A DNA stretch of 64,000 nucleotides from the NCBI GenBank assembly GCA_041500225.1, contig JBGQLV010000003.1, positions 215 to 64,214 on the forward strand, read 5' to 3'. The DNA is from Thermodesulfovibrionia bacterium (GTDB lineage: Bacteria > Nitrospirota > Thermodesulfovibrionia > Thermodesulfovibrionales > SM23-35). Shown one piece after another: positions 1 to 64,000 of the stretch. Position 1 is the stretch's first letter, and every line of letters begins with the position of its first letter. Position numbers and translations under genes: made by a program. The notes beneath the pieces were generated by a model. It was not told where the DNA came from. It did no database searches and saw only the letters and a program-made list of their open reading frames with translations.

Positions 1-387
1 CGGCACCCCTACCTGCCTTGCAAGAAGTATGTGCTCCCTCGTCTGCGGCATCGGCCCATCTGCTGCTGACACTACCAGTATCGCCCCATCCATCTGCGCT
101 GCTCCTGTAATCATGTTCTTTATGTAATCAGCATGACCAGGACAGTCTACATGTGCATAATGCCGCTTGTCTGTCTCATACTCTACATGCGCTGTCGCTA
201 TCGTTATTCCCCTTGCCTTCTCCTCTGGTGCATTGTCAATACTGTCAAATGACCTGTACTGTGCCTGCCCTTTCAACGATAGTATCTTTGTTATTGCTGA
301 TGTCAATGTAGTCTTCCCATGGTCTACATGACCTATCGTCCCTATGTTTGCATGAGGTTTTACTCTCTCAAATTTAGCCTTTGCCAT
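1..387 (-). CDS. tuf: Elongation factor Tu, N-terminal part (gene runs off the left edge)
   Basis: Reverse-strand translation from the ATG at 385-387 reads [29 protein letters not shown]...[26 protein letters not shown], with GTPase G1 and G3 motifs. A GGAGGG SD lies upstream. It is absent from the ORF track because no stop lies inside the window. Confidence 0.95.
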
Positions 388-417
388 ATTCCCTCCTCTT
401 CACTATCATTCCTAAAA

Positions 418-490
418 AGCCCATGACCGGGATTGAACCGGTGACCTCATCCTTACCAAGGATGTGCTCTACCGACTGAGCTACATGGGC
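418..490 (-). tRNA. tRNA-Thr (anticodon GGT)
   Basis: The reverse complement GCCCATGTAGCTCAGTCGGTAGAGCACATCCTTGGTAAGGATGAGGTCACCGGTTCAATCCCGGTCATGGGCT folds as a cloverleaf. The anticodon loop is TTGGTAA. No CCA is encoded. Confidence 0.9.
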
Positions 491-613
491 AACTTAACTA
501 AAGTTACAAATGAAAAATCCTAAGTTAAAAGTTTTAAATCCACTTTTCTACTTTCTTTTTTAGCTAAAAACCCTTAACTCCTAACCGTAAATTTTGTTCT
601 GCAAAATTTACTT

Positions 614-688
614 TGGAGCGGGAAACGGGATTCGAACCCGCGACCCTCAGCTTGGAAGGCTGACGCTCTACCACTGAGCTACTCCCGC
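614..688 (-). tRNA. tRNA-Gly (anticodon TCC)
   Basis: The reverse complement reads GCGGGAGTAGCTCAGTGGTAGAGCGTCAGCCTTCCAAGCTGAGGGTCGCGGGTTCGAATCCCGTTTCCCGCTCCA. The anticodon loop is CTTCCAA and CCA is encoded. Confidence 0.9.
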
Positions 689-821
689 ATACCAAATAGC
701 TTAGAGTTTTTAGTTAGGAGTTCAGAATTAAAACAAATTATAATTTTTCCAATTTTAGTCTCCAAACTACGAACTCCAAACTCTAAACTCTAAACTGCAA
801 AAATTGCAAAACAAATTTTGC

Positions 822-906
822 TGGTGGAGAGGGGAGGATTCGAACCTCCGAAGGCTGTGCCGGCAGATTTACAGTCTGCTCCCTTTGGCCGCTCGGGAAC
901 CTCTCC
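822..906 (-). tRNA. tRNA-Tyr (anticodon GTA), long variable arm
   Basis: The reverse complement reads GGAGAGGTTCCCGAGCGGCCAAAGGGAGCAGACTGTAAATCTGCCGGCACAGCCTTCGGAGGTTCGAATCCTCCCCTCTCCACCA. The anticodon loop is CTGTAAA. Confidence 0.9.
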
Positions 907-907
907 A

Positions 908-983
908 TGGAGCCACCGAAGGGAATCGAACCCCCGACCCGCTGATTACAAATCAGCTGCTCTGCCTGCTGAGCTACGGTGGC
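908..983 (-). tRNA. tRNA-Thr (anticodon TGT)
   Basis: The reverse complement reads GCCACCGTAGCTCAGCAGGCAGAGCAGCTGATTTGTAATCAGCGGGTCGGGGGTTCGATTCCCTTCGGTGGCTCCA. The anticodon loop is TTTGTAA. Confidence 0.9.
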
Positions 984-1130
984 TTCATCTCATTCTTACT
1001 TTTAGTAAAAACGGAAAAAGACAACACTTATCCATTTAATTGAAATAGTAATTTAACAACTTTAATTATAAAATGGTCAATTGTAAAAATTCAAGGATAA
1101 ATTCGGTTATTTCTTTTTTTCTTGCTAAAA

Positions 1131-1952
1131 TTAGTTATTAAGCCGTCTTTGTCGTAATATCTCAAAAGCAAATATGCCTGCAGCAACAGAAACATTAAGA
1201 GAGTTTATTTTGCCTTGCATAGGAAGGCTAACTAAAACATCACAGTTTTTTCTTACCGTCATCCTTATTCCCTTACCCTCAGAACCAAACACGAGGGCTA
1301 AGGGTACTTTAAAATTTAGTTCCCATACTAACTTATCTGCACCTGCTTCAGCACCAACTACTGTTATTCCCTGTTTTTTCATTTCATAGATTGCGTGCTT
1401 TATATTTGCTACCATGGCTACTGGTACATACTCAACAGCACCAGCAGAGACTTTTGATACCTCATAACCAAGGGTAGCAGACCTGTGTGATTGAATAACA
1501 ATGCCATGAATACCAGCAGCATCTGCTACCCTTAATATTGCGCCGAAATTTCTCGGATCTTCAATACAGTCAAGGATTATAAATAACGGAGTCTCTTTTC
1601 TCTTTAAGGGGATTTCAAATAATTCATCGAGCTCAACATAGCCTTTTGAAGTAACCTCCGCTGCAACTCCCTGATGGCCCTTACTGAAATTACTGTCAAA
1701 AAAAATTGGATCTGAGATTTTAACAGGTATCTTTCTGTCCGCAGCCTCTTTTTTTATTTCGAATACTTTATCGTGTCTACCGGAAGATATAAAAATACCT
1801 TTTATATTTCTGCCTGCCCTTATTGCCTCCAGCACAGGGTTCAGACCGTAAATCCATTCACTACCCGACCTTGACCTTCCAGTCTGTCCCGTCTTTTTTA
1901 TCTTCAAGGATGATCCCTTTTTCTTCGAGTTCTTTCCTGATTGCATCTGCAA
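1131..1952 (-). CDS. rlmB: SpoU/TrmH-family 23S rRNA 2'-O-methyltransferase (RlmB-like)
   Basis: The translation has the RlmB-type N-terminal substrate-binding region (IYGLNPVLEAIRAGR) and SpoU motifs (DPRNFGAILRVADAAG, FGSEGKGI, SLNVSVAAGI). The annotated start overlaps the cysS 3' end by about 90 nt, so the true start may be an internal or non-ATG codon. Confidence 0.8.
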   Translation of the reverse strand: MQMQSGKNSKKKGSSLKIKKTGQTGRSRSGSEWIYGLNPVLEAIRAGRNIKGIFISSGRHDKVFEIKKEAADRKIPVKISDPIFFDSNFSKGHQGVAAEVTSKGYVELDELFEIPLKRKETPLFIILDCIEDPRNFGAILRVADAAGIHGIVIQSHRSATLGYEVSKVSAGAVEYVPVAMVANIKHAIYEMKKQGITVVGAEAGADKLVWELNFKVPLALVFGSEGKGIRMTVRKNCDVLVSLPMQGKINSLNVSVAAGIFAFEILRQRRLNN

Positions 1953-3345
1953 TGTGCCAGTCTTTTTTTTGCCTTGCGTCCTGGCGCTCCTTTATTTTCT
2001 CAAGGATATTTTTTTCAGAAAGCCCGATGTTTCTTATCTCCATTAATGACAAGTACCACACATGAGGAGTTCTGCCGAATATATTCAGGATCTCCCCAGC
2101 TTCAAAGAGTAGTTCTTTTGTCTGTGATAAAAGGTTTCTGCTTTTTAAACCAGATGGTCTATTGTCGAGAAACCTGTTTGCCTCGCGTATTAATTCAAAG
2201 ATATGCCCGAGTGCAAGAGCAGTATTAAAATCATCATCCATTGCCTCTTCGAATTTCTCTCTGAACGAAAGAAGTAATCCTTCAAAGATTTTCCCGGCAT
2301 TTGAAAATTCTTCTTCCCCCCCATTTTTTTTTTCGAGGGACGTAGATACTATCAACGTCCCGAGGAAATCATTGATCCTGACTATTGTCGTGTAATATCT
2401 GTCTATAGAACTTTCAGCCTCACGTAATTGATCATCAGAAAATTCTATCGGACTCCTATAATGTGTCGAAAGCAAGAAAAACCTGACTACCTCAGGATCA
2501 AACTTATCAAGAACTTCTTTTATAGTAAAGAAGTTGCCGAGAGATTTCGACATCTTCTCTTTATCAATTGTAATAAATCCATTATGAATCCAGTATTTAG
2601 CAAAGGGTTTTCCTGTAAACGCTTCTGACTGGGCAATCTCATTTTCATGATGAGGGAAGAGTAAATCAGCACCGCCGCCATGAATATCAAAGCTTTCGCC
2701 AAGGTGTTTTATAGACATTGCAGTACATTCAATATGCCAGCCCGGTCTGCCTGACCCCCAGGGACTCTCCCAAGATGGTTCACCTTCTTTTGATTTTTTC
2801 CACAAAGCAAAATCTAACGGATTTTTCTTTCTCTCATCCACTTCAACTCTTGCCCCGGCCATCATTTCTTCCATGTCCTTCTTTGATAAGTTCCCATATC
2901 CAATGAATTTGTCTACTGAAAAATAAACGCTGCCCTTAACCTCATATGCATAGCCTTTTTCAATAAGTCCGTTGACAATGTCTATTATTTCTTCAATATG
3001 TTCTGTTGCCTTTGGTTCTATATCAGCCCTTCCAACGCCGAGCCTTTTCATGTCTTTATAATATTCATCTGTATATTTTCTGGCAACTGCATCCCAGGTA
3101 ATGCCTTCCTGCTTTGCCCTGTTGATTATCTTGTCATCTATATCAGTAAAATTCCTTACATATTTAACATCAAAACCCTTATATTTTATATATCTCCTAA
3201 TTACATCAAATACAATAGCGCTTCTTGCATGTCCTATATGGCAGTGGTCATAAACTGTTACCCCGCATGCATATATCTTTACCTTATTAGGAATCAAAGG
3301 TACGAATTCCTCTTTCCTGCCGGTAAACGTGTTATAAATCTTCAT
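1861..3345 (-). CDS. cysS: Cysteine--tRNA ligase
   Basis: A 494-aa ORF with class I aaRS motifs: HIGHARS (HIGH) and KMSKSLGN (KMSKS). The N-terminus YNTFTGRKEEF is typical of CysRS. Confidence 0.95.
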   Translation of the reverse strand: MKIYNTFTGRKEEFVPLIPNKVKIYACGVTVYDHCHIGHARSAIVFDVIRRYIKYKGFDVKYVRNFTDIDDKIINRAKQEGITWDAVARKYTDEYYKDMKRLGVGRADIEPKATEHIEEIIDIVNGLIEKGYAYEVKGSVYFSVDKFIGYGNLSKKDMEEMMAGARVEVDERKKNPLDFALWKKSKEGEPSWESPWGSGRPGWHIECTAMSIKHLGESFDIHGGGADLLFPHHENEIAQSEAFTGKPFAKYWIHNGFITIDKEKMSKSLGNFFTIKEVLDKFDPEVVRFFLLSTHYRSPIEFSDDQLREAESSIDRYYTTIVRINDFLGTLIVSTSLEKKNGGEEEFSNAGKIFEGLLLSFREKFEEAMDDDFNTALALGHIFELIREANRFLDNRPSGLKSRNLLSQTKELLFEAGEILNIFGRTPHVWYLSLMEIRNIGLSEKNILEKIKERQDARQKKDWHIADAIRKELEEKGIILEDKKDGTDWKVKVG

Positions 3346-3505
3346 CTTCCCACTTTATTATACGTACAAATCATGTATGGAATTATACAACAATTCTGGT
3401 TTTGGTTATTTTAATCATTAAATAAACATTATTGTGTTTTTTGCTTGACTGCCTTTATGGATAATGGTGACAAGATAAAGACTGTTTTGGTAATATAATC
3501 ATTAA

Positions 3506-3922
3506 ATGGAACATAGCAATGCAGAATACTTTAACATGAAGACCATGATTGCAGATTACATGGAAAAAGGTTTTCTCGATAACATCATTGATATGTTTAA
3601 ACACGATAAAAGCCTTTATGAATATGTCGGGGACTTAATATCAGATGAAAGGATGAGGGTAAGGCTTGGGATTTCAGCGCTTATTGAGACATTAAAAGCA
3701 GAGGATTCAGAAAATATACCAAAAGCCATCCCGTATATCCTTCCACTTTTGAAGAATCAAAATCCAGTCTCCAGAGGCGATGCAGCCTATCTCCTCGGAG
3801 TAATCGGACGCAGAGATGCCATCCCTTTCCTTAATGAAATAGCAAAAGATGAAGATGTAAATGTAAGTATTATTGCAAAAGAAGCGATAGAGGAAATTAA
3901 GTCAAATCTGCAAACCTTTTAA
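3506..3922 (+). CDS. HEAT-repeat (PBS-lyase-like) protein
   Basis: HEAT-like repeats are present (NPVSRGDAAYLLGVIGRRDAIPFLNEIAKDEDVNV). The function is unknown. Confidence 0.55.
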   Translation: MEHSNAEYFNMKTMIADYMEKGFLDNIIDMFKHDKSLYEYVGDLISDERMRVRLGISALIETLKAEDSENIPKAIPYILPLLKNQNPVSRGDAAYLLGVIGRRDAIPFLNEIAKDEDVNVSIIAKEAIEEIKSNLQTF

Positions 3923-4062
3923 TCTCTTACCGCTATTAACCACGACTGCTCCATTTTACTACTTGACAAATGGTTTCTTCATCCTACATAGTTAGTCTGC
4001 ACCTTTTAAAGCTCGTTAAGGGTTTTAAAAAGATAGCACCAAAAAATATAAAAGGAGGAAGA

Positions 4063-4374
4063 ATGAGTACGAGGCTTTATGTAGGCAACATCTCTTTCAA
4101 GGTAACGGAAGATGATGTAAAGAATCTGTTTTCTCAGGCAGGTGAGGTTGTTTCTGTCAAGCTTATTAAAGATGCAGCTACAGGTAGGTTGAGAGGGTTC
4201 GGCTTTGTGGAGATGGCCTCAAAGGAAGAAGGTCAGAAGGCGATTTCCATGTTTAATGGCAATAACTTTATGGACAGGAACATTGTTGTTAACGAGGCGA
4301 AACCACAGGAAATGCGAGGGAGAGGAGGCCAATCGAGGGAAAGAAGTAGTTTTGGCAGGGGGGGAAGAAGATAG
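4063..4374 (+). CDS. RRM-type RNA-binding protein with Arg/Gly-rich tail
   Basis: An internal ATG at 4063 is preceded by AAGGAGG (4052-4058). RNP-2 (LYVGNI) and RNP-1 (RGFGFVEM) motifs are present. The longer ORF-track start at 3970 lacks an SD. Confidence 0.85.
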   Translation: MSTRLYVGNISFKVTEDDVKNLFSQAGEVVSVKLIKDAATGRLRGFGFVEMASKEEGQKAISMFNGNNFMDRNIVVNEAKPQEMRGRGGQSRERSSFGRGGRR

Positions 4375-4407
4375 GCTTTCCTATATAGTTTTATCCAGCC
4401 AGCAAAG

Positions 4408-5253
4408 TCAGGATTTCTTTAGGAGCATCGAGCCAGTTGAAAGGCCAAGTTCTTTAGAAACCACATCACACTTGGATTGGAAAAGGAAGAATATTTTCTT
4501 TTCAGCGCCAATGAGTGTCTCAAAGTTACCCTGTCCTTTGCTTATCACCAGTTGAGCATCATTGAATATCTTCTGAAATACGGAGGATGTCCACTCGAGG
4601 ATTGTGCCAACAGCTTCAGAGCCGTTGTCAATTACATCGCAGACTTCCGTAAGGCCTGATTCTTCGGCGTCATCCATAGTGGAATCGTTAATTACAGGTG
4701 AGCCCTTAACGACCGCCTTAACTTCCTTGCCGAGCTGGATCAGGGTCTCTATAAGAAGTCTGTCAAATACAATCTCTCCTGCATTGTCCGTAAGGTAAAG
4801 GATTTTATCTGCGATAGAAATAGCATTTTTAAAGCTGCTGTAGTCATCCACGGCTAATTGGTTGTTAAGCGCCTTGCGGATGGCTCCTTCAATGTCTACA
4901 GAGGTAAATATTCCAAAGTCTATTACATTCCCGGCAATTGCAAGCCTTGTAGATATCCATAAAGGGTCAGGACTTTTTTCAATAGTGGTTTTCAAGGAAG
5001 GATATAGTCTGAGTGCAATCTGGTTATATTCAGATTTTATCTCCTTGAATGGATCTATGCCGAGCATCTGCCTTATTTTCTTATGGATAAATGTGGTTGT
5101 ATATGCAGGTGGTTTTGATATATCGGTATTCTGGATATAATCGAGAGTACTTTTTAGTATAGTCTCCCGTAATGATTCGTCTTTCGTCCCGAGCCTGAGT
5201 GCAATAATAGATTGCCTAAGGAAGCATGGAAAACAATCGAGATGTACTCTCAT
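4408..5253 (-). CDS. DUF89 / ARMT1-like damage-control phosphatase family protein
   Basis: The N-terminal CFPCFLRQ motif and the DNAGEIVFD and KGQGNFE motifs are characteristic of the DUF89 family as I recall it. Confidence 0.7.
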   Translation of the reverse strand: MRVHLDCFPCFLRQSIIALRLGTKDESLRETILKSTLDYIQNTDISKPPAYTTTFIHKKIRQMLGIDPFKEIKSEYNQIALRLYPSLKTTIEKSPDPLWISTRLAIAGNVIDFGIFTSVDIEGAIRKALNNQLAVDDYSSFKNAISIADKILYLTDNAGEIVFDRLLIETLIQLGKEVKAVVKGSPVINDSTMDDAEESGLTEVCDVIDNGSEAVGTILEWTSSVFQKIFNDAQLVISKGQGNFETLIGAEKKIFFLFQSKCDVVSKELGLSTGSMLLKKS

Positions 5254-5255
5254 CT

Positions 5256-5756
5256 TTAGTTGTTATAGCCTTGCAGTGTCCTTGACTTTTTCTCGACTTC
5301 TTCAGCCATTTTCTTCCTGTAGCCTTTCAGTCTTTTTACAACCTCAGGGTCTTTCCTGCCGATAATCTGGGCAGAAAGGATTGCAGCATTTTTTGCACCT
5401 GCCTTGCCTATTGCCATTGTCGCAACAGGTACCCCAAACGGCATCTGGACTGTAGAAAGAAGGGAGTCAAGACCATTAAGAGGTGGTGAATCAATGGGTA
5501 CTCCTATTACAGGGACGATTGTATGCGCTGCAAGTACTCCAGCTAAGTGAGCTGCCATACCAGCACCTGCGATAATTACTTCGATGCCTTTGTCCTCAGC
5601 CTCAGATGCAAGCCGTGTTGTACGTTCCGGCGTTCTGTGTGCAGAGGCAATAACTGTCTCATAAGAAATTCCAAGTTTTTTAAGTATCTTCACCGTCTCT
5701 TCCATAACAGGCATGTCAGAATCACTTCCCATGACTATCAAGACCTGTGTCTTCAT
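5256..5756 (-). CDS. purE: N5-carboxyaminoimidazole ribonucleotide mutase
   Basis: The VMGSDSD and SAHRTPE motifs and the AGMAAHLAGV motif are present. An ATGA overlap links it to purD. Confidence 0.9.
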   Translation of the reverse strand: MKTQVLIVMGSDSDMPVMEETVKILKKLGISYETVIASAHRTPERTTRLASEAEDKGIEVIIAGAGMAAHLAGVLAAHTIVPVIGVPIDSPPLNGLDSLLSTVQMPFGVPVATMAIGKAGAKNAAILSAQIIGRKDPEVVKRLKGYRKKMAEEVEKKSRTLQGYNN

Positions 5757-7033
5757 GTTTTCTCCTTGTTAAATGCATTATTACCAATATCCTTTCTGTA
5801 ATGCATACCGTCAAAATGTATCTTTTCTACTGTATTATATACCTTTATTTTTGCATCTTTTATGTCAGCTCCGGTGGCTGTTATGCTGAGGACCCTGCCA
5901 CCTGAGGTAACAATATCTTTATTGTTAAATGATGTATCTATATGGAAAACGGCGGTATCCTTTACTGCCTTTATTTTTTCGAGTCCTGTTATAATCACGC
6001 CTTTCCGGTAGCTACCAGGGTAACTCTTCGAAGAAACTACAATGCATATTGATGCCTTCTGCCTCCACTCTATATCGATATCAGACAGCCGTTCTTCTAT
6101 AATCGCTAACGCCATCTCTGTAAAATCTGTTTTGAGTCTTGGAAGGATAGTTTGTGCTTCCGGATCGCCAAAACAACAGTTGAATTCAAAGACATAAGGT
6201 TTTCCTTTGTACACTATCAGGTCTGCAGAAAGGATACCTTTATATTTTATCCTTTCTGAATTTAGTCCCTTTAGTACAGGTCTCATAATCTTTTCCATTA
6301 TAATGGGTTCGAGCTCTTCGGTAATGATAGGCGATGGACTATAAGCACCCATACCTGCTATGTTTGAACCTGTATCACCATTAAATATGTGTTGGTATTT
6401 ATGTAAACTTGTGAGCGGCATGATAGTTTTCCCATCCGTTAATGTTATAAAAGATACCTTTTCACCTTTAAGACTTTCTTCTATAATTACCCGATTGCCT
6501 GCGTCACCAAAGATTCTGTCTTTCATAATCAGCTTGAGGGCATCTATTGCCTCTTCTACTGTGGAAGCCCAAAATACTCCTTTGTCTTCGGAAAATCCAT
6601 CTGCCTTTATTACTATGGGTGTGCCCTTTAAATTAACATAATCCTGTGCATGAAGGTATGAGGTAAAGACTTTGTATTCGGGAATCGGAATACGATGAAG
6701 TCTCATAAGATTTTTTGCAAATACCCTGCTTGACCTTAGCTGTGCAGCGCTTCTGTTCGGGCCTAAAATCCTGCACCCTTCTTTTTCAAAGGCATTAACA
6801 ATACCTCTTGAAAGAAGTTCTTCAGTCCCGACAATTGTAAGGTCAACCCACTCGTATTTTACAAAATCAATAAGTGCACTAAAATCATTGGGGCTAACAT
6901 CTATGCATTCGGCTATCTCGGCTATGCCTGCATTTCCAGGACAGCAGTAAATCCTGTTAATATGTCTGCTCTGGGATAATTTCCATGCAATTGCATGTTC
7001 CTTTCCGCCTCCACCAATAACAAGTACCTTCAT
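5753..7033 (-). CDS. purD: Phosphoribosylamine--glycine ligase
   Basis: A 426-aa ATP-grasp protein that starts MKVLVIGGGGKEHAIAWKL. Its length and pattern are typical of PurD. Confidence 0.95.
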   Translation of the reverse strand: MKVLVIGGGGKEHAIAWKLSQSRHINRIYCCPGNAGIAEIAECIDVSPNDFSALIDFVKYEWVDLTIVGTEELLSRGIVNAFEKEGCRILGPNRSAAQLRSSRVFAKNLMRLHRIPIPEYKVFTSYLHAQDYVNLKGTPIVIKADGFSEDKGVFWASTVEEAIDALKLIMKDRIFGDAGNRVIIEESLKGEKVSFITLTDGKTIMPLTSLHKYQHIFNGDTGSNIAGMGAYSPSPIITEELEPIIMEKIMRPVLKGLNSERIKYKGILSADLIVYKGKPYVFEFNCCFGDPEAQTILPRLKTDFTEMALAIIEERLSDIDIEWRQKASICIVVSSKSYPGSYRKGVIITGLEKIKAVKDTAVFHIDTSFNNKDIVTSGGRVLSITATGADIKDAKIKVYNTVEKIHFDGMHYRKDIGNNAFNKEKT

Positions 7034-7088
7034 TTTTCAAATAACCTCTGCTGCGATTTATAGTGAAAAACTTAATACATTTACATAA

Positions 7089-7172
7089 TTCACCCTCCCC
7101 TTATATCCCCTCCCATCAATCCCGAAAGTTTTCGGGACTCTCCCCCTGTGGGAGAGGGTTAGGGTGAGGGGG
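7089..7172. repeat. Imperfect G/C-run palindromic intergenic element
   Basis: The arms TCACCCTCCCCTTATATCCCCTCCCA and TGGGAGAGGGTTAGGGTGAGGGGGA are roughly reverse-complementary. They enclose a perfect 8-bp-stem hairpin, TCCCGAAA-gt-TTTCGGGA (7119-7136). Confidence 0.6.
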
Positions 7173-7180
7173 ATGTAAAC

Positions 7181-7801
7181 TTAATTTTGACTTTCACTAT
7201 ATTTTTTTTCTGTTACCTTTGTAAGGTAATCAGCAATTATTGCATCGTATCCTGATGTATGTCTGAAGACCTTTTTTGCAAGTTCTAATCTCGTAGCGTA
7301 ACTCAGGTCCCCATTAAGGCTTTTCATTTCCTTAAGGACCTTTTCATAGTCAGAGGGATCAACTATGACAGCAACATCCTGAAAGTTTTTTGATGCTGAT
7401 CGTAGCATTGCAGGGCCGCCAATATCAATATTCTCTATTGCCTCTGCAAAAGAAACACCTGGCTTTGAGATCGTCTCTTCAAATGGATACAGGTTTACCA
7501 CCACCATCTCTATTGTATCAATTTCGTACTTCTTTAACTCTTCCATGTCCTTTGGATTACTCCTTCTTGAAAGTAATCCACCGTGAATCCTGGGGTGAAG
7601 AGTCTTCAACCTTCCATCAAGCATTTCAGGAAAACCAGTGTACTCTGATACATCTTTTACAGAGATGCGAGCATCTCTTAAAGTTTTTGCCGTTCCTCCT
7701 GTTGAGAGTATCTCAATACCCATTGAGTTAAGTGCCTTTGCAAATTCTAAAAGGTCTTTCTTGTTTGAAACACTTATAATCGCCCTCTTAATCTTTGGCA
7801 T
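7181..7801 (-). CDS. purH: IMP cyclohydrolase domain of PurH (stand-alone; no AICAR formyltransferase domain)
   Basis: The motifs [28 protein letters not shown] and [15 protein letters not shown] match the PurH N-terminal (MGS-like) domain. The ORF stops at 206 aa in the inter-domain linker. Confidence 0.8.
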
Positions 7802-7810
7802 CTGACCTCC

Positions 7811-8500
7811 CTAATTCTTTATGTATCCTTTTTCCATCATACTTGTATATTTCCCATCTCCTATGATTACGTGGTCGAGAACCTTTATGCCGACTATCTC
7901 ACCCGCATTGAAAAGCCGGTCTGTTATAGATATATCTTCACGGCTTGGGCTTGTATCACCGCTTGGGTGATTGTGGACAAAAATAACAAATGCTGCTGAT
8001 TCCTTTATCGCATCCCTAAACGCCTCGCGAGGATGTATCAATGAATTGGTGAGCGTTCCTTCAGAGACACGGCAATCTTTGAATATCCTGTTTTTTGCAT
8101 CTAACATCGCACAGTGGAAGACTTCTTTCTTCAGATTCTTAAAACGTCGGTTATAGTATGAATACACATCCTTGCCGGATGAAAAAACAGGACCTTTTTC
8201 ATTAGGTTCTTCAAGCATCCTTTTCCCGAGTTCAAAGGCAGCCTTTAGTTGTGCAACTTTTGCATTTCCCATGCCCTTGAAAGACGTAAACTCCACGAGA
8301 GATGCATTTTCTATATTTTTCAGGTCTCCAAACGAATTCAAAATCTCTATCGCAAGGTCAATAGCACTCTTGCCTCCTCCTCCAGTACGAAGTATTATTG
8401 CAAGGAGTTGCGCCTCTGATAGATTATGGGCGCCGTGTTTTAACAGCCTTTCTCTTGGTCTTTCGCCTTCAGGCCATTTTTTGATACTTTGATATCCCAT
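7811..8500 (-). CDS. radC: RadC-family JAB-domain protein
   Basis: An N-terminal HhH region (ERPRERLLKHGAHNLSEAQLLAIILRTG) and the JAMM motif HNHPSGDTSPSREDI are present. Confidence 0.85.
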   Translation of the reverse strand: MGYQSIKKWPEGERPRERLLKHGAHNLSEAQLLAIILRTGGGGKSAIDLAIEILNSFGDLKNIENASLVEFTSFKGMGNAKVAQLKAAFELGKRMLEEPNEKGPVFSSGKDVYSYYNRRFKNLKKEVFHCAMLDAKNRIFKDCRVSEGTLTNSLIHPREAFRDAIKESAAFVIFVHNHPSGDTSPSREDISITDRLFNAGEIVGIKVLDHVIIGDGKYTSMMEKGYIKN

Positions 8501-8547
8501 GAATGGAAAATTTTAGCATCTGTAACAATCATTGGTAAAGGGAATAA

Positions 8548-8576
8548 TTGACGATGTTTTGTGGCTATGCTAAGAT
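8548..8576 (+). promoter_or_regulatory. Putative sigma70-type promoter
   Basis: TTGACG (8548-8553), a 17-nt spacer, then TAAGAT (8571-8576), upstream of the pseudopilin gene. Confidence 0.3.
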
Positions 8577-8680
8577 GCAATATACAGGATACAAGATGCG
8601 AGTAGCTAATAAACTTGCAAACCATGTATATCAAGAATTATGTATCATATAGTTTAAGATTAGGAAAAACGAGTGAAGAA

Positions 8681-9115
8681 ATGAAGAATAAAGAAAAACA
8701 AAAACATTACGGGAATAGAGATGGATTTACACTTATTGAACTTATTGTTGTTATGGTTATTCTCGGACTCCTTGCTGCACTTGTAGGGCCAAGATTTTTC
8801 GGTAAGGTTGAAAAGGCTACTCAATCTGCTGCAAAAACAGAGGTAGAAATGCTTGGCCAGGCCCTTGATCTGTTCAAGCTTGATACAGGCAGATATCCAA
8901 CTACAGCAGAAGGTTTGAATGCGCTTATGGTTAACCCCGGGATACCGAATTGGGACGGGCCTTATTTAAAGAAAGCATTGCCGATTGATCCATGGAAAAG
9001 ACCATATAATTATCAATCGCCGGGAACTCACGGAGATTATGACCTTTCCTCATACGGGCCTGACGGCTCACCTGGAGGAGAGGGTGAAAACAAGGACATC
9101 AATAGCTGGGAATAA
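8681..9115 (+). CDS. gspG: Type II secretion major pseudopilin GspG-like
   Basis: A prepilin cleavage/methylation motif (GFTLIELIVVMVILGLL) is followed by GspG-type motifs (LDTGRYPTTAEGLNAL, WDGPYL, DPWKRPYNYQSPG, DLSSYGPDG). I took the start at the internal ATG 8681; the ORF track starts at 8615. Confidence 0.8.
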   Translation: MKNKEKQKHYGNRDGFTLIELIVVMVILGLLAALVGPRFFGKVEKATQSAAKTEVEMLGQALDLFKLDTGRYPTTAEGLNALMVNPGIPNWDGPYLKKALPIDPWKRPYNYQSPGTHGDYDLSSYGPDGSPGGEGENKDINSWE

Positions 9116-9305
9116 AGTGTTTATGCCTGAGATTTGACCTGACATTTTTTGTCAGTTAGATGCCTCTGTGAGATATATAGTGAATGCCAGTAACTATCAA
9201 AAGATATAGGCCTATGAAAGCAGAATTTTCAAACCCATTGATTTCCCTTTTATTTTTTATCTGTTTTTTGTATATTATTTCATAATCTTAACCCTGTTTG
9301 GGGGC

Positions 9306-9321
9306 TGGCATAAAGCTTGCT
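9306..9321 (+). promoter_or_regulatory. Putative sigma54 (-24/-12) promoter
   Basis: TGGCAT-aaagc-TTGCT matches the TGGCAC-N5-TTGCW consensus. It lies about 130 nt upstream of the pilin ATG at 9449. Confidence 0.45.
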
Positions 9322-9448
9322 TATTATTCTGGTAAGGATGGTATATAAGGAGGTGATGCTTAAAACCAATAGGAGTGCTTAGTAGTTAGAAAGGGAAAGT
9401 GGTCATTTACATTGACCACTAAGACTAAAGACTAATAAGGAGGTAAAA

Positions 9449-9991
9449 ATGTTTAAGATTATCCACAAAATGAAAGTAAGGGACGAAAGAGGCTTTACCC
9501 TCATTGAATTACTCATAGTCGTGGCAATCATCGGCATCCTGGCTGCAATCGCAATCCCCGGCTATCTCGGAATGCAGGAGAGGTCGAGGAAGGGTGCGGT
9601 TATAAGAGCAGCCTCGGCAGCAGAACCGGATGTTCAGGGATGGCTTACCTCTGCAATGAAAGGTCTTCAAGCCGGCACGGGTATTCAGGGACAGTTAAGA
9701 GAGGTTGATTCTAACGGTGATGGAGCCGTTTCATCTCCTAGTGATCAGAATAATTATGATCTTGGCGTACGCATTACAGCGGGTACTTTGTGCACCCAGT
9801 ATATATCCGCAAAATATCAATTACAGAGTGAACAGTCTCCATGGTCAGCTAGTTCCGGGTCATTATGGGTTATTACACCAACAGCAGGAAAGATATCTTG
9901 TGAGGCTGGAGCCCTTTCCACGTCTATAATAATCACAGCTGAGGATTCGTCTGGGGCAGTAATTCATCGTAAGGTCCTCTATTCAGATTAA
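9449..9991 (+). CDS. Type IV pilin-like protein (prepilin N-terminal methylation domain)
   Basis: AAGGAGG lies 6 nt upstream of the ATG. The motif RGFTLIELLIVVAIIGILAAIAIPGY matches the class III signal and the hydrophobic helix. Confidence 0.8.
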   Translation: MFKIIHKMKVRDERGFTLIELLIVVAIIGILAAIAIPGYLGMQERSRKGAVIRAASAAEPDVQGWLTSAMKGLQAGTGIQGQLREVDSNGDGAVSSPSDQNNYDLGVRITAGTLCTQYISAKYQLQSEQSPWSASSGSLWVITPTAGKISCEAGALSTSIIITAEDSSGAVIHRKVLYSD

Positions 9992-10006
9992 TGGGATATT
10001 TGTTCG

Positions 10007-10036
10007 TTCAGGTTAGGGGAACTCCCCTAACCTGAA
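10007..10036 (+). terminator. Hairpin between the pilin gene and the downstream membrane-protein gene
   Basis: TTCAGGTTAGGGGA-ac-TCCCCTAACCTGAA forms a perfect 14-bp stem followed by TCCTTTCC. The U-tract is weak, so this could be a terminator or an attenuator. Confidence 0.45.
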
Positions 10037-10044
10037 TCCTTTCC

Positions 10045-11889
10045 ATGAAAACTAAAATCATACGAATTCTGAGCCCCCTTTCTTTCTTAATATTATTCTC
10101 CACATTTTTTTATATCTACCTTTCAGCATTAAACCTCTGGGATTATGACTTCTGGTGGCATGCCGCAACAGGAAGATACATTGTAACCGAAGTGCATCTT
10201 CCGGAAAAAGACCCCTTTTCTTTTACCTCAGCAATGGAAGAAAACAAGAATCCTTTTCCTGAAAGGGAAAACTTCTTTTTAAAACAATACTGGCTTGCAC
10301 AAATCCTTTTTTATATTATCTTTGATTATACAGGGCCAACCGGCATAATCTTTCTAAGAGCCGTAATTCTTTTTTTCACAGCAATAATCGTTTACTGGCG
10401 GTTGCAGAGGTCTGGGGTCAGCTTCTACATATCCTTTGTTTTTGTATTTATTTTTTTCATGATTTCGATGAAGTCTCTGGGCGAAAGGCCTGTTCTGTTT
10501 TCGATATTCTTCACTTCTGTCGTATTTTTCCTTCTCGAGGATTTCAAGGACAGAAAAGGCAAAACGTTGTTTTTGCTTGTACCTGTAATGCTTCTCTGGT
10601 CAAATATGCATGGCGCATTCATCCTTGGGGTAATCATTATCTCGGTATTCATGTTTGGCGAGATGATTAAGATATTTTTCAAAAAGAGCGGTCTTACGAA
10701 ACGAGAAATGAGGATTTTTTATGGCGCAACAGGTTTGGCGCTCATTTTTTCATTTATAAACCCTGCAGGTTGGGATGCCTTTTTTATGGCACTTTCACCC
10801 AAATATGATATATTCCTGAAAGGCATACAGGAATATCAATCACCACTTTATTTCTATATAAACAAGATTCGCACTCTTGATTATGCATACTTTACTATTA
10901 CCTTAATGTTCCCTGTGATATTGATTTTGAGGAATAGAAAGATTGAGTTAATACATCTAATACTCCTTTCTGGTTTTTTTGTTATGGGTTTAAGGGCTTC
11001 TCGGTATGGGATCTTTTATGCTGTTGTGGGTTCAATGATTATGGGGAAGGAGTTCAATGCCTTAATTAATGAGGTAGTTAAAAAAAGGGTCTCGGATGGA
11101 TTTAATAAAAAAATCGAATGTGGATTTGCTATTGCTGCCTTGATTTCCGCTTTGCTTTTTACCATCGGTTACTTTAAATATGAAAACCTCAAATTCGGGA
11201 TAGCAAATAGGAGCACCATCCCTGAGGCAGCAGTGAATTTTATTGAGACAAATAAAATACAGGGCAATATGTTTAATGATTACGGATTTGGAGGATATAT
11301 TACATGGAGACTTTATCCACGAAAGAATTTTATTGATTCTCGCGCATTGAACAGGACAGTAATGAATGAATATGGGTGGTTAGTCGATGCTACGAAAAAA
11401 GTTGAAGGGATTAAAACAACAAATGATAAAATTCCTTTATGGGAGACCCTGCTGAATCACTACAAGATAAACTTTGTTTTTATGTCCCTGATGGATGCAT
11501 TCGGCCAAGTTTTTCCATTGATACTTGAACTTGCTGAGAGCGATAAATGGGTACCAATTTACCTTGATCAGATGAGTGTTATATTTATTAAAAACACGGC
11601 TGATAATAGCTACATAATCTCAAGATTTAAAGTTCCTGAAGATGATGTTTATAATGTACTCATTGCTAAAAGTACAATTTTAGCAATGAGTGACAGAATT
11701 AATCCGAGGTACTTTATTTCCCTCGGCTATATTTTTTCGAAATCAGGCAGATACGATGACGCATTAAAGGCATATAAATATGCCTCTGAACGGTGGAAAG
11801 ATCCCGACCTTGAAAAGAAGATTAAAGAGATAGATGCAGAGATTGACAAGCAGAATACGTTGCCTAATAAAGGCACTAATAAAAAATAA
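10045..11889 (+). CDS. Polytopic membrane protein with a C-terminal soluble TPR-like region (possible GT-C-type glycosyltransferase)
   Basis: The protein is 614 aa. More than 10 hydrophobic segments occupy the first ~380 aa, and the C-terminal part is soluble (YDDALKAYKYASERW). The family was not recognised with certainty. Confidence 0.45.
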   Translation: MKTKIIRILSPLSFLILFSTFFYIYLSALNLWDYDFWWHAATGRYIVTEVHLPEKDPFSFTSAMEENKNPFPERENFFLKQYWLAQILFYIIFDYTGPTGIIFLRAVILFFTAIIVYWRLQRSGVSFYISFVFVFIFFMISMKSLGERPVLFSIFFTSVVFFLLEDFKDRKGKTLFLLVPVMLLWSNMHGAFILGVIIISVFMFGEMIKIFFKKSGLTKREMRIFYGATGLALIFSFINPAGWDAFFMALSPKYDIFLKGIQEYQSPLYFYINKIRTLDYAYFTITLMFPVILILRNRKIELIHLILLSGFFVMGLRASRYGIFYAVVGSMIMGKEFNALINEVVKKRVSDGFNKKIECGFAIAALISALLFTIGYFKYENLKFGIANRSTIPEAAVNFIETNKIQGNMFNDYGFGGYITWRLYPRKNFIDSRALNRTVMNEYGWLVDATKKVEGIKTTNDKIPLWETLLNHYKINFVFMSLMDAFGQVFPLILELAESDKWVPIYLDQMSVIFIKNTADNSYIISRFKVPEDDVYNVLIAKSTILAMSDRINPRYFISLGYIFSKSGRYDDALKAYKYASERWKDPDLEKKIKEIDAEIDKQNTLPNKGTNKK

Positions 11890-11966
11890 GGTAAGGATAG
11901 GACTGCGGGGACGGGGACAGATATAAATATCAAAATTCGAGATTTCTTTTAAAATAGTTTTTTAAA

Positions 11967-13787
11967 ATGGTGATCAATATGCTTTTGATTCCTACATCAA
12001 ATAAAAAACAGCTTATTATATTAGGTATCCTTGGGATTTTTTTTCTCGGTTTAGCCATTTATTCAAATGTTCTTCATGCCCCTTTTGTTTATGATGACAA
12101 AGGTGCGATTACAGAAAATGAAAAAATAAATAGCCTCTCGGAATCATTCACCAACTTATCGAACAATCGGTATGTTGGTTTTTTAAGTTTTGCTTTTAAC
12201 TATTCAGTGGGAGGTGTGAATGTTTTTGGTTATCACATATAAAATAATCTTATTCATATTATTAATGCTATCTTGGTTTATTATTTTATAATCCTTATTT
12301 TTAAAACTCCTAAAATGAGAGACTCACCGCTTTCAAAAGAGTTTATAGCCTTTTCGACTTCCTTTATATTTATTGCACATCCATTACAAACACAGGCTGT
12401 TACATATATTACTCAGAGGTTTACCTCTCTGACCACGATGTTCTACCTTATTGCTGCAGTCTTTTATCTGAAGGCAAGACTTAGCTCAAAGAGTAATGAG
12501 TCAAGACAATTTTTCCCCAATCTAAAATTTCTTGCATCATATCTTATATCCTTTATTTCAGCAATTCTTGCAATGAAGACAAAAGAAATTGCTTTGACAC
12601 TGCCATTTGCTATTGTCATGTGCGAATTATACTTTTTCGGATTAGATAATAAAAAATTAAGAAGGTTTGCATATCTGTTGCCCATGCTGATGACGTTATT
12701 GATAATCCCGTTAGGGACTCTTAAATTTAAAGAATCTTTAGGTGATATTGCGGCGGATGTTGACTATGTGTCAAGAGAAACAGCTAATATATCAAGGACT
12801 GATTATTTAATCAGTCAATTTAGGGTGATTATCACATATCTTAGACTGTTATTCTTCCCTGTTAATCAGAACCTGGACTATGACTATCCAATTTATAAAA
12901 CGATATTTTCCTTTGACATATTTTTGTCTCTTATCGTGATACTCTTCATTATTGCTATTGCTATCTGGACATATAAAAGAGCAAAGCTTGTATCTTTCGG
13001 TATCGCATGGTTTTTTCTTACCCTTTCTGTTGAATCAGGCATTATCCCTATACGCGACCTCATTAATGAACACAGGGTATATCTCCCTTCCATAGGTTTT
13101 TTTGTTACCTGTGTAGCAGCATTTGATCAGACTCTTTTGTCAAGGAAGATAAAGATTGGATTAGTCGTAATTTTGGTTTCCATACTGTCGCTATGTACTT
13201 ATAGCAGAAATAATATCTGGAGAGATCCACAAATATTATGGGAGGATGTTATTGCCAAGGCTCCTAACAATTCAAGGGCGTATAACAATCTCGGAGTTGT
13301 CTTTAAGGAGAGGAAAGAGTTTAAAAGAGCTATTGAACAGTTTGAGAAATCATTAAGAGCAAATCGGAACTATACCGCCGTCTATTATAATCTGGGGGAT
13401 GTTCAATATAGACTTGGAAATTATGAAAATGCTATTGTTTATTTAAAACAAGCCCTGACAGGTAAACTCGATCCACAGTTACATCTGGATATTCTAAACA
13501 AACTTGGAAGGACTTACAGTGCTATGGGACAGACTAAAAAAGCCATAGAAACATTCGAGGAAGCTATAAAATTATTTCCATCCTCGGTAGTTCTGCTTAA
13601 TAACCTTGGTGTTCAATACGTGAAAAATAATCAGATTGATTCTGCAATAAAGATATTCGAAAAAGCGATAAAGATAAGAGGGGAAAAGTATCTTTTAGAT
13701 AATCTTGCATTAGCATACACAAAGAAAGGAGATGAAGAAAAAAGTAGATTAATGCAGCAAAAGGCATTAGAATTAGGAAATAATTAA
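11967..13787 (+). pseudogene. TMTC/PMT-like membrane glycosyltransferase with C-terminal TPR repeats, interrupted by an in-frame TAA
   Basis: The ORFs 11967-12242 and 12273-13787 are in the same frame. The stop at 12240-12242 sits inside the conserved G-Y-H-x-x-N-x-L-x-H motif (GYHI*NNLIHIINAILVY). The C-terminus carries several TPR repeats (AYNNLGVVF, VYYNLGDVQ). Confidence 0.7.
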
Positions 13788-13874
13788 TGAATAATAATGT
13801 ATTATATATTAATTATTATAGGTTTTATTTAAGTTCCCTTTAGTATTTTTGACAAGTGTGAATGAAGACATACG

Positions 13875-14858
13875 ATGATAGAAAATTGGCTGAATAAAAA
13901 TGTCTTTGTAACTGGTTGTACCGGGCTTTTAGGCTCCTGGCTTACTGAGGAGCTCATAAACCTCGGGGCAAATGTAATATGCCTTGTGAGAGATTATGTT
14001 CCTCTTTCGAGGATTTATAAAGAGGGTCTTATAGATAAGATAAGCGTCATATCTGGGAGCTTAGAGGATTATTACGTTATTGAGAGGGCATTAAATGAGT
14101 ATGAAGTAGAGGTTATTTTTCATCTTGGAGCCCAGGCCATTGTTCCAATAGCAAATAACAATCCGTTCTCTACATTTGAATCAAATGTCAAGGGAACATG
14201 GGTTTTATTGGAAGCCTGTCGCCGTAATAGAAAGGTTAATAAAATACTTATTGCGTCCAGCGATAAGGCATATGGAGAGCATAAAATATTACCTTATACA
14301 GAAGAGATGCCACTTATTGGTAGAAATCCTTATGATGTCTCTAAAAGCTGCGCTGATTTAATTGCACAGATGTATTTTTACCATTATGAGATTCCAATCT
14401 GTGTAACGAGATGTGGCAATCTGTTTGGGGGTGGGGACCTTAATTTTAACAGAATCGTCCCTGGGACAATCCGATCCGTATTTTATAATGAAAGGCCGGT
14501 TATCAGAAGCGACGGTAAATATGTGAGAGATTATTTCTACGTTAAGGATGCAGCTAAGGTGTATATTCTTCTTGCAGAAAAGATGGATGATAGCAGCATT
14601 GTAGGGCAGGCTTTTAACTTTGGCAATGATACACCTATGACTGTTTTAGAAATAACTAATGAGATACTTTCCTTAATGAATCGTTTGGATTTAGAACCGA
14701 TCATATTAAATCAAGCAAAGGGTGAAATTCCGAGACAGTATCTTTCATCAAAAAAGGCAAGGGAAATGCTCCAATGGAAACCGACATTCTCTCTGAGAGA
14801 AGGACTTTTAGAGACAATCGAATGGTACAAGGATTATTTAACTCACATTAAGAGATAA
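13875..14858 (+). CDS. NAD-dependent sugar 4,6-dehydratase/epimerase (CDP-glucose 4,6-dehydratase-like)
   Basis: A Rossmann motif (VTGCTGLLGSWL) and the YDVSK catalytic motif are present. A glucose-1-phosphate cytidylyltransferase gene is nearby. Confidence 0.65.
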   Translation: MIENWLNKNVFVTGCTGLLGSWLTEELINLGANVICLVRDYVPLSRIYKEGLIDKISVISGSLEDYYVIERALNEYEVEVIFHLGAQAIVPIANNNPFSTFESNVKGTWVLLEACRRNRKVNKILIASSDKAYGEHKILPYTEEMPLIGRNPYDVSKSCADLIAQMYFYHYEIPICVTRCGNLFGGGDLNFNRIVPGTIRSVFYNERPVIRSDGKYVRDYFYVKDAAKVYILLAEKMDDSSIVGQAFNFGNDTPMTVLEITNEILSLMNRLDLEPIILNQAKGEIPRQYLSSKKAREMLQWKPTFSLREGLLETIEWYKDYLTHIKR

Positions 14859-14862
14859 AGGT

Positions 14863-15591
14863 ATGGAAGAATCCTATGCATCACAGTATCATGAATTAGA
14901 AGAAAATTATTGGTTGTTTCGGGGGAGGAGGGATATAATCTATAAATTGATAAAAGATTATAAAAGAGATACCGAAATCCTGGATATCGGCTGTTCTGTA
15001 GGTGCATTAATAGGATTCTTAAAAGGTCGAGGGTTTAAAAGGCTTCACGGTATAGATATTGATGAAAAGGCAATAGGAATCTGCAGACAAAAAGGAATTA
15101 TTGATATCCGTGTTGCTGATGCAGAGAAAACAGGGTTTAAAAATCAACAATTTGACATTGTTATAGCTTCTGATGTTCTGGAACATATTAAAGACGAAGA
15201 CAAAGCGCTTTTAGAATGGCATAGAATTTTAAAGTCAGGCGGTAAATTGATTGTATTTGTGCCTGCGTTTAAATTTTTATGGAGTAAACACGATGAAGTT
15301 AACCTTCATTACAGGAGATATTCTAAATCAAGCCTGATTGAAGTTTTAAAAAAAAATGGTTTTGGCATAGAAAGGATCTCATATTGGAATTTCAGTTTAT
15401 TTTTGCCGGCATGTTTAGTAAGGATTTCTCAGAGACTTTTATCAGGCAGCAGGAAAAGTCAGTTACCCGAGGTTAACATATTTTTGAATAAGACCTTAGA
15501 ATATATACTCAAGTTTGAGAATAGTTTTTTATCAGGTGGAATAAATCTTCCGGTAGGGATAAGTATCTTTGCCATAGCGAAGAAGATATGA
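14863..15591 (+). CDS. Class I SAM-dependent methyltransferase
   Basis: Motif I (ILDIGCSVG) and the post-I and motif II regions (DIVIASDVLEHI) are present. Confidence 0.8.
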   Translation: MEESYASQYHELEENYWLFRGRRDIIYKLIKDYKRDTEILDIGCSVGALIGFLKGRGFKRLHGIDIDEKAIGICRQKGIIDIRVADAEKTGFKNQQFDIVIASDVLEHIKDEDKALLEWHRILKSGGKLIVFVPAFKFLWSKHDEVNLHYRRYSKSSLIEVLKKNGFGIERISYWNFSLFLPACLVRISQRLLSGSRKSQLPEVNIFLNKTLEYILKFENSFLSGGINLPVGISIFAIAKKI

Positions 15592-16571
15592 GGAGGATTG
15601 ACTTACTCTCTATAGTTATTCCTTGTCATAATGAGGAAGAGGTTTTGCCGACAACCCATAAAAGGTTAAACAAGATACTGAATAGTCTACTCTCTATTAA
15701 ACGAATAGCAAATTACGAACTGGTCTATGTAGATAATGGATCAACAGATAATTCCCTGCTGATTTTAAAAGACATTTTTGCATCAGATCCACATACTCGA
15801 ATCATTGCCTTGAGGCGCAATTTTGGTTTTCAGGGCTCGATCTCTGCTGGCATGTTTCATGCTAAAGGAGATGCAGTTGTTACAATAGATGCGGATCTTC
15901 AGGATCCACCGGAAAAGATTGAAGAGATGATAACTTATTTTGAAGAGGGATACGACCTGGTCTTGGGTGTGCGAACAGATCGCTCTAATGATTCTTTTAT
16001 AAAGAGATTTTTATCGGAGAATTATTACAGATTAATGAGGTTGATGGGAGTTAATATAATATATAACCATGGAGACTTCCGGCTTATGGCAAAATCATTG
16101 GTACAGGAGTTCAACGCCCTTCCTGAGAGGAATCGCCTTATCAGGGCTATGATTTTACAATTAGAGTCGAGATATGCCACGGTGCTTTACAAACGGGAAC
16201 CGAGGAGGGCTGGGAGGTCTAAGTTCAGTATCACCTCGTTATTCTCACTCGGTCTTGATGGGATCGTTTCATTTACCTATTTCCCTTTAAGGTTAACATC
16301 TTTAATAGGCATATTAATATCCATTCTGACTCTTATAGCTGCATTCTGGGTTTTATATATCAAGATATTTACTGATAAGTTTATACCAGGATGGGCATCT
16401 ACTTTGTTGCCAATCCTGGCTTTAGGGGGGCTACAACTTTTTTTCCTCGGTTTAATAGGCGAATATATTGGGAGACTCTATATAGAGGTAAAACATAGGC
16501 CATTATTTGTTGTGAGAGAAGAACATAAACATGAAACCAATAGTGCAGGTTCTTCTGAGCATTCTGCATAG
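15588..16571 (+). CDS. Family 2 glycosyltransferase, polyprenyl-phosphate sugar synthase type (ArnC/GtrB-like) with C-terminal TM helices
   Basis: The motifs SIVIPCHNEE, VDNGSTD and DADLQDPPE are present, and two C-terminal hydrophobic helices follow. Confidence 0.85.
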   Translation: MRRIDLLSIVIPCHNEEEVLPTTHKRLNKILNSLLSIKRIANYELVYVDNGSTDNSLLILKDIFASDPHTRIIALRRNFGFQGSISAGMFHAKGDAVVTIDADLQDPPEKIEEMITYFEEGYDLVLGVRTDRSNDSFIKRFLSENYYRLMRLMGVNIIYNHGDFRLMAKSLVQEFNALPERNRLIRAMILQLESRYATVLYKREPRRAGRSKFSITSLFSLGLDGIVSFTYFPLRLTSLIGILISILTLIAAFWVLYIKIFTDKFIPGWASTLLPILALGGLQLFFLGLIGEYIGRLYIEVKHRPLFVVREEHKHETNSAGSSEHSA

Positions 16572-16587
16572 AGGTTGAGGGTATAAA

Positions 16588-17397
16588 ATGAAAGACATTC
16601 CTGTTGTCATATTAGCAGGTGGTTTTGGGACAAGGCTTAGAGAGCAAACCGAGTTCATACCTAAGCCAATGGTACCAATCGGCATAAAACCTATCTTATG
16701 GCACATTATGAAGATATATTCCTATTACGGATATAAACGTTTTATTATCTGCCTCGGATATAGAGGCGAAATAATTAAAGAATATTTTTTCCACTACGGC
16801 ATTAGAAATAGTGATTTTACAGTCAATCTTGGTAACCATGAAAACATTCGTGTTCATAATTTACATCGTGAAGATGATTGGGAAGTCACGCTTGCAGATA
16901 CAGGGCTGAAGGCCATGACGGGAGCAAGGATAAGACGGATCGAAAAATATATAGATACAGACAGCTTCCTCCTTACATATGGGGACGGCTTGGCCAATAT
17001 TGAGATAGAAAAGCTTGTAAATTTTCATATATCCCACGGGAAAATAGCTACGATCACAGGTGTGAGGCCACCATCGAGATTTGGTGAACTGATTACCGAA
17101 GGGGGGCGCGTTATTGAATTTGGGGAGAAACCTCAAGTCGGGAGTAGCATGATCAATGGCGGTTTTTTTGTATTCAATCGAGGGATATTCAGCTACCTAT
17201 CAGAAGATGATCAATGCACATTAGAAAGAGAACCATTGGAAAGGCTGGCAAAAAACGGAGAGCTTATGGTCTATCAGCACACCGGTTTCTGGCAATGTAT
17301 GGATACACTTCGTGATATGAATCTGCTTAATGAGTACTGGGAAAGCGGGGATGTTCCCTGGAAGGTCTGGGGAGAAAATGGAATCTTTAAGAAGTAA
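16588..17397 (+). CDS. rfbF: Glucose-1-phosphate cytidylyltransferase
   Basis: The motifs VVILAGGFGTRLREQTEFIPKPMVPIG and PILWHIMKIYSYYG are typical of RfbF/DdhA. Confidence 0.85.
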   Translation: MKDIPVVILAGGFGTRLREQTEFIPKPMVPIGIKPILWHIMKIYSYYGYKRFIICLGYRGEIIKEYFFHYGIRNSDFTVNLGNHENIRVHNLHREDDWEVTLADTGLKAMTGARIRRIEKYIDTDSFLLTYGDGLANIEIEKLVNFHISHGKIATITGVRPPSRFGELITEGGRVIEFGEKPQVGSSMINGGFFVFNRGIFSYLSEDDQCTLEREPLERLAKNGELMVYQHTGFWQCMDTLRDMNLLNEYWESGDVPWKVWGENGIFKK

Positions 17398-18361
17398 AGT
17401 AATCCTGGTGACTGGTGCTAACGGATTTATTGGTTCTCATCTCACAAGAAGGCTTCTTGAAGAAGGAGCAGAAGTCCATGTCTTATTGAAAAAAGATTTT
17501 AATCAATTCAGAATAAAAGATATCCTTAAGAACCTTACCTTATGGTATGGAGATCTGAGGAATTTTCAATCAATATGTTCTTGCATAAAAAGTTCAAGAC
17601 CACAGATTATTTTCCACCTTGCTGCCCTTCTGAATGTTAGCAGGGCTTCAGAGTTAATTGAATCCATGATTGATGTAAATATTAAAGGCACACTAAATCT
17701 TTTGAGGGGAGTTATTAAAGAAAATATAACCTTGGAGTTTTTTATTAATACTGGGAGCTCAGAGGAATACGGTAACGGTCCCGTTCCATTCAGTGAAGAT
17801 CAGAGAGAGATACCTGTTTCTCCTTATTCGGCCAGTAAGGTTGCAACGACCTATTTTTGTCAGATGATTTATAGAAGTATGGGTTTACCAATAGTTACAC
17901 TACGCCCTTTTCTGGTCTATGGACCTGATCAAGATACTGATATGTTTATCCCCTCCCTCATTCAACACTGCCTTGAAGGAAAGGATTTTCCAATGACAGA
18001 AGGAGATCAGACAAGGGAATTTAACTATATAGATGACATCGTTGAGGCTTACCTTCTTGCTGTAATCTGCCCGCAGGCAGTGGGAGAGGTCATAAACATT
18101 GGCAATGGTATTGAATACACGATTAGGGATGTAGCAGAAAAGATTGTGCATATGATGGGAGATCCTATAAAGTTACTTGTCGGAGCCTTACCAAAGCGAC
18201 CTGGAGAGGCAAAACATTTTTTCTGTAACAATGAAAAAGCGAGGAAGCTTCTTGGATGGTCTCCAAAGATTAACATAGATGAAGGACTTGAAAGAACAAT
18301 TGATTGGTTTAAGGATTTCTTTTATAAAAACACAGGAAAAATCAAACTTTCAGATGCATAA
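17378..18361 (+). CDS. NAD-dependent sugar epimerase/reductase (SDR family)
   Basis: The internal ATG at 17378 has GGGGAG upstream. The motifs VTGANGFIGSHL and YSASK are present. The ORF-track start at 17330 overlaps rfbF more extensively. Confidence 0.8.
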   Translation: MESLRSKVILVTGANGFIGSHLTRRLLEEGAEVHVLLKKDFNQFRIKDILKNLTLWYGDLRNFQSICSCIKSSRPQIIFHLAALLNVSRASELIESMIDVNIKGTLNLLRGVIKENITLEFFINTGSSEEYGNGPVPFSEDQREIPVSPYSASKVATTYFCQMIYRSMGLPIVTLRPFLVYGPDQDTDMFIPSLIQHCLEGKDFPMTEGDQTREFNYIDDIVEAYLLAVICPQAVGEVINIGNGIEYTIRDVAEKIVHMMGDPIKLLVGALPKRPGEAKHFFCNNEKARKLLGWSPKINIDEGLERTIDWFKDFFYKNTGKIKLSDA

Positions 18362-18499
18362 ACATCAAATTGAGCACGGCTTGTTTAATTAAGAATCAAG
18401 GGCCTATCCTTGCGGATATTATAAGAATCTTGGAATGGTGAGTATTATAAAAAGAAGATGGTATAATAGATTTGATAACAAATAAGAAAGGAGTCAGAA

Positions 18500-18925
18500 A
18501 TGAATAAAAAAGGAATTACCTTAATTGAACTTTTGATAGTCATAGCAATAATTGGTATCCTCGCCGCTATAGCTGTTCCTGCCTATATTGGCCAGCAGAA
18601 GAATGCTGCAAGGACAGAGGCATATAGTAATCTCCAGAATTTAAGACTACTTGAAGAGCAGTATTATGCTGAGAATAGCTGTTATTATAGAGAAGGAAAC
18701 CCGTTAACCTGTACAAATAAAAATATACCAAATGTGGCCAGTATTCAGGCATTTCTCCCTGGATTTAAGCCAGGAGATGAAGCATCTTTGAACTTCACTT
18801 ATTCCATAACAACAAGTGGGACATCCGCTGCTTCAGCCTTTACTGCCACTGCAACAGGAAAAACTGGAAGAAGGGTAGCAGGAGATATTTTCACCATAGA
18901 CAATAATAACAACAGAAACTTCTGA
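18500..18925 (+). CDS. Type IV pilin-like protein
   Basis: An AAGGAG SD is present, and KGITLIELLIVIAIIGILAAIAVPAY is a prepilin methylation motif. Confidence 0.8.
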   Translation: MNKKGITLIELLIVIAIIGILAAIAVPAYIGQQKNAARTEAYSNLQNLRLLEEQYYAENSCYYREGNPLTCTNKNIPNVASIQAFLPGFKPGDEASLNFTYSITTSGTSAASAFTATATGKTGRRVAGDIFTIDNNNNRNF

Positions 18926-19106
18926 GGTGTTTCCTTGTTAGCGTTAAACCAGCCAGCAGCCTCCTCAGCCGCTTGTTATACGACTATGCGATAAATCACA
19001 AGTAATGTACTCTACTATAACTGCAAGTCCAGTTTCAGAAAATGTGCCTCTTCCAGCAATTTTACCGTTACTCAACCCCTCAGCCGAAATGTGTTAAGCT
19101 ATTTAG

Positions 19107-19220
19107 ATGTTCATGAAGGAACTTATAATCGAGGGCGCCCGACAAAATAACCTTAAAAACATTAACCTCAGTCTTCCTCATAACAAGGTCATAGCAATAA
19201 CAGGCGTATCCGGCTCAGGA
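19107..19220 (+). pseudogene. Duplicated 5' fragment of the UvrA-family gene (first ~38 codons only)
   Basis: The segment is nearly identical to 21741-21854 ([38 protein letters not shown]). Homology stops inside the Walker A motif. Confidence 0.85.
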
Positions 19221-19753
19221 GCACAAAAAAAGTTGATAAAACATCCTTTCTCTCAGCTACCCATGCCACGGATTCTACATGAATAGGATATATCCCAAAT
19301 AAAAGCGCAGCTACCGAAGCCGCAATAATGTTCCCTGTAGCGGTTTTGTAGTTAGTTTCAGAAAATGAAGATTTGGCTAATCTGACATTTGTGAGTAAGT
19401 ACACTATCAATATAAATAAAAGGAAGGTATTAACGCTGTGAAAAATTATGTTTGTTAAAATGATGCCCTATCGGGTTTAGTCCCCATAAAGCATAGTCAA
19501 TTGAATGTGAGAGCAGGGTAAGAGGATGCCAGTTTAATATCTGGAAGCCGAAGCTCCACTTCAAAAGCTTGAAATCGATGGAACGGATATGTTCGTTTTC
19601 ATAAACATATTTGTCATCGTCCCAGTTAACAAAATCATTCTGAAGGGCAGGAAGATATATAATTAAGGTTAATGCAGCAATCCAAAAAGCTGTTGCCCAT
19701 ACCTTGGTACTTGAGAAAGTCCCCTCTTTTATGTGAAGAAAGTTTAAAAGCAC
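19189..19753 (-). pseudogene. TMTC/PMT-like glycosyltransferase N-terminal fragment, frameshifted and 3'-truncated
   Basis: ORF 19430-19753 ends ...NPIGHHFNKHNFSQR*. Shifting one nt at the homopolymer 19457-19460 restores GHH-LTNIIFHSVNTFLLFILIVYLLTNV, which continues into ORF 19189-19410 ([19 protein letters not shown]). The gene ends at the junction with the uvrA fragment. Confidence 0.75.
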
Positions 19754-19778
19754 AGAGAACTTTTCTTGTTCTTTATTT

Positions 19779-20549
19779 TTAGCAGTTTTTACCTCTATTA
19801 TTTTTTTTCTCTTTGATGAATATTGATGATTTTATTATTCCGGACTTCTGTAAAGCATATTTAACCGAGACTGCAAGTACGCCTAATCCGTATTTCACAC
19901 TCCTTGCAAAATTTATTGAAGATGCATCTTCAAAATATCTGATAGGGCAGCTTATCTCTCCTATCTTGAACCCAAAATAAGCTGCCTGAGCAAGAATCTC
20001 ATTGTCAAAAACAAAATCATCGGAGTTTTCTTCAAGAGGTAATGTTTCCAGTACCTTACGATTGAAAGCACGGTAACCTGTATGGTATTCCGAAAGTTTG
20101 ATGCCAAGCAACAGATTTTCAACAAACGTAAGAAATCTGTTTGCAATATATTTGTATAAAGGCATCCCACCCTTCAGGGCATTACCTCCAAGTATCCTTG
20201 AGCCCAGTACGACATCATAATGACCAGATACAATCATAGAAGCCATGGCAGTTACAAGGAGCGGAGAATACTGATAGTCAGGATGAAGCATGACAATGAT
20301 ATCTGCACCGTGTCTCAGTGCTTCACGGTAACAGGTTTTCTGATTTGCGCCATATCCCGTGTTTTTTCTATGTACTATTGTTTTAATGCCTAATTCTTGG
20401 GCTATCTTTGCAGTTTGGTCACTCGATGCATCATCAACAAGAATAACATCATCTACATATTCATGAGGTAATTCAGCATAGGTCTGGCGAAGTGTCTTCT
20501 CAGCGTTATAGGCAGGCATTATGACAATCAGTCTTTTATTGTGAATCAT
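19779..20549 (-). CDS. Family 2 glycosyltransferase (polyprenyl-phosphate glycosyltransferase-like, soluble type)
   Basis: The motifs [16 protein letters not shown] and HPDYQY are present. Confidence 0.8.
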
Positions 20550-20577
20550 TTAAATCCCTAATATTGAGATTTTGTAG

Positions 20578-21537
20578 TTATTCTTTAACCGCATACACCT
20601 CAATGGTGCCTCCTCTTTTCAATAAGAGAGATTCAAATGCTGTAAGCATGAAAGACAGCGGGGAATATAGAGGAAGTAGAACGAAAGTAAGAATTAAATC
20701 CCATTTTGTAACATTTGAAATCTCTTTTTTCCTTAGTTCAGGGCTTTTTAGAAGATTGTAAAATAAGTTTTCACTGATGCCAGAAAGATTTAACAGTGTC
20801 TGCAACCAACCAAAAGGGTTGTACTCCAGATCAAATCGTTTCACCTTTAAAATTTTAAAAGAATTCTTATTCAGCAAGGTCGATAATCCTTCTTCAGAGA
20901 AATGGTGAAGGTGATATGGTAAGTCAAGGTGGAACCATACCCTCTTTCCTATAAGTGCTTGAAAACTGAATATATTTGGAACTGCAACAACAAGAAGGCC
21001 TCCTTTCCGCAACAATCTTTTGCATTCATTAATTAATGCTGCAGGACTGTTAGAATGCTCCAATACGTGATTAAGGGTGATTACATTAAAACTTTCATCA
21101 AGAAGCTCACCTATCGATGTTGCAGCTATCACTTTAATACCATAAGCATCAGAAGCGTATGAAGTAGTTTCACTATTGAATTCTACACCGGTTACGCTCC
21201 AGCCATCCTTTCTCATAATATCAAGAAAGAGCCCACGTCCACATCCTATATCAAGGATGCTACCTTTATTAACATATTTTTGGATCCTTCTCTTTCGCCC
21301 TAATCTAAATTCGTAGATAAAGTATTCTATAAATGGATAAAATCGCTTGCCGTTACCTGATCTGTAATTTCCTGATGAATATAATCTTGATAAATCTTCT
21401 GGTGACGGTGTTGGGATTGTTAAGCCAACCATGCACTCTTTGCAAAAATAGACATTATATATTGTGCCGTACTTCTTAATATTCTTTATAAGCCTAATAC
21501 TTAAATGCTTATTACATAAATTACAAACGGCTTTCAT
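20578..21537 (-). CDS. Class I SAM-dependent methyltransferase with N-terminal Cys4 zinc-ribbon
   Basis: CNLCNKH...CKEC lies at the N-terminus. Motif I (ILDIGCGRG) and VITLNHVLEH follow. Confidence 0.8.
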   Translation of the reverse strand: MKAVCNLCNKHLSIRLIKNIKKYGTIYNVYFCKECMVGLTIPTPSPEDLSRLYSSGNYRSGNGKRFYPFIEYFIYEFRLGRKRRIQKYVNKGSILDIGCGRGLFLDIMRKDGWSVTGVEFNSETTSYASDAYGIKVIAATSIGELLDESFNVITLNHVLEHSNSPAALINECKRLLRKGGLLVVAVPNIFSFQALIGKRVWFHLDLPYHLHHFSEEGLSTLLNKNSFKILKVKRFDLEYNPFGWLQTLLNLSGISENLFYNLLKSPELRKKEISNVTKWDLILTFVLLPLYSPLSFMLTAFESLLLKRGGTIEVYAVKE

Positions 21538-21740
21538 AATTTTTATAAAGTACTGTATATATGTTCAAAATAGAGGTTGAACAAGAAACCTAAACAAGTA
21601 AAATATTCTGATAAAACCACTGCGTGAAGAAGGCTTCCCATAAATAAGTTTAGCAGTATTTTATGGACAGATTCTACAGGTATTTCTGATTCTTACTACA
21701 ACCCCACTGTTGTCAGAACTTTATATGTTAAAATATTTAA

Positions 21741-24515
21741 ATGTTCATGAAGGAACTCATAATCGAGGGCGCCCGACAAAATAACCTTAAAAACATTAAC
21801 CTCAGTCTTCCTCATAACAAGGTCATAGCAATAACAGGTGTATCCGGCTCGGGAAAATCCTCACTTGCCTTTGATACAGTCTTTGCAGAGGGCCAGTGGA
21901 GATTTATAGAATCTCTTTCAACATACGCAAGGCTTTTCCTCGAAAAACTCGATAGACCCGATGTTGACGCAATTCATAATATTAGGCCGGCAATAGCACT
22001 TGAACAAAGGAATCCCGTGCGTGGCTCACGTTCAACAGTAGGAACACTAACAGAGGTTTATGATCTTTTCAGGCTGCTGTACTCAAAGATCTCTACTCCT
22101 TTCTGCACGGTCTGCGGTAAAGAGATAAGAATATGGGATCCTTCACAGGTAGCTTCAGAACTTATTGAGGAACACTATGGTGAAAAGGCGATTATTGTTT
22201 TCGAGACTAAGGATCAAATTGATGAATTAAAAAAACGTGGGTTTTATAGGGTATGGCTTAATGATGAAGTCGTTGATATTTCATCCATCGTCTCTCGTCC
22301 GTCATCTTTCAATATTGTCCTCGACAGACTTGTGATAAAGGATGAGCCGAGATTATCTGATTCAATTGAGATGGCATGGAAGGAAGGAAATGGAAGGATA
22401 AAGATTATTATTGTGGGTGGCAAATATCTCGCTACTCTTACTTTTTCATCAGAAAATGCCTGTGATGAATGTAATATCGAACTACCGAAGCCATATCCTC
22501 TTCTTTTTTCCTTCAACCATCCTGTTGGTGCATGCCCAGATTGTAAAGGATTCGGCAATATTCTTAAGTATGATGAGGATCTGATTATCCCTGATAAAAG
22601 TCTCTCTTTGACAAAAGGTGCGATTGACCCATGGAACAAGCCGGCATATAGATGGTGGAAGCAACAGCTTATTAAAAGTGCCGGCAAAAAAGGTATTGAT
22701 ATTAATAAGCCATACGCCGAATTTAATGAAAAAGAGAAGGCCATGCTATTTAAAGGGGGTAGCAGTTTTTACGGAATTGATGACTTCTTTGAGGATATGG
22801 AAAACAGGAGGTACAAACTCCATATAAGGGTCTTTCTAAGCCGATACAGGAGACCTGTCACCTGTCCACAATGTATGGGGAAGAGATTGAGAAAGGAGTC
22901 TCTTGCATATAAGTTTTCAGGTCTTGATATAGCAGAACTCTGCAGGATGCCGGTATCAGATATGATTAAGTTTTTTGAAAATCCGGATATCTCACCATTT
23001 CAAAGGGATATAGCAAAAGAGCCTTTAAGGCAGATAAACCTTAAACTTAGTTTTCTTAAGCGAGTAGGGCTTGATTACCTTAGCCTGAGCCGTGATGGGA
23101 GAACACTCTCGGGTGGCGAGTATCAGAGGGTAAACCTGTCAAATCAGCTCGGGTCATTTCTTACAGGTACCCTCTATGTGCTCGATGAACCAACTGTTGG
23201 CCTTCATGCAAAGGATACAAAAATAATTGCAGACATTATGTCAGAGCTTTCAAGACTGGGTAATACCATCCTTGTTGTCGAGCATGACAGAGGAGTTATA
23301 GAGTCTGCTGACTGGATAGTTGAATTGGGACCTGGAGGTGGTCATCAAGGAGGAGAGGTTGTCTTCTCAGGGTCGAAAGAAGGGTTTCTTACAACCGATA
23401 CCCTAACAGCTCGTTATATAAAAGGGACTGATAGAATAGCTCTCCCTTTTAAGAGGAGAAATAGTACAGGCAGAAAACTTTTACTTTATGGTGCTACAGG
23501 CAATAACCTGAAGTCTGTTGATCTTAATATTCCCTTACAGACACTTATAACGGTTACGGGAGTTTCTGGTTCTGGTAAAAGCAGTCTTGTTGTGGGAACC
23601 CTTTACAGGGTATTGGCCGGTGAGTTTAAGATAGAACATGGGTTCCCTTTGCCATATAAAAAGATTGAAGGCATACAGAATCTAAAGGGTGTCAAGCTCA
23701 TTGACCAGACCCCAATAGGACGAAGTCCGCGTTCGAATCCAGTAACCTATTTAAAGATATTTGATGTGATAAGAAAACTTTTCTCAGAGCAGGCAGAAGC
23801 AAAGGCCTATGGATATGAACCAGGATTCTTCTCTTTTAATGTATCAGGCGGCAGGTGCGAGACTTGTAAAGGTGTGGGATATCAGAGACTGGAAATGTAC
23901 TTTTTTGAAGACCTTTATATAAAATGTGAGGAATGTAATGGAAAGAGATACAAGCCAGAAGCCTTACGGGTTACATGTCGGGGTAAAAATATAGATGAGT
24001 TCCTGAACATGACAGTGGATGAAGCTATCGAATTATTTCCGGATATTCCTAAAATTAAAAATAAGCTATTATTAATGAAAGATATCGGGCTTGGCTATCT
24101 CAGGCTTGGGCAGTCTGCGACAACACTTTCGGGCGGAGAGGCACAGAGGCTTAAGATATGTGCGGAGATGGAAAGTATAAGAGGGATTACATCCTCATTA
24201 CAGCAACCCATTAATACAAAAGGTTGTATCTATATCCTCGATGAGCCTACGATTGGATTGCATTTCAGGGATGTTAAGGCACTGCTTGATATACTTCAGA
24301 GATTGGTTGTTGCAGGGAATACAGTACTCGTCATCGAACATAACCTCGATGTGATAAAGGCATCAGACTGGATTGTGGATTTGGGCCCTGAAGGTGGAGA
24401 TAAAGGTGGGAAGATTATCTTTGAGGGTACGCCGGAAGAGATAGTCAATGTCAAAGAATCATATACCGGGAGGTATCTTAAAGAGACATTTGCATTATCG
24501 CAGGTTCATTATTAG
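21741..24515 (+). CDS. uvrA: Excinuclease ABC subunit A family protein (divergent UvrA)
   Basis: Two ABC ATPase modules are present (GVSGSGKSSL twice, LSGGE signatures, ILDEPT/VLDEPT Walker B), together with zinc modules (CPDCKGFG, CPQCMGKR, CETCKGVG...CEECNG). Several core motifs differ from canonical UvrA (GQWRFIESLSTYARLFL), so whether it is an orthologue or a paralogue is uncertain. Confidence 0.8.
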   Translation: MFMKELIIEGARQNNLKNINLSLPHNKVIAITGVSGSGKSSLAFDTVFAEGQWRFIESLSTYARLFLEKLDRPDVDAIHNIRPAIALEQRNPVRGSRSTVGTLTEVYDLFRLLYSKISTPFCTVCGKEIRIWDPSQVASELIEEHYGEKAIIVFETKDQIDELKKRGFYRVWLNDEVVDISSIVSRPSSFNIVLDRLVIKDEPRLSDSIEMAWKEGNGRIKIIIVGGKYLATLTFSSENACDECNIELPKPYPLLFSFNHPVGACPDCKGFGNILKYDEDLIIPDKSLSLTKGAIDPWNKPAYRWWKQQLIKSAGKKGIDINKPYAEFNEKEKAMLFKGGSSFYGIDDFFEDMENRRYKLHIRVFLSRYRRPVTCPQCMGKRLRKESLAYKFSGLDIAELCRMPVSDMIKFFENPDISPFQRDIAKEPLRQINLKLSFLKRVGLDYLSLSRDGRTLSGGEYQRVNLSNQLGSFLTGTLYVLDEPTVGLHAKDTKIIADIMSELSRLGNTILVVEHDRGVIESADWIVELGPGGGHQGGEVVFSGSKEGFLTTDTLTARYIKGTDRIALPFKRRNSTGRKLLLYGATGNNLKSVDLNIPLQTLITVTGVSGSGKSSLVVGTLYRVLAGEFKIEHGFPLPYKKIEGIQNLKGVKLIDQTPIGRSPRSNPVTYLKIFDVIRKLFSEQAEAKAYGYEPGFFSFNVSGGRCETCKGVGYQRLEMYFFEDLYIKCEECNGKRYKPEALRVTCRGKNIDEFLNMTVDEAIELFPDIPKIKNKLLLMKDIGLGYLRLGQSATTLSGGEAQRLKICAEMESIRGITSSLQQPINTKGCIYILDEPTIGLHFRDVKALLDILQRLVVAGNTVLVIEHNLDVIKASDWIVDLGPEGGDKGGKIIFEGTPEEIVNVKESYTGRYLKETFALSQVHY

Positions 24516-24521
24516 GGTGAT

Positions 24522-25496
24522 ATGCTTTCTTATATAACAAAAAGACTTCTTCTTATGATTCCCTTGCTCTTTGGAATTACCCTTATTACCTTCGCTGTAG
24601 TTCATCTTGCACCGGGCAACCCGGTTGAGGTTCAGACAGAGATGTCACTAAAGGTATCTGCCCAGGCGAAGGAGAATCTTAAAAAGCTCTATGGTCTTGA
24701 TAAACCATTATATGTCCAATATATTGACTGGCTAAAAAGATTTGTGACACTTGATTTTGGAAAGTCCTTTGTGGATAGTAGAAAGGTCTTTGATAAGATT
24801 ATTGAGAGGATCCCTGTAACTTTAACTATTAATATTCTTTCATTGATACTCATATTTATTATTGCAATCCCAATTGGTATTCTTTCTGCAACAAAACAGT
24901 ACTCTATGTTTGATAAACTCTCTACAGTTTTTGTGTTTATTGGTTTCTCTACTCCTGCCTTTTGGCTTGCACTTCTGCTCATGATACTGTTCGGCGTTAA
25001 TATGGGTCTCCTTCCGATATCAGGTATCCAGAGCATAGATATATCAGAGATGGGGCCTTTTGATAGATTATTGGACTGGATCAAACACCTTGTCCTGCCT
25101 GTTGGTGTTTCTGCATTCGGTGGGATTGCAGGATTAAGCCGTTACAGCCGTTCAAGCATGCTCGAGGTGATAAGGCAGGATTATATCAGAACAGCAACGG
25201 CAAAAGGCCTAACTGAATCAGAGGTTATCTTTAAACATGCCTTCAGGAATGCCCTTATGCCAATTGTCACAATCCTCGGGCTTTCTGTACCCGGCCTTAT
25301 AGGTGGAGGAGTTATATTTGAGACGATCTTTGCTATCCCGGGTATGGGACAGCTTTTTTATTCATCTACTATGTCGAGAGACTATCCGACAATAATGGGA
25401 ATTCTTGTAATAGGAGCGGTCCTTACATTATTTGGGAATCTGATTGCAGATATATCATATGCACTGGCTGATCCGAGGGTGAGAGTCAGAAAATGA
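24522..25496 (+). CDS. Peptide/nickel ABC transporter permease (OppB/DppB type)
   Basis: An N-terminal YITKRLL motif and the EAA-loop region ([24 protein letters not shown]) are present. Confidence 0.85.
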
Positions 25497-26344
25497 GACT
25501 TTTAAAGATTATAGGGAAGAGATTCTCAAGAAATAGGCTGTCTGTTATAGGTGCAGTGACAGTACTTTTACTTATAACTATTTCTCTACTTGCGCCTTTC
25601 ATCGCACCGTATGATCCTACAGCAATAGATGTCCGCCATACACTTTCACCTCCGAGCAAAACGCATTTACTCGGGACAGATGAACTCGGAAGGGATCTGC
25701 TTTCAAGAATAATATGGGGAAGCAGGGTTTCACTGAAGGTTGGTTTTGTTGCAGTAGGTATTGCAATAGTGATAGGCATTGTTATTGGTGCAATAGCCGG
25801 CTTTTATGGAGGAAAGGTAGATGCAATACTGATGAGGTTTGTTGATATAATGCTTGCATTCCCAACCTTTTTTCTTATCCTTGCAGTCATCGCAATCCTT
25901 GAGCCGAACATATTTACAATAATGGCTGTAATAGGCATTACAAGCTGGATGGATGTTGCAAGGCTTGTGAGAGCAGAATTCCTTTCATTAAAGGAAAGGG
26001 ATTTTGTTGGCGCTGCCAGAGCTGTTGGTGTGAGTGATACAAGGCTCATATTCAGACATATCCTCCCGAATGCCCTTTCACCTGTGTTTGTTGCAGCAAC
26101 TTTTGGTGTTGCCGGCGCGATACTTATAGAATCAGGCCTGTCATTCCTCGGACTCGGTGTGCAGCCGCCAGATCCGAGCTGGGGGAATATCTTAACAGCA
26201 GGCAAGGATAATATAGAAATTGCCTGGTGGCTCTCCCTTTATCCGGGCCTCGCAATATTGATAACGGTATTAAGCTATAATCTTGTTGGCGAAGGTCTTA
26301 GAGACGCACTTGACCCGAGACTGTGGGAAACAGAGAGGCGTTAA
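25493..26344 (+). CDS. Peptide/nickel ABC transporter permease (OppC/DppC type)
   Basis: [19 protein letters not shown] and [25 protein letters not shown] are present. Its start overlaps the upstream permease gene. Confidence 0.85.
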
Positions 26345-26928
26345 CGTCTGTAAAGCTCCATCACTTCCTCTCTTGTAATAATCGAATCGAGCTTATAACC
26401 TAATGTTTCTACAGCTTCCCGACCACCCTCCTGCCTGTCAATTAGGGCGATAACCTTTACTATTTCAAGTCCTTCTTCTTTTGCCCTGTTGATCGCCTCA
26501 ATAGTTGATTTGCCGGTTGTGATAACGTCATCAACAATTGCTACCCTATCACCTTTTTTTACATTTCCTTCTATCCACTGCATTAAGCCATGTGGTTTCG
26601 GCGTTTTTCTGACAACAAATGACTCTATAGGTCGGTACGACTCGATCCCGAGTTTTCCTTTAAGATATGATGTATATGCTACTGCGTGTGCTATCGGGTC
26701 AGCACCGAGTGTAAGCCCACCAATCCCCTTTATATCCATGTCTTTTATTAAATCAAAAATAAGATTCCCTACGAGGTACATACCTTCGGGATTAAGGGTC
26801 ACGGCTTTGCAGTTGAAATAGTAGTTGCTCATCCTGCCTGAGACAAGTTTAAAAACAGGCTCTTCACTATATTTAAAGGCTTTTTCAATAATAAGTTCTA
26901 TTAATCGGTCTTTTAGAATAGATGACAT
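26341..26928 (-). CDS. pyrE: Orotate phosphoribosyltransferase
   Basis: A PRPP-binding motif (VAIVDDVITTGKS) is present, and the length and N-terminal pattern fit PyrE. Confidence 0.85.
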   Translation of the reverse strand: MSSILKDRLIELIIEKAFKYSEEPVFKLVSGRMSNYYFNCKAVTLNPEGMYLVGNLIFDLIKDMDIKGIGGLTLGADPIAHAVAYTSYLKGKLGIESYRPIESFVVRKTPKPHGLMQWIEGNVKKGDRVAIVDDVITTGKSTIEAINRAKEEGLEIVKVIALIDRQEGGREAVETLGYKLDSIITREEVMELYRR

Positions 26929-27863
26929 GATACAAGCCTCCTTTGAATATCTTTTAATAAAGGAACTTCCTTATCGCAGGGTTCAAATCTTTTCGGGCAT
27001 CTCGGGTGGAAGGGGCATCCTGGAGGAATATCTATCGGGCTTGGCACATCTCCCTTAAGAATTTCTCTTTTCTTACCATCAGATTTTATCTTAGGCGCAG
27101 AAGACAGCAACTCAATCGTATAGGGGTGAAGTGGATTACTGAAAAGTTCATCTGCTTTTGAATACTCTATTATCTTCCCAAGATACATTACAGCTACTTC
27201 ATCGCTGAAATACTGAACTACTCTTAGTTCATGACTTATGAAAAGGAAAGAGATGCTTGATTGTCTTTTAAGTTCCTGAAGGATGTTCAGTATCTGTGCC
27301 TGTATGGATACATCCAGCGCAGAGAGAGGTTCATCAGCTACTATCACCTCTGGTGAGACTGCAAGCGCCCTTGCTATGCATATCCTCTGCTTCTGGCCTC
27401 CGCTGAATTCGTGAGGATAGCGGTTTAAAACATCAGTCTGAAGCCCTACACTTCTTAACAGGCTAACTACCTTATCCTTAAGCTCAGACCTCTTAACAAC
27501 CTTATGTATTTTAAGGGGTTCTGAGATGGTATCAAGTACAGTCATCCTCGGATTTAATGATGAAAATGGATCCTGGAATATTATCTGTACTGATTTCCTG
27601 AATTCTCGCAGTGAATCTCCTTTGAGTTCACCAATATTTTTACCCCTGAAAACAATCTTCCCCGATGTAGGTTGAATTAATTTGAGAACAAGCCTTGCCA
27701 CAGTAGACTTTCCTGATCCACTTTCTCCGACCAGAGCAAAGACCGCTCCATCCTTTATAGAAAAATTTATATCGTCCACAGCCTTTAACCATTCATGTTT
27801 TGCAAATGCCTTTCTTTTAACTGGAAAGTATTTCTTAAGGTCAGCTACATCAATGATTCCCAT
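26913..27863 (-). CDS. Peptide ABC transporter ATP-binding protein (OppF/DppF type)
   Basis: Walker A (GESGSGKST), the signature LSGGQKQR and Walker B (IVADEP) are present, with the C-terminal oligopeptide-type extension (HPYT...PPGCPFHPRC). Confidence 0.9.
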   Translation of the reverse strand: MGIIDVADLKKYFPVKRKAFAKHEWLKAVDDINFSIKDGAVFALVGESGSGKSTVARLVLKLIQPTSGKIVFRGKNIGELKGDSLREFRKSVQIIFQDPFSSLNPRMTVLDTISEPLKIHKVVKRSELKDKVVSLLRSVGLQTDVLNRYPHEFSGGQKQRICIARALAVSPEVIVADEPLSALDVSIQAQILNILQELKRQSSISFLFISHELRVVQYFSDEVAVMYLGKIIEYSKADELFSNPLHPYTIELLSSAPKIKSDGKKREILKGDVPSPIDIPPGCPFHPRCPKRFEPCDKEVPLLKDIQRRLVSCHLF

Positions 27864-28819
27864 TTAATCTCCTCAGATCTTATACACCTTGCGAATTGAC
27901 CCGGTATAATCTCTCTTAAGGCAGGCTCCTCTTTCTGACAGTCGGGGATCATATACTGGCACCTGTCTGAAAACTTACATCCCGGCGGAAGTTCATCAGG
28001 TCTGGGCACAGAGCCAGGGATAGGCTTTAAAGGAATTTCCTTTGTTTTTGGCAGAGATTCTAAAAGTCCCATGGTATATGGGTGCTTTGGTGTTTCAAGT
28101 ATATTTAAAACCTGAGAGACCTCAACAAGCCTTCCTGCATACATAATGGCAGCCGTTTCTGCATTTTCAGCTATAACGCCAAGGTCGTGGGTTATCAGTA
28201 ACATAGCCATATTTCTTTGTTGCCTTAGACCCCTGAGAAGGTCAAGTATTTGTGCCTGAATTGTGACATCGAGGGCAGTTGTAGGTTCATCTGCAATCAG
28301 CAAGGACGGATTACAGGCTATTGCCATTGCAATCATAACCCTCTGCCTCATCCCTCCTGACATCTGGTGGGGGTATTCCTTAATCCTGATTTCAGGAGAT
28401 GGGATTTTAACCGCCTTCAGGAGTTCTACAGTATTTGCCATTGCCTCTTTCTTTGAGAGACCCGTGTGAGTGGTAAGAACCTCTGCTATCTGATAACCAA
28501 TTGTAAGCACCGGGTTCAGTGATGTCATAGGCTCCTGGAATACCATTGAAAGTTCTTTTCCCCTGAGCCTTCTCATAGATTCACTATCGAGCTTTAAGAG
28601 GTTATTTCCTTTAAAGTTGATCTCACCTTCTGCAAATGCATTATGAGGAAGGATTCCCATAATGGACAGGGCGGTTAGGCTCTTGCCGCATCCGCTCTCT
28701 CCAACAAGGCCAAAGACCTTGGCTTCCTTAATCTCAAAGTTAAGACTTGAGACAACCTTTGTAGGATTGTTGGTTGACCTGAAAGAGATGTTAAGGTCCC
28801 TTACTTTAAGGAGGGACAC
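27845..28819 (-). CDS. Peptide ABC transporter ATP-binding protein (OppD/DppD type)
   Basis: GESGCGKS, MSGGMRQR and LIADEPTTALD are present, with the C-terminal HPYT...PPGCKFSDRC. Confidence 0.9.
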   Translation of the reverse strand: MSLLKVRDLNISFRSTNNPTKVVSSLNFEIKEAKVFGLVGESGCGKSLTALSIMGILPHNAFAEGEINFKGNNLLKLDSESMRRLRGKELSMVFQEPMTSLNPVLTIGYQIAEVLTTHTGLSKKEAMANTVELLKAVKIPSPEIRIKEYPHQMSGGMRQRVMIAMAIACNPSLLIADEPTTALDVTIQAQILDLLRGLRQQRNMAMLLITHDLGVIAENAETAAIMYAGRLVEVSQVLNILETPKHPYTMGLLESLPKTKEIPLKPIPGSVPRPDELPPGCKFSDRCQYMIPDCQKEEPALREIIPGQFARCIRSEEIKWESLM

Positions 28820-28825
28820 AGCAGA

Positions 28826-29572
28826 CTACTTTTCCTCCTTTTTCAGAAGCCTCAGATATGCTTCTGCTTCCTTTAAGCCGGGATTGTGTTCGAGTGCCTT
28901 TTCCCATTCCTCAAAGGCAAGACCAATAAGCCCTTTCACGTAATAGCTTAAACCAAGTTGAACCCACGCTGCTCCATAATTGGGATTGATCTCTTTTGCC
29001 TTTGCAAAATAGACGATGGCATCTTCTATAAGCCCTTTGTTCCTCAGGGCAATGCCGAGCTTGGTATGTACGTCAGGAAGCCGGGGGTATAGCTTAATTG
29101 CCTTTTTATATTCTTGTATTGCCTCATCGTTCATACCTAAATCAAGATAAATGTTACCGAGCTTATAATGCTCATTGGCAAGTTTACCTGCAACGAACGG
29201 GTCAATGGCAGTCGGGGTAGGGTGTGCTATCTGTGCAGCGAGCGAAAAAACTTCCTGGGCCTTTTTAAATTCACCCATATCATTGTATGTAATAGCAAGG
29301 TTCAGTGATGCTTCTGTATAGTTAGGGTTTAATTCAAGTGCTGTTTTAAAATATTCAGATGCCTGGTTAAAGTTGCCTTTGAGATGCGAGATTATACCGA
29401 GTTTGTTATGGACATCAGCGTATTTGGGATTAATGTTTATTACATCTTTTAAAATAGGCTCTGCCTCCGAGTATTTGCCCTCCTCGAAAAGCTGTGAGCC
29501 AAGCTCATGTAACTCATGTGTGTGCTGATCCACGATGTAAGAAGTATAGGTAGTCAGAGAATTGTTTGTCAA
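28826..29572 (-). CDS. Tetratricopeptide-repeat protein
   Basis: Consecutive TPR units are present (ADVHNKLGII, ASLNLAITY, YKLGNIYLDLG, TKLGIALRN, WVQLGLSYY). Confidence 0.8.
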   Translation of the reverse strand: MTNNSLTTYTSYIVDQHTHELHELGSQLFEEGKYSEAEPILKDVININPKYADVHNKLGIISHLKGNFNQASEYFKTALELNPNYTEASLNLAITYNDMGEFKKAQEVFSLAAQIAHPTPTAIDPFVAGKLANEHYKLGNIYLDLGMNDEAIQEYKKAIKLYPRLPDVHTKLGIALRNKGLIEDAIVYFAKAKEINPNYGAAWVQLGLSYYVKGLIGLAFEEWEKALEHNPGLKEAEAYLRLLKKEEK

Positions 29573-29579
29573 GGTATCC

Positions 29580-29999
29580 TTAATCAGATAGGACTGTCTT
29601 CAAAATGAAGTTATAATCTGCATATTTATCTGTCTTTTTAATCAGCAACCATTCCTTATCCTTGCCGGACATCCTTGCCAGGGCAAATGAGCCCTTGAGT
29701 TTTTTACCATGAAATATAATATCAAGTTTTCCTTTTTGAAGACTCCCCCCTTGAAACTCGAAAGTTCCTTTATCCCATATTGCAACAGCACCAGCCCCGT
29801 ACATCCCCTCGGGTATCGTTCCCTCAAAAGTTGCATAATCAACAGGATGATCTTCAACCATAATCGCCAGACGTTTTTCTTTTGGGTTCATGGATGGACC
29901 TTTTGGTACAGCCCACGATTTTAGCACATCGTCCATCTCAAGTCTGAGATCAAAATGTAACCTCTTTGCATGGTGCTCATGAACAACAAATATCGGCAT
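29580..29999 (-). CDS. Stand-alone LigD-type 3'-phosphoesterase (PE) domain protein
   Basis: FVVHEHHAKRLHFDLRLE, SWAVPKGPS and EDHPVDY are motifs characteristic of the LigD phosphoesterase domain. Confidence 0.75.
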   Translation of the reverse strand: MPIFVVHEHHAKRLHFDLRLEMDDVLKSWAVPKGPSMNPKEKRLAIMVEDHPVDYATFEGTIPEGMYGAGAVAIWDKGTFEFQGGSLQKGKLDIIFHGKKLKGSFALARMSGKDKEWLLIKKTDKYADYNFILKTVLSD

Positions 30000-30121
30000 T
30001 TAATCGCTCCTAAAAAATTATATAACAATATCACAATCAAAAGCATAGGGATTTAAAATTAACACGGAATAACCAGGTTTAAAAGAAATCTGTTATACTT
30101 TTTTAATATCAGGAGGGAACC

Positions 30122-30523
30122 ATGGTACAGATTACTTTGGCGTTATTGGCTGATAGTGCAAATGTTTCGCGAGAAGGCAAATTAAATATATTGGGAATTT
30201 TTGACCGCATTAGTGCACAGAGTCTGCCAGCTGCACATCCCCAAATGCAGATGGTAATTACACTTGAGGCTGATAGAGGAGATGCTGACAAGGAACATAA
30301 GCTTGCAATTGAGTTAATAGATGCTGACGGAGCAAAGCTATTATCTATGGCAGGCGACTTAAAATTTGGGTCACCACCACCTGGTGAGCAGATCAGGATG
30401 AATCATATCATCCAATTGAATAATCTGCGATTTGACCATTTTGGCAGCTATGAATTTAAGATCCTTATAAATAATGAAGTGCGTAAAAGCGTTTCTTTAT
30501 CTGTAACCGAGGTTAAAAAATGA
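30122..30523 (+). CDS. Conserved hypothetical protein
   Basis: A 133-aa ORF with a strong SD (AGGAGGGAAC before the ATG). I did not recognise a domain with certainty. Confidence 0.5.
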   Translation: MVQITLALLADSANVSREGKLNILGIFDRISAQSLPAAHPQMQMVITLEADRGDADKEHKLAIELIDADGAKLLSMAGDLKFGSPPPGEQIRMNHIIQLNNLRFDHFGSYEFKILINNEVRKSVSLSVTEVKK

Positions 30524-30545
30524 TGTTGAAATCTCTGTTGATGGT

Positions 30546-30752
30546 GTGTTAGAAATAGTCTTGCCTAAGGCGAGGACCGTAACACTTCCAAAGACAGCTA
30601 AGGCGATAAAAGCCCTGATTCCCCCCTCCGCTCCGCTACAGGGAGAACCAGGAGTTCGAGACAGATGCCCCTCCGGGGCACTGCTCAACTGCCGCATTAT
30701 CACAGCAAGGGATATGAACACCCGGGAGCGTAGGAGATATGAAAAAAAGTAA
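30546..30752 (+). pseudogene. Possible degenerate BrnT-like (DUF497) toxin remnant
   Basis: Only the C-terminal tail (RIITARDMNTRERRRYEKK) resembles the BrnT consensus ...RIISARKAT..ER..Y. The ORF overlaps the BrnA-like gene in the usual toxin-then-antitoxin order. The upstream part is unrecognisable. Confidence 0.3.
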
Positions 30753-30978
30753 ACATAAGGAAATGACCATATTAGAGGCAAGTGATTATTTCGACGAGCA
30801 CGATATTTTTAAGTTTGAGGATGTAAGAGAGGTGACAGACGTTAAATTCAAACTGCAGAAAAAGAAATATGTCGGGCTCGACATGGAACTTTTCAAAAAG
30901 ATCAAAACCAAAGCAAAGAGACTCCACAAAAGCGAAGACCTGCTCATCAAAGAATGGCTGATGGAAAAGGTCGGATAA
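30739..30978 (+). CDS. BrnA-like (CopG/RHH-type) antitoxin
   Basis: EASDYFDEHDIFKFED...KYVGLDMELFKKIKTKAKRLHKSEDLLIKEWLMEK matches the BrnA pattern as I recall it (EA..fWe.HD...d......i.lrld..ll..ik..A...g..yq.LI..wL.Ek). Confidence 0.6.
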   Translation: MKKSKHKEMTILEASDYFDEHDIFKFEDVREVTDVKFKLQKKKYVGLDMELFKKIKTKAKRLHKSEDLLIKEWLMEKVG

Positions 30979-31067
30979 CAGCGTAACACCTTTTCTCTGC
31001 ATTCATATCAACAATCAGAACAGCCATTCTGTTTACTTGAAATAAAAAACTCCTAAAGGTTAAAGAA

Positions 31068-31511
31068 ATGAGTGACCTGAAGAAATATATTCACGAAAGA
31101 AAAAAGAGAGACAGAAGTTTTGCCGAAGGATATGACGAGGGTTATGAGCAGTTCAAAACCGGTGTGGTACTCAAACATGCCCGCGAGTCTGCCGGCCTGA
31201 CTCAGGGGTGGCATGAAGGCAAACACTCTCTGCTTCCGTGGTGGGAGTATTTCCTCGGTGTAATGCTCCTGTCTGCTTATAAGGAATTTGAGCAGCGTGT
31301 CGGGTTGGTATCAACCGCGAAGGGGGCTAAAACAGCGACCGTGCTGGATGCGATCCGTAGTATGAAGGGAGAGTTTTCCGTCAAGGATGTGCAGGAACGC
31401 TGTCCGGCAGTAGGAATTGACCTGATCCGCAGGATATTGCGCCAGGAGCGGGAGGCGAACCGTCTTGAATGTCTTGGCCGGGGCCCTGATGCCCGCTGGA
31501 AGAATAAATAG
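31068..31511 (+). pseudogene. Chimeric ORF: XRE/HigA-type antitoxin N-terminus fused to the C-terminal region of a Fic-family protein
   Basis: Residues 1-46 (..FKTGVVLKHARESAGLTQ) stop in the middle of an HTH. The remainder (PWWEYFLGVMLLSAYKEFEQRV...FSVKDVQERCPAVGIDLIRRILRQE...LGRGPDARW) looks like the wHTH tail of Fic/DOC proteins, and no Fic core motif is present. Confidence 0.55.
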
Positions 31512-31529
31512 GTACAATGCGCAATAATT

Positions 31530-31554
31530 AGGTACTGAATGTCATTCAGTACCT
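31530..31554. repeat. Perfect 25-nt palindrome
   Basis: AGGTACTGAATG-T-CATTCAGTACCT lies directly after the chimeric ORF. TAGGTAC also recurs at 31509-31515. Confidence 0.7.
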
Positions 31555-31831
31555 ATATAGATCCATTATCTCCTCACGGTCAATCACATCAGCTCTCCCT
31601 TGCCCGGCTTTCTGGCACCCACAGCCTCCAGCGTGTTATCAATCTTTCAGCTTTTAAAGCAGGATCAAGCTTAACATATCCCTTCGTTAGCCGTGCCCTG
31701 CATGATGTAAGATGGACAAATTGGACGTGAAAAATGAGGGTCAATTTCACGATTCTTTCACGTTGAGGGACACGAAGGCCGAAGGGCCTTTTTACCACCC
31801 GGGGAAAGCTATTGAAAACTAAGGGGGAATA

Positions 31832-31908
31832 TGGTACCCCCTGCAGGAATTGAACCTGCGACACCAGGTTTAGGAAACCTGTGCTCTATCCTACTGAGCT
31901 AAGGGGGC
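31832..31908 (-). tRNA. tRNA-Arg (anticodon CCT)
   Basis: The reverse complement reads GCCCCCTTAGCTCAGTAGGATAGAGCACAGGTTTCCTAAACCTGGTGTCGCAGGTTCAATTCCTGCAGGGGGTACCA. The anticodon loop is TTCCTAA. Confidence 0.9.
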
Positions 31909-31954
31909 ACGAAAGAAAGTGAAAAGTGAAAAGTTTAAAAACAAATACAAACAA

Positions 31955-32407
31955 CTAAAACTCTAAAAGCTCAAAGACTTTATTTACTGCATCAGCTGCG
32001 TTCTCAGCATGGATAATACCCTTTATGTCCCATGTTTTGATACCAACAACTGGTTTTCCCATCTGCAACGCAAAAGCAATCTCTGACAATGTGCCGTATT
32101 CACCGCCAACTGCTATAAGGGCGTCTGCTGTACGGGCTATAATAACATTTCTGCCGATTCCCAATCCAGTTGCTATAGGAATGTCTATATACTGATTTGC
32201 TTCTTTTGAATGATCATGGGGAAGGATTCCAACAGTTAGCCCACCCTCTGATTTAGCGCCTTTTGATGCGGCTTTCATAACACCACTGAGGCCACCGCAT
32301 ACAAGGGTTGCTCCTTTTTGGGCAATATGACGTCCAACTTCTTCAGCCTCCCAAAGAAGCGCCTTTTCAACTCTCCTTCCGCCTATAACAGCAATTATTT
32401 TTTTCAT
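31955..32407 (-). CDS. TIGR00725-type (LOG/DprA-like Rossmann fold) protein
   Basis: IAVIGGRR...GATLVCGGLSGVMKAASKGA...GGLTVGILP fits this small-protein family as I recall it. Confidence 0.65.
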   Translation of the reverse strand: MKKIIAVIGGRRVEKALLWEAEEVGRHIAQKGATLVCGGLSGVMKAASKGAKSEGGLTVGILPHDHSKEANQYIDIPIATGLGIGRNVIIARTADALIAVGGEYGTLSEIAFALQMGKPVVGIKTWDIKGIIHAENAADAVNKVFELLEF

Positions 32408-33333
32408 TATATTCCCGCATGAACTTTCATATTTTTACCCTGATAGGTGTCTTTAAATTCAAGTCTTTTTTCTATGTCTCTTAAAATTTCCTGTCTGCTT
32501 TTTCCCCAGCGCGGCGCTATCAAAATATTATCAGGTGCGGTAGCGAACAACCTCTGCAAAACTATTCGAGAAGAAAGCCTTTCAATGAATTCAGTGACAA
32601 ATTCGAGATATTCCTCATATTCAAATACATGAAATGGTCTTTCCCTGTAGATAATCTCAAGGGGTGTGTCTTTTATTACCTGAAGCTGGTGTATCTTGAG
32701 AAAATCAATCGGGATATGCGAGACCTCATCTGCCATTGAAAGCATCTCTTCTTTTGTCTCTGTTGGGAATCCGATTATAACATGTGCGCCAATAAATATG
32801 CCTCTGTCCTTCGTCAGATCAATTGTCTTAAGGAAAGTATTATAGTCATGACCGCGGTTTATGAACTCAAGGGTCTTTTCATAGATTGACTGCATGCCAT
32901 ATTCAATCAGGATAAAGTATCGCTCTGCAAGTGTCTCAAGAAGTGCAATCTTCTCTTCATTTACAGTATCAGGCCTTGTGCCGATAGCAAGTCCTATAAC
33001 AGAAGGTTCAGATAGTGCCTTCCGATAAAGACGCTCTAATTCATCAACAGGCGCATAAGTGTTTGTATAAGGCTGAAAGTAAACAAGGAACCTCTCAGCC
33101 TTATATCGTTTTTTGACGTGAGCGATGCCGTTCCTGATCTGTTCACTTATTGATAAAGTCGGCGTACATGACCCCGGTCTGAAACTGTCATTGTTACAGA
33201 AGATACAGCCTGATGTACTTATTGTCCCGTCCCTGTTAGGACACGTAAACCCTGCATCTACATTTACCTTATAAACAGTAGTGGAAAATCGCTTCTTTAT
33301 ATATGAACCGAAAGAGTTATAACGTCTGTGCAT
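32407..33333 (-). CDS. Radical SAM protein, TIGR01212 (YhcC-like) family
   Basis: The N-terminus (KVNVDAGFTCPNRDGT...GCIFC) has the family-specific Cys spacing. The ORF is coupled to the downstream gene through a start/stop overlap. Confidence 0.75.
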   Translation of the reverse strand: MHRRYNSFGSYIKKRFSTTVYKVNVDAGFTCPNRDGTISTSGCIFCNNDSFRPGSCTPTLSISEQIRNGIAHVKKRYKAERFLVYFQPYTNTYAPVDELERLYRKALSEPSVIGLAIGTRPDTVNEEKIALLETLAERYFILIEYGMQSIYEKTLEFINRGHDYNTFLKTIDLTKDRGIFIGAHVIIGFPTETKEEMLSMADEVSHIPIDFLKIHQLQVIKDTPLEIIYRERPFHVFEYEEYLEFVTEFIERLSSRIVLQRLFATAPDNILIAPRWGKSRQEILRDIEKRLEFKDTYQGKNMKVHAGI

Positions 33334-33560
33334 ATTTAATTATTTATGTTTAGTGACAGTTCTGTCAATGTGAACCTATAGTAAATAATGCAATTGGACG
33401 ATGCAGATGTTGTGAAAAAATTTATTTTTTGATACCTTAATTTACCTTTAAGTGATGGTTCCAGATATATTTTAGTGGATATAACGAATAAAGATATTTT
33501 CAATAACCCATCAAGTTAAATAAATTTTTGAACAATGTCTGCATCGTCCTGACTAATTAA

Positions 33561-34283
33561 CTATTTCAGCTTTTTTCCAATCTCCTCCCAATCCTTCACC
33601 TCCTCTGCATCCTCTACTTCCTCAAAGCTGAATGATTTAGGCTTGTATGCCTTTGCAGATTCAATAACAGATTGGTTTCCTATTATAGCTTTAATCTTTA
33701 GACCTTTTTCTTTTATCTCATCAAATATCATACCCTGTCTCCATGGAATCACGGGTAAATCTATGAACCCATTCTCTTTCAGCCATGTCTTGATAGTTTT
33801 TATATCGAAGAGTTCTGTCTGAAGAAATACAACTGGAAACCTACTCGAAAATTTCTTTATTATCTTCTGACTTCCTGTTTTTGGTTTTTTTGAAAAAGGC
33901 CCTTCTAACAAACTGGCTTCTACATCGACAAAAATAATTCTGTCACCTTTTTTTAAGGAAAGAAGCAGTCCATTCCCTTCATCTTTCCCTGACTTTGCGT
34001 TTATCTGATATAAGCCATTTTTTAGCGGAGTAAAGCGTTTGAATGCAAAACCATCGCCGCCTGAGAGGCTCTTGCCAATAGACTTTCCGTCAACAAAGGA
34101 CTCCACAACCTCACCGCCTCTGGGGAAAAGTTTTCCCCTTGTCTCAGCCCTTAGCATAACCTCTTTGCCTCTGAGTGCGATCATGTCACTAACGATTACA
34201 TCTGATAATACGATGGATGGAAAAAGATACAATAAGAGGATACAAAAAATTAAAGTTATTAAAATTCTCATAAATCTGAACAT
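33561..34283 (-). CDS. Hypothetical exported protein
   Basis: An N-terminal signal-like hydrophobic segment (ILITLIFCILLLYLFPSIVLS) is present. No domain was recognised. Confidence 0.45.
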   Translation of the reverse strand: MFRFMRILITLIFCILLLYLFPSIVLSDVIVSDMIALRGKEVMLRAETRGKLFPRGGEVVESFVDGKSIGKSLSGGDGFAFKRFTPLKNGLYQINAKSGKDEGNGLLLSLKKGDRIIFVDVEASLLEGPFSKKPKTGSQKIIKKFSSRFPVVFLQTELFDIKTIKTWLKENGFIDLPVIPWRQGMIFDEIKEKGLKIKAIIGNQSVIESAKAYKPKSFSFEEVEDAEEVKDWEEIGKKLK

Positions 34284-34302
34284 TTGCCATCAATAGTTAT
34301 TG

Positions 34303-36741
34303 CTAAATAGTCTCCGCTGCGGGAGCAAAGTATCCCTTTAACCCTTCAGCTAATTCCCTTAGTCGTTTGTCTGCTCGATAATTTACAGTACTTTCAGGAT
34401 AGGTGCCATCTGCCTGTCTTTCTCCTGCAGGTAACCCTGTTAATATCTCAATCCCCTCATCAATAGTCTTTACCTCATAGATATGGAATTGACCTTCACG
34501 CACTGCCTTTACTACGTCATCACGCAGCATCAGGTTCCTGACATTCTGATGAGGGATCATAACCCCCTGCTCACCTGTTAACCCCTTTGCCTTACATACG
34601 TCAAAGAACCCCTCAACCTTTTGATTAACTCCTCCAATTGGTTGAACCTCACCCTTTTGATTTACTGAACCAGTGACTGCTATTCCCTGCCTGATAGCTA
34701 AATCGGCGAGACTTGACAGGATAGCATAGAGCTCTGTAGATGAGGCGCTATCTCCTTCAACACCCGAATAGGACTGTTCAAAGCAGATACTTGCTGAAAG
34801 GGATAATGGTTTATCCTGGGCATATTTCCACCCGAGGTAGCCGGATAAGATAAGCACACCTTTGTCATGGATGTGTCCACTGAGCTGCGATTCTCTTTCG
34901 ATATTAATCACACCGCGTCTTCCTAAAAAGGTCTTAGCAGTAATTCGGGAAGGCCGTCCGAAGCTAAATATGCCAAGGTCATATACTGATAACCCATTGA
35001 CCTGTCCCACAACTGCTCCCTCTACATCAACCATAAGGGTTCCTTCTGTAATCATCTGAAGGATGCGTTCAGCTACAAGGTCAAGACGATGAATCTTCTT
35101 TTTTACTGCCTTTTCTACATGTTCTCCAGTTATCAGTTTGCTCTGGGAGTCCCTTGCCCAGTAGTCAGCTTCAATAAGTAAATCTTGCAATGAACCAAAT
35201 CTGGCAGATAGCCTCTCCTGGTCACCTGCTGCCCTAACTGCATATTCTATGATTTTAGCTACCCCGCTTCGGTCAAAGGGCAAAAGTTTTTCGTTATCGC
35301 AGCAAGTGCGGATGAAACAGGTATAAGCCTTTATGTTTTCATCCGAACGCTGCATTTGATAGTCAAAGTCTACCTTTACCTTGAACATCTCCCAGAAATC
35401 TTCATCATAAAGAGAAAGGAGCTGATAAATGGAATCATCACCCATAACCACAATTTTGAACTCTATAGGCATTGGCTGTGCCCTCATGCCCTGGGGTGTA
35501 AAAAAGCCAAATTGTTCCCCCGGGTCTTCCACCCGTACCTCTTTAGCTCTGATAACCCTTTTAAGTCCTTCCCAGACGCCTGGGTTTAGCAAGACATCAC
35601 GGATATTAAGGATCAAGTAGCCACCATTGGCTGATTGAACGGCTCCTGGTTTAATCATGGAGTGGTCACTTACATAAGTGCCCATTAAGGCTCTTCTTTC
35701 AATCTTGCCAAACATATTGAACCAGTGGGGATTTGGTTCGAAAACGATAGGAGGTCCGCTTATAGAACTATTGTCTACAAAGACATTGACCTTATATGCC
35801 ATAAATGGGTCTGCTTGAGGAATAGTGGGGAGGCCAGGCATCTGGGGAGGCATTGGAGTTTGTGTGAATATGTCTAATTTTGTCAAGGTATATTCCCGTG
35901 CTTCTTTAAGAAAATTTGTAACTTCAGGATATTCACTGTAGGTCCTAAATAGCTCCTCAAATGGGCGGGAGATGGCAATTTCTCCAGCCTTAAGGTCAAT
36001 CTCCTTTATTTTTTCTCCCACCTCTTTTTCCAGGTCACGAAGGCGGGTATATGTCTCTTCAACCTTTCTCATCATTTCCAGACGCCTTGCCTCGATAGCC
36101 TTTCTTTCAACCTCTGAAAGGGCTAAGAACGCTTCTCTCGACATTGGCTTTTCTTCAACCAGAGGAACGACAGCAGCCCCCATCGGGGATATTTGAACCA
36201 TCAAATTTTTCCCCTTAGCCTCGCTGTCCAAAGCATCCATGGCTTCCTGATATTTTTTCTGGTGTTCTTCTATAACCTCCTGTTTCCGCTTGCTGTATTC
36301 CTCGCTGCCAAATGTTTTTGGTATTTCTTCTCTTAAAGTTTTGAGCAGCCCTTCAATATGATTGTTGAAGGACTTTCCAAGACCCTGTGCCAATTTTAGT
36401 ATTCTCGGCCTGTCCGGGTCAGTAAAGTTATACACATAACACCAATCATAAGTTTTATACTTTATTCCCTTGGCTTCTCTTTCAGCGATGAATTTTTCCA
36501 GGCGGGCCTTAATGGTTGTCGCCTTACCTGTTCCGGTAATGCCTGTCAGAAAGAGGTTATAGCCTGTCCTTTCCACAGCCAGACCGAAATCCATGGAATC
36601 AAGGGCTCGCTCCTGCCCAATAAATTCTTTAAGGGGTTTTATATCTGTGGTACATTCAAAATTAAATATCTCCGGGGGACAGATCCAGCGGAGTTTTTCT
36701 AAGGGGATAGCATATTTCTTCAGATCGATTGCCTTTCCCAT
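34303..36741 (-). CDS. Lon-like protease (AAA-like N-terminal region plus S16 peptidase domain)
   Basis: I chose the start at ATG 36741, which has a GAGGA SD upstream. A P-loop-like GITGTGKA is present, and the C-terminal S16 domain has the Ser-Lys dyad context (GVEGDSASS ... IGGVNQKVEGF). Confidence 0.8.
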   Translation of the reverse strand: MGKAIDLKKYAIPLEKLRWICPPEIFNFECTTDIKPLKEFIGQERALDSMDFGLAVERTGYNLFLTGITGTGKATTIKARLEKFIAEREAKGIKYKTYDWCYVYNFTDPDRPRILKLAQGLGKSFNNHIEGLLKTLREEIPKTFGSEEYSKRKQEVIEEHQKKYQEAMDALDSEAKGKNLMVQISPMGAAVVPLVEEKPMSREAFLALSEVERKAIEARRLEMMRKVEETYTRLRDLEKEVGEKIKEIDLKAGEIAISRPFEELFRTYSEYPEVTNFLKEAREYTLTKLDIFTQTPMPPQMPGLPTIPQADPFMAYKVNVFVDNSSISGPPIVFEPNPHWFNMFGKIERRALMGTYVSDHSMIKPGAVQSANGGYLILNIRDVLLNPGVWEGLKRVIRAKEVRVEDPGEQFGFFTPQGMRAQPMPIEFKIVVMGDDSIYQLLSLYDEDFWEMFKVKVDFDYQMQRSDENIKAYTCFIRTCCDNEKLLPFDRSGVAKIIEYAVRAAGDQERLSARFGSLQDLLIEADYWARDSQSKLITGEHVEKAVKKKIHRLDLVAERILQMITEGTLMVDVEGAVVGQVNGLSVYDLGIFSFGRPSRITAKTFLGRRGVINIERESQLSGHIHDKGVLILSGYLGWKYAQDKPLSLSASICFEQSYSGVEGDSASSTELYAILSSLADLAIRQGIAVTGSVNQKGEVQPIGGVNQKVEGFFDVCKAKGLTGEQGVMIPHQNVRNLMLRDDVVKAVREGQFHIYEVKTIDEGIEILTGLPAGERQADGTYPESTVNYRADKRLRELAEGLKGYFAPAAETI

Positions 36742-36920
36742 ATTTTCCTCCCTATGTATTTTTAAGCTAATTATAGCATTTTTAGTTTCAGTCTCATATT
36801 TCATTTCAATCTGTAGAGAATATATACAATCAGGCCATATTTCTGCATTGTAGAGTTTTTTCAAATGATGTTACTCATGACTTTTCTCAATTTCTTTGAT
36901 ATACTTTTGCGAGGGAAGAG

Positions 36921-37463
36921 TTGAAAAACATCACAGAGAGAGAACTTCTTAAAATAGCCAGAAACATCAAATTTCTCATCCTCGACGTTGATGGTGTGCT
37001 CACAGACGGCAGCATTATACTTGACAACGAGGGCAATGAGTTCAAGTCTTTTCATGTGCGAGATGGACATGGGATAAAAATGCTTATGAGGGCAGGGATT
37101 CAGGTCGCCATAGTTACAGGCAGACATTCAAAGGTTGTTGAAAGAAGGGCTCATGAGCTTGGGATTACAGAGGTCTTTCAGAGATGTTTTAACAAAGATG
37201 TTGCTTATAGGCAGCTTTCTGAAAAATACTCCATTAACGATAATGAGATAGCATATATCGGTGATGATATTGTTGATATTCCGCTTTTAAAGAGGTCTGG
37301 GTTTCCAGTAGTTGTAGCGGATGCTGATGATGAGGTTAAGGCTGTTGCAAAAATGATAACAAAAAAGGTGGGGGGCAGGGGAGCAGTCAGGGAGGTATGT
37401 GATTTCCTACTTAAGGCAAAAGGGCTCTGGCAGGACATTATAAATGGGTACTCTAAGACTTAA
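36921..37463 (+). CDS. kdsC: KDO 8-phosphate phosphatase (HAD family)
   Basis: A TTG start follows a GAGGGAAG SD. The motifs ILDVDGVLTDG, VAIVTGR and YIGDDIVD are present. Confidence 0.8.
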   Translation: MKNITERELLKIARNIKFLILDVDGVLTDGSIILDNEGNEFKSFHVRDGHGIKMLMRAGIQVAIVTGRHSKVVERRAHELGITEVFQRCFNKDVAYRQLSEKYSINDNEIAYIGDDIVDIPLLKRSGFPVVVADADDEVKAVAKMITKKVGGRGAVREVCDFLLKAKGLWQDIINGYSKT

Positions 37464-37977
37464 TCTCCCAACTGTCCTTACACTGAGCAGGATTGTCCTT
37501 ATCCCGGTTTTTGTATTCACATTCTACCAGCACCCTGTATTTGGTGCTTTCGTATTTGGTATCGCCTCCATAACAGATTTTCTCGATGGATATCTTGCAA
37601 GGCGTTCAGGTGAGATAACAAAGTTCGGGATTATACTCGATCCGATTGCTGACAAGTTCCTGGTAATATCTGCTCTTATTGTACTTGTTGATAAGGATAG
37701 GCTGGAAGCGTGGATAGCGATTATCATCATTGTAAGAGAATTCCTTGTAACTGGGTTGAGGGTAGTTGCCCTTTCAAGGGATATAGTAATCCCTGCTGAG
37801 ATGGGAGGGAAGATAAAGACATTTATTCAGATAACCGCAATCCTCTGCCTTATACTTATGGGAAGTATTTTCAATATTGATCTTTATGATGTTGGTTTGG
37901 TCCTTATCTGGATAGCCCTTGTCCTGTCTATCGTCTCAGGAGTCCAGTATACGGTATCATTCTGGAGAAAGATGTAA
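37444..37977 (+). CDS. pgsA: CDP-diacylglycerol--glycerol-3-phosphate 3-phosphatidyltransferase
   Basis: The CDP-alcohol phosphatidyltransferase motif D-G-x2-A-R-x8-G-x3-D-x3-D is present (DFLDGYLARRSGEITKFGIILDPIADK). Confidence 0.85.
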   Translation: MGTLRLNLPTVLTLSRIVLIPVFVFTFYQHPVFGAFVFGIASITDFLDGYLARRSGEITKFGIILDPIADKFLVISALIVLVDKDRLEAWIAIIIIVREFLVTGLRVVALSRDIVIPAEMGGKIKTFIQITAILCLILMGSIFNIDLYDVGLVLIWIALVLSIVSGVQYTVSFWRKM

Positions 37978-37979
37978 AA

Positions 37980-38573
37980 ATGGATATGATTAAATATATT
38001 TTACTTTTTATTGCTTCTTTTATTCTCGGTTCGATTCCCTTTGGTATAATAATAGCAAAGGCTAAAGGGGTTGACCTCAAAAAGGTTGGAAGCAGAAACA
38101 TAGGTGCGACAAATGTGTTAAGGTCTCTCGGAAAATGGCCGGCTGCATTAACCCTTCTCGGAGACGTCCTTAAGGGTACCGCAGCAGTTGCGATAGGAAG
38201 GTATTTTGGGGTAGGACCAGTTTATGAAGGGTTTGTGGGATTATCAGCAATTTTGGGACATAATTTTTCAATATTCCTGGGGTTCAGGGGAGGTAAGGGC
38301 GTTGCCACAAGCCTTGGTGTACTCGGCATTTATTCCCCCAAAACGGCTATTGTTACATTTATAATATGGGTAGTGGTTGTTATGTTAACAAAATATTCAT
38401 CTCTTGGAGCACTTGTGTCATTCGGACTTCTGCCGATAAATGTCTTACTCTTTGATAGCAAAGAAAAACTGTTTACTGCAATTCTTATCACAATCCTCAT
38501 CTTTATGCGGCATAAAGATAATATCCAGAGGTTTATAAAAGGCACCGAAAGGAGAATGGGGCAGCGAGAATGA
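37980..38573 (+). CDS. plsY: Glycerol-3-phosphate acyltransferase PlsY
   Basis: LGSIPFG, GSRNIGATNV, HNFSIFLGFRGGKGVAT and a polytopic membrane profile are present. Confidence 0.9.
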   Translation: MDMIKYILLFIASFILGSIPFGIIIAKAKGVDLKKVGSRNIGATNVLRSLGKWPAALTLLGDVLKGTAAVAIGRYFGVGPVYEGFVGLSAILGHNFSIFLGFRGGKGVATSLGVLGIYSPKTAIVTFIIWVVVVMLTKYSSLGALVSFGLLPINVLLFDSKEKLFTAILITILIFMRHKDNIQRFIKGTERRMGQRE

Positions 38574-40237
38574 AAAGGTTTTTTTTACAGATATTTTTAT
38601 GCCTTTTACTCATTCCTTCTATGTCCTCAGGGAAAGATTTATATGAAGAGCAGCTTGATAAAGGTATAAGAAATTCAGAGCCATACTCATATTTGCTTAT
38701 TAAGCAATCAAAGGCAAATAGTGCTAAATCGAAGATTATGCTCAAAGAGGCATTAAAATATTCTCCTGATCTGCCTGCAGTTTATTTTGAGTTATCAAAG
38801 GACAGCTTCTCCTTCTCGCCTGAAGGGATGTTCAAGGCTGTTGATTATATGTTACAGGGGATATCGGCATATAAACGCAATTTTTGGTGGTTATTCATGA
38901 TGGCAGGCTCTCTGTTTACAAGTATGATCCTCTCTCTTATCATCTCAATGGTAATTATTATTTTGATAAGACTTACCGGTGATATACCATTGCTTTCACA
39001 TGATATAAATGAGGCTAATAATAAGGCTCTGCTCCTTTTAATACTCATCGTCGCTGTAATAAGTCCTCTTTTCTTAACAGGAGGGTTACTTGTAATAATC
39101 GGCTTGTATATGAAAAAATGGGATCGGATTTCTGTTTATTTCTATCTTCTGTTTCTCCTTATTTCGCCATGGCTATTCAATACTGCTTCAATGTTTTTTA
39201 ATGCGCCGTCTTCAGGTAAACTCAAGGCTGTTGTTCAGGTTAATGAATCAAAGGGCAACAGATATGCCCTTTCTATACTAAGAGGCAGGGATGACCCTGT
39301 TGAACTATTTTCATATGCCCTTGCCCTGAAGCGTGAAGGTGGATACAACGAGGCAATGGATATTTACAATAAACTCATTGTAAAAAGACCTGATCCGAGA
39401 TTATACAATAATCTTGCAAATTGTTATGTTGCGATTAATGATATAGAAAAGGCGAAAGAATTATACAGAAAATCAATTGAACTCCAACCCTTCCCTTCTG
39501 CGCTTTATAATCTAAGCGAGGTATCAAGAGAGACCCTTGATTTTGAAAAAGGCGATGAATATTTTCAGTCTGCCCAAATGCTGGATCGTGACGCTGTGTC
39601 GAGGTTCAGGGCAATATTCAGTATGAATCCGAACAGGGTTGTTATGGACGAAAGCCTGCCTGTCTCTACCCTATGGGGATATACTGATGTTAAAGCGACC
39701 GGTGCTTCTAACCTGGACTTATCAACGGTACCACCAGCCTTAATACCTGTTATAGCAATTTTTATGGTGATCCTTTTTTATATATTTACAAGGCGTTTTA
39801 AGCACACGGCTTACAGATGTAAAAGGTGTGGTTCTATCCTGTGCAACAAATGTGAAAAACGCATTCTATGGGGTCGTATGTGCTTGCAGTGTTACAGGTC
39901 ATTAGTAAAGCTTGATGAGCTTGATGCAAAGGAGAGAATTGCCAGGGTGCTTACTGTTTATGAGTATCAGAAGAGGAGAAGAGATATAATAAAGATCATT
40001 TCATTTATAATCCCGGGCTCGGGTCAAATATATGCAGGGAATGTCTTATACGGTTTATTGTTTCTATGGCCATTTTTATTTTTCCTTTTTATCCCTATAA
40101 CAAATTTGATATTCGCACCTGAGACGTCCTATTTTTCCCATAACTGGCTAAGTTGGGGCGCGTTTTTACTTATGGCCATAGTATATTTTATGTCTAACAT
40201 TATAACGAGACGGAGGCTTGCAAAAGGGTGGCTTTAG
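38570..40237 (+). CDS. Membrane protein with TPR repeats and a Cys4 zinc-ribbon
   Basis: Hydrophobic segments, TPR units (LYNNLANCY, ALYNLSEV) and CKRCGSILCNKC...CLQC are present. Its start overlaps the plsY stop. Confidence 0.5.
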   Translation: MKRFFLQIFLCLLLIPSMSSGKDLYEEQLDKGIRNSEPYSYLLIKQSKANSAKSKIMLKEALKYSPDLPAVYFELSKDSFSFSPEGMFKAVDYMLQGISAYKRNFWWLFMMAGSLFTSMILSLIISMVIIILIRLTGDIPLLSHDINEANNKALLLLILIVAVISPLFLTGGLLVIIGLYMKKWDRISVYFYLLFLLISPWLFNTASMFFNAPSSGKLKAVVQVNESKGNRYALSILRGRDDPVELFSYALALKREGGYNEAMDIYNKLIVKRPDPRLYNNLANCYVAINDIEKAKELYRKSIELQPFPSALYNLSEVSRETLDFEKGDEYFQSAQMLDRDAVSRFRAIFSMNPNRVVMDESLPVSTLWGYTDVKATGASNLDLSTVPPALIPVIAIFMVILFYIFTRRFKHTAYRCKRCGSILCNKCEKRILWGRMCLQCYRSLVKLDELDAKERIARVLTVYEYQKRRRDIIKIISFIIPGSGQIYAGNVLYGLLFLWPFLFFLFIPITNLIFAPETSYFSHNWLSWGAFLLMAIVYFMSNIITRRRLAKGWL

Positions 40238-41277
40238 AAGGATCGCTAAGGGATTTTGGCCTTGCTGATATACTTCAGCTGATTTATTTCCAGCGGAAGA
40301 CCGGGGTGCTTACACTTGAAGGGAGGATGGACAGGGTAAGGCTGCTGTTCATCGAAGGGAATATTACCGGTGCAGAATCAAGGAGAAGGATAGAAGCAAA
40401 TAGGCTTGGTAAGGTGCTTGTAAAAAAAGGTCTTATGGAAGAAAAAGACCTGCAGTCTGTGCTTGATGAACAGCGAAGTTCGAATATGAAACTTGGGAAT
40501 ATCCTCGTGAAAAGAGGGATTATTGAGAAAGATCAGATACAGGAAATCCTGACAGGACAGATTAAAGAGACAGTGGTTCAGATATTTGGCTGGAAACAGG
40601 GGACCTATGAATTTACACCTCAGGCTATCCCTGTTGATAAAGACCTTCCAATATCCCTTGATACACAACATCTGCTTATGGAAGGGTTAAGGATAGTTGA
40701 TGAGTGGTCTCTCATCGAGGGCAAATTAACACTCGATACGGTATTCGCAAAAAAGGCTGAAGATATAACAGGACTTAATGAAGAGGAGGAAGATATACTC
40801 TCGCTGGTTGATGGGGAAAATGATGTGAGTACCATAATCGATATCACTGCAAAGGATGATTATTCTGTATCAAAGGCCCTTGTTTCGCTTATGGAAAAAG
40901 GCGTTATAGAGAAAAAGGAGGTTGTCTCTGTTGTTACTGAGATGCCTCCGATAGAAATAAAAAAACCAGTGTTATCTTATCGGTATCTCCCTATAATAGC
41001 TATTGCGGTTTCGTTACTGCTTTCCCTATTTCCTGTCTTTTTGAGCGCTAATGATTTATTCAAGAGATACAACACATCAGAGACCATTGCTGACCTCAGG
41101 TTTAAAATAGAGGCTTACAAGTTTGAATACGACTCATATCCTGAGACACTTGATGTGATCTCAAAGAGGTCAGATCCCTGGGGGAGACCATATATTTATA
41201 ATCAAAACGGCTATACGTTCATCGTCCTGAGTGCAGGGGCAGATGGTAAAGAGGGGACGACGGACGATATTTACTAA
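40228..41277 (+). CDS. DUF4388 (PATAN-like) domain protein with a TM helix and a GspG-like C-terminal domain
   Basis: The ORF has a GTG start. The N-terminus (LEGSLRDFGLADILQLIYFQRKTGVLTLEG) is the DUF4388 signature. The C-terminus (YPETLD...DPWGRPYIYNQNGYTFIVLSAGADGKEGTTDDI) resembles the globular part of GspG. Confidence 0.6.
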   Translation: MALEGSLRDFGLADILQLIYFQRKTGVLTLEGRMDRVRLLFIEGNITGAESRRRIEANRLGKVLVKKGLMEEKDLQSVLDEQRSSNMKLGNILVKRGIIEKDQIQEILTGQIKETVVQIFGWKQGTYEFTPQAIPVDKDLPISLDTQHLLMEGLRIVDEWSLIEGKLTLDTVFAKKAEDITGLNEEEEDILSLVDGENDVSTIIDITAKDDYSVSKALVSLMEKGVIEKKEVVSVVTEMPPIEIKKPVLSYRYLPIIAIAVSLLLSLFPVFLSANDLFKRYNTSETIADLRFKIEAYKFEYDSYPETLDVISKRSDPWGRPYIYNQNGYTFIVLSAGADGKEGTTDDIY

Positions 41278-41417
41278 AAAGTAAGCTAATGTCAAAATTC
41301 AAAGCTCAAGGTTCAAATTGATTTTACATTTGGATTTTGGGCATTTGAACTTTATTTGACATTTAGATTTTAGGATTTGGATTTTGTTTAATCTGTATCA
41401 GGTATCATTAAGCATTT

Positions 41418-42269
41418 ATGAGACAGGAAAATAACAGTAAGGCTGTTGTTCTCCTCAGCGGTGGAATTGATTCTTCAACCGCCCTTGCAGTTGCAAAATC
41501 TGAAGGGTATGAATTATATGCCCTGACTTTTGACTATAACCAGCGACATAAAAGAGAGCTTGAATCTGCAGGATTAGTTGCATCAACCCTTGGAGCCCAA
41601 AAACATCTCATTATAAGATTCGACTTAAGAGAAATTGGAGGCTCTGCCCTTACATCTGAGATTGAAGTACCTAAAGTCAGGATTCAGGATACAGGATTCA
41701 AGATTCAGGATAAAAAAAATCATGCATCATGCATCGTGCATCATGAATCTTTTCCAATTGATGATACAAAGATTCCAGTTACCTATGTCCCTGCGCGCAA
41801 CACTATATTTTTATCCTTTGCTATTGCATGGGCAGAGGTTCTCGGGGCAGAGAATATTTTTATAGGGGCAAATGCCATAGATTATAGTGGTTATCCTGAC
41901 TGCAGGCCGGAGTATCTCAGGGCATTTGAAGCCATGGCAAACCTTGCTACTAAGGCAAGTGTTGAGGACGGATTAAGGTTTATGATAAGGGCACCATTGA
42001 TCTTAATGAAAAAATCAGAAATAATTAGAAAAGGGGTTGAACTGGGACTTGATTATTCATTGACATGGAGTTGTTATGACCCGCAGCCTGCTACCGCAGA
42101 AGTTCAAAGTTCATCCGCCACAGCGGACAAAGTTAAAAGTTTTAAGGGGAAAAAATCCCCACTTCAAACTCAGGCGAACGAACTAATCCCATGCGGTTTA
42201 TGTGATAGCTGTATCTTCAGGGCAAAGGGATTTAAAGAGGCAGGGATAAAAGATCCTTTAATTAAGTGA
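41418..42269 (+). CDS. queC: 7-cyano-7-deazaguanine synthase with two in-frame insertions
   Basis: [40 protein letters not shown] and CGLCDSC are present. At 283 aa it is longer than typical QueC (about 220-230 aa). Confidence 0.85.
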
Positions 42270-42691
42270 GCCTGCAAAAGCCAGCCATAAAACTTAGAGG
42301 CCACCACCTCATATGCCTTCATTTTTTTAGGGGGGAGGGCTACAATCCTGAATTTATAGCAAACCTCAATGGAATATTAAATAGAGCGGAGGCTGGAGAA
42401 GAGATAGAGGTTTATTCAGGGGCTGATGACGTATGCAAGATGTGTCCTTATCTTAAAGAAGGAATATGTTTTTATGACAAGGATACTGAGGCTGAGATAA
42501 GAGAAATGGACAAAGTGGCACTAAGATTACTAAGGCTAAAGACCCACAGAAGAGTTAAGTGGCTGGATATCAGGGAGAAGATTCCACAGATTTTCCGTGA
42601 ATGGGCAAGAGAATATTGCAAAAACTGCAACTGGAGAAAGGTATGTGAGAAGATAACAAGCACCTTATTCATAAATGACATCAGTATGTAA
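42266..42691 (+). CDS. DUF1284 family Cys-rich protein
   Basis: [17 protein letters not shown] and CKMCPY...GIC are present. The GTG start overlaps the queC stop. Confidence 0.65.
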
Positions 42692-42790
42692 CAGGGAACA
42701 ATCTTTTTACTCATTCTCGGTCGTACGACCTCCGAGGTGAATTCTGTCTAAGACAGAATTCAAAGCCGTTCAAAGACTATCCCCTGTTAC
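42688..42790 (+). repeat. Structured ~105-nt repeat, copy 1 (terminal inverted repeats plus two internal hairpins)
   Basis: GTAACAGGGAAC...TCCCCTGTTAC forms the ends. The internal hairpins are CTCGGTCGtaCGACCtCCGAG and GAATTCTGTC-taa-GACAGAATTC (42739-42761). The element begins at the stop codon of the DUF1284 gene and is homologous to 54372-54479 on the opposite strand. Confidence 0.75.
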
Positions 42791-42861
42791 ATTTATAATT
42801 GGTAACAAAAATTTGTGAATTAGGCATGTTAAGTATCATAGAGAGGTAAAAGGATTTTCAG

Positions 42862-43395
42862 GTGAAAAAACAGAAAGTAAATTTTGACGAGGTACAGAAG
42901 GCAATGGAAGATGTCTCAAGGGATACATTCGATTACTTCCTTGACATGGTAACAGGCGAGGTCATCGCCTTTTCAGAGGAAATTTTAAGCGATGTTAAAT
43001 CAAGATTATATGATAGTGATTCTGATGAGATAGGAGATGAAATAGAGTATATAGAATTTGACGAAGAACCGGACCTGCCTGTCTGGATGGAAGACGAGGT
43101 TGAACTGGCATTGGAAATCCTCCTTGATGAAGGAGGCCGGTATGTGCGCATCCCGGGAAGAGAACCTGCTGCTGCATATAAATCCATGTCCGAATTTATA
43201 GATACCGTTGAGGATAAAGTACTCGGAGAAGAACTTTCAAATGCGCTTAATGGAAAAGGAGCATTCAGAAGATTCAAGGATGTCCTGATTGATTTTCCAA
43301 AGGAAAGGAAAAGATGGCATGGTTATAATGCGAAGGCAATGAAAAAGGAAATCATCGGATGGTTAAGCTCTATAGGGGCAGAGCCTGTCTCATAG
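42862..43395 (+). CDS. UPF0158-like acidic protein
   Basis: The C-terminal GKGAFRRFKDVLIDFPKERKRWHGY motif matches the family as I recall it. The start is GTG. Confidence 0.55.
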   Translation: MKKQKVNFDEVQKAMEDVSRDTFDYFLDMVTGEVIAFSEEILSDVKSRLYDSDSDEIGDEIEYIEFDEEPDLPVWMEDEVELALEILLDEGGRYVRIPGREPAAAYKSMSEFIDTVEDKVLGEELSNALNGKGAFRRFKDVLIDFPKERKRWHGYNAKAMKKEIIGWLSSIGAEPVS

Positions 43396-43403
43396 CCTCT
43401 TTC

Positions 43404-44372
43404 TTATTTAACTATATAATAATATCCGATTATTATTACATTATCATCAATAAACCTTTCGTCAATATTTTTTAATCCCGCTTTTAGAAACCAAGTTTTT
43501 ATCTCGTCAGGTGAATAGCATCTCCCGCCTATTGTATTAACAAGCATATTCACTGAAAAGAGGACATTTTGTGCGGGTTGCGTCCTATCCTTCGAAATGT
43601 AAAATTCCTGAATAATTATTCTTCCTCCTTCATTGAGTGCCCTTCTACATTTTCGAATTAGCTGAAGGTTATCCGTCGCTGAATAGGCATGCAGGATCTG
43701 ACTGATAAAGATAAGGTCATAACTTTGTCCAATATCATCATTCATAAAATCACCGCTGATGAAGTTGATGCCGTTTAACCTTTCTTTTTCGATGACCTTT
43801 TTTGCAATCACTATAGTCTCAGGGAAATCAAAGAGTGCTACATTCACACCTTTCTTTGCCATTTCGATTGAATATGTCCCGGGTCCTCCTCCAAGATCAA
43901 GGGCTGTCTTAACCCCTTTTAATCCAATCAACTTGATAATATCTTTTGCCTTTAATAATGCAAGGTTGTGCATCCCGAGGATAAACGCCTCCTGGTTATG
44001 CGCCTTATGATAAGGCTTTCCTGTCTTTACAACCTTATCAAGTCCTGACCAGTTCTTCCACAAGGTATCCGCATGTCTTATAATGTCACCCTGGTAGTAA
44101 GGGCTTCCATATACAAGAAATTGGGAAGCTATACGTGCATTTATGTATCTGCTTCTATGTTTCCTCAAAAGGCCAAGGCCTGTAAGGGCATCAAGCAAAA
44201 TCTCTGCTGCCCTTAAATCTATATTAAGTTTTTTCGAGATTGTCATGGCTGATTGAGGTTTTATTAAGTGATCAAATACCCTGTAGTTATTCGCAGTAAT
44301 AAGCACCCTCGCCGGCCTGAAACCGCTCCAGATTTTTCTTAGCTCTTTTGCCTCCTCAAGAATCCCCGGCAC
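43404..44372 (-). CDS. O-methyltransferase family protein (class I SAM-dependent, with N-terminal wHTH dimerisation domain)
   Basis: Motif I (ALDLGGGPGTYS) is present, along with an N-terminal region typical of the Methyltransf_2 family. Confidence 0.7.
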   Translation of the reverse strand: MPGILEEAKELRKIWSGFRPARVLITANNYRVFDHLIKPQSAMTISKKLNIDLRAAEILLDALTGLGLLRKHRSRYINARIASQFLVYGSPYYQGDIIRHADTLWKNWSGLDKVVKTGKPYHKAHNQEAFILGMHNLALLKAKDIIKLIGLKGVKTALDLGGGPGTYSIEMAKKGVNVALFDFPETIVIAKKVIEKERLNGINFISGDFMNDDIGQSYDLIFISQILHAYSATDNLQLIRKCRRALNEGGRIIIQEFYISKDRTQPAQNVLFSVNMLVNTIGGRCYSPDEIKTWFLKAGLKNIDERFIDDNVIIIGYYYIVK

Positions 44373-44374
44373 AG

Positions 44375-44653
44375 TTAAAGTCCCATCTTCCTTAATGCAT
44401 CATCACCCAAACTTTGGGACGCAGGTGCCTCTTCCGGCAGATACAGCATCACCCCACCCTTTACAGGTCTTATTATTACCTTCCCTTCATGGGCTAATTT
44501 GTTTGTTGCCTCCACAGGGTTTTCGCCTTCAAAATATTTCTTGAAGGCATTATTAAATCCGGAGTATACAGTATGGATCCCCTTATAACCCTCTTTCCTC
44601 AAACTGACAATTGCCTTTCTCACAAACTCCTCATGACTTAACTTTTCTGACAT
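44375..44653 (-). CDS. Hypothetical protein
   Basis: A 92-aa ORF with a GGAGGAG SD, tightly spaced between rmuC and the methyltransferase gene. Confidence 0.45.
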   Translation of the reverse strand: MSEKLSHEEFVRKAIVSLRKEGYKGIHTVYSGFNNAFKKYFEGENPVEATNKLAHEGKVIIRPVKGGVMLYLPEEAPASQSLGDDALRKMGL

Positions 44654-44679
44654 GGTCTCCTCCTTTTAGGATTTAAAAG

Positions 44680-46065
44680 CTATTTATTATCTCGATCAGA
44701 GTCTAATTCAAGTATACTCAAGTTCCTCGGTGTCTGGTCTATCTGCTCGATAACAGGTATCTCGTCAGCACCTGTAACGCCGAGTTCTTTAAATCTCCTT
44801 ACAGAAGGCAATATCCTCGATTCCATAGAACCAACTGCCTTATTATACGCACTTATAGCCTTTTCAAGATTAGAGCCGATACTATCAAAATGCTGAACAA
44901 GTATATTCATCCTTTCATACAATTGACGGCCCAATTCGCTAATCTCCTGTGCATTCTTTGTAAGCTGTTCCTGCCTCCACCCGTAGGCTATAGCCCTGAG
45001 TAAAGCGATGAAGGTGGTTGGCGTCGCAACAATAACCCGCTTTTCAATACCATCCTCTATAATAGTATTGTCCATATCAAGGGCTGAACTCAAAAAGGAT
45101 TCGCCGGGGATAAAGAGTACAACAAATTCAGGGGATTGCTTGAACTGGCTCCAATATTCCTTAGATGCGAGCTTATTCATGTGCGACCTTACCTGCTGAG
45201 CATGCTTCTCCATCTTTGCTTTTCTTTCATCCTCTGTTGTAGCTGCGATGGCATCAAGGTATGCTTCCAGTGACACCTTTGAATCAACAACAATCTCCCT
45301 CTCCATGGGTAGATGCACAATCATATCTGGTCTTATCCTGCCTTTTTCCGTATCCATAGATTGCTGTTCAGTAAAATCGCAGTGCATGGACATCCCTGAA
45401 AGTTCTGCAACCCTTCTTAACTGCATCTCACCCCATCTGCCACGAACCTGGGGTTTTCTTAAGGCTGAAACAAGATTGCTCGTTTCCCTCTGGAGGTTTT
45501 CATGGGTTAATGCCAGTGCCCTTAATTGTTCCTCAAGGCTTCCATATGCCTTATGTCTGCTTTCTTCGATTGACCTGATCTGCTCTTCATATCTTTTCAA
45601 TGTTTCATACAGTGGTTTTATCATGCCGTCCATTGCTGCCTGATGCTCACCGAGTTTCCCTTTGGTATCAGCAACCACCTTGCCGAGATGTTCTGAGGCA
45701 AGCCTGAGAAAGTCCTCGCTGCTGCTTTTGAGGGCTGCTGATGAAAGGGCATTGAATGTGTCGGTCATCTCCGTCTTCATCGTCTCGATGAGTGCCTTCT
45801 GTTCCTCGAAGCTCTTTTGAGAGGCATCCAGTTTTGTAAGAGCTTCAACCTTCGATTGTCTCTCAACATCAAGCTCATTTCTAATCTGATTTATGTCAGA
45901 GTCCTTCTGCTGAACCTGCTGCCTTAGTTCAATGACAATTGCCTCAGCACCACTCGCCCTTTTCTCGATTTTGGTAATCTGATTAGAATGGCGATAAGAT
46001 GCAATAAGCCATGCACTAATTCCTCCAATTATTATGCCAATGGTTATGTATGCTATTAATTCCAT
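44680..46065 (-). CDS. rmuC: DNA recombination protein RmuC
   Basis: An N-terminal TM helix and a long coiled-coil are followed by the C-terminal RmuC nuclease-like region (RGRWGEMQLRRVAELSGM, DSKVSLEAY, VVLFIPGESF). Confidence 0.9.
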   Translation of the reverse strand: MELIAYITIGIIIGGISAWLIASYRHSNQITKIEKRASGAEAIVIELRQQVQQKDSDINQIRNELDVERQSKVEALTKLDASQKSFEEQKALIETMKTEMTDTFNALSSAALKSSSEDFLRLASEHLGKVVADTKGKLGEHQAAMDGMIKPLYETLKRYEEQIRSIEESRHKAYGSLEEQLRALALTHENLQRETSNLVSALRKPQVRGRWGEMQLRRVAELSGMSMHCDFTEQQSMDTEKGRIRPDMIVHLPMEREIVVDSKVSLEAYLDAIAATTEDERKAKMEKHAQQVRSHMNKLASKEYWSQFKQSPEFVVLFIPGESFLSSALDMDNTIIEDGIEKRVIVATPTTFIALLRAIAYGWRQEQLTKNAQEISELGRQLYERMNILVQHFDSIGSNLEKAISAYNKAVGSMESRILPSVRRFKELGVTGADEIPVIEQIDQTPRNLSILELDSDRDNK

Positions 46066-46083
46066 AATGATTGCCTTTCAAGA

Positions 46084-46647
46084 TTAAATCTTCTCATAAA
46101 TCCACACCCTTCCGCCATTTCTTATCTCATCTATTCTCTTCACAAGCCTTTTCTTATGAAGATTTAATAACCGTGTCCCGCTTGTATTAGCCTCAAGCTT
46201 CATAGTCTTTGAAAGCTCACTGGCTGTAATTTTGCTCTTTTTTACAATAAGATTCAAGGTCTCTTTGAGATAGTTATTAAGGCTTCCGAGAAGGACCTGT
46301 TTACCATCCCTCATATTGGCAATAACTGCGAGTTCTTTTCTCTCGAGTGCAACCTCAATGTTTTCCTTCTGGTTTTCATTTAAACCTTTGAGAATAATAT
46401 ATTTATCCCCATATTCTCCGCTCAAAAGCCTTGAAACAAGTTTCGCCACAATCTCATCAGCGCATGAATAATCAATTATCCCGACCTTGGAGAAATCAAG
46501 GGCAATGACCTCTCCATCTTTCTCCTTTACAATATCACGCTCAATCCTCTCTCGTACCACCTGCCCCGATGGACGAGTAACGAGATCACTCGAACCGTTC
46601 TTGAGTTCTTCTTTTAGGAGTTTATAAAGGTCATAAATTTGCATCAT
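46084..46647 (-). CDS. STAS-like (DUF4325-type) domain protein with C-terminal winged-helix
   Basis: LVTRPSGQVVRERIE...VIALDFSKVGIIDYSCADEIVAKL resembles DUF4325. The C-terminal ITASELSKTMKLEANTSGTRLLNLHKKRLVKR looks like a wHTH. Confidence 0.55.
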   Translation of the reverse strand: MMQIYDLYKLLKEELKNGSSDLVTRPSGQVVRERIERDIVKEKDGEVIALDFSKVGIIDYSCADEIVAKLVSRLLSGEYGDKYIILKGLNENQKENIEVALERKELAVIANMRDGKQVLLGSLNNYLKETLNLIVKKSKITASELSKTMKLEANTSGTRLLNLHKKRLVKRIDEIRNGGRVWIYEKI

Positions 46648-46665
46648 GTTCCTTTGATATAAGCA

Positions 46666-47043
46666 TTAATCTGATTCATTATCACCCTCAATGTTTAGAT
46701 GCAATCTGTGTAAAAACCGGTGATATATCGGGGCAAAAAGTACTGCAACAAATGTAAGGAATGATATGCCGCTGAACAATGCATAAAAGGCGGCAAATAA
46801 TTTCCCTGCATATGTATTCAAATGATCAACCGGCCCCATTCCAGTCAAAATCATCGAGGCATTTAGAAAAGCATCGATCCATGAAAGTTCTCCCCAAAAA
46901 TGATAACCCGCTGTTCCGATTCCAATTGAGAAGATTAAGACTATCAAAGAAAAACCGGCATATTTTATTTGTCTATGAATGAATTCCTTACGGTTTAATA
47001 ATGGTTTCTTATGATGTTCAAACATAAATAATCGCTTTCGCAC
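46666..47043 (-). CDS. Small two-TM membrane protein resembling an ion-channel pore module
   Basis: The layout is TM1, then a pore-helix-like WIDAFLNASMILTGMGPVD, then TM2. TGMGP stands where K+ channels carry TxGYGD, so the filter is not canonical. Confidence 0.45.
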   Translation of the reverse strand: MRKRLFMFEHHKKPLLNRKEFIHRQIKYAGFSLIVLIFSIGIGTAGYHFWGELSWIDAFLNASMILTGMGPVDHLNTYAGKLFAAFYALFSGISFLTFVAVLFAPIYHRFLHRLHLNIEGDNESD

Positions 47044-47054
47044 TTTCGACTTTT

Positions 47055-47642
47055 TTATATAAAGACATCACTATAATCAACCTCAATCCCATTTTTGACC
47101 TTTTTGTAATAAATAATCTTTGCAGGCAGTTCTTCACTTAAAGATTTCTTGCTCTTATACGTCTCCGGTTTTATTGATATAGGAATGTCTCCAATATAAC
47201 CATCGATACCTTGAGATTCTTCCGTTTTTTCAGACAGTCTGTATCCAACTCCTTTAATGTCGGCACCCTTCTTCAAAATTGCTTCTTGGAATTGAAGACC
47301 AATAAATGTTTGAACAATGACAAGGTCTCTTACCCATTCTTTAACGATATTTTCATCAATTTTATCCATTGCATCTTTAAGATTTTTAAGCATAGCCAAT
47401 ATTTTTTCTTTTGCAGCTTTGATGGCATCAGGATATCTTTCAAGATACCACTGTTCCCATTCATCTAGGGTTCTTCCTGCAAATTCCTGTATCAAATCAG
47501 TGAGTTGACCGACAACTTTTGGTCTTGTACCCTGAGCATTCTGATTGGCAAGATTTATTATCTGACTAACATATTTAGGGAATTCCGGCTTTAGTATTTC
47601 AAGAGATTCTCTGATCGCTTCATTCGTTAGCTTTATTTTCAT
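47055..47642 (-). CDS. Type II restriction endonuclease, MjaI-family-like
   Basis: Its start overlaps the stop of the methyltransferase gene. GRTLDEWEQWY...GIDGYIGDIPISIKPETY matches my recollection of MjaI-family enzymes and a D...(S/E)xK nuclease motif. The family assignment needs an HMM check. Confidence 0.5.
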   Translation of the reverse strand: MKIKLTNEAIRESLEILKPEFPKYVSQIINLANQNAQGTRPKVVGQLTDLIQEFAGRTLDEWEQWYLERYPDAIKAAKEKILAMLKNLKDAMDKIDENIVKEWVRDLVIVQTFIGLQFQEAILKKGADIKGVGYRLSEKTEESQGIDGYIGDIPISIKPETYKSKKSLSEELPAKIIYYKKVKNGIEVDYSDVFI

Positions 47643-48940
47643 TTTGGATATCTATTCCCTTCCTTTTTCATTTGAAGAAATTTATCTTTGTATTTGAAGG
47701 TTATAGAAGAATCAACATCAGCAAGGTTGTTTTTAATCAGATGGGCATTTATAAAAGTTTTATTCTTAAGATAGAGATAACACAATAAATTTTCTTCGCT
47801 GTCATATTTTGTATTATCAAATTTTAGGAATACCTTTTGCCCTTTTAATTGCTTCTGCAAAAATTGCAGTGCTTGTCCGTTCATTCCCTTTTTCTCTTTA
47901 ATCCCAATCAATCTGACTTTTAAATCATTATCCAGAACAACAAGCGCAGGGCTTATAATTTCCTTTACTGCATAATAGGTCTCTCTCTGATGATCTGAAT
48001 TGTCTATCTTTGAACCAAATTTCAATTTCTTCGGATCAATTTTTTTATCGAATTTAACAGGGTCTTTAAAGATATAAGGAAGTTTGAGGATTTCTTTTTT
48101 AAAATCTATGACCTTCTTTTTCTGCATTATTATTTCAAAATCCTCCGGCTTCCTATTTATGTTAAGTTTCTCTTTAATTATGGGCAGAAAATCTTCATTG
48201 ATTTCATATCCAATAGAATTCCTGTTTAAATTTTTTGCTGCCAAGCAGGTTGTCCCACTTCCTAAAAACGGGTCAAGGACAGTATCTCCAATAAAACTGA
48301 ACATTTTTATCAATCTTTTTGGCAATTCCTCCGGGAACATTGCGAGGTGGTTGGTCTGCCTTTCACCGGAGAAATTCCAGTGACCGTAGAAATATTCATT
48401 CCATTCTTCGAGGGTCAACTTGGATTTTTCTTTTATTTCTCTGCTCACTTTTGGCGGCTCACCCAATTTCTTAAAAATTAAAATAAACTCATAATCGAGC
48501 TTAATGATTCCATTTCGAGGATAAGGAAATGACCCCATGATCGTGGCGCCACCTGTTGTATTGCAAGTCGTGACCTTCTGCCAAATAATGGCTCCCATGT
48601 AATCGAATCCAATTATCTCACAGAACTTGATTATTTCTTCTCTTATAGGAATGACTTTATATCTGCCGTAATAGACTGAACGTGCAAATTGATCTCCAAT
48701 GTTCACGCACAAACGACAGCCTTGATGTAAAACACGATAGCATTCTTTCCAGACAAGATTTAGGTTATTGATATAGTCCTCATAGCTGTCATTGAAGCCA
48801 ATCTGAGAGCCATTGCCATAGTCTTTCAATTGCCAATAAGGCGGGGATGTTATGACGAGATGAACGCTTTCATCCTTGAGTTCGTCCATCCCTCGGCTAT
48901 CGCCGATGATTATGGTGGTTTTAGGTTTTACAATATCCAA
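47639..48940 (-). CDS. Beta-class N4/N6 DNA methyltransferase fused to a C-terminal SNase-like (OB-fold) domain
   Basis: Motif IV (SPPY, in VITSPPYWQL) lies N-terminal to motif I (DPFLGSGTT). The C-terminal ~120 aa resemble thermonuclease (VRLIGI..., LLCYLYL...INAHLIKNNLA), but the RLxGIDxPE metal and catalytic residues read RLIGIKEKK. Confidence 0.85.
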   Translation of the reverse strand: MDIVKPKTTIIIGDSRGMDELKDESVHLVITSPPYWQLKDYGNGSQIGFNDSYEDYINNLNLVWKECYRVLHQGCRLCVNIGDQFARSVYYGRYKVIPIREEIIKFCEIIGFDYMGAIIWQKVTTCNTTGGATIMGSFPYPRNGIIKLDYEFILIFKKLGEPPKVSREIKEKSKLTLEEWNEYFYGHWNFSGERQTNHLAMFPEELPKRLIKMFSFIGDTVLDPFLGSGTTCLAAKNLNRNSIGYEINEDFLPIIKEKLNINRKPEDFEIIMQKKKVIDFKKEILKLPYIFKDPVKFDKKIDPKKLKFGSKIDNSDHQRETYYAVKEIISPALVVLDNDLKVRLIGIKEKKGMNGQALQFLQKQLKGQKVFLKFDNTKYDSEENLLCYLYLKNKTFINAHLIKNNLADVDSSITFKYKDKFLQMKKEGNRYPK

Positions 48941-49099
48941 TTATTAGAACCATCCCCTTTTCTTCTATTTTGCTAATTCTTTCAGATAAGGGATTGAATC
49001 AACATCACACGAGCCGCCAAATTTTGGAGAAGTAAGGACGTTCTTTCTTCTGATGTCAGTTATGTTGTCTATATCAGGTATTTTTAATTGCATAACAAG

Positions 49100-50110
49100 T
49101 TAATTAATAGCTGTAGATTGTTTGAGTAATTTGCTTATATTGGGTTTATTAGATGTTTTCAACATTTCTGATTCTTGCCCCTTAAAAATAGTATTTACGG
49201 GGGGAATATTCCATACATTGCTTGCATCGCAAAGCCATCTATCATGAAAGCTTGAGAGTATATTCTGGTCAATTACAATTCTCCATTCAATAGTTATCCC
49301 TTTATTATGTAATTCAGTCTTTAATCTCAAAAATTCATTCATTGCTGACTGTGTTTTATTTTGATCGCCAGAAATTATAACGAAGCTATTTATCTTAGAA
49401 GCATTGAGAATATCGGCAAGAATCTCAAAGGCCTTTTTATCAAAATGTTTATCTATCCAGAATGCTGTTCCCTTTAAGGATTTTATTATTTCTTGTAGTC
49501 TTCTTATATTTGAAAATGGCGTTTCTGGTGAAATAAATTGATGAGCAGGTATCTGCGCAATATCCTGCTGCCATAAGACTTTGACATCTCTAGTATTTTT
49601 GTTATAAGAAATAATACCACCAAGTTTTAGAATTTCCAGAAAGTTATTAAGCTCAACATCTTTTGGGAATGCAAGGTAGAAATGGTGATGTTTTAATAAA
49701 TTGTAAATATTTATTCTTTTAATATTTTTACTACCGCTTAAAATTTGAGAAATTAAAATAACGGCTGGATGCAGTTTAAGCGTATCACCTATAATCCTTT
49801 TAGCTTCGACCCCATCGTTTCTTATATACTTTTGGTTATAATATTTTTTACCAAGAGATGTTAGTGATACGCTTATTTCTTTAATTTTGGATTCGATCTT
49901 TTTGTTCATTATGAGGGTGTACCCTTGAACAACTTTCTCTTTTTCTTCAGTCTTTATGAGACCAATGCTCTCAAGGAATGTTGTTTCGTTATCGTAGTCT
50001 GCGATCTTGGACAATTCGTCATGAGCAATTCGCTTTATCAATTCATCAAAATACTTCCATGGGAGATTTGTTATGGTATATTTAGTATCCTTAGTTGTGG
50101 CATCGTCCAT
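49100..50110 (-). CDS. Hypothetical protein: helical/wHTH-like N-terminal two-thirds plus a C-terminal domain with an HDR motif (possible MIT_C/PLD-like fold)
   Basis: The ORF is 336 aa. The C-terminus (FWIDKHF...SFVIISGD...ITIEWRIV...SFHDRWLCDASNVWNIPPVNTIFKG) resembles the PLD-like C-terminal domain of MITD1-type proteins as I recall it. Its start overlaps the upstream stop (TAATG). Confidence 0.6.
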   Translation of the reverse strand: MDDATTKDTKYTITNLPWKYFDELIKRIAHDELSKIADYDNETTFLESIGLIKTEEKEKVVQGYTLIMNKKIESKIKEISVSLTSLGKKYYNQKYIRNDGVEAKRIIGDTLKLHPAVILISQILSGSKNIKRINIYNLLKHHHFYLAFPKDVELNNFLEILKLGGIISYNKNTRDVKVLWQQDIAQIPAHQFISPETPFSNIRRLQEIIKSLKGTAFWIDKHFDKKAFEILADILNASKINSFVIISGDQNKTQSAMNEFLRLKTELHNKGITIEWRIVIDQNILSSFHDRWLCDASNVWNIPPVNTIFKGQESEMLKTSNKPNISKLLKQSTAIN

Positions 50111-50799
50111 TATTTGTTCTCTCCAAAAACAGACACTTTAGCAGTAGAAATATTTTTAAAAAGTTCTTCAATAGCTTCTTTAGATGTCCCAATATCCAAA
50201 TTTATATTTAGATTAAGGATTAATTTAATATCTCCAGAATGAGGTTTGAGAGGCGCAATTAATGATTTTTCAGTTCCTGTTTCCCCACGAACTTTTTCTT
50301 TCGTTTTATCAGAAATTCCAACTGCATGTTTTTTCTGCGGTGATTCTAATGATTCAAAATTACCACTACTATTGATAATATCTCTTAGAGCTAAAAAACA
50401 GTTAGTTATCATTGTTAGCATGCTTTTTTTAACGTCTGTAAAATGATTTCTAAAATAGTTCCTTACAACAGTGTCATTTTCTATGTTCAAAGCATCTTTT
50501 ACGGTATCAAACAAATCTTTGTATACAACAGTTGTTTTTTCCTCTAAACAGGCTTTGAATTTATCAGGCGTACCTCGTAAATCATTTGCAGATAAATTTA
50601 ATGTATTGCTCTCATCAAGAAACTCTAAGGTTTTTAACATGGCAAGAACATAACTTGGTGATCCGATGTTGAGTGTTTTAAGCTTTTGTTCGTTTAATTG
50701 GGTAGGTTCTTTTCTCTCATGGATTAGTCTAAAAATATTGATCGTATCCCCACGTCCGGCATAGGGTAATTTTGGTTTTTCTACCGCAGCTTTAGTCAT
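50110..50799 (-). CDS. Hypothetical protein, DUF5343-like N-terminus
   Basis: The ORF is 229 aa with a strong AAGGAGG SD. KLPYAGRGDTINIFRLIHERKEP..L....LKTLNIG.PSYVLAMLKTLEFLDES resembles the DUF5343 N-terminal pattern as I recall it. Confidence 0.55.
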   Translation of the reverse strand: MTKAAVEKPKLPYAGRGDTINIFRLIHERKEPTQLNEQKLKTLNIGSPSYVLAMLKTLEFLDESNTLNLSANDLRGTPDKFKACLEEKTTVVYKDLFDTVKDALNIENDTVVRNYFRNHFTDVKKSMLTMITNCFLALRDIINSSGNFESLESPQKKHAVGISDKTKEKVRGETGTEKSLIAPLKPHSGDIKLILNLNINLDIGTSKEAIEELFKNISTAKVSVFGENK

Positions 50800-50835
50800 C
50801 TAAGTTCCTCCTTTAATATTGTTTCTTTTCCTTCC

Positions 50836-50853
50836 ACACCCTTTAAAGGGTGT
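50836..50853. promoter_or_regulatory. Perfect 18-nt palindrome upstream of the two-gene cassette (possible operator)
   Basis: ACACCCTTTAAAGGGTGT lies about 37 nt upstream of the start codon at 50799. Confidence 0.3.
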
Positions 50854-50899
50854 CTTATCCACCTTCTGGTTAATAAAGCTTTCTGTATCGCTCCGCATG

Positions 50900-51088
50900 T
50901 CAATGTAAAATTTCATTCTGTATAGCTGCATCAATAGTGCTATACCAATCTATATAATCACCAAGTTTATCTTCAATGATCTCCAATTCTTTTTCAGAAA
51001 GCTCTCTTCCGAATTCTTCCTCAGCAACATTTTGAACATCTTCAATATTGATAGAGTAAATAATTTTTGAGGTATCAATCATCCTCAT
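50900..51088 (-). CDS. Small acidic hypothetical protein
   Basis: I chose the start at ATG 51088, which has a GGGAG SD 8 nt upstream. The 62-aa product is rich in E and D. Confidence 0.4.
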   Translation of the reverse strand: MRMIDTSKIIYSINIEDVQNVAEEEFGRELSEKELEIIEDKLGDYIDWYSTIDAAIQNEILH

Positions 51089-51269
51089 TAGTAATCTCCC
51101 TTCACCCATCTTTAAAAAAGAGGGGGATAGATTAATCAATGCTATACCCTATAATTATATTCAACTGAATCAATTGAATCATAAATTTAAGATATTTGTC
51201 AAGAGAAAATTTTGGCAGAGTTTGTAATCGATATACTTTGTGAGATGAATTACAAAGGAGTTTTAATTG

Positions 51270-51434
51270 CTATGAATATAACTTGTTCCAGGCCTCTATC
51301 ATCTTTTTATATGCTGCACATTCGGACATATCATCACACTCGTGGCACAAGCCGTCACAGCCATTCTCAACATAGGTAAAGCCAAGTTCTGTAATTTCTT
51401 TATGAATATTCTCTGACTGATGTGGTTTATCCAT
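51270..51434 (-). CDS. Small Cys-containing hypothetical protein (54 aa, below the ORF-track cutoff)
   Basis: My own translation reads MDKPHQSENIHKEITELGFTYVENGCDGLCHECDDMSECAAYKKMIEAWNKLYS. A GAGGAG SD lies 8 nt upstream, and the Cys spacing is C-x3-C-x2-C-x5-C. Confidence 0.35.
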   Translation of the reverse strand: MDKPHQSENIHKEITELGFTYVENGCDGLCHECDDMSECAAYKKMIEAWNKLYS

Positions 51435-51513
51435 TTGCTATACTCCTCAAAAATTCAAATGTACCTATGTCGTTTATTTAACCTCTAAATCACAAAAGAT
51501 TTCAATCAAAAAA

Positions 51514-51888
51514 TCAAGCCTCCCCTTCTGTTATTTCTACTCGGACGAGGGCGAGGATAGCAGAATGGGGCACGATCAAATACTTTTTACCTTCAAACTC
51601 GATTTCCACGCCTGATTCTCTCAGGAAGATTGCATAATCACCTTCTGATGCCTGAAGAGGAATGTATTTTACCTCTTTCTTTCTATCAACAGCCCAGGGT
51701 TCTTCTGAAACACCCGGTTCGTGAACTGCATAGCCGGGTCCTGTTTTAACGACATATCCAGCCGCTACCCTCTCCTTTTCTTTAACAGTGGGAGGAAGGT
51801 AAAGCCCTGAACTGGTCTTGCCCGTCCCTTCATCGGGATCTACAAGAACTCTATCACCAATTATTATAAGGTTCTTTTTTGCTTTCAT
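51514..51888 (-). CDS. GroES/Cpn10-fold protein (stand-alone, with insertion)
   Basis: IGDRVLVDPDE...SGLYLPPTVKEK...GYVVKTGPG...GDYAIF...YLIVPHSAILALV follows the GroES pattern. No groEL gene is adjacent. Confidence 0.65.
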   Translation of the reverse strand: MKAKKNLIIIGDRVLVDPDEGTGKTSSGLYLPPTVKEKERVAAGYVVKTGPGYAVHEPGVSEEPWAVDRKKEVKYIPLQASEGDYAIFLRESGVEIEFEGKKYLIVPHSAILALVRVEITEGEA

Positions 51889-51960
51889 ACAGATATTTTA
51901 GAATATTTCTCTTTGAAAATGTTTTAATCAAAAAAATCCCTCAAGCTCTGCTTGTTAATG

Positions 51961-52028
51961 GTCATTCCTGCGAAAGCAGGAATCCAGAAAAAACAAAGAT
52001 ACTGGATTCCGCATCAAGTGCGGAATGA
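51961..52028. repeat. Compound palindromic intergenic element
   Basis: GTCATTCC-tgcgaaagca-GGAATCCAG ... CTGGATTCC-gcatcaagtgc-GGAATGAC. The two local hairpins and the outer arms are mutually complementary. Confidence 0.7.
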
Positions 52029-52100
52029 CACACTTGTTCCTTGATTGTTCAGAAATTTGGTCTACTGTTGAATAGTTCATTTCTACATGTTCGATCAAGT

Positions 52101-52943
52101 TTACACCTCTGGCAGCATGATATTTATCTGTGCACCTGGGAAATAGGCAAGATTAAGTTCCTTTGCTTTACCTCTCGCCCATTCAGGAATTATCGAAAGC
52201 TTTGCTGTCCCTGATCGGACAGAAAGTTTACCGTTCCATTGTTTAGCAAAGCGCCTCACTGCGGATAACCCATGCCCTCTTCCTTTATCTGCATATCTTG
52301 ATGCACCATGTAGCAGTCCCTTTTCGATAGCTTCAAGGTCGTTTTTTAACGAGAACCTTTCTGATAAAGATTTTCTGAAGCCTATCCCGATATCCATAAC
52401 AGCAATCTTGACAACATTTTTCCCTATACCCTGAAAATGATATTTCTGTATCCCTACAAATCCCTTGTATTTACTGTGCTCGATTATATTCTGGCAAACC
52501 TCTGAAAGAGCCACTATAAAACCATTTATTGCATTTTCATCGTAGTTAAGATGCCTTGTGAGGATTGAATGGGCGCGGTCTTTTACTTTTCCAACAATAA
52601 AATGAATATCGTCTGATTTTTCTATAGGGGTAATCTCAAGCAGGACATCTGAATAAGAACTTCTTAAATATTTTTCTGATATTTGTGGTTTTAAAGGCTC
52701 AAGGCTGAAATATCTGTCAGCGAATTTGAAGAAGTCCATCCTTTCAAGGTATTTAAGGACTTCTTCCGATTCTGGAAGATAAAGGATTTTCTTAATACCA
52801 TCTAATTTGAAAAGTTCTCCCATCTCAAGAAGGCCAACCATTCCATAGGGGTCTGTAAAGGTTGTCTCTCGAAGATCAATTGTCGATGATTCTTTAAAAG
52901 TAGGTAAAACTTGCTCAAACGTATCTTCTGTAATCTGAGTCAT
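52101..52943 (-). CDS. STAS-like N-terminal domain fused to a GHKL (SpoIIAB-type) ATPase/kinase domain
   Basis: The N-terminus (TIDLRETTFTDPYGMVGLLEMGE) is STAS-like. The C-terminus has an N-box (CQNIIEHS), G1 (MDIGIGF) and G2 (GRGHGLSAV). Confidence 0.7.
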   Translation of the reverse strand: MTQITEDTFEQVLPTFKESSTIDLRETTFTDPYGMVGLLEMGELFKLDGIKKILYLPESEEVLKYLERMDFFKFADRYFSLEPLKPQISEKYLRSSYSDVLLEITPIEKSDDIHFIVGKVKDRAHSILTRHLNYDENAINGFIVALSEVCQNIIEHSKYKGFVGIQKYHFQGIGKNVVKIAVMDIGIGFRKSLSERFSLKNDLEAIEKGLLHGASRYADKGRGHGLSAVRRFAKQWNGKLSVRSGTAKLSIIPEWARGKAKELNLAYFPGAQINIMLPEV

Positions 52944-54326
52944 CTACAACTCAAAAACTTCACCCTTTGCAGGTATATGCGTTGTAAAACTGAACTTGTC
53001 CTTTATGAGTTCACCAAATGATATTTCCACATTCTCTTCACCATGCACTATAAACACCTCAGGTGAATCTTTAAAATGTGATAACCACTCGATGAGTTCT
53101 GCCTGGTCAGCATGTGCGGAGAAGCCATTTATCGTATAAATAGATGACTTAACAGCTATCTCCTCTCCGAGTATGTGAACAAATTTTGCTTTATCAACGA
53201 TCCTTCTTCCAAGTGTACCTTTCCCCTGAAATCCAACGAATATAACACTGCACTCAGGTCTCCACAGATTATGTTTGAGATGATGCTTTATTCTTCCACC
53301 TTCACACATCCCGCTTCCGGCAATTACAATAATTCCTGATTTTATTCTGTTTAATTCCATTGATTCCTGGACACTCTGAACAAAGTGTAACTTAACAGAT
53401 TTATCGGTATTCTTAATGGAAAAAAATTTCATTGCCTCATCATCAAAGCATTCGGGATGTGCAAGATATACCTTTGTTGCCTCTTCTGCGAGTGGGCTGT
53501 CCAAATAGACATCAATCCTGTAAAGTCTTCCATCACGGACGAGATTATTCAGGATATAAAGCAAATCCTGAGTCCTTCCAACTGCAAATGATGGTATAAA
53601 TACATTGCCCCCCTTCTTAAAGGTTATTTTTATTGCATCCACCAGTTCATCAATACTCTCTTTTAGTGGTTTGTGCAATCTGTTCCCATAGGTCGATTCC
53701 ATAACTACAAAATCTGCTTCCGGAGGCGTAAACGGGTCTCTGACTATGGGATTACCTTTCTTTCCTATGTCACCGGAAAATACAATTTTCTTTTCCTTCC
53801 CACCATCCTGAAACCACAATTCAAGTATGCCGGAGCCGAGTATGTGACCTGCATCTAAAAATCTGTATTTAATACCATTCCCAAGATTAAATATCTTATC
53901 GTAAGGTTTTACATCAAAAAGAGGGATTACATCCTTAACATCATCTACGGTATAAAGTGGAAAGATAGGAGGTTTCCCAGCCCTGGTAGCCTTTCTCGTG
54001 AGCCACTCTGAATCGCTTTCCTGGATATTTGCAGAGTCATAAAGCATTAATTCAAGCAGGTCTCTTGTTGCGGATGTTGTAATGATCTTGCCTTTAAAGC
54101 CCTCTTTGACAATCCTTGGAAGCATCCCTGAGTGGTCCAGATGTGCATGTGTGATAAAAATACAATTAATCTCTTCCGGGTGAAAATCAAAGGCAGCCCT
54201 GTTTACCTCATCAGCGCCTTCACCCTGATATATACCGGATTCAATAAGAATTTTAAGCTTGTTACACTCAATATAAAAACAGGAACCTGTAACAGTCCTT
54301 ACCCCTCCAAGAAATTTTAGTATCAT
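52944..54326 (-). CDS. Beta-CASP family metallo-beta-lactamase-fold nuclease
   Basis: The HxHxDH motif (THAHLDHSG), beta-CASP motifs and the C-terminal FSAHAD are present. The ORF is 460 aa. Confidence 0.85.
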   Translation of the reverse strand: MILKFLGGVRTVTGSCFYIECNKLKILIESGIYQGEGADEVNRAAFDFHPEEINCIFITHAHLDHSGMLPRIVKEGFKGKIITTSATRDLLELMLYDSANIQESDSEWLTRKATRAGKPPIFPLYTVDDVKDVIPLFDVKPYDKIFNLGNGIKYRFLDAGHILGSGILELWFQDGGKEKKIVFSGDIGKKGNPIVRDPFTPPEADFVVMESTYGNRLHKPLKESIDELVDAIKITFKKGGNVFIPSFAVGRTQDLLYILNNLVRDGRLYRIDVYLDSPLAEEATKVYLAHPECFDDEAMKFFSIKNTDKSVKLHFVQSVQESMELNRIKSGIIVIAGSGMCEGGRIKHHLKHNLWRPECSVIFVGFQGKGTLGRRIVDKAKFVHILGEEIAVKSSIYTINGFSAHADQAELIEWLSHFKDSPEVFIVHGEENVEISFGELIKDKFSFTTHIPAKGEVFEL

Positions 54327-54371
54327 TTATCGCTCCTAATAATTATATGTAATTTTACTATTTTTCTCGGA

Positions 54372-54479
54372 CACAGGAGGGAACTGTCTTTGAGCGGCTT
54401 TAAATTCTTTCGAAGAAAGAATTTACCTCGGAGGTCGGAACGACCGAGAATGAGCGAAAAGATTGTTCCCTCCTGTAAC
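54372..54479 (-). repeat. Structured ~105-nt repeat, copy 2
   Basis: Its reverse complement aligns end to end with 42688-42790. The terminal inverted repeats are ACAGGAGGGAAC/GTTCCCTCCTGT. The internal hairpin AAATTCTTTC-gaa-GAAAGAATTT lies at 54402-54424. The element starts 3 nt after the sixA-like stop codon. Confidence 0.75.
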
Positions 54480-54484
54480 ACTTC

Positions 54485-54952
54485 CTACCCGGCGATTATC
54501 TCAGGCGTCAGCATCCATTGCAAAGACCATATACTGGTATCATCTTTTTTGAGACAGACAATCCCGGCCATTTTAAATGAAACAACATTCTTATCTGCAT
54601 TTCCGCAGAGTAGTAAGGACGAGAGTTTGGCAAGATGGGGCAGATGTCCCACAAGCATAATGTCATCCGGTATGTCTTTAAGACGCACTGCCCATATATT
54701 TGGGTCATCAAGAGGAGCCAGCCCATCTACCTCTGATATACCTTTAGTAGGTTTCAGGTTTTCAGATAAGATTTCTGCTGTCTGCCTTGCTCTTAATTTA
54801 CTGCTATGGAATATCTTGTAAATCTTGATATTTAGTTGTGATGCATAGGAAGCTACCTTTTTTATGTCCTGCAGACCTTTTTCAGAGAGTGGTCTTGCCG
54901 GATCTATCTCTTCCTTTTTTGCATCCGCATGTTGCACAAGATAAACAAACAT
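54485..54952 (-). CDS. sixA: Histidine phosphatase family protein (SixA-like)
   Basis: The size and pattern match (VYLVQHADA..., SSKLRARQTAE, LVGHLPHL). The usual RHG motif reads QHA here, so activity is uncertain. Confidence 0.65.
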   Translation of the reverse strand: MFVYLVQHADAKKEEIDPARPLSEKGLQDIKKVASYASQLNIKIYKIFHSSKLRARQTAEILSENLKPTKGISEVDGLAPLDDPNIWAVRLKDIPDDIMLVGHLPHLAKLSSLLLCGNADKNVVSFKMAGIVCLKKDDTSIWSLQWMLTPEIIAG

Positions 54953-54964
54953 TTTTAATCTCCT

Positions 54965-55870
54965 TTATTCTTTCTTTTTATATTTTATGTACTCAATCAA
55001 ACCTAAAAGACTACCTGCTGTGGTGGAAATAAACCACGATAAGGAAATTGCAGTTGCAACCTCAGGCTTGATTCCAATAAGGCCGAAGAATAGTACAAAA
55101 GCGCCTTCTCTTACACCAAGACCAGAAATAGATATAGGCAGGGTAGTAAACAGAATTATGAGTGGCAAGAAGATCAGACATGCGAGAAACGGGATATGCT
55201 GCCCGATGCCGAGTGCAAGGATATATACAGCAAAGATACCTGAAAACTGTATTAACACCGACAAGAAAACGGCCTTTCCGATAATCTCTTTCTGATTTCG
55301 GTATGCATGGAAATAGTCATAAAAACCTGAAAGTATCTTTATCCTTTTGCCAAGACGCAGACCAAAGATTAATAGGCTTGCGATAATAAAAGATAATACG
55401 ATAACTGGTAGAAGCCATTCTATATGTGAGCCCTGAAGATATTTATACCCAAAAGGGAAAGCAATAGTACATATCGCAAGCAGTGCTACAAAGCCGATAT
55501 ATCTATCCATAAAGATAGAGGCCAGGGTAAGACTGCCTCTTCCTGTTGCCTGATATAGATAAAAACCCTTAACAGCATCCCCTCCGATGATACCCGGAAG
55601 TATAGTATTAAAGAAGGAGCCAATCATATATAGTGAAAAAAGTTTTCTGATCCCGAGCATCCCGGGAAGAAGAAGCTTCCACCTTAATGTGGATACTAAC
55701 TGGGCAAGCATATAGAGGAATATAGCTGAAATAAAGGCAAGAAGGCTCATACCTTTTAATACTGAGAACACCTGCACAAGCCCTGTTTTCGATAAAACAA
55801 TATAAAGAAATACAGAGCTTACAGCAAGCTTGATGATGAGCAGAGATATTTTTTTTATTTTAAGGGCCAA
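54965..55870 (-). CDS. UPF0104 / lysylphosphatidylglycerol-synthase-TM-region family membrane protein (flippase-like)
   Basis: The profile is polytopic, with LRWKLLL and FNTILPGIIGGDAVKGFYL motifs. Confidence 0.7.
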   Translation of the reverse strand: MALKIKKISLLIIKLAVSSVFLYIVLSKTGLVQVFSVLKGMSLLAFISAIFLYMLAQLVSTLRWKLLLPGMLGIRKLFSLYMIGSFFNTILPGIIGGDAVKGFYLYQATGRGSLTLASIFMDRYIGFVALLAICTIAFPFGYKYLQGSHIEWLLPVIVLSFIIASLLIFGLRLGKRIKILSGFYDYFHAYRNQKEIIGKAVFLSVLIQFSGIFAVYILALGIGQHIPFLACLIFLPLIILFTTLPISISGLGVREGAFVLFFGLIGIKPEVATAISLSWFISTTAGSLLGLIEYIKYKKKE

Positions 55871-56798
55871 GGATCTTTTTAATCACATAGATGGGTTTTC
55901 TCTGGCTTTCGTGATAGACCCTCACGAGCATCTCACCTAAAAGGCCCATTCCAATAAGTTGAATTCCAACGATAATCAGAAGAGCACCGAGCAGAAGAAG
56001 TGGTCTCCCTCCGATGTCGCGACCCAAAAAGAGTTTATCGATAGCCAGGTATAGGGATATGAGAAAGCCAAGAAACCCGCTTATTATACCGATAGGGCCG
56101 AAAAACTGTATCGGTTTTGTGGAAAAGCTCTGGAGAAATTTTACAGTAATCAGGTCTAAAACGACCTTTATTGTACGCGATATGCCATACTTTGATTTTC
56201 CTCTTAGTCTTTGGTGGTGAATGGTTTCGACCTCTGCAATCCTGACACCATACCAGCTTGCAACAGCAGGGATAAACCTGTGCATCTCTCCATAGAGTTT
56301 CAGATTTTTTATTACTTCCCTTCTGTATGCCTTAAGGGAACATCCATAGTCATGGAGTTTCACACCTGTGACATTGCTTATCAGCCAGTTTGCCATTATG
56401 GAAGGGAGTCTTCTTGTAAAAAACGGGTCTTTCCTCTTTTTTCTCCAGCCGCTTACAAGGTCGTTGTCTTTTATAAGTTCAAGAAGTTTCGGGATGTCGG
56501 CAGGATCGTTTTGCAGATCGCCGTCCATTGTTACAATAACATCGCCACGTGCGAAATCGAACCCTGCTGCAAATGCTGCGGTCTGGCCAAAGTTACGCCT
56601 AAGGCTAAGCACAACTACGGTTTTATCCTTTGCCTGAATCTCCTCGAGGATAGAAAGTGTCCTGTCGGTGCTACCGTCATCTACAAATATTATCTCATAT
56701 TCCTTTTTGAGATGGTCAAGTGTCCCCTTGAGCCTTTCAAAAAGCATCTGAACATTCTCCTCTTCATTGTAAAGTGGTATGACTACAGAAAGTGTCAT
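55860..56798 (-). CDS. Family 2 glycosyltransferase, polyprenyl-phosphate sugar synthase type (ArnC-like)
   Basis: SVVIPLYNEEEN, VDDGSTD, DGDLQNDP and two C-terminal TM helices are present. Confidence 0.85.
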   Translation of the reverse strand: MTLSVVIPLYNEEENVQMLFERLKGTLDHLKKEYEIIFVDDGSTDRTLSILEEIQAKDKTVVVLSLRRNFGQTAAFAAGFDFARGDVIVTMDGDLQNDPADIPKLLELIKDNDLVSGWRKKRKDPFFTRRLPSIMANWLISNVTGVKLHDYGCSLKAYRREVIKNLKLYGEMHRFIPAVASWYGVRIAEVETIHHQRLRGKSKYGISRTIKVVLDLITVKFLQSFSTKPIQFFGPIGIISGFLGFLISLYLAIDKLFLGRDIGGRPLLLLGALLIIVGIQLIGMGLLGEMLVRVYHESQRKPIYVIKKILGP

Positions 56799-58888
56799 TA
56801 GTAGCTCTCCGGTTTCTTTTCCTTTATTCCCTTAAAATCATAACACAGAAATATAGAATAATCCCTGATTTCAATCTGCTTCTTAGTATAAGCCTTGAAA
56901 GCCCTTTTCTCAACCTTCTTAAAAGCAGTGGCTACTTTATCAGGTACCATATTATCTCCTATGCTGACAAAGATTGCATCATAATGAAGCAAGTTATTAA
57001 ATCCAGGCCAGAGGTCATACTGGTTCATCCTGCGGCCGAGATTAATGCAATATGTTACAGGGTGCCCTTTTACATAAAATGCAAGTTCGCTTGAAACCTG
57101 GTACCTGTCAGAAAATATAAATACAGGCCGGGTTGCAGACATTTGTTCATATATCTTTGTTACCTCTGCTCCGAGCTCTTTCCAGCCGCGAACCCTGGAT
57201 GTGGGGTCCAGTTTGACAGGAAGGTTTAGTATTGAAGGATAATAGGCTACCGCAGTTACGAGTGCCGATAATAGAACTGCGGTAGCTATAAAAATTTTTG
57301 GCCCCCTTTTTCCAGAGTAAAATCTTTTCATATAAAAAGCAGAAAAAGCAATGATACCTGATAAATATCCAGGTAAAGCCCAGTTTGCCTGTACCTTTGC
57401 CTGAATACTTTTAAGAAGGAAAAATACAATTACTGGCATTGAAAACCAGAATAAAAAAGCTCCCTCGCGTTTTTTTCTAAGCCTCCAGACAGAGACAGCC
57501 ATGAGTATAAGCAAAAGAGGGGTTATTACACCAAACTGTGAGCCAAAGAATTCAAAGAAACTTTTCAAGGATATTTGAATCCCATCTGCTATATGTGCCT
57601 GGCCGGCAGTGTGTTTGAAAGTAATCCAATTATGGTTTACATTCCATCCCATCACAGGACTGAAGACAAGAAGGCTGATGATAAATGCGATAAAAGGGCC
57701 TTTTGTTAGCAATAGCTTCCTATATTCTTTTACGAACAATAAAAATAAAAAGGCACAGAGATAAAAGGAGGCCATGGTATATTTTGTTAGAAGGCCGAGG
57801 CCGATTGAAAGGCCAAGGAGACACCAGTATACAAGTGCGAAGTCTCGTCTGCCCATGGCGGAATTAATAACCCCCCTTTGCCCCCCTTTAGTAAGGGGGG
57901 GATGGGGGGGTAAAGTATTTACCGCTTTCCAGAACAGATACAGAGATAGTATCCAGAAGAATATAAAAGGCGAATCCATCGTGAATAAAACGCCGAACGT
58001 TGAAAAAAGAGGAATTATCTGTATCAGAATAGCTGAAGAAAGTCCGGCTTTTTCATCGTAAAGATTTTTCCCAAGGCTATAAAGAAAAATGCTGCTAAGC
58101 GCGGAGAAGATAACAGCCATGATTCTGATACCAAAAATAGTATATCCGAATACAGTGGTACCCAGATATATGAGATATGCAATCATCGGTCCTTTTGAGT
58201 AATAACTCAAATCAAGCCTTCGGGACCATTCCCAGTAATGTGCTTCATCAGGACTTAGGTCGAGAGGGCCATTCTGGATGTAATATATGCGGAAGAGGCT
58301 GAGGACCAGAAGAAAGATAAAAAGTACAGTTGTGTATGGTTTGTATTTGAACCTTTCAGATGACCAGTTATACAAACTGATAACGGATATTGCTAAAAGC
58401 AGCCCTAATAGTGCTCCGATGATAACATCAGAAGGATAATGTACACCAACATAAATCCTCGAGAAACCTACGAGTAATGCAATAAAAACAAAGACATATC
58501 TCATCCTGCTTTTGAGAAGGATATAAAATGGCGTTGCAAATGCAAAGGCATTTATAGCATGGTTTGAAGGCATGGAAAAAGAATTTCCGCATCCTACAAG
58601 AACTCTTACACCATCAAGCTCATTACATGGTCTGATCCGCTCAAAATAATGTTTAAGTATATTTGAAAACCAATCTGATATTAAAAGCGATGCAAAGGCA
58701 AGCACAAGTAGTATCGAAGCATTTTTTCTGTCCTTCAAAAAGAACCACAAAAAAAATGGTAGAAAAATCAGGTACGCCCTTTTTGTAATAAAGGGCATTA
58801 AGATATCAAAAACGCTGTTCTGGAAATCCCTATTTATAAAAAAAAAGGCGAGGGTATCTATTTCAGGAAGGCTCATCGAATATTTCAA
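56798..58888 (-). CDS. Fusion of a PAP2 phosphatase domain and an ArnT/PMT-like family 39 glycosyltransferase
   Basis: PAP2 motifs (KHYFERIRP, PSNHA, SRIYVGVHYPSDV) are followed by a GT39-type region (PDEAHYWEWSRRLDLSYYSKGPMIAYL) and many TM segments. Confidence 0.8.
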   Translation of the reverse strand: MKYSMSLPEIDTLAFFFINRDFQNSVFDILMPFITKRAYLIFLPFFLWFFLKDRKNASILLVLAFASLLISDWFSNILKHYFERIRPCNELDGVRVLVGCGNSFSMPSNHAINAFAFATPFYILLKSRMRYVFVFIALLVGFSRIYVGVHYPSDVIIGALLGLLLAISVISLYNWSSERFKYKPYTTVLFIFLLVLSLFRIYYIQNGPLDLSPDEAHYWEWSRRLDLSYYSKGPMIAYLIYLGTTVFGYTIFGIRIMAVIFSALSSIFLYSLGKNLYDEKAGLSSAILIQIIPLFSTFGVLFTMDSPFIFFWILSLYLFWKAVNTLPPHPPLTKGGQRGVINSAMGRRDFALVYWCLLGLSIGLGLLTKYTMASFYLCAFLFLLFVKEYRKLLLTKGPFIAFIISLLVFSPVMGWNVNHNWITFKHTAGQAHIADGIQISLKSFFEFFGSQFGVITPLLLILMAVSVWRLRKKREGAFLFWFSMPVIVFFLLKSIQAKVQANWALPGYLSGIIAFSAFYMKRFYSGKRGPKIFIATAVLLSALVTAVAYYPSILNLPVKLDPTSRVRGWKELGAEVTKIYEQMSATRPVFIFSDRYQVSSELAFYVKGHPVTYCINLGRRMNQYDLWPGFNNLLHYDAIFVSIGDNMVPDKVATAFKKVEKRAFKAYTKKQIEIRDYSIFLCYDFKGIKEKKPESY
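57871..57910. repeat. G/C-run palindromic element embedded in-frame in the PAP2-GT39 gene
   Basis: CCCCCCTTTGCCCCCCTTTA-g-TAAGGGGGGGATGGGGGGG is translated on the minus strand as PPHPPLTKGGQRG. Confidence 0.6.
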
Positions 58889-60441
58889 TCACCTTTTTCA
58901 TTAAATCTTCTATCCTGCTCTCCTGATATCCATTTAATTATCTCTTCTACCATTGCCTCGATGGTTGCCTCTTTGGGCATGATATCAACCTTAAGCCCGG
59001 CATTTTCAACAGCCTTTGCTGTTACAGGCCCTATGACTGCAATGGCTACTCTCTTGAGGAGTTCATCAGCATCCTTTCCCATTATCTCCCTGAAGTTATT
59101 AAAGGTTGCTGCACTTGTAAAAGTTGCTATTGAAATCCTCCCTTCTTTCAAAAACCTCCTCAGCCTCTTCCCGCGAGATTCCGGCTTTGTCGTTCTGTAT
59201 GCGACAGGTACATCTATTTCTCCACCGAGTTCTCTTACTTTTTCTGGAAAAACCTCTCTTGCTACCTCTGCCCTTGGCAGTAAAAATCTCATTCCCTTTA
59301 ACCCTTTAACCTTTGAACCTTCAAACTCTTGAACTAATTTAATCAGTCCCTCAGCACGAAATTCATCAGGGATTAAATCTGTCTTTATACCGTATTTTTT
59401 AATCTCTTCTGCTGTTTTTGTGCCTATAGCGCATATCTTTTTTCCCTTTAAATCTCTTATGTCTCTATCCTTTTCAAAGAATCTTTTAAAAAAGTATTTC
59501 ACACCGTTTCTGCTTGTGAATATCAGCCAGTCATAGGTACCTATCTTATCTATTGACTCATCAAGCTCGGCATAGCTTTCTGGAGGTACAATCTCGATTG
59601 TCGGGAATTCGATTATCTCTGCACCAAGTTCCTCTAATGGCTCAAACCCTTCAATGTGTTCCCTTGTTACGAGTATTCTATGACCAAACATTGGTTTTTT
59701 CTCGTACCATTTCAGAGATTCCCTCAGCCTTACAACATCTCCAACAACCATCACGGCAGGTGGTTTGATATCTCTTTCCTTTATAATCCCTCCGATGTCT
59801 TTGAGCGTCCCGACAATTGTCCTCTGTTCAGGTCTTGTGCCCCATCTGATTACAGCAACAGGAGTATCAGGAGAGCGGCCATTCTCGATTAATTTTTGGG
59901 TAATCAGGTCTACATTTTTAACAGCCATAAGAAATACAAGTGTCCCAACACCTGTAGCAAGCTTTGACCATTCGATAGTGCTCTCATTTTTATTAATATC
60001 CTCGTACCCGGGAATAACTGCAAATGAAGATGAATAAAGCCTGTGGGTTAACGGGATTCCTGCGTAAGCAGGAGCAGCAATTGACGAACTTACACCAGGA
60101 ACTATTTCAAACTCTATCCCTTCTTTTGATAATGCCTCTGCTTCTTCTCCTCCACGGCCGAATACAAAAGGGTCACCACCTTTAAGCCTGCATATAAGCT
60201 TGCCTTCCTTTGCCTTCTGTATAAGGATGTCATTGATTTCATCCTGTGTAATGGTATGATGGCCGCCGCGTTTCCCGGCATATATGAACTCTGCATCGTG
60301 GTTGATGTAATTCAAAACCTGTGCATTAAGATGGAAATCATAGATGACCACCTCTGCCTTCTGAAGGCACCGCAAACCTTTTATAGTCAGAAGGCCGATA
60401 TCACCAGGGCCTGCACCGACTAAATAGACCTTGCCTTTCAT
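58885..60441 (-). CDS. cobA: Uroporphyrinogen-III C-methyltransferase / uroporphyrinogen-III synthase fusion
   Basis: The N-terminus (VYLVGAGPGDIGLLTIKG) belongs to the tetrapyrrole methylase family. The C-terminal ~250 aa are HemD-like (ILVTRE...). Confidence 0.9.
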   Translation of the reverse strand: MKGKVYLVGAGPGDIGLLTIKGLRCLQKAEVVIYDFHLNAQVLNYINHDAEFIYAGKRGGHHTITQDEINDILIQKAKEGKLICRLKGGDPFVFGRGGEEAEALSKEGIEFEIVPGVSSSIAAPAYAGIPLTHRLYSSSFAVIPGYEDINKNESTIEWSKLATGVGTLVFLMAVKNVDLITQKLIENGRSPDTPVAVIRWGTRPEQRTIVGTLKDIGGIIKERDIKPPAVMVVGDVVRLRESLKWYEKKPMFGHRILVTREHIEGFEPLEELGAEIIEFPTIEIVPPESYAELDESIDKIGTYDWLIFTSRNGVKYFFKRFFEKDRDIRDLKGKKICAIGTKTAEEIKKYGIKTDLIPDEFRAEGLIKLVQEFEGSKVKGLKGMRFLLPRAEVAREVFPEKVRELGGEIDVPVAYRTTKPESRGKRLRRFLKEGRISIATFTSAATFNNFREIMGKDADELLKRVAIAVIGPVTAKAVENAGLKVDIMPKEATIEAMVEEIIKWISGEQDRRFNEKGD

Positions 60442-60692
60442 TCATTATCCTCTAAATTAATTATTTTATCATAAGAGGTTATTACAAAAGTCATTAATTG
60501 CATTCTATCCACTCTACAGGTTAGATATATTTAGTTTTCGTGATTTTGAGAAAGATGCAAAAAGCTTCAAATTTTTTGATCAATAATCAAAAAGTGTAAG
60601 AACTATAACTGGTCGTTAGGTGTAGAGTAATATCGTCACATTGTCAAAGATGTTTTGAAAAAGACACATCACAAAAGCAGATAACACAAAAT

Positions 60693-60731
60693 CAACGGAT
60701 GTTCTGCATGGAGAAGGCAGAACATCCGTTG
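60693..60731 (-). terminator. Rho-independent-type terminator downstream of cooS
   Basis: A 15-bp perfect stem (CAACGGATGTTCTGC / GCAGAACATCCGTTG) has a 9-nt loop. On the minus strand it is followed by ATTTTGTGTT. Confidence 0.55.
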
Positions 60732-60775
60732 AAATATAACAGTATAGCCTTGGCCTTGAACGTTAAAAACCCTTA

Positions 60776-62650
60776 CTAAACGCTTAAACCCAAACCCTTC
60801 CTTTTCTCAATAATATGAGCTATTATGAGGTCTGCGGCTTTTATGGGATCGGGTTCTACAGCAAAGCATGCGCCAAAGACATCTTTTAAACCGGATGTAG
60901 CAAGTTCTGTAACTTTTTTGCTTCCCAGGATAGGCGGCATTACACCGAGTACTGTGAAGATTCCACTGGCCATTACATAAAAGGCAATGGTTGCTGCCTT
61001 TTCCGAATACCACTCAGGCGCAGCTCCCGCGAGAGGGAGTTTATCAATGTCAACACCTATGGCGTTGGCTAATGCACAGGCAATAACAACGATCCTCGAA
61101 TTATCAACACATGAGCCGACATGAAGGGAAGGAGGAATGTTAAGAAGACCGCATATTTCCTTAAGTCCCGGGCCAGCCAGCTCTTTTGCCTCCGGTACTT
61201 GCAAACCTGCTTTACCTGCAGCTACATTTACACAACCAGTTGTAAGCACCAGAATATCATTGGCTATGAGGCGCTTAATGAGTTCTACATGACCATAATC
61301 CTGTTTTATCTTTGGATTGTTGCACCCCACAACACCTACAGCGCCTTTTATTTTACCTGCTTTTATGGCGTCTATTAATGGATTCAGGCTCCCGCCGAGG
61401 GCACCTAAAATCGCTTCCACGGAAAATCCTGTCATACTCTTTACCGGTGAAACAGGTATATATATTCTATCCTTGTTTCTGCGGGAATAGTTTTCTATTG
61501 ATTCCTTTACTATTCTGAATGCCTGTTCTTTTGCATTCTCGGGTGTGAATTCAATATGTTCCATTAAGGGAAATTTAGCTTTATCAGAAGTTGAATACAA
61601 CTTGGTGTGATAGCACTGCGCCACCTGTCCCAGCGATGGCATGATACACTGGTAATCAACGATTATAGATTCCACAACCCCGGTAACCATAGTCAGTTCG
61701 GTCATAAGGTGGTTTCCTGCCATGGGGATTTTTTTCCGCATCATTAGCTCATTACCGGTGCAGCAGAGCCCTGCAAGGTTAATGCCTTTGGCGCCTTTAG
61801 CCTTTGCAAGCTCAATCATTCCCTTGTCTTCCACAGCCAGCGCTACCATCTCCGACACAACAGGACTATGGCCGTGGACCAATATATTAACCTGATCTTC
61901 TTTTAAAACCCCGAGGTTGACCTCGGAAAAGCCCGGCTGGGGCGTTCCAAATATAATGTCTGACAATTCTGTACCGATCATTGCTCCACCATAACCATCA
62001 GCAAGGCTATTCCTCACAGTATGTAACAATATTGACACATAATTGTTGTCCACACCCATATGTGTGCGGTGCATTGTCTCGGAGGTTTCCCTGTCTATCC
62101 CCCGTGGAATAACCTTTAATTTTTCCCAGAGATCAATTCTTTGTTTCGGAACTCTGCTAATAAAGGTGATTCTTTCCTTTTTCATCCCGAAATCTTCCAT
62201 CATGGCCTCTGCGAGTTTCTTTGCAATCTCCTCATTGCCAATATTTGCTGTATCAATACCATATTCCTTAGCCACTCTTTTAAGTTTTTCAGGGTCTTTT
62301 ATTGTATATCCGGGTGCCTTGCCCGTGCCTATTTTATGGAGAACCTCTACAAGATCACGGCCGTGGTCTGAATGAGACGCCGCACCTGACGCAATCATCC
62401 GCGCCAGATTCCTTGCAACGATTATGTCGGCGTCTGCACCGCATACACCGCGTTGTGGACCCTCGCCAAATGGGTCAATACGGCATGGACCCATAACGCA
62501 TATACGGCATGATAGTCCCAATTCACAATATCCGCACTGAGGTTCCTGTTTCTTTAATCTGTCCCATGCAGTTTCTACTCCGTCTTCATGTGCCTTCTTA
62601 AGAGTTAATAATGTATCTTTACATATAGAAAATTCCGCATATTCACTCAT
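60776..62650 (-). CDS. cooS: Anaerobic Ni-Fe carbon monoxide dehydrogenase catalytic subunit
   Basis: The N-terminal Cys clusters (CGYCELGLSCRIC...GPCRI) are present, and the 624-aa length and overall pattern are typical of CooS. Confidence 0.95.
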   Translation of the reverse strand: MSEYAEFSICKDTLLTLKKAHEDGVETAWDRLKKQEPQCGYCELGLSCRICVMGPCRIDPFGEGPQRGVCGADADIIVARNLARMIASGAASHSDHGRDLVEVLHKIGTGKAPGYTIKDPEKLKRVAKEYGIDTANIGNEEIAKKLAEAMMEDFGMKKERITFISRVPKQRIDLWEKLKVIPRGIDRETSETMHRTHMGVDNNYVSILLHTVRNSLADGYGGAMIGTELSDIIFGTPQPGFSEVNLGVLKEDQVNILVHGHSPVVSEMVALAVEDKGMIELAKAKGAKGINLAGLCCTGNELMMRKKIPMAGNHLMTELTMVTGVVESIIVDYQCIMPSLGQVAQCYHTKLYSTSDKAKFPLMEHIEFTPENAKEQAFRIVKESIENYSRRNKDRIYIPVSPVKSMTGFSVEAILGALGGSLNPLIDAIKAGKIKGAVGVVGCNNPKIKQDYGHVELIKRLIANDILVLTTGCVNVAAGKAGLQVPEAKELAGPGLKEICGLLNIPPSLHVGSCVDNSRIVVIACALANAIGVDIDKLPLAGAAPEWYSEKAATIAFYVMASGIFTVLGVMPPILGSKKVTELATSGLKDVFGACFAVEPDPIKAADLIIAHIIEKRKGLGLSV

Positions 62651-62652
62651 TC

Positions 62653-63246
62653 CTACCTCCTGTTTAATTCCTGCAATTTATGTTTATAGGCCGTTAAGGA
62701 CGTATATGTGCCTTTTTCCAATTCCTTGCTTCTTATTCCTAAATAGACCAGAGAGGCCATTTCATCAGTGCCTTTGTCCATTATTTTGTTGTAATCATCA
62801 AAGACAAGGGCGCCACATTTGCAGACCTCAACACATGCAGGGACTTTCCCTTCTTTCTGTCGCGATATACACTGGTCACATTTGTGAGCGGATATTTTAT
62901 TAACGGAATGTATATGATACCTTATAACGCCAAAAGGACACGCCATTGCACACATGCCGCAGTTTATACACTGGTTGGGATTGATAAGTATCGTTCCTGT
63001 CGATGCTTCCCTGAATATGGCCTTTGTAAGGCATGCCATTTCACACGGCGCAGGGTCGCAATGTCTGCACTTATTAGGAAACGGTTCCTTGTTATTTGAT
63101 AGCCCGATATGGATTCTCGGCTTTGAGAGAATACTTTCATAGGGAGCAGCATATGGGGAATTACTCAGTGAATGAGCAACAGAACATGCAAAACGGCATT
63201 GAAGACATCCCACACATCGCTCCGGTTTTACGACTACTACTTTCAT
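62653..63246 (-). CDS. cooF: 4Fe-4S ferredoxin-type protein (CooF-like)
   Basis: Several CxxCxxCxxxC(P) motifs are present (CVGCLQCRFAC, CRHCDPAPC, CINCGMCAMACP). The gene lies immediately upstream of cooS. Confidence 0.85.
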   Translation of the reverse strand: MKVVVVKPERCVGCLQCRFACSVAHSLSNSPYAAPYESILSKPRIHIGLSNNKEPFPNKCRHCDPAPCEMACLTKAIFREASTGTILINPNQCINCGMCAMACPFGVIRYHIHSVNKISAHKCDQCISRQKEGKVPACVEVCKCGALVFDDYNKIMDKGTDEMASLVYLGIRSKELEKGTYTSLTAYKHKLQELNRR

Positions 63247-63257
63247 AAAAACCTCCT

Positions 63258-64000
63258 TTATAATGGCTTGAGTATATCCATTAAGCTCGCCTCACCACTC
63301 ACAATTTTTCTTGGATCAACGGTAAGCTGCATACCTTTTTTAATCAGATTTATAAAAATCCCCGCATCCTCAGGATTATTATAAAAAGCCATACCTACGG
63401 GGACATTGTCTCTTACTGCTAATTTTCTGAACTGGTTCTTACGGGGGAAGTGTTTTTCAAAAAAGGCAACTCCCTCTTCATCTTTCAGAACCCCTCCTGA
63501 GATAAGATGGAATGAACGGGTCTTAAGGCTGTTCATTCCGATACTGCCTGGATAAGGAGCATGTGAGCCTGACATATTCAATGCAGCAAAATATCCCTGT
63601 TCAACAGCTATAGGCCAGAGGGCATTGACCCATGGTCTTTTTCTTACTACATCCATTGCTTCACAGCAATCCCCTGCCGCATATACACCTTCTGCCGAGG
63701 TTTCAAGGAATTCATTTACCACAATTCCCTGAGCAATATAAATTCCTGATTTTCTTGCAAGGTCAACCCTCGGTTTTACACCCTTTCCGACTACAACAAC
63801 ATCGCTGTCCAGTTCAATACCGGATTTAAGAGAAACCTTGACTGTATTTCTTTTCATTTTTAGTTCAGAAACATCGTCCCCGGTGCGTATCGCTATGCCT
63901 ATTTCCTTGAGATCCTTTTCAATAAATTGTGCGGTCTTTTCATCCAGGATCATGGAGAGGGGGTAGGGAGAAGAAACAACCAGGTTAACCTTAATATTAC
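63258..64000 (-). CDS. FAD/NAD(P)-dependent pyridine nucleotide-disulfide oxidoreductase (C-terminal part; gene continues beyond the right edge)
   Basis: GVYAAGDC and the second Rossmann region are present. The reading frame stays open from 63953 to 64000 (..NIKVNLVVSSPYPLSM), so the ATG in the ORF track is probably internal. Confidence 0.8.
   Translation of the reverse strand, partial: NIKVNLVVSSPYPLSMILDEKTAQFIEKDLKEIGIAIRTGDDVSELKMKRNTVKVSLKSGIELDSDVVVVGKGVKPRVDLARKSGIYIAQGIVVNEFLETSAEGVYAAGDCCEAMDVVRKRPWVNALWPIAVEQGYFAALNMSGSHAPYPGSIGMNSLKTRSFHLISGGVLKDEEGVAFFEKHFPRKNQFRKLAVRDNVPVGMAFYNNPEDAGIFINLIKKGMQLTVDPRKIVSGEASLMDILKPL

Follow-up and report, generated by a model that had tools for sequence, protein, structure and literature searches.

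What is the function of two overlapping minus-strand genes that lie beside a type II restriction-modification (R-M) operon in the window, the 64,000-nucleotide stretch of Thermodesulfovibrionia DNA analysed here? The initial annotation put them forward as a candidate for an undescribed conflict or defence module. Our reading, held with slightly better than even confidence from sequence, structural models and analogy, is that the two genes form a self-contained conflict module in which gene A would encode a partner or regulator and gene B a DNA-cleaving effector. Such a module could be an abortive or restriction-like defence against phages or plasmids, or a closely related toxin-antitoxin-like pair.

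Gene structure and sequence signals

Gene A (50110..50799, minus strand) encodes a DUF5343/PDC-M34A-like partner protein of 229 amino acids, and gene B (49100..50110, minus strand) a putative effector of 336 amino acids. The TAA stop codon of A and the ATG of B have one base in common (TAATG, ..AAATAATGGAC..). Both frames and their overlap, as annotated, can be read directly from the sequence. The same is true of the strong Shine-Dalgarno sequence, AAGGAGG, which is found at 50807..50813 (minus strand), 7 nt ahead of the ATG of A (50799-50797), and the GGAGG of which is also retained ahead of A at the related loci. B has a weak GGAG 11-16 nt ahead of its ATG, and the start of B overlaps the stop of A or is located at most 5 nt from it in 10/10 related loci. 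We infer that A and B are translationally coupled, and A would be made in a fixed ratio to B through the overlapping frames.

The perfect 18-nt palindrome noted upstream of the pair (ACACCCTTTAAAGGGTGT, 50836..50853, minus strand) is present, and it is specific to the window. Two perfect palindromes of this length were observed in the window versus 0.3 expected from composition-preserving shuffles, so the one at 50836-50853 is only mildly unusual. It does not occur at the equivalent position in the related loci L001-L010, which include the closest relative, L001, and this rules it out as a conserved operator of the pair; as a terminator it was ruled out by the lack of a terminator call there. 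A function as operator of A and B is improbable. Promoter-like and terminator-like sites are no more numerous than expected from shuffles, an Rfam scan of 44-56 kb gave no matches, and no RNA runs containing the locus were found. The pair does lie in the most AT-rich stretch of the window, as had been stated, with a GC content of 0.318 at 49001-50000 (the lowest of any 1-kb bin in the window) and 0.331 at 50001-51000, compared with ~0.40 for the window. The peptide motifs quoted in the initial annotation were all found.

Protein A and its pairing with protein B

The N-terminus of A had been described as resembling DUF5343, and Pfam agrees: A scores 42.3 bits with PF17278 (cut-off 27; E 1.2e-10) over profile positions 1-131 of 140, and 31 of its 32 close homologues have a precomputed match to the same family. 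A also matches the PADLOC family PDC-M34A over nearly its full length (E 4.3e-11, 41.6 bits, profile positions 16-201 of 208), as does a partner protein at the distantly related locus L012 (2.7e-12). PDC-M34 is a candidate cassette, FAM_01148>>FAM_01657, of Payne et al., and its PDC-M34A family was found by its embedding in BREX, DISARM and type I R-M systems (bioRxiv 10.1101/2024.01.29.577857). Like the pair in the window, it is a candidate two-gene cassette located within or beside R-M-type defence loci. The second component, PDC-M34B, shows no match to B (E<=1) or to nine diverse relatives of B (E<=0.1); the pair is thus not demonstrably PDC-M34, and its second gene is either different or too diverged for HMMER. 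Nothing was found on DUF5343 or PDC-M34 in the main texts of the literature.

A consists of a helical N-terminal domain (~12-150) joined by a variable, disordered linker (~153-187) to a conserved tail at the C-terminus, formed by a strand and a helix (IKLILNLNINLDIGTSKEAIEELFKNI). The AlphaFold model has a pLDDT of 77, with values below 50 for residues 153-187, and within the family its regions have identities of 0.68, 0.61, 0.35 (linker) and 0.74 (tail). The fold of A gave no significant match to PDB structures, and weak matches to a DEAH-helicase and a globin were set aside. Homology between the N-terminal domain of A and the middle domain of B was considered on account of shared weak AAA_assoc_C matches, but was rejected at an hhalign probability of <1%. 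A possible role for A could be to sense a trigger or to restrain B, and it probably binds B through the tail, the most conserved part of the protein, which follows the disordered linker.

The initial annotation also raised the question of whether the two genes co-occur in other genomes. They are conserved as a pair in all 12 close loci and in 7/9 informative distant lineages of B. A is directly 5' of B in 10/10 loci from two collections, and also in L025 and L026, and the close A and B families are of near-equal size (33 and 32 clusters) with contigs in common. In the distant lineages L011, L012, L015, L017, L020, L028 and L033 an A-like partner is adjacent to B, L012 having two such partners, while in L014 and L021 there is no recognisable A-like neighbour. 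Either an N-terminus resembling DUF5343 or the tail motif is common to these distant partners, and the tail is kept by all but that of L028. Where the pair has decayed, either B is frameshifted and A is intact (L002) or both genes are degraded (L027); no case was seen of an intact close-family B that had lost its A.

The decay of B beside an intact A in L002 is a pattern that could also be produced by a plain type II toxin-antitoxin addiction module stabilizing a mobile island, in which B would be a nuclease toxin with no dedicated anti-phage role and A an antitoxin with a DNA-binding N-terminal domain and a disordered C-terminal neutralizing tail. We consider this explanation unlikely. In its favour, the small antitoxin-like gene comes first and its stop overlaps the start of its partner, A consists of a folded N-terminal domain, a disordered linker and a short conserved end element, and the AT-rich island itself moves between phyla and carries VapBC in L004 and L025. 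However, B is a large effector whose 336 amino acids fall into three regions, far above the usual size of a type II toxin, the gene order is reversed to B-then-A in L012 and L033, and the upstream palindrome that would be expected to serve as the autoregulatory operator is not conserved. The proteins to which the C-terminal domain of B is fused elsewhere, described below, also argue against it. Toxin-antitoxin activity need not exclude abortive defence, and both may hold.

Searches of IMG/VR contigs, GenBank phages and BFVD turned up no relatives of the pair, and a phage or viral origin was rejected on these grounds; for the conflict-module reading this absence is neutral. The sole plasmid match was a weak one to the C-terminal domain of B, within a 1208-aa Leptolinea protein. 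One metagenome contig (2.9x, with 25 nt on one side) runs from position 48923 straight to 51160, leaving out the pair, but a single contig of such low depth is too weak to indicate a presence/absence polymorphism. The lower depth of A and B in other samples is confounded, because conserved methyltransferase segments recruit reads from other genomes.

The C-terminal domain of protein B

The sequence of B shows no real match in Pfam, PADLOC, NCBIfam or the PDB sequences, with 0 matches to Pfam and PADLOC families at E<=1, and FecR_C, ANF_receptor, prohibitin and NSMCE1 were discarded as identities of B because they were search noise. Three regions can be told apart in the AlphaFold model of B (pLDDT 82.6): a variable N-terminal helix with a long beta-hairpin (1-84), a middle domain of helical/winged character, which is conserved (85-185), and the C-terminal domain (~190-336). 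Identities within the family are 0.41 (31-84), 0.72 (85-185) and 0.73 (186-336). The wHTH-like nature of the N-terminal two thirds, put forward in the initial annotation, is suggested by the secondary structure of the model, but the profile matches are just marginal, those of the middle domain being to AAA_assoc_C (2/29), SmtB (E 1.2) and FokI_dom_2 (0.14). No significant profile or structure match in the N-terminal and middle parts points to DNA binding. If B is the effector of the module, these N-terminal two thirds, made up of the helix and beta-hairpin and the winged-helix-like domain, would probably bind nucleic acid. Structural matches of the B model to CD38 were rejected as the result of spurious whole-chain alignments (rmsd ~16 A).

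The C-terminal domain (49103..49543, minus strand, residues ~190-336) has an MIT_C-like phospholipase D (PLD) fold, in agreement with the initial annotation, which had proposed an HDR-containing domain of this type. In Foldseek searches the best PDB match of the B model is human MITD1 (2ymb_D, E 1.7e-4, prob 1.0), and the comparison with a second MITD1 structure, 4a5z_B, gives prob 1.0 and an rmsd of 3.5 A over 98 columns. PLD3 (8v07), FAM83 (4urj) and Streptomyces PLD (1v0s) follow at prob 0.97-1.0; since the match is limited to the C-terminal domain, TM-scores over the whole chain reach no more than 0.22-0.28. MITD1 and B have the HDR motif in common, and hhalign sets HDR on HDR when B is compared with the MITD1 C-terminal domain (E 0.0013, probability 19%). 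Unlike B, MITD1 comes from eukaryotes, binds ESCRT-III and has an MIT domain at its N-terminus, and the sequence similarity between the two is marginal. Among the C-terminal domains of 32 diverse relatives, MIT_C, the commonest weak Pfam match, is matched by five (best E 0.0021) and PLDc_2 by three (best 0.0066), all sub-threshold. MIT_C (PF16565) gave no match to B itself at E<=1, and MITD1 was not recovered by profile search of the PDB sequences.

The predicted catalytic centre of the domain is the HDR motif H289-D290-R291 (codons at 49238..49246, minus strand), together with a predicted acidic catalytic residue, D220 (codon at 49451..49453, minus strand), in WIDKHF. Conservation at this site is strong across 147 family sequences: the His and the Arg are each kept in 143/144 aligned sequences and the Asp in 130, position 220 is D or E in 145/146 aligned sequences, and N201, E266 and N301 are also near-invariant. 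By DSSP of the model, D220 terminates the strand 214-220 and the HDR precedes the strand 292-294. The canonical HxK(x)4D(x)6G(G/S)xN motif is absent; the sequence is FHDRWLCDASNVWNIPPVN, with Arg replacing Lys, and the Asp at +6 is variable in the family (S/T/D/A/G), while N301 further on is conserved. We propose that the domain may cleave DNA by means of D220 and H289-D290-R291.

Comparable sites have been described in defence proteins. In Menshen PB-PLD1 and in the C-termini of BrxL, an Asp/Glu after beta2 and an HDR before beta5 have been proposed to be catalytic (PMC12065111), and by this published description B resembles them both in having MITD1 (2YMB) as a fold neighbour and in its predicted site. 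The domain occupies the effector position in Menshen as it is predicted to do in B, and relatives of the B domain are fused to ParB-like DUF262/GmrSD_N. Unlike Menshen, B has N-terminal domains of its own and a DUF5343 partner, and no genes for NsnA (ParB-DUF262), NsnB (ABC ATPase) or NsnC (inactive PIN), nor BREX genes, were found at the locus by Pfam and PADLOC. By analogy, the best mechanistic precedent for the putative nuclease domain of B is DruE of type III Druantia. DruE has C-terminal MITD1-like PLD domains with an Asp/His/Arg pocket, H-x-R residues line this nuclease pocket, and mutation of the pocket abolished ssDNA cleavage and phage defence (bioRxiv 10.64898/2026.05.13.724313). DruE is a helicase-nuclease of more than 2000 amino acids with two PLD domains per chain and is activated by DruH on forked DNA, whereas B has 336 amino acids, a single PLD-like domain, no helicase and a different partner. 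With only one such domain, B presumably dimerises. Since a nuclease role has been proposed or demonstrated for HDR-bearing MIT_C-like domains of Menshen, BrxL and DruE, and the family of A is already part of PDC-M34, the term "undescribed" in the initial annotation does not hold without qualification.

The closeness of B to MITD1 could also be taken to mean that the domain is non-catalytic and binds a membrane lipid or another ligand, in which case the pair would act as a regulator, an adaptor or a membrane-targeting effector. The title of a work cited in PMC12065111 presents MITD1 as a membrane-binding protein and not as an enzyme. The missing canonical HKD motif and the sub-threshold level of every PLD-family sequence match are consistent with this explanation. 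We nevertheless judge it quite improbable, as D/E220, H289, R291, N201, E266 and N301 are near-invariant across sequences that are otherwise divergent, and the equivalent pocket of DruE is a demonstrated nuclease site (bioRxiv 10.64898/2026.05.13.724313). The occurrence of the domain in other proteins argues in the same direction. It is fused to GmrSD_N/DUF262 (with or without Mrr_N), SNF2 helicases, an AAA_35/STAND ATPase, COR domains and a retron-type RT (PADLOC RT_III-A 2.6e-87), and in these fusions it occupies the predicted effector position, taking the place of the nuclease module after DUF262/GmrSD_N and following the SNF2 helicases. DUF262, SNF2, STAND and retron RT serve defence systems as sensors and motors, which also speaks against an addiction module with no other role.

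If the module of A and B is active, it would represent a compact two-gene addition to the bacterial immune repertoire, and B would provide a minimal, 336-aa model of the MIT_C-type PLD nuclease domain that is now emerging in Druantia, Menshen and BREX and whose counterpart in eukaryotes, MITD1, is regarded as non-enzymatic. A role could then also be assigned to DUF5343 and to the strand-helix tail that recurs among the relatives of A.

The R-M slot and the ATPase-STAS block

The type II R-M operon (47055..48940, minus strand) occupies a variable slot downstream of B. It consists of an N6_N4 methyltransferase gene with a C-terminal SNase-like domain (M, 47639..48940, minus strand; N6_N4_Mtase 2.6e-45, PADLOC MTase_II 7.9e-193) and an overlapping gene for an MjaI-family endonuclease (R, 47055..47642, minus strand; RE_MjaI 1.9e-67, REase_II 4.5e-69), and so comprises a methyltransferase with its cognate endonuclease. 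The distance from the stop of B to the start of M is 159 nt, in line with the ~160 nt originally given. Most of this gap is filled by a 42-codon relic of the 5' end of another methyltransferase gene (48971..49093, minus strand; tblastn 71% identity over 42 aa). In L002 the full gene, encoding 463 aa, is present 3' of B and is paired with a GIY-YIG endonuclease gene, and relics are found 3' of B in L004 and L005 (57 aa), L025 and L026 (127 aa) and L006 (at least 134 aa). The R-M genes in the slot differ between L001, L002 and L003, and in L025 the slot has none. Other neighbours of the pair among its relatives are a TIR-like gene and Mrr with type I R-M, and together with the variable R-M systems and VapBC they place the relatives in defence-type neighbourhoods, in support of the initial annotation. 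The close-family loci all lie on one island, so their adjacency to R-M genes is a single evolutionary observation.

Upstream, the block that encloses the pair has its conserved boundary in a gene for a 280-aa GHKL (HATPase_c) protein (52101..52943, minus strand; HATPase_c 8.3e-8), which is found upstream of A in L001-L004, L025 and L026 with 79-80% identity. Downstream, it is bounded by a gene for a 187-aa STAS-like (DUF4325) protein with a probable C-terminal wHTH (46084..46647, minus strand; DUF4325 1.9e-6), which is 83-85% identical in L001, L002 and L025. A and B and the exchangeable R-M cassettes are thus embedded between the GHKL ATPase and STAS/DUF4325 genes, and the module is likely to travel inside this block, beside the slot with its exchanged R-M systems.

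This setting raises the possibility that A and B are an accessory of the adjacent R-M genes, with B a PLD-type restriction endonuclease and A a specificity or control subunit working with the 463-aa methyltransferase, or that they are a component of a larger ATPase-STAS system spanning the block. We hold either to be very unlikely. PLD-fold restriction enzymes exist, for example BfiI, and give the first form a precedent; the methyltransferase gene or its relic follows B by 6-12 nt in the window, L002, L004, L005, L006, L025 and L026. However, B is intact where the 463-aa methyltransferase is reduced to the 42-codon relic (the window) or is missing (L001 and L003), so B does not depend on that methyltransferase for protection of the host, and the methyltransferase is already paired with its own GIY-YIG endonuclease. 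As for the second form, the pair lies between the ATPase and the STAS gene wherever the sequence of a close locus extends far enough, but distant A-B pairs occur without either gene, and ATPase-STAS pairs occur elsewhere, adjacent or fused, without A and B.

A broader form of the favoured reading is that A and B are a new immune system able to work alone, whose DUF5343 sensor would gate a single-domain MIT_C-type nuclease through the tail, and that the ATPase-STAS block is a mobile carrier which crosses phyla, harbours and perhaps regulates the slot for exchanged cassettes (A-B, R-M and VapBC), and is itself an unrecognised defence or defence-regulating system. We put this forward tentatively and rate it as unlikely in its entirety; the attribution of a defence function to the block follows from guilt-by-embedding logic. 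The split ATPase-STAS pair with its swappable R-M slot represents a clear natural case of the embedding of defence genes across phyla, and such embedding could aid the discovery of more systems.

The enclosing block was missed by the initial annotation. Its GHKL ATPase and STAS/DUF4325-wHTH genes resemble a partner-switching kinase and anti-anti-sigma pair, and as a rule they lie next to each other or are fused; homologues of the STAS/DUF4325 gene, for instance, directly adjoin the ATPase gene on Nostoc and Cytobacillus plasmids.

Organization and conservation of the A-B gene pair

The two minus-strand genes, A (229 aa, 50110..50799) and B (336 aa, 49100..50110), are present as the initial annotation described them, with one base common to the TAA of A and the ATG of B (..AACAAATAATGGACGAT..) and a Shine-Dalgarno sequence, AAGGAGG, at 50807-50813, 7 nt 5' of the ATG of A. 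The reported AT-rich location was also borne out, the two 1-kb bins over A-B having GC contents of 0.318 and 0.331 versus approximately 0.40 for the window; the first of these is the lowest-GC 1-kb bin of the window. The restriction-modification (R-M) neighbour is likewise real, with an N6_N4 methyltransferase gene, itself overlapping an MjaI-family endonuclease gene, starting 159 nt beyond the stop of B. A perfect 18-nt palindrome, ACACCCTTTAAAGGGTGT, does occur upstream of A at 50836-50853, and the window contains two perfect 18-mer palindromes against 0.3 expected, but it has no counterpart at the equivalent site of any related locus, including the 82%-identical L001. It was not called as a terminator in a terminator scan, and the promoter-like and terminator-like sites of the region showed no excess over shuffle expectation. 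Of the features originally noted, this palindrome stands up least well. The second perfect 18-mer of the window, TTGAAGATGCATCTTCAA, lies at 19916-19933.

Protein A, as first proposed, is DUF5343-like, its 42.3 bits exceeding the Pfam threshold of 27 for this family. The claim that neither protein belongs to a named defence system holds for B, which was unrecognised by any library searched, but not fully for A, which matched the PADLOC model PDC-M34A over almost its full length (4.3e-11). PADLOC PDC entries are untested 'phage defence candidates' based on genes that lie inside BREX, DISARM and type I R-M loci, and PDC-M34 is a two-gene cassette with 97 occurrences (bioRxiv 10.1101/2024.01.29.577857); B showed no match to its B component. 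The AlphaFold model of A (pLDDT 77) comprises a helical domain (to about residue 150), a disordered part (153-187) and a last helix (207-225), and a structure search with this model found no solved structure resembling it. Conservation of A among its close relatives is lowest in the linker (0.35 identity) and highest in the C-terminal tail, IKLILNLNINLDIGTSKEAIEELFKNI (0.74 identity).

The pair is kept together: A lies directly before B in 10 of 10 loci from genome and metagenome collections, with the start of B overlapping the stop of A or at most 5 nt away, and the same order was found in two further loci, making 12 close loci together. An A-like neighbour also accompanies B in seven of nine informative distant lineages, the exceptions being L014 and L021, where no partner was recognisable. 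It lies upstream of B in L011 (242 aa, A profile match 3e-6), L015 (a tail overlapping the start of B), L017 (229 aa, weak DUF5343), L020 (271 aa) and L028 (442 aa, 4 nt away, N-terminus DUF5343-like), on either side of B in L012 (downstream copy DUF5343 1.5e-6, PDC-M34A 2.7e-12), and in reversed order in L033, where a 274-aa partner overlaps the stop of B. Every distant partner except that of L028 closes with the tail pattern of A, a short hydrophobic strand (for example LTLNINLNID, VVLHIDAS, ISININIS or VSITLNVQLD) followed by an amphipathic helix. Because the neighbourhood is kept while gene order changes, these comparisons are good evidence that the link between A and B is functional and probably physical, and any contact would most obviously be made by the tail.

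Two loci show decay. In L002 (Planctomycetota MAG, 10001-10997) a frameshift splits B and leaves A intact, and in L027 (9110-10837) A is frameshifted and B truncated. These few cases agree with an effector that does harm in the absence of its partner. That the pair is purely a toxin-antitoxin module we consider unlikely; a conflict module with a nuclease is the reading that we somewhat favour.

The MIT_C-like domain and putative role of B

Close relatives of B form only 33 clusters among 5.8 billion proteins, all from uncultured organisms. In a full HMMER search of 1.84 billion representatives, the B family profile matched 506 clusters (320 with E<=1e-10); the overall architecture of B was found in 63 of the best 146, the others matching over the last ~145 residues only. 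The AlphaFold model (pLDDT 82.6) has four successive elements: a helix and long beta-hairpin region (residues 1-84) that is variable, with 0.41 identity and many indels, a helical domain with a terminal two-strand wing (85-178), a disordered hinge (186-197) and an alpha/beta domain (199-336).

The suggested likeness of this last domain to MIT_C was recovered with Foldseek, the top PDB match being MITD1 (2ymb_D, E 1.7e-4, prob 1.0), followed by PLD3, the FAM83 phospholipase D (PLD)-like domain and a Streptomyces PLD; a second MITD1 chain, 4a5z_B, fitted the model with an rmsd of 3.5 A over 98 columns. When the MITD1 chain sequence from the PDB was compared by hhalign with a profile of 32 diverse C-domains, ..ILSG..EL..GI..EWRV..HDRW.. 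was paired with ..LLTS..SL..GVLLEVQYSSSIHDRE.. (E 0.0013, probability only 19%). Against Pfam, MIT_C was the commonest match of these 32 domains (5/32, best 0.0021) and PLDc_2 the next (3/32), all below threshold. Among 147 sequences, D/E220 (145/146), H289 (143/144), R291 (143/144) and D290 (130) are near-invariant, as are N201, W218, E266, N301 and P303. A 2025 analysis of the Menshen system described an effector domain, 'PB-PLD1', whose nearest structure is MIT_C (2YMB) and whose predicted site has an Asp/Glu after beta2 and HDR before beta5 (PMC12065111). This arrangement is found in the model of B, where D220 ends strand 214-220 and the HDR motif precedes strand 292-294. According to a 2026 preprint, the C-terminal MITD1-like PLD domains of DruE form a pocket made up of Asp, His and Arg residues, and pocket mutants lose both the cleavage of ssDNA in vitro and the Druantia defence seen in vivo (bioRxiv 10.64898/2026.05.13.724313), thus providing an experimental precedent for an enzymatic reading of an HDR-type PLD domain. 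That the domain of B is non-catalytic seems quite improbable.

In other proteins the C-domain lies C-terminally of GmrSD_N/DUF262 (accompanied or not by Mrr_N and HTH domains), of SNF2 helicases, of an AAA_35/STAND-like ATPase, of COR-A/COR-B domains, of a TPR protein and of a reverse transcriptase (PADLOC retron RT match RT_III-A, 2.6e-87). Such positions are those of effectors in defence proteins, and from the replacement of the usual nuclease after DUF262 we infer that DNA is the likely substrate. The reverse transcriptase fusion (P0134, 584 aa, retron-type) and several of the DUF262/GmrSD_N fusions (P0123, P0126, P0155 and P0165, 865-1000 aa) may represent variants of retrons and of type IV restriction systems that have yet to be classified.

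The role proposed for B is that of a DNA-targeting effector, in which the variable N-terminal region and conserved winged domain would position the single MIT_C-type PLD domain. This domain presumably dimerises, as do other single-domain PLD nucleases such as Nuc and BfiI. A would be produced stoichiometrically from the overlapping frame and would bind B via its tail, keeping B inactive, delivering an activating signal, or both; the pair might act by abortive infection, by restricting foreign DNA or simply as an addiction module. The parts are of known kinds, DUF5343 occurring in a PADLOC candidate and MIT_C-like PLD effectors having recently been described, and the combination of a DUF5343 partner with a conserved tail and a putative wHTH-like MIT_C nuclease was not found described in the searchable literature.

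A split ATPase-STAS pair and its variable insert

A 280-aa GHKL ATPase gene (52101..52943) lies upstream of A and was found wherever the flanking sequence of a close locus extended far enough (79-80% identity among the window, L001-L004, L025 and L026), and a 187-aa STAS-like DUF4325 gene (46084..46647), with a probable C-terminal wHTH, ends the block (83-85% identity among the window, L001, L002 and L025). Conservation between loci is higher for these two genes (79-85%) than for those enclosed by them. The outer flanks differ, with LysS and LolCD in L001, a radical-SAM gene, RibF and PpiD in L002 and L025, and GroEL, Hsp20 and Lon in L004, and the organisms, labelled Thermodesulfovibrionia, Planctomycetota and Ignavibacteriales, belong to several phyla; the block has therefore moved horizontally. 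As the homologues of the two genes (L022-L024) adjoin each other directly in Nostoc and Cytobacillus plasmids, and are fused in another Nostoc plasmid, the pair has been split by 4.6-7 kb of inserted genes in the window's lineage; in the window itself, 5.4 kb of same-strand defence-type genes lie between them. This embedding of A-B is the most unexpected feature of the locus, and the ATPase-STAS pair may carry embedded defence cassettes as a mobile unit, or regulate them.

A-B is always the first part of the insert, apart from VapBC or small ORFs in front of it in some loci, and a variable segment follows: MjaI-type R-M in the window, a 463-aa methyltransferase and GIY-YIG endonuclease in L002, an Eco57I-like methyltransferase, TIR-like gene and truncated M.MjaI-like gene in L001, a 997-aa type IIG enzyme in L003, and remnants only in L025. 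Most of the 159-nt gap after B is a relic of 42 codons (48971-49093, minus strand), the 5' end of the 463-aa methyltransferase gene, beginning 6 nt past the stop of B; the parent gene is intact in L002, where the endonuclease gene follows. Elsewhere B is followed by relics of 57 codons (L004, L005), 127 codons (L025, L026) and at least 134 codons (L006), which shows that the R-M cassette has been replaced repeatedly. That A-B depends on the neighbouring R-M or ATPase-STAS genes we regard as very improbable. The defence-type neighbourhood proposed initially extends to distant pairs, with Mrr upstream and type I R-M downstream in L020; an orphan methyltransferase lies near the pair of L017, and transposase or resolvase genes are nearby in L014 and L030.

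The MjaI-type methyltransferase (47639-48940, minus strand) has at its C-terminus a domain like staphylococcal nuclease (residues 356-427; SNase 1e-6). The PADLOC MTase_II model PDLC03259 spans the whole protein, so this architecture is typical of the methyltransferase subfamily; the gene is truncated to 342 aa in L001. Two minus-strand genes of the block occur in the window only, encoding a GroES/Cpn10-like protein (51514-51888; 3.4e-15) and a 125-aa two-helix ion-channel-like membrane protein (46666-47043). A conserved small Cys-rich protein (..ELGFTYVxxGCDGxCxECxxxxEC..) is encoded between the ATPase gene and A in the window (51270-51434, minus strand) and in L025 (8802-9086). A 37-aa duplicate of the ATPase C-terminus after a VapBC insertion in L004 (8246-8356) and a duplicated STAS gene fragment in L025 (11793-11999) look like insertion or recombination footprints at the ends of these genes.

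Two related hairpins, CATTCCTGCGAAAGCAGGAATC and ATTCCGCATCAAGTGCGGAAT, lie just 3' of the ATPase gene at ~51960-52030, where metagenomic contig depth is ~900-1900 versus ~5-20 in the flanks and assemblies break. The element is single copy in the window and absent from the loci compared with it, and looks like a very high-copy REP/MITE-like element of the community. A second short segment of raised depth, at ~51087-51130, with many loose contig ends in several sediment metagenomes, falls in the 5' end of an annotated 79-aa ORF (LSPSFLKMGEGRLL), which suggests a repeat element here and an internal Met (MIDTSK..., as in L001) as the true start of the small protein.
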